A stretch of DNA of 7,074 nucleotides from Vulcanimicrobiota bacterium (lineage in GTDB: Bacteria > Vulcanimicrobiota > Vulcanimicrobiia > Vulcanimicrobiales > Vulcanimicrobiaceae), in assembly GCA_003133025.1 (NCBI GenBank), contig PKZK01000010.1, positions 1 through 7,074 on the forward strand. Reading direction: 5' to 3'. The position numbers and the translations under genes were made by a program. Positions 1-7,074 of the stretch are shown piece after piece; the stretch's first letter is position 1; each line of letters starts with the position of its first letter. The notes below the pieces were generated by a model. That model saw nothing but the letters and a program-made list of their open reading frames with translations. It was not told the origin of the DNA and ran no database searches.

Positions 1-720
1 TCCGAGCGTTCGCAACGAGCCATCCTGTGGTGGGGCGTGGTCTTCCTTGGGATCTTTATGGTGGCCTGGATTTTCCTGCTGCAGATGGTCCCGCCCCCCT
101 CGCCGTGGCTGCCTGCCGCGGACGTCGCCGCCTACTACGCCGAGCACGCGTTCAAGATCAAACTGGGTGCGGTCATCGGCTCCTGGACCAGCGCCTTCAT
201 GGTGCCTTTTTCGCTGGTCATCGCGTTCCAGCTGGCGCGCATCGAGCAGGGCAAACCGGTTTGGTCGGTGTTGTGTTTTGCCGGCGGTTGTCTGATGTCG
301 ATGTTTCTGGTCTTTCCGCCCATCATCTGGGGCGTCATCGCCTTCGACCCGGCGCGTCCGCCCGACATCACCGCAGCTCTGAACCAGCTCGCGAACCTCA
401 CGCTGGTCACCACCGACCAGTTCTACATTTTTCAGATGATCGCCATCTGGCTGGTCGCCATCAAAGCCAAGCCGGATCCGCTATCGGCCTTCCCGCGCTG
501 GTTGGGCTGGGTGAACCTCTGGGTCGCGATCCTGTTCGAAGTCGGTGCACCGTCGTTCATGTTCAAGCGGGGGCCTTTTGCCTGGGATGGCTTGTTCGTA
601 TTCTGGTTTCCTTTCACGTTCTTCTTCTGCTGGCAGATTACGATGTACGTCAGCATGTTCGGTGCGCTGCGCCGGCAGGAACATGCCTCGGCGTTGCGTC
701 TCGAAGCGGCGACCGTGTGA
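1..720 (+). CDS. Uncharacterised multi-pass integral membrane protein (about 6 hydrophobic segments), probably 5'-truncated by the window edge
   Basis: Frame 1 is open from base 1 (SERSQRAILWWGVVFLGIF...) to TGA at 718-720; the ORF track starts it at GTG 37. It has GC3-rich codons, several long hydrophobic stretches and motifs PPPSP and FPRWLGW. I recognise no function. Confidence 0.75.
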   Translation, partial: SERSQRAILWWGVVFLGIFMVAWIFLLQMVPPPSPWLPAADVAAYYAEHAFKIKLGAVIGSWTSAFMVPFSLVIAFQLARIEQGKPVWSVLCFAGGCLMSMFLVFPPIIWGVIAFDPARPPDITAALNQLANLTLVTTDQFYIFQMIAIWLVAIKAKPDPLSAFPRWLGWVNLWVAILFEVGAPSFMFKRGPFAWDGLFVFWFPFTFFFCWQITMYVSMFGALRRQEHASALRLEAATV

Positions 721-730
721 CGTGTGCGGC

Positions 731-1780
731 TCAGCGCTGCGGCGATGAGTTCTTGCGCCGCGCGTTTTTTTTGGTCCGCGCGTCTTTTGCGCCTCCCGAT
801 TTGCGCTTCGGCCCGGGACCCGTCGGTCTGGCGCTCGCCGGCCTTGTGCTCGCCGGCCCGGCGCTCGGGCGTGGTGATTCGGCCGGCGCGTGCGGCGGGA
901 CCTGCGACAGCATAAGGTCGCGAAACGCCTGCGCGGCCGCCGACATGCGCTTGTCGCGGCGATGCACGATGAACCAGTAGCGCATGATCGGAAAGCTCTC
1001 GACCGGCAGCACGGCGAGATGTCGCGTTTCGAGTTCGAGTTCGATGGTTTGCAGCGACACGACACCCAAACCCAGACCCGCACGTACCGCTTGCTTGATC
1101 GCCTCATTCGTATTGAGCTCGCACGCCAAGGTGTACCTGACCTTGTGCTGTGCGAAGTGGCGCTCGGCTGCGGCCCGCGTGCCGGAGCCCGTCTCGCGCA
1201 TGACGAGCCGCTCCTCATGCAGGCGCGCGAGACTCACGTGCGCGAGCCGCGCCAAGGGATGACTCGGGTCGGCAATCACCACGAGAGGATTGTCCATGAA
1301 GCGTTGTGCGTCGAGGTCCACGCCTTCGGGCGGTTCGCCGAGAATGGCGATGTCGGTCCGGTGGTCCGTCAAGGACGCAAGCACCGATTCCCGATTGCCC
1401 ACCTGCAGACTGATCTGCACGCCGGGATAACGTTCGTTATAGGCGGCGATCAAGGGCGGCAGGAAATAATTTGCCGTCGATACGACCGCAATTCGCAGCA
1501 GCCCGCGCTCGATGCCGCGGAATTGATCCATCGCCGATTGCAACTCGGTGAGCTGCGTGGCGAAGCGCTGCGCATGTCGGCGCAATTCCTGGCCCGCCTC
1601 GGTGACATACATGCGCCGACCGTTCTGCTCGAGCAGCGGCACGCCGATCTGCTCCTCGAGCTGCTTCATCTGCATCGACACCGCGGGTTGGGTCAGATGC
1701 ATCTCCTCCGCTGCCCGGGACATCGAGCTGTGGCGGGCGACGGATTCAAAAATGCGCAGTTGACGTAACGTGATTTGCAT
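731..1780 (-). CDS. cbbR: LysR-family transcriptional regulator CbbR, with a 56-aa low-complexity C-terminal extension
   Basis: N-terminal LysR HTH (TLRQLRIFESVARHSSMSRAAEEMHLTQPAVSMQMKQLEEQIG). The substrate-binding domain has CbbR/CysL-like motifs (VVSTANYFLP, RETGSGTR, NEAIKQAVRAGLG). It is divergently oriented immediately upstream of cbbL, the classic cbbR position. Confidence 0.92.
   Translation of the reverse strand: MQITLRQLRIFESVARHSSMSRAAEEMHLTQPAVSMQMKQLEEQIGVPLLEQNGRRMYVTEAGQELRRHAQRFATQLTELQSAMDQFRGIERGLLRIAVVSTANYFLPPLIAAYNERYPGVQISLQVGNRESVLASLTDHRTDIAILGEPPEGVDLDAQRFMDNPLVVIADPSHPLARLAHVSLARLHEERLVMRETGSGTRAAAERHFAQHKVRYTLACELNTNEAIKQAVRAGLGLGVVSLQTIELELETRHLAVLPVESFPIMRYWFIVHRRDKRMSAAAQAFRDLMLSQVPPHAPAESPRPSAGPASTRPASARPTGPGPKRKSGGAKDARTKKNARRKNSSPQR
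735..772 (+). terminator. Putative intrinsic (Rho-independent) terminator of the membrane-protein gene, lying inside the antisense 3' end of cbbR
   Basis: Stem CGC(T)GCGGCG (735-744) pairs with CGCCGCGCG (756-764) around an 11-nt loop. It is followed directly by T8 (765-772) and starts 15 nt after the stop codon at 720. The loop is larger than typical. Confidence 0.5.
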
Positions 1781-1817
1781 GGTCGCACCCGGTGAACGCG
1801 TGACTCACGGTCAATCC

Positions 1818-1832
1818 ATCAGAGTAATTGAT
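1818..1832. promoter_or_regulatory. Putative CbbR (LysR) recognition site, ATCA-N7-TGAT
   Basis: The dyad ATCA-gagtaat-TGAT contains the T-N11-A LysR box (T1819...A1831). It sits in the AT-richer cbbR-cbbL intergenic region, about 22 bp upstream of the putative -35. Confidence 0.65.
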
Positions 1833-1853
1833 ACATGCAGCAGAAGAACTGAA

Positions 1854-1882
1854 TTGTTCTCGCACCGAAAGCTCACTAAGGT
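1854..1882 (+). promoter_or_regulatory. Putative sigma70-type promoter of the cbbL/cso operon
   Basis: -35 TTGTTC (1854-1859), a 17-nt spacer and -10 TAAGGT (1877-1882, fits TAnnnT). The geometry suits a LysR-activated promoter. Confidence 0.5.
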
Positions 1883-1906
1883 GGCCGCGCACCCCAAAAA
1901 GCGGTC

Positions 1907-1912
1907 AGGAGA
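1907..1912 (+). promoter_or_regulatory. Shine-Dalgarno site of cbbL
   Basis: AGGAGA lies 5 nt before GTG at 1918. Confidence 0.7.
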
Positions 1913-1917
1913 GCAGC

Positions 1918-3298
1918 GTGGCAGAAAAAAGTTATACAGCCGGTGTCAAGGACTATCGAAAAACTTACTGGACTCCGGACTACGTGCCCCTCGACACGGA
2001 TCTCCTGGCAGTCTTCAAGATTGTAACCCAGAGCGGCGTGCCGCGAGAGGAGGCGGCGGCAGCGGTGGCTGCGGAGTCCTCGACCGGTACCTGGACCACC
2101 GTGTGGACGGATCTGCTCACGGATCTGGATTACTACAAGGGCCGTGCGTATCGCATCGAGCCGGTGCCCGGCGACCCCACCGCGTTCTACGCGTTCATCG
2201 CGTACCCGCTCGACTTGTTCGAAGAGGGATCGGTCGTCAACGTGCTCACCTCGCTCGTGGGCAACGTGTTCGGCTTCAAAGCCGTGCGCAGTCTGCGTCT
2301 CGAAGACCTCCGCTTTCCGCTGGCCTACGTGAAGACGTGCGGCGGCCCGCCCAACGGCATTCAGTTGGAGCGCGACCGGCTCAACAAGTACGGGCGTCCC
2401 TTCCTGGGTTGCACGATCAAACCGAAGCTCGGACTCTCGGCGAAGAATTACGGTCGCGCGGTGTACGAATGTCTGCGCGGCGGGCTCGACTTCACCAAGG
2501 ACGATGAAAACATCAATAGCCAGCCCTTCATGCGCTGGCAGCATCGCTTCGAGTTCGTCATGGAGGCCGTTCAAAAGGCCGAAGCCGAGACGGGCGAGCG
2601 CAAGGGTCACTATCTCAACGTGACCGCGCCGACGCCGGAAGAGATGTACAAGCGCGCGGAGTTCGCCAAGAGCCTCGGCGCGCCGATCATCATGCACGAC
2701 TTCCTCACCGCGGGCTTCACGGCCAACACGGGCCTGGCCAACTGGTGCCGCGAGAACGGCATGCTGCTGCACATCCACCGCGCGATGCANNTGTCTGCGC
2801 CTTTCCGGCGGCGACCATCTGCACTCGGGTACGGTCGTCGGCAAACTCGAAGGCGATCGCGAAGCGACGATCGGCTGGGTCGACATGATGCGCGAACCCT
2901 TCATCCCCGAGAACCGCTCGCGCGGCATCTTCTTCGATCAGGATTGGGGCGCGATGCCCGGCGTGATGCCGGTCGCATCGGGCGGCATCCACGTGTGGCA
3001 CATGCCCGCGCTGACGGCGATCTTCGGCGACGACGCCTGCTTCCAGTTTGGCGGCGGCACCCTCGGGCATCCGTGGGGCAACGCGGCGGGCGCCCACGCC
3101 AATCGCGTCGCGCTCGAAGCCTGCGTCGAAGCGCGCAATCAAGGCCGTCCGGTCGAGCGCGAGGGTCGCGAGATCCTCACCGAGGCCGCGAAAGATTCGC
3201 CCGAACTGCGCATCGCGATGGAAACCTGGAAAGAGATCAAGTTCGAGTTCGACACCGTCGACAAGCTCGACGCACCCGCGCGCGTCGGCGCCAACTAA
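1918..3298 (+). CDS. cbbL: RuBisCO large subunit, form IA (carboxysomal type); interrupted by an NN gap at 2790-2791
   Basis: Begins (M)[17 protein letters not shown] at GTG 1918. Motifs include [29 protein letters not shown] (carbamylation site) and HIHRAMH. After the NN it resumes in another frame as [21 protein letters not shown]...ASGGIH...[13 protein letters not shown]...[15 protein letters not shown] to TAA at 3296-3298. About 18 conserved residues (about 55 nt) are missing at the gap, giving a restored length of about 477 aa. Tyr72 (DYYKG) is a form IA feature. Confidence 0.97.
2790..2791. other. Sequence gap (NN) in cbbL
   Basis: The flanking protein sequences are non-contiguous by about 18 aa and the frame changes. 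Confidence 0.9.
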
Positions 3299-3316
3299 GC
3301 GCCCGGAGAAGAAGCG

Positions 3317-3658
3317 ATGGCTGAAATTCTGCCTTACCCCACCACCCAGCGCCGCGGCGAAACGTTCTCGTACCTGCCGCCCATGACGCCCGAGCGTCTG
3401 CGCAAGCAGATCGCGTACTTGATCTCGCAGGGCTGGAATGCGGCCATCGAGCACACCGAGCCCGAAAAATCGTTCTCGAGCTTCTGGTATCTCTGGAAGC
3501 TGCCGATGTTCGGCGAGACGTCGATCGATCGCGTCCTCGAAGAACTCGAGGCGTGTCACCGCGCGAATCCGGGCCACCACGTGCGTTTGCTCGGCTACGA
3601 CAACTACGCGCAGTCGCAGGGCACGGCATTCATCGTCTTCCGCGCCGGTTCGCGCTGA
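3317..3658 (+). CDS. cbbS: RuBisCO small subunit, form IA
   Basis: 113 aa with [26 protein letters not shown] and [10 protein letters not shown] motifs. SD-like GGAGAA at 3305-3310. Confidence 0.97.
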
Positions 3659-3670
3659 GCCGGTAGAGCG

Positions 3671-5122
3671 ATGTCGGTCGTTTCATCCGAGATCGGCGGC
3701 AGGGCCGCTTCGATCGCGCGCCGCCGTCAGCTCTCCGCCGGTAAGGCGGCGCTGATTCCGGCCTCATCCGTCGCAGCGCCGGCGCCTGCAGCTGCCGCTT
3801 CGCCTGCGCCGTCCGCGCCGGCGCCCAAGCCTGCTTCGCCGGCGTTCGCCGGCGCGAACGCTCGCGATATCGCCCGTGCACGCCGCGCCGCACTGAGCCG
3901 CTACGGACGCGGTAACGAACCGGCGGCGACGCGCTCGCGCGCCCCGCGTCCCGACGTCAACGCCGCAAGCGAGACTGCGCAGCCCGCGACGCAATCGGTA
4001 CGGCCGTCGACCCAAGCGCCGCAACCGGCGAGCGTAACGTCCTCGCGCACGGGAAGCGGTTCGCAGGTGACCGGCACCGATCGCGGCGCGCAACTGCCCG
4101 TTTCGCGCGGCGCCGCTCCGAAGGTGGGCATGACGCGGACGCCCGGCGGCGGCATCGTGACCGGTTCGCTCGTGCGCAGCACCGTGCGCATCACGGGCGA
4201 TGAAGCCGGCGCGTCCACGGTCGTCACCGGCGAGGCCGATCAGCTTCCACAGGACGATCTGACCGAGCGCGACGACGCGCGTCGCGGTCCGCAGTTTTCG
4301 CGCCGCGCCGAACCGCACGGCGCCTCCGTCTTCAGTGCGCGCTCGCAACGCTCGGCATCCATCGAAACGAGCAATGCGGGCTTGCCGGTCACCGGCACCG
4401 CCGTCGGCGCGAGCCTTCGCGTCACCGGCGACGAAGCGCTCGTGCGCGGCACCGTGACCGGCGCGCAATACGTTGCGCCCGCTCGCGGACAAGCCGCCTA
4501 TGCCGGTTCTCGTCCCGACCCGGTCACCGGCGCAAAGGTCGTCGTGGGCACGACGCGCGGCGGCCGGAGCGTCACGGGCATCGACGTGGAATACGACCCG
4601 CGCGTAACGGGCGATGCACCGGCCGCCTGCACCTGCATCACCGGAAGCCAGTACAGCGCACCGCCCGCCGAGGGCGCAACGCAAAATACGAGCCGCTTCA
4701 CCGTGCGCCGTCTGCGCGAGAGCGCCGAACTGCGCGCCGGCGAGCGCGGCATCACCGGCTCCTTTGCCGTGGGCGACGAGAAGGTGACCGGCAATCGCGA
4801 GTTCTTTTTCCGCTCGCGTAAAGCGCCCGACGATGTAAAGCCCGCACACTTGCAGATCACGGGCGAAGGCCGGTCGTCCGGAACCCGCATCACCGGCGGC
4901 GCCTGGGGCGAACAGTCGAACGTCACCGGCACTGACGGGGCATTCGCGCGCGAGCGCAATCCGAGCATGCGCGCGGGCAAACCGCAAACGTTCGCCGCCG
5001 GCGCCACCCGTTTCAAAGCGTCGGCTGCGAAGAAAGATCCCCAGAACGTGGTGACCGGCATGTCGGGCTATTCTTCGGAGACGGGCGCGACCGTGACGCT
5101 CTCGGGCGGAGCCCGGGGATGA
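3671..5122 (+). CDS. csoS2: Alpha-carboxysome scaffold protein CsoS2 (unusually short, 483 aa)
   Basis: Arg-rich N-peptides ([34 protein letters not shown]), many [V/I]TG motifs arranged in triads, and the hallmark C-terminus ...RNP...VTG.SG...VTLSGGARG. It lies between cbbS and csoSCA and contains no Ns. Confidence 0.95.
   Translation: MSVVSSEIGGRAASIARRRQLSAGKAALIPASSVAAPAPAAAASPAPSAPAPKPASPAFAGANARDIARARRAALSRYGRGNEPAATRSRAPRPDVNAASETAQPATQSVRPSTQAPQPASVTSSRTGSGSQVTGTDRGAQLPVSRGAAPKVGMTRTPGGGIVTGSLVRSTVRITGDEAGASTVVTGEADQLPQDDLTERDDARRGPQFSRRAEPHGASVFSARSQRSASIETSNAGLPVTGTAVGASLRVTGDEALVRGTVTGAQYVAPARGQAAYAGSRPDPVTGAKVVVGTTRGGRSVTGIDVEYDPRVTGDAPAACTCITGSQYSAPPAEGATQNTSRFTVRRLRESAELRAGERGITGSFAVGDEKVTGNREFFFRSRKAPDDVKPAHLQITGEGRSSGTRITGGAWGEQSNVTGTDGAFARERNPSMRAGKPQTFAAGATRFKASAAKKDPQNVVTGMSGYSSETGATVTLSGGARG
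3698..3913 (+). repeat. Two CsoS2 N-terminal RuBisCO-binding repeats (aa 10-28 and 64-81) separated by a Pro/Ala linker
   Basis: The protein-level pattern R-x5-RR-x2-LS-x1-2-G[K/R] occurs twice. Confidence 0.8.
4031..4654 (+). repeat. CsoS2 middle-region repeats: one degenerate (aa 121-147) and three complete (aa 151-191, 230-267, 289-328)
   Basis: Each complete repeat has the VTG-x8-[V/I]TGD-x7-[V/I]TG triad, for example IVTGSLVRSTVRITGDEAGASTVVTG, PVTGTAVGASLRVTGDEALVRGTVTG and SVTGIDVEYDPRVTGDAPAACTCITG. Confidence 0.8.
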
Positions 5123-6189
5123 TCGTCTCAGCGCCGCGCGAGCGAGGCCGCTTGCGTCGCACCCCGCACGCCGCCCGTATTTGGGCCGCTACGGAACAGG
5201 CCGCGCATGCCGCGCCCGGTGCCACGCACGTGCTCGCCGATGCGGCCTTGAGTGCGGCGCTTCGCGCGCGCGCAACCGAGATCGAGTCGGCCTTCGCGCC
5301 CCTCGAGTCGAGCGTTCGCGGCCTTTCGTTGCCGCTCGCGGAGGATGCCGGCCGAACGGGTGCGCGGCTGCGCTCGGTGTTGTACGGCGACCTCGTCGTC
5401 GACACGTTCCTGGAGTTGGTCGGGCGCGCGTTCGATCGCAACCTGGCGGACTTCAGCGATGGCGAACCCGTCGAGACGCTCATCCGCCGCTGGGGCTTCC
5501 ACGCGATCGNNACGCGCTACTTGAAGATCGGCGTCTATCATTTCAGCGGCGCGAACGCGGGCCGTGAAGGCTGCGCGGCGCACGGACACGATGCGCTGCG
5601 CGCGGCGACCGCGCTGCTCGAGCGCCTGGACGATTTCGCGCAGGCCGTACAGCGCACGCATTGCTGCGGCGCTTCGGTTGCGACCTTGCTCGTCGGCGTG
5701 GACACCGACACCGACGCGATCCGCGTGCACGTCCCCGATGCCGCGGGCCGCGCCTCGGTCACGCGCTTCGTGGACAACACGGCGCTCTACGCGCAGACCC
5801 AACATCTGCAGCGCGATGCGGCGAAGGACGCGATTCGCGATGCCGTGGCCGCCTGCGCCGGCCTCGATCCCGCCGATACGGCGACGGAAGGCATGCGCTG
5901 GTTCTGCGGCTATCTCTTGAAGAACAACATCGGTCAGATCGATGCGGTGCGGTCCTGGTACGGCGGCGGCTACGCCGATCGCGGCCACACCGAACGTATC
6001 ATCGTCGTGGGCGACGCGCTCGACGACGTGCAACTGCGCAACCTCGTCTTCCAAGCCCANNGCGTCCGCGCCCGGCGTCTGGCCGACGCGATCCTCGCGC
6101 GCTACGCACACCTCGCGGGTACCGGTTCGCTCTGCGTTCGTGCGATCGCGCGCGGCAGCGACGGCCTCATTACGGAGCTCCACGCGTGA
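5119..6189 (+). CDS. csoSCA: Carboxysomal beta-class carbonic anhydrase CsoSCA (CsoS3); two NN gaps (5510-5511, 6060-6061)
   Basis: Motifs GFHAI, TRYLKIGVYHFS, GCAAHG (His and Cys zinc ligands), HCCGAS, GVDTDTDAIRVHVPD, EGMR.F...LL.NN, GH.ER and Q.RNL. ATGA overlaps the csoS2 stop. The expected segment with the first Cys ligand (PC.DGR) falls inside the first gap. Confidence 0.93.
   Translation: MIVSAPRERGRLRRTPHAARIWAATEQAAHAAPGATHVLADAALSAALRARATEIESAFAPLESSVRGLSLPLAEDAGRTGARLRSVLYGDLVVDTFLELVGRAFDRNLADFSDGEPVETLIRRWGFHAIXTRYLKIGVYHFSGANAGREGCAAHGHDALRAATALLERLDDFAQAVQRTHCCGASVATLLVGVDTDTDAIRVHVPDAAGRASVTRFVDNTALYAQTQHLQRDAAKDAIRDAVAACAGLDPADTATEGMRWFCGYLLKNNIGQIDAVRSWYGGGYADRGHTERIIVVGDALDDVQLRNLVFQAXXVRARRLADAILARYAHLAGTGSLCVRAIARGSDGLITELHA
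5510..5511. other. Sequence gap (NN) in csoSCA
   Basis: GFHAI is joined directly to TRYLKI; roughly 60 aa are expected between them. Confidence 0.85.
6060..6061. other. Sequence gap (NN) in csoSCA
   Basis: RNLVFQA is joined to VRARRL; roughly 50 aa are expected between them. Confidence 0.85.
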
Positions 6190-6455
6190 AGATTTGTCAA
6201 GTCGAAGGTACGCTCGTGGCCACCGCTCGCATCAGTGGCCTGCAAAACCGGCGTCTGCTGGTCGTCAAGGAGCGCGGCAGCAGCGGTAAGCAAGTCGCGG
6301 TCGATCCCGTGGGCTGCAAGCCCGGGGATTGGGTGATCGCGGTGGGCAGCTCGGCCGCGCGCGATGCCGCGGGCAGCAAGGATTACCCGAGCGACCTGAC
6401 CATCGTGGGCATCATCGACTACTGGGATGAAGCCGGCGGCCGCGCGGGAGCATAA
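6186..6455 (+). CDS. csoS4A: Carboxysome pentameric vertex protein CsoS4A (BMC-P, EutN/CcmL family)
   Basis: GTG start overlaps the csoSCA stop (GTGA), with GGAG at 6174-6177. 89 aa: MKICQVEGTLVAT...VAVDPVGCKPGDWVIAVGSSAARDAAGSKDYPSDLTIVGIIDYW. This is the 3' part of the 5661..6455 ORF in the track. Confidence 0.95.
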   Translation: MKICQVEGTLVATARISGLQNRRLLVVKERGSSGKQVAVDPVGCKPGDWVIAVGSSAARDAAGSKDYPSDLTIVGIIDYWDEAGGRAGA

Positions 6456-6457
6456 CG

Positions 6458-6718
6458 ATGCAGATTCATCGCGTCGTGCGCGACATGGTCACGAGCAAAC
6501 GCAATTTCTGGCTCGCCTCAAAATCGCTGCGCGTCGTCGAGGATTGCGTCGGCAACCTCGAGGTCGCGCTCGATCCGATCGGCGCCAAGCCGGGCGATTT
6601 CGTCGTGACCATCGGCGTGTCCGCGGCACGCATTGCGGCCGGCAATCCGAAGATCACGACGGATCTGACCATCGGCGGAATCATCGATCATTGGGATGAG
6701 GTGCGCTGGCGCTCGTGA
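6458..6718 (+). CDS. csoS4B: Carboxysome pentameric vertex protein CsoS4B
   Basis: 86 aa with SLRVVED..G..VALDPIG...G.FV.TI..SAAR...TDLTIGGIIDHW. It starts 2 nt after csoS4A. Confidence 0.95.
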   Translation: MQIHRVVRDMVTSKRNFWLASKSLRVVEDCVGNLEVALDPIGAKPGDFVVTIGVSAARIAAGNPKITTDLTIGGIIDHWDEVRWRS

Positions 6719-6775
6719 GCGCGGCGCGATACATCGATTTTCATGGCAAGCAATTCACAGCGAAGGAGAACGAAG

Positions 6776-6941
6776 ATGGCAAGCGAAAAAATGGGCATCG
6801 CGCTCGGCATGATCGAAACCCGCGGCCTGGTGCCGGCGATCGAAGCCGCTGACGCAATGACAAAGGCCTCNNCCGCATTCCGAGGTCGAACAGATTCTGC
6901 CGCTGCAGACGACCGAATCGGGCGCTGGCACGCGCAGCTGA
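6776..6941 (+). CDS. csoS1: Hexameric shell protein CsoS1 (BMC-H); N- and C-terminal parts flank an NN gap and may belong to different paralogues
   Basis: SD AAGGAG at 6763-6768. 6776-6870 reads MASEKMGIALGMIETRGLVPAIEAADAMTKAS. After the NN, 6873-6941 reads PHSEVEQILPLQTTESGAGTRS*, the CsoS1 C-terminal helix plus a tail. It is absent from the ORF track. Confidence 0.9.
6871..6872. other. Sequence gap (NN) in the csoS1 region
   Basis: AMTKAS is joined to PHSEVEQILP; at least about 50 aa of the BMC domain are missing. Confidence 0.9.
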
Positions 6942-6943
6942 TC

Positions 6944-7074
6944 GTGGGCAACCGGCTGACCCGCGAGGATGCGGTCGAGGCGGGGCGCGTCACGCCTGCG
7001 GTGATCGGCTGGTTGCAGCGTGCCCTGCGGCACGAATTCGCGGCCGCCCGCCAGTTCACGCTGCAGGCGGTGGT
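6944..7074 (+). CDS. Carboxysome-associated bacterioferritin-like (ferritin-fold) protein, 5' part only
   Basis: GTG 2 nt after the csoS1 stop, open to the window end: MGNRLTREDAVEAGRVTPAVIGWLQRALRHEFAAARQFTLQAV. It resembles Bfr helix A (VI..L...L..E..A..QY..HA), and bfr-like genes commonly follow csoS1 in proteobacterial cso loci. Confidence 0.7.
   Translation, partial: MGNRLTREDAVEAGRVTPAVIGWLQRALRHEFAAARQFTLQAV

Follow-up and report, generated by a model that had tools for sequence, protein, structure and literature searches.

CsoS2 is the disordered scaffold of the α-carboxysome. A csoS2 gene encoding only 483 residues, in a 7,074-nt stretch of DNA (the window) from a metagenome-assembled Vulcanimicrobiota (Eremiobacterota) genome, raises the question of whether so short a scaffold is real and functional, and what size of carboxysome it would build. 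The original prediction described a miniaturized natural scaffold and an unusually small carboxysome, or one whose size is set differently. The best explanation as a whole, which we hold with slightly better than even confidence, is a functional, naturally shortened CsoS2 in peat and moss Vulcanimicrobiota, with smaller carboxysomes predicted.

Identity of the csoS2 gene

The encoded protein matches the PF12288 CsoS2_M profile with 127 bits (cut-off 22; E = 1.7e-36) and is the sole CsoS2_M match in a profile search of the source genome. The csoS2 ATG lies 12 nt downstream of the cbbS stop codon, and the csoS2 stop codon overlaps the csoSCA start (ATGA). The frame at 3671–5122 of the plus strand is open throughout, and the four NN runs of the window (at 2790, 5510, 6060 and 6871) all fall outside it, which bears out the intact, gap-free CsoS2 originally described. 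There is very little doubt, in our judgement, that this is a real, intact and short CsoS2.

Domain architecture

The features of the protein and its neighbors are collected in Table 1. The M- and C-peptide HMMs were built in this analysis, and the HMM thresholds and the repeat regular expression are our own definitions.

Table 1. Features of the csoS2 locus (positions in the window; aa, residues of the 483-aa protein)
Feature	Position	Strand	Remarks
Scaffold piece: membrane ORF, LysR/CbbR gene (minus strand), cbbL 5′ part	1..2789	.	probably other strain
cbbL 3′ part, form I Rubisco large subunit	2792..3298	+	same gap-free piece as csoS2
cbbS, Rubisco small subunit	3317..3658	+	113 aa; PF00101, E 3.8e-37
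csoS2	3671..5122	+	483 aa; N-terminus alignable with homologues
N-peptide 1, Rubisco-binding motif type	3695..3754	+	aa 9–28; alignment, motif as defined in the Oltrogge 2019 preprint
N-peptide 2	3854..3916	+	aa 62–82; alignment
Eroded first M-peptide	3992..4105	+	aa 108–145; M-peptide HMM 14.9 bits, partial; alignment columns 157–193
M-peptide, short type without Tyr	4115..4237	+	aa 149–189; VTG/ITG/VTG 163/174/185; HMM 31.8 bits
M-peptide	4346..4498	+	aa 226–276; VTG 240/251/262, Tyr 267; HMM 45.5 bits
M-peptide	4529..4681	+	aa 287–337; VTG/VTG/ITG 301/312/323, Tyr 328; HMM 54.0 bits
C-peptide 1	4715..4810	+	aa 349–380; ITG 361, VTG 372; weak HMM match, 7.1 bits
C-peptide 2	4814..4966	+	aa 382–432; ITG/ITG/VTG 396/407/418, then RNPS; C-peptide HMM 73.2 bits
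Conserved C-terminal peptide	5045..5119	+	aa 459–483, end LSGGARG; V461–A481 invariant in 13-sequence alignment
csoSCA, carboxysomal carbonic anhydrase	5119..6189	+	scaffold gaps 5510–5511 and 6060–6061 hide ~196 and ~170 nt
csoS4A, pentamer protein	6186..6455	+	GTG start; 94% identity to L014 homologue
csoS4B, pentamer protein	6458..6718	+	86 aa; PF03319, E 2.2e-17
csoS1, BMC hexamer	6743..7074	+	PF00936; broken by gap 6871–6872, runs off contig

Two putative Arg-rich N-peptides are recognized, the first with one residue fewer before GK and the second with R in place of K. Two is also the minimum reported to still form carboxysomes (Oltrogge 2019 preprint), and each of the 231 sequences described there has at least two N-peptides. 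The [VI][TS]G motifs lie at residues 133, 163, 174, 185, 240, 251, 262, 285, 301, 312 and 323, followed by 361, 372, 396, 407, 418 and 461. In the middle region they form three full triads spaced 8 residues apart (163/174/185, 240/251/262 and 301/312/323) and one remnant. Three M-peptide HMM matches and a fourth, weak and partial one agree with the predicted three complete M-repeats plus one eroded copy. The eroded copy retains one VTG and a VS remnant but has lost the segment where relatives have the conserved Tyr.

The M-peptide Tyr matters for shell binding (Turnsek 2024, PMC11365436) and is present in two of the three M-peptides; the short type without Tyr occurs in relatives with five M-peptides too. 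The only two Cys residues of the protein (320 and 322) both lie inside the M-peptide spanning residues 287–337. In the C-terminal domain, two C-peptides and the conserved C-terminal peptide follow the predicted layout motif by motif (ITG..VTG; ITG..ITG..VTG..RNPS; VTG...LSGGARG).

Judged by sequence, every class of binding motif is retained, in lower number. Thirteen aligned homologues (46–63% identity) show no variation at the T and G of the VTG triplets, in the C-peptide region or in the C-terminal peptide, a pattern indicating that the motif positions are under constraint. A search of csoS2 for an in-frame slippery heptamer (X XXY YYZ) found none, so the protein is probably made as a single isoform, with no CsoS2A form.

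Length and repeat number among CsoS2 homologues

The CsoS2 of Halothiobacillus neapolitanus, cited in the original prediction as having about 870 residues, four N-repeats and six to seven M-repeats, is indeed reported with 869 residues, four N-repeats and six M-repeats (Cai 2015, PMC4499774) or with seven MR repeats (PMC11365436). It resembles the 483-residue protein in its PF12288 match, its N/M/C and C-terminal-peptide layout, its position between cbbS and csoSCA, its Arg-rich N-peptide and its [VI][TS]G triplets 8 residues apart. It differs in having four rather than two N-peptides, six to seven rather than three intact M-peptides, and 20 Cys (Cai 2015) rather than two; our protein, moreover, has no in-frame slippery site and so probably no CsoS2A isoform.

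Close homologues, in the protein's own subfamily, typically have five M-peptides and ~560–700 residues, so the real reduction is from five to three plus one remnant, not from seven. Aligned with these relatives, the last M-peptide is lost, the first has decayed and the linkers are shortened. Bradyrhizobium sp. BTAi1 CsoS2 belongs to the same subfamily and likewise has two N-peptides, few Cys and a high pI. With 563 residues, two N-repeats and five M-repeats, it is the shortest of the 165 natural sequences (563–1019 residues) surveyed by Cai 2015. The 483-residue protein is 80 residues shorter, with reduced linkers, no last M-peptide and a first M-peptide deprived of its Tyr-bearing half. In a tree of the C-terminal domain, the related B. 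denitrificans locus L072 shares a large clade with it. Cys numbers fall from 17–20 in forms with eight M-peptides to six in five-M relatives and two here; some members are described as having a single M-peptide Cys or none (Cai 2015).

The comparison of length and repeat number that the prediction called for thus places the protein below the published range. M-peptides were counted with the HMM, because a strict regular-expression count of triads undercounts them in divergent sequences; these counts replaced an over-strict completeness filter that 40 of 267 sequences passed. Among the 240 complete homologues counted, 227 have more M-peptides than this protein, and three or fewer occur in 7 of 93 complete cluster representatives. 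Other short forms have 469–517 residues, and robust ones 301–303. Two N-, three M- and two C-peptides are likewise found in P0002, a full-length clade member of 469 aa on contigs reaching 190 kb, and in P0003, also full-length, with 487 aa. The further clade members P0004 and P0005, truncated at the 5′ side and ending short of the N-peptides, share the eroded first M-peptide, the three M-peptides and the two C-peptides. The architecture is stable across a clade diverged to ~57–62% identity.

The ~300-residue forms, P0166/L011 (303 aa; a Vulcanimicrobiota bog genome) and P0242 (301 aa), have the same C-terminal domain, one recognizable N-peptide and one or two M-peptides; a Pfam CsoS2_M search of their genome left these CsoS2 proteins undetected. 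Since they exist, the 483-residue protein is intermediate and not the natural minimum. The designation as a miniaturized scaffold stands in that the protein is short for its family, but the appropriate baseline has five M-peptides and ~560–700 residues instead of seven and 870, and the protein is neither unique nor the smallest of its kind. Our literature search for natural short, minimal or truncated CsoS2 found engineered truncations and no natural ones, and the M-peptide number is below that of any described member, although supplements (Cai 2015 Table S2; Oltrogge and Turnsek SI) may list short forms.

Host genome and a proposed natural scaffold series

The lineage of the source genome occurs in peat and moss metagenomes; none of 20 runs holding the stretch is recorded as RNA. 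Mis-binning of the csoS2 contig was considered and is countered by its GC content (65.8%, against 66.5% for the genome) and by the independent contig L084, whose upstream part is 99.67% identical to C215, another contig of the bin (G000), physically linking the csoS2 piece to it; on the other side, CsoS2 was detected in none of the 40 nearest relatives of the source genome. A further contig of the bin (C43) encodes a DabB–DabA–PII inorganic-carbon pump. A literature search found no description of carboxysomes in Vulcanimicrobiota/Eremiobacterota, the phylum in which this locus places α-carboxysomes; the one paper that mentions both was unrelated.

CsoS2 was detected in 4 of 401 sampled Vulcanimicrobiota genomes. 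The four proteins have 600, 483, ~483 and 303 residues, three of them thus being shortened, and their Rubiscos are ~96% identical. Within the family, lengths of 600, 483 and 303 residues go with five, three and two M-peptides, respectively, the shortest having a single N-peptide. Its host, G304, was assigned in the phylum search to the same family (f1) as the genome of the window. At its locus, csoS2 follows cbbS as in the window, and the Rubisco large subunit is ~97% identical. Rubisco beside the three scaffolds is ~96–97% identical, and between the 600- and 483-residue loci CsoS4A is 94% identical, CsoS4B 87.5% and a short alignable CsoS1 fragment 94%.

At rather less than even confidence, we propose that this peat and moss family holds a natural CsoS2 series of 600, 483 and 303 residues which, if size tracks the M:C ratio, would build a graded set of carboxysomes extending to well below 100 nm. 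The 483-residue protein would then be the middle step, the grading might be tuned to CO2-rich peat, and the 303-residue form would break the rule of at least two N-peptides. The evidence so far that α-carboxysome size depends on M-peptide number comes entirely from variants engineered in one species, and three scaffolds beside near-identical Rubisco offer natural material for testing the M:C prediction. Engineering is a further reason for interest in compact scaffolds, whether carboxysomes are to be moved into crops or used as nanoreactors.

Predicted particle size

By analogy with H. neapolitanus, the N-peptides would tether Rubisco L8S8, the M-peptides would bind CsoS1 hexamer junctions on low-curvature facets, and the C-peptides and C-terminal peptide would bind high-curvature regions near the vertices. 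The claim that fewer M-repeats give a smaller shell finds support in the Oltrogge 2023 preprint: diameter rises from ~40 nm with no M-peptides to 94 nm with seven and 130 nm with 13, particles of the B form alone are smaller, and smaller carboxysomes are what the authors expect wherever M:C ratios are naturally low. Close relatives have an M:C ratio of 5:2 and H. neapolitanus one of 7:2; here it is 3:2. With this ratio and probably no CsoS2A form, the published model predicts carboxysomes below the usual 90–120 nm; to count as a mini carboxysome, a particle would have to be clearly smaller than 80–120 nm. We give even weight to the particles in fact being smaller than usual. The closest engineered counterparts, M-truncations of H. 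neapolitanus CsoS2B, share the reduced M:C ratio and the missing frameshift isoform and gave smaller particles; the present scaffold is instead a natural one that evolved alongside its own Rubisco and shell. Three observations count against the main reading: the size series derives from the shell and Rubisco background of one species; one of the three M-peptides counted here is of the short type without Tyr; and the H. neapolitanus four-M variant failed to grow in air, a precedent on which a three-M scaffold might work poorly unless its partners are co-adapted or ambient CO2 is high.

A functional CsoS2 in carboxysomes of ordinary size is a less probable reading. Repeat number alone would not predict diameter across species if size depended instead on how many CsoS2 copies a particle holds, how strong the binding is, which shell paralogues are present or how Rubisco packs; the relation between size and repeats is known just from engineered variants in one system, and close relatives work with five M-peptides rather than seven. 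Against this, size in the tested system increases monotonically over the whole range of 0–13 M-peptides, and the authors expect the same in nature. Rubisco ~96–97% identical to that of loci with a five-M CsoS2 means that an obvious compensating change of cargo is lacking. On other pieces of the scaffold, CsoS4A and the fragment of CsoS1 each share 94% identity with the five-M locus.

Relaxed selection in CO2-rich peat, with CsoS2 eroding toward loss of the CCM or the CCM adequate only at elevated CO2, is unlikely. Such decay would fit the degraded first M-peptide and the indels that differ between clade members, the near-complete loss of M-peptide Cys pairs, the rarity of CsoS2 in the phylum sample and the predominance there of shortened forms. 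It would also fit the H. neapolitanus four-M variant, reported in the same preprint to need 0.5% CO2. However, 13 of the 15 cluster members listed keep an intact frame, the remaining motifs are invariant across the aligned homologues, the architecture has persisted as the clade diverged, and the DAB pump is retained. The eight strain variants within csoS2 (four synonymous, four non-synonymous) are too few for a selection test.

Assembly and operon context

A shortening produced by repeat collapse or by a chimera inside the gene is very improbable: although the source is a fragmented, scaffolded metagenome assembly (411 N runs, 265 contigs), chimeric at 2790, and the check was made at contig level, on assembled contigs of 21 listed runs rather than raw reads, csoS2 has no N runs and its longest exact repeat is 12 nt, leaving an assembler nothing to collapse, and the same architecture recurs in diverged relatives. 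At this level repeat collapse, the main hazard for the original prediction, is excluded. Logan contigs from runs of three other studies cover 3388–5500, 3300–5500 and 3768–5500 collinearly, with neither gaps nor indels, and a JGI contig matches 2792–5509 at 99.78% identity with 0 gaps. Of the 16 members of the 90% cluster, 15 are listed, and 13 of these have 483 residues, with contigs reaching 108 kb. A tandem-repeat search of csoS2 gave just two hits, both short and low-scoring, with two copies each of a 10-nt and a 12-nt period. Two apparent joints (3856>4735 and 4444>4737) are 21-nt matches from unrelated contigs and were taken as chance.

The scaffold around csoS2 is gapped and chimeric, as judged from L084, which is 91.7% identical over 1908–2789 but 99.78% identical over 2792–5509 and has no match to 1–1907. 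The piece at 1–2789 is thus probably from another strain and not the true left neighbor of the csoS2 piece. The short length of csoSCA is artefactual, caused by the scaffold gaps; the intact gene of a relative encodes 466 residues. On the scaffold the order is cbbL–cbbS–csoS2–csoSCA–csoS4A–csoS4B–csoS1, that of a cso operon in which csoS2 lies between the Rubisco genes and csoSCA and is accompanied by csoS4 and csoS1. The link of this csoS2 to the shell and csoSCA genes rests on the scaffolding and on the gene order of relatives. Clade relative L085 has the full operon in the same order, with a 466-residue csoSCA, csoS4A, csoS4B, one csoS1 and a pterin-dehydratase-like gene.

CsoS2 architecture

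The window's csoS2 is an intact open frame free of N. Its 483-residue product matches Pfam CsoS2_M with a score of 127 bits (E = 1.7e-36). Two N-peptides (residues 9–28 and 62–82) are followed by three full [VI][TS]G triads with 8-residue spacing, at residues 163/174/185, 240/251/262 and 301/312/323. HMMs for M- and C-peptides were built from 837 and 122 unique segments of fetched homologues, respectively. The M-peptide HMM yields matches of 31.8, 45.5 and 54.0 bits, and a partial match of 14.9 bits at residues 108–145, where a decayed repeat retains a single VTG at residue 133. The C-terminal region is complete, with ITG361 and VTG372, then ITG396, ITG407 and VTG418 followed by RNPS, and finally VTG461 and a terminal LSGGARG; the C-peptide HMM scores 73.2 bits. 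The original prediction of three complete M-repeats, one eroded repeat and a full C-terminus therefore describes the protein correctly.

The protein has a pI of 10.9 and only two cysteine residues, at positions 320 and 322 (window 4628–4636), versus 6 in relatives with five M-peptides and 17–20 in eight-M forms. Within its clade, P0002 likewise has two, and P0003 and P0122 lack cysteine altogether. This clade has lost the paired Cys that typify M-peptides, and with two cysteines the redox role proposed for such pairs is hardly applicable to the window protein.

Integrity of the locus

Tandem DNA repeats in csoS2 are limited to two short low-score rows with periods of 10 and 12 nt and two copies each, and the longest exact repeat is 12 nt, leaving a k-mer assembler nothing to collapse. 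Twenty sequencing runs, drawn from 15 studies and annotated as peat and moss metagenomes, contain the stretch. Contigs from four of these runs were aligned to the window. Those from X2 (3388–5500), X5 (3300–5500) and X3 (3768–5500) have no gaps and 4–8 substitutions each, and two overlapping contigs from X11 together span csoS2. The 14.5-kb JGI contig L084 likewise aligns to 2792–5509 with no gap (99.78% identity). Among the 15 listed of 16 members of the 90% cluster, 13 are 483 residues long, on contigs of up to 108 kb, and the remaining two, at 351 and 90 residues, are fragments. Repeat collapse is therefore rejected at the contig level.

Genes and scaffold gaps in the window
Feature	Position	Strand
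Membrane ORF	1–720	
LysR/CbbR gene, 349 aa	731–1780	minus
cbbL	about 1900–3298	
cbbS	3317–3658	
csoS2	3671–5122	+
csoSCA	5119–6189	
csoS4A	6186–6455	
csoS4B	6458–6718	
csoS1, 5' start	6743 onward	
NN run	2790–2791	
NN run	5510–5511	
NN run	6060–6061	
NN run	6871–6872	

The source genome is a metagenome-assembled genome of 3.35 Mb in 265 contigs (completeness 80%). It contains 411 N runs, 366 of which are NN, and we therefore read the NN runs in the window as scaffold gaps. Frame changes at these gaps are artefacts of hidden sequence. In cbbL, 55 nt are missing, corresponding to residues 291–309 of a relative. Judged against L085, a relative from the short-CsoS2 clade with a full operon, the two gaps in csoSCA hide roughly 196 and 170 nt; intact csoSCA in the relative encodes 466 residues with full catalytic and C-terminal domains, so the 356-residue frame in the window is an artefact. 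At L085:3509–3772, the operon continues from its one csoS1 into a pterin-4a-carbinolamine-dehydratase-like gene and an unassigned ORF.

The window spans the entire 7,074-bp scaffold C199, a chimera whose junction is the NN gap inside cbbL, between 1–2789 and 2792–5509. Identity to L084 falls from 99.78% in the csoS2 piece to 91.7% across 1908–2789, and 1–1907 has no match in L084. In L084, the 8.5 kb that precede cbbL are 99.67% identical to C215:4685–13201, on another contig of the same bin, so it is C215 that truly adjoins the csoS2 piece on the left. This stretch encodes an OprB porin, an MFS transporter, a histidine kinase, a LuxR-type response regulator and a 291-residue LysR protein. The C215 match also places the carboxysome genes in this bin without reliance on the scaffolding.

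Length and M-peptide number among homologues

In the portion of Cai 2015 (PMC4499774) available to us, 165 CsoS2 sequences range from 563 to 1019 residues, the lower end being Bradyrhizobium sp. BTAi1 with two N- and five M-repeats. The accessible part of Turnsek 2024 (PMC11365436) counts 1662 MR and 528 CTD repeats in 272 sequences, or about 6.1 and 1.9 per protein. Our own sample comprised 339 proteins (120 listed homologues, 150 listed of 263, 71 locus ORFs and the window, overlaps removed), and 240 qualified as complete by having an N-peptide, a strong C-peptide and the C-terminal end. Five M-peptides are the most frequent state (160 proteins), flanked by four (29) and six (22); seven and eight occur in 7 and 9 proteins. 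Three or fewer are found in 13 (ten with three, two with two, one with one), a figure that includes the window and the representative of its cluster. Among 93 complete 50%-identity representatives, a sample biased toward relatives of the query, seven have three or fewer M-peptides, five are at most 483 residues long and 12 are shorter than 563.

The window CsoS2 thus lies in the lowest few percent and below the printed range, yet it is not alone. P0002 (469 residues) and P0003 (487) have its architecture, and P0124 (483, L007 type), P0123 (472), P0134 (515) and P0143 (517) are also short.

Shorter still are CsoS2 forms of about 300 residues, which occur in two lineages. P0166 (303 residues; L011:5785–6696) is encoded directly after cbbS, and variants of this form (P0166, P0282–P0284) are found on 31, 7, 4 and 3 contigs of up to 59 kb. 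P0242 (301 residues) lies on a 185-kb contig. These forms have one recognisable N-peptide and 1–2 M-peptides. Judged from sequence, the single N-peptide conflicts with the minimum of two for assembly stated in the available part of the Oltrogge 2019 preprint. A Pfam CsoS2_M search of the 303-residue form's own genome did not detect that CsoS2, so Pfam-based surveys would overlook such proteins.

The window protein had been proposed as a miniaturised, natural minimal scaffold. Miniaturisation holds against the printed range, but the proper baseline is the five-M subfamily of about 600 residues, and the 303- and 301-residue proteins remove the claim to be minimal. The proposed interpretation is plausible but overstated on both counts.

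Origin of the short forms

Alignment with five-M relatives shows that the window's clade has neither the last M-peptide nor the linker preceding it (columns 407–472) and that its linkers at columns 273–284 and 340–352 are shorter. The first M-peptide survives only as a remnant, with indels that differ between members. A FastTree phylogeny of the C-terminal domain was built from 112 of the 240 complete proteins (every protein below 760 residues with at most four M-peptides, each named locus and every fourth protein of the rest; P0001 excluded as a near-copy). It places the window with P0002 and P0003, nested among the five-M majority. The state of three or fewer M-peptides requires eight changes, at least five of them forced by well-supported branches. 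As support is modest and the root was not inferred, repeated M-peptide loss is the likely reading and no more.

Predicted particle size and a natural series

By homology, N-peptides would bind Rubisco, M-peptides would bind hexamer junctions on low-curvature facets, and C-peptides with the C-terminal peptide would serve high-curvature regions. The available sections of the Oltrogge 2023 preprint report diameters of about 40, 94 and 130 nm with 0, 7 and 13 M-peptides, and shrinkage from about 114 to 93 nm without the frameshift isoform; its authors predict smaller carboxysomes where the natural M:C ratio is low. The window CsoS2 has an M:C ratio of 3:2 and its gene no in-frame slippery heptamer, making a smaller particle the straightforward prediction. 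A smaller carboxysome in this lineage is plausible by this analogy, but is opposed by the failure in air of a four-M variant in H. neapolitanus, described in the same sections.

The main value of the window CsoS2 is as one step in a natural series in which the size-control model becomes testable. Rubisco large subunits of L084, L014 and L011, with CsoS2 of 483, 600 and 303 residues, share 95.8–96.8% identity, and small subunits 85–87%. Between the window, whose shell genes lie on other scaffold pieces, and L014, CsoS4A is 94%, CsoS4B 87.5% and the CsoS1 fragment 94% identical, versus merely 43% for CsoS2 and 53% for CsoSCA.

Host genome and distribution

Vulcanimicrobiota is a phylum in NCBI taxonomy. 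None of the 40 nearest genomes matched the window CsoS2. In a phylum sample of 401 genomes, PF12288 was found in three, and the C-terminal domain of the window CsoS2 as query found four, in four genera with one family code (f1). This patchy spread suggests horizontal acquisition or repeated loss. L014 belongs to genome G248 and L007 to G377, as contig coordinates agree, and G304 is taken to carry L011. The 415-kb contig that carries L007 shows alpha-carboxysome genes to be truly chromosomal in the phylum.

No further BMC or form I Rubisco genes were found in the window's bin. A DabB-DabA-PII inorganic-carbon pump operon with a PII-type regulator lies amid housekeeping genes on its contig C43 (L083:6246–10692), which fits a CO2-concentrating mechanism in this genome. 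At C232:8629–9306 the same genome has another, weak match to RuBisCO_large (65.5 bits; 389-residue frame), probably a Rubisco-like protein.
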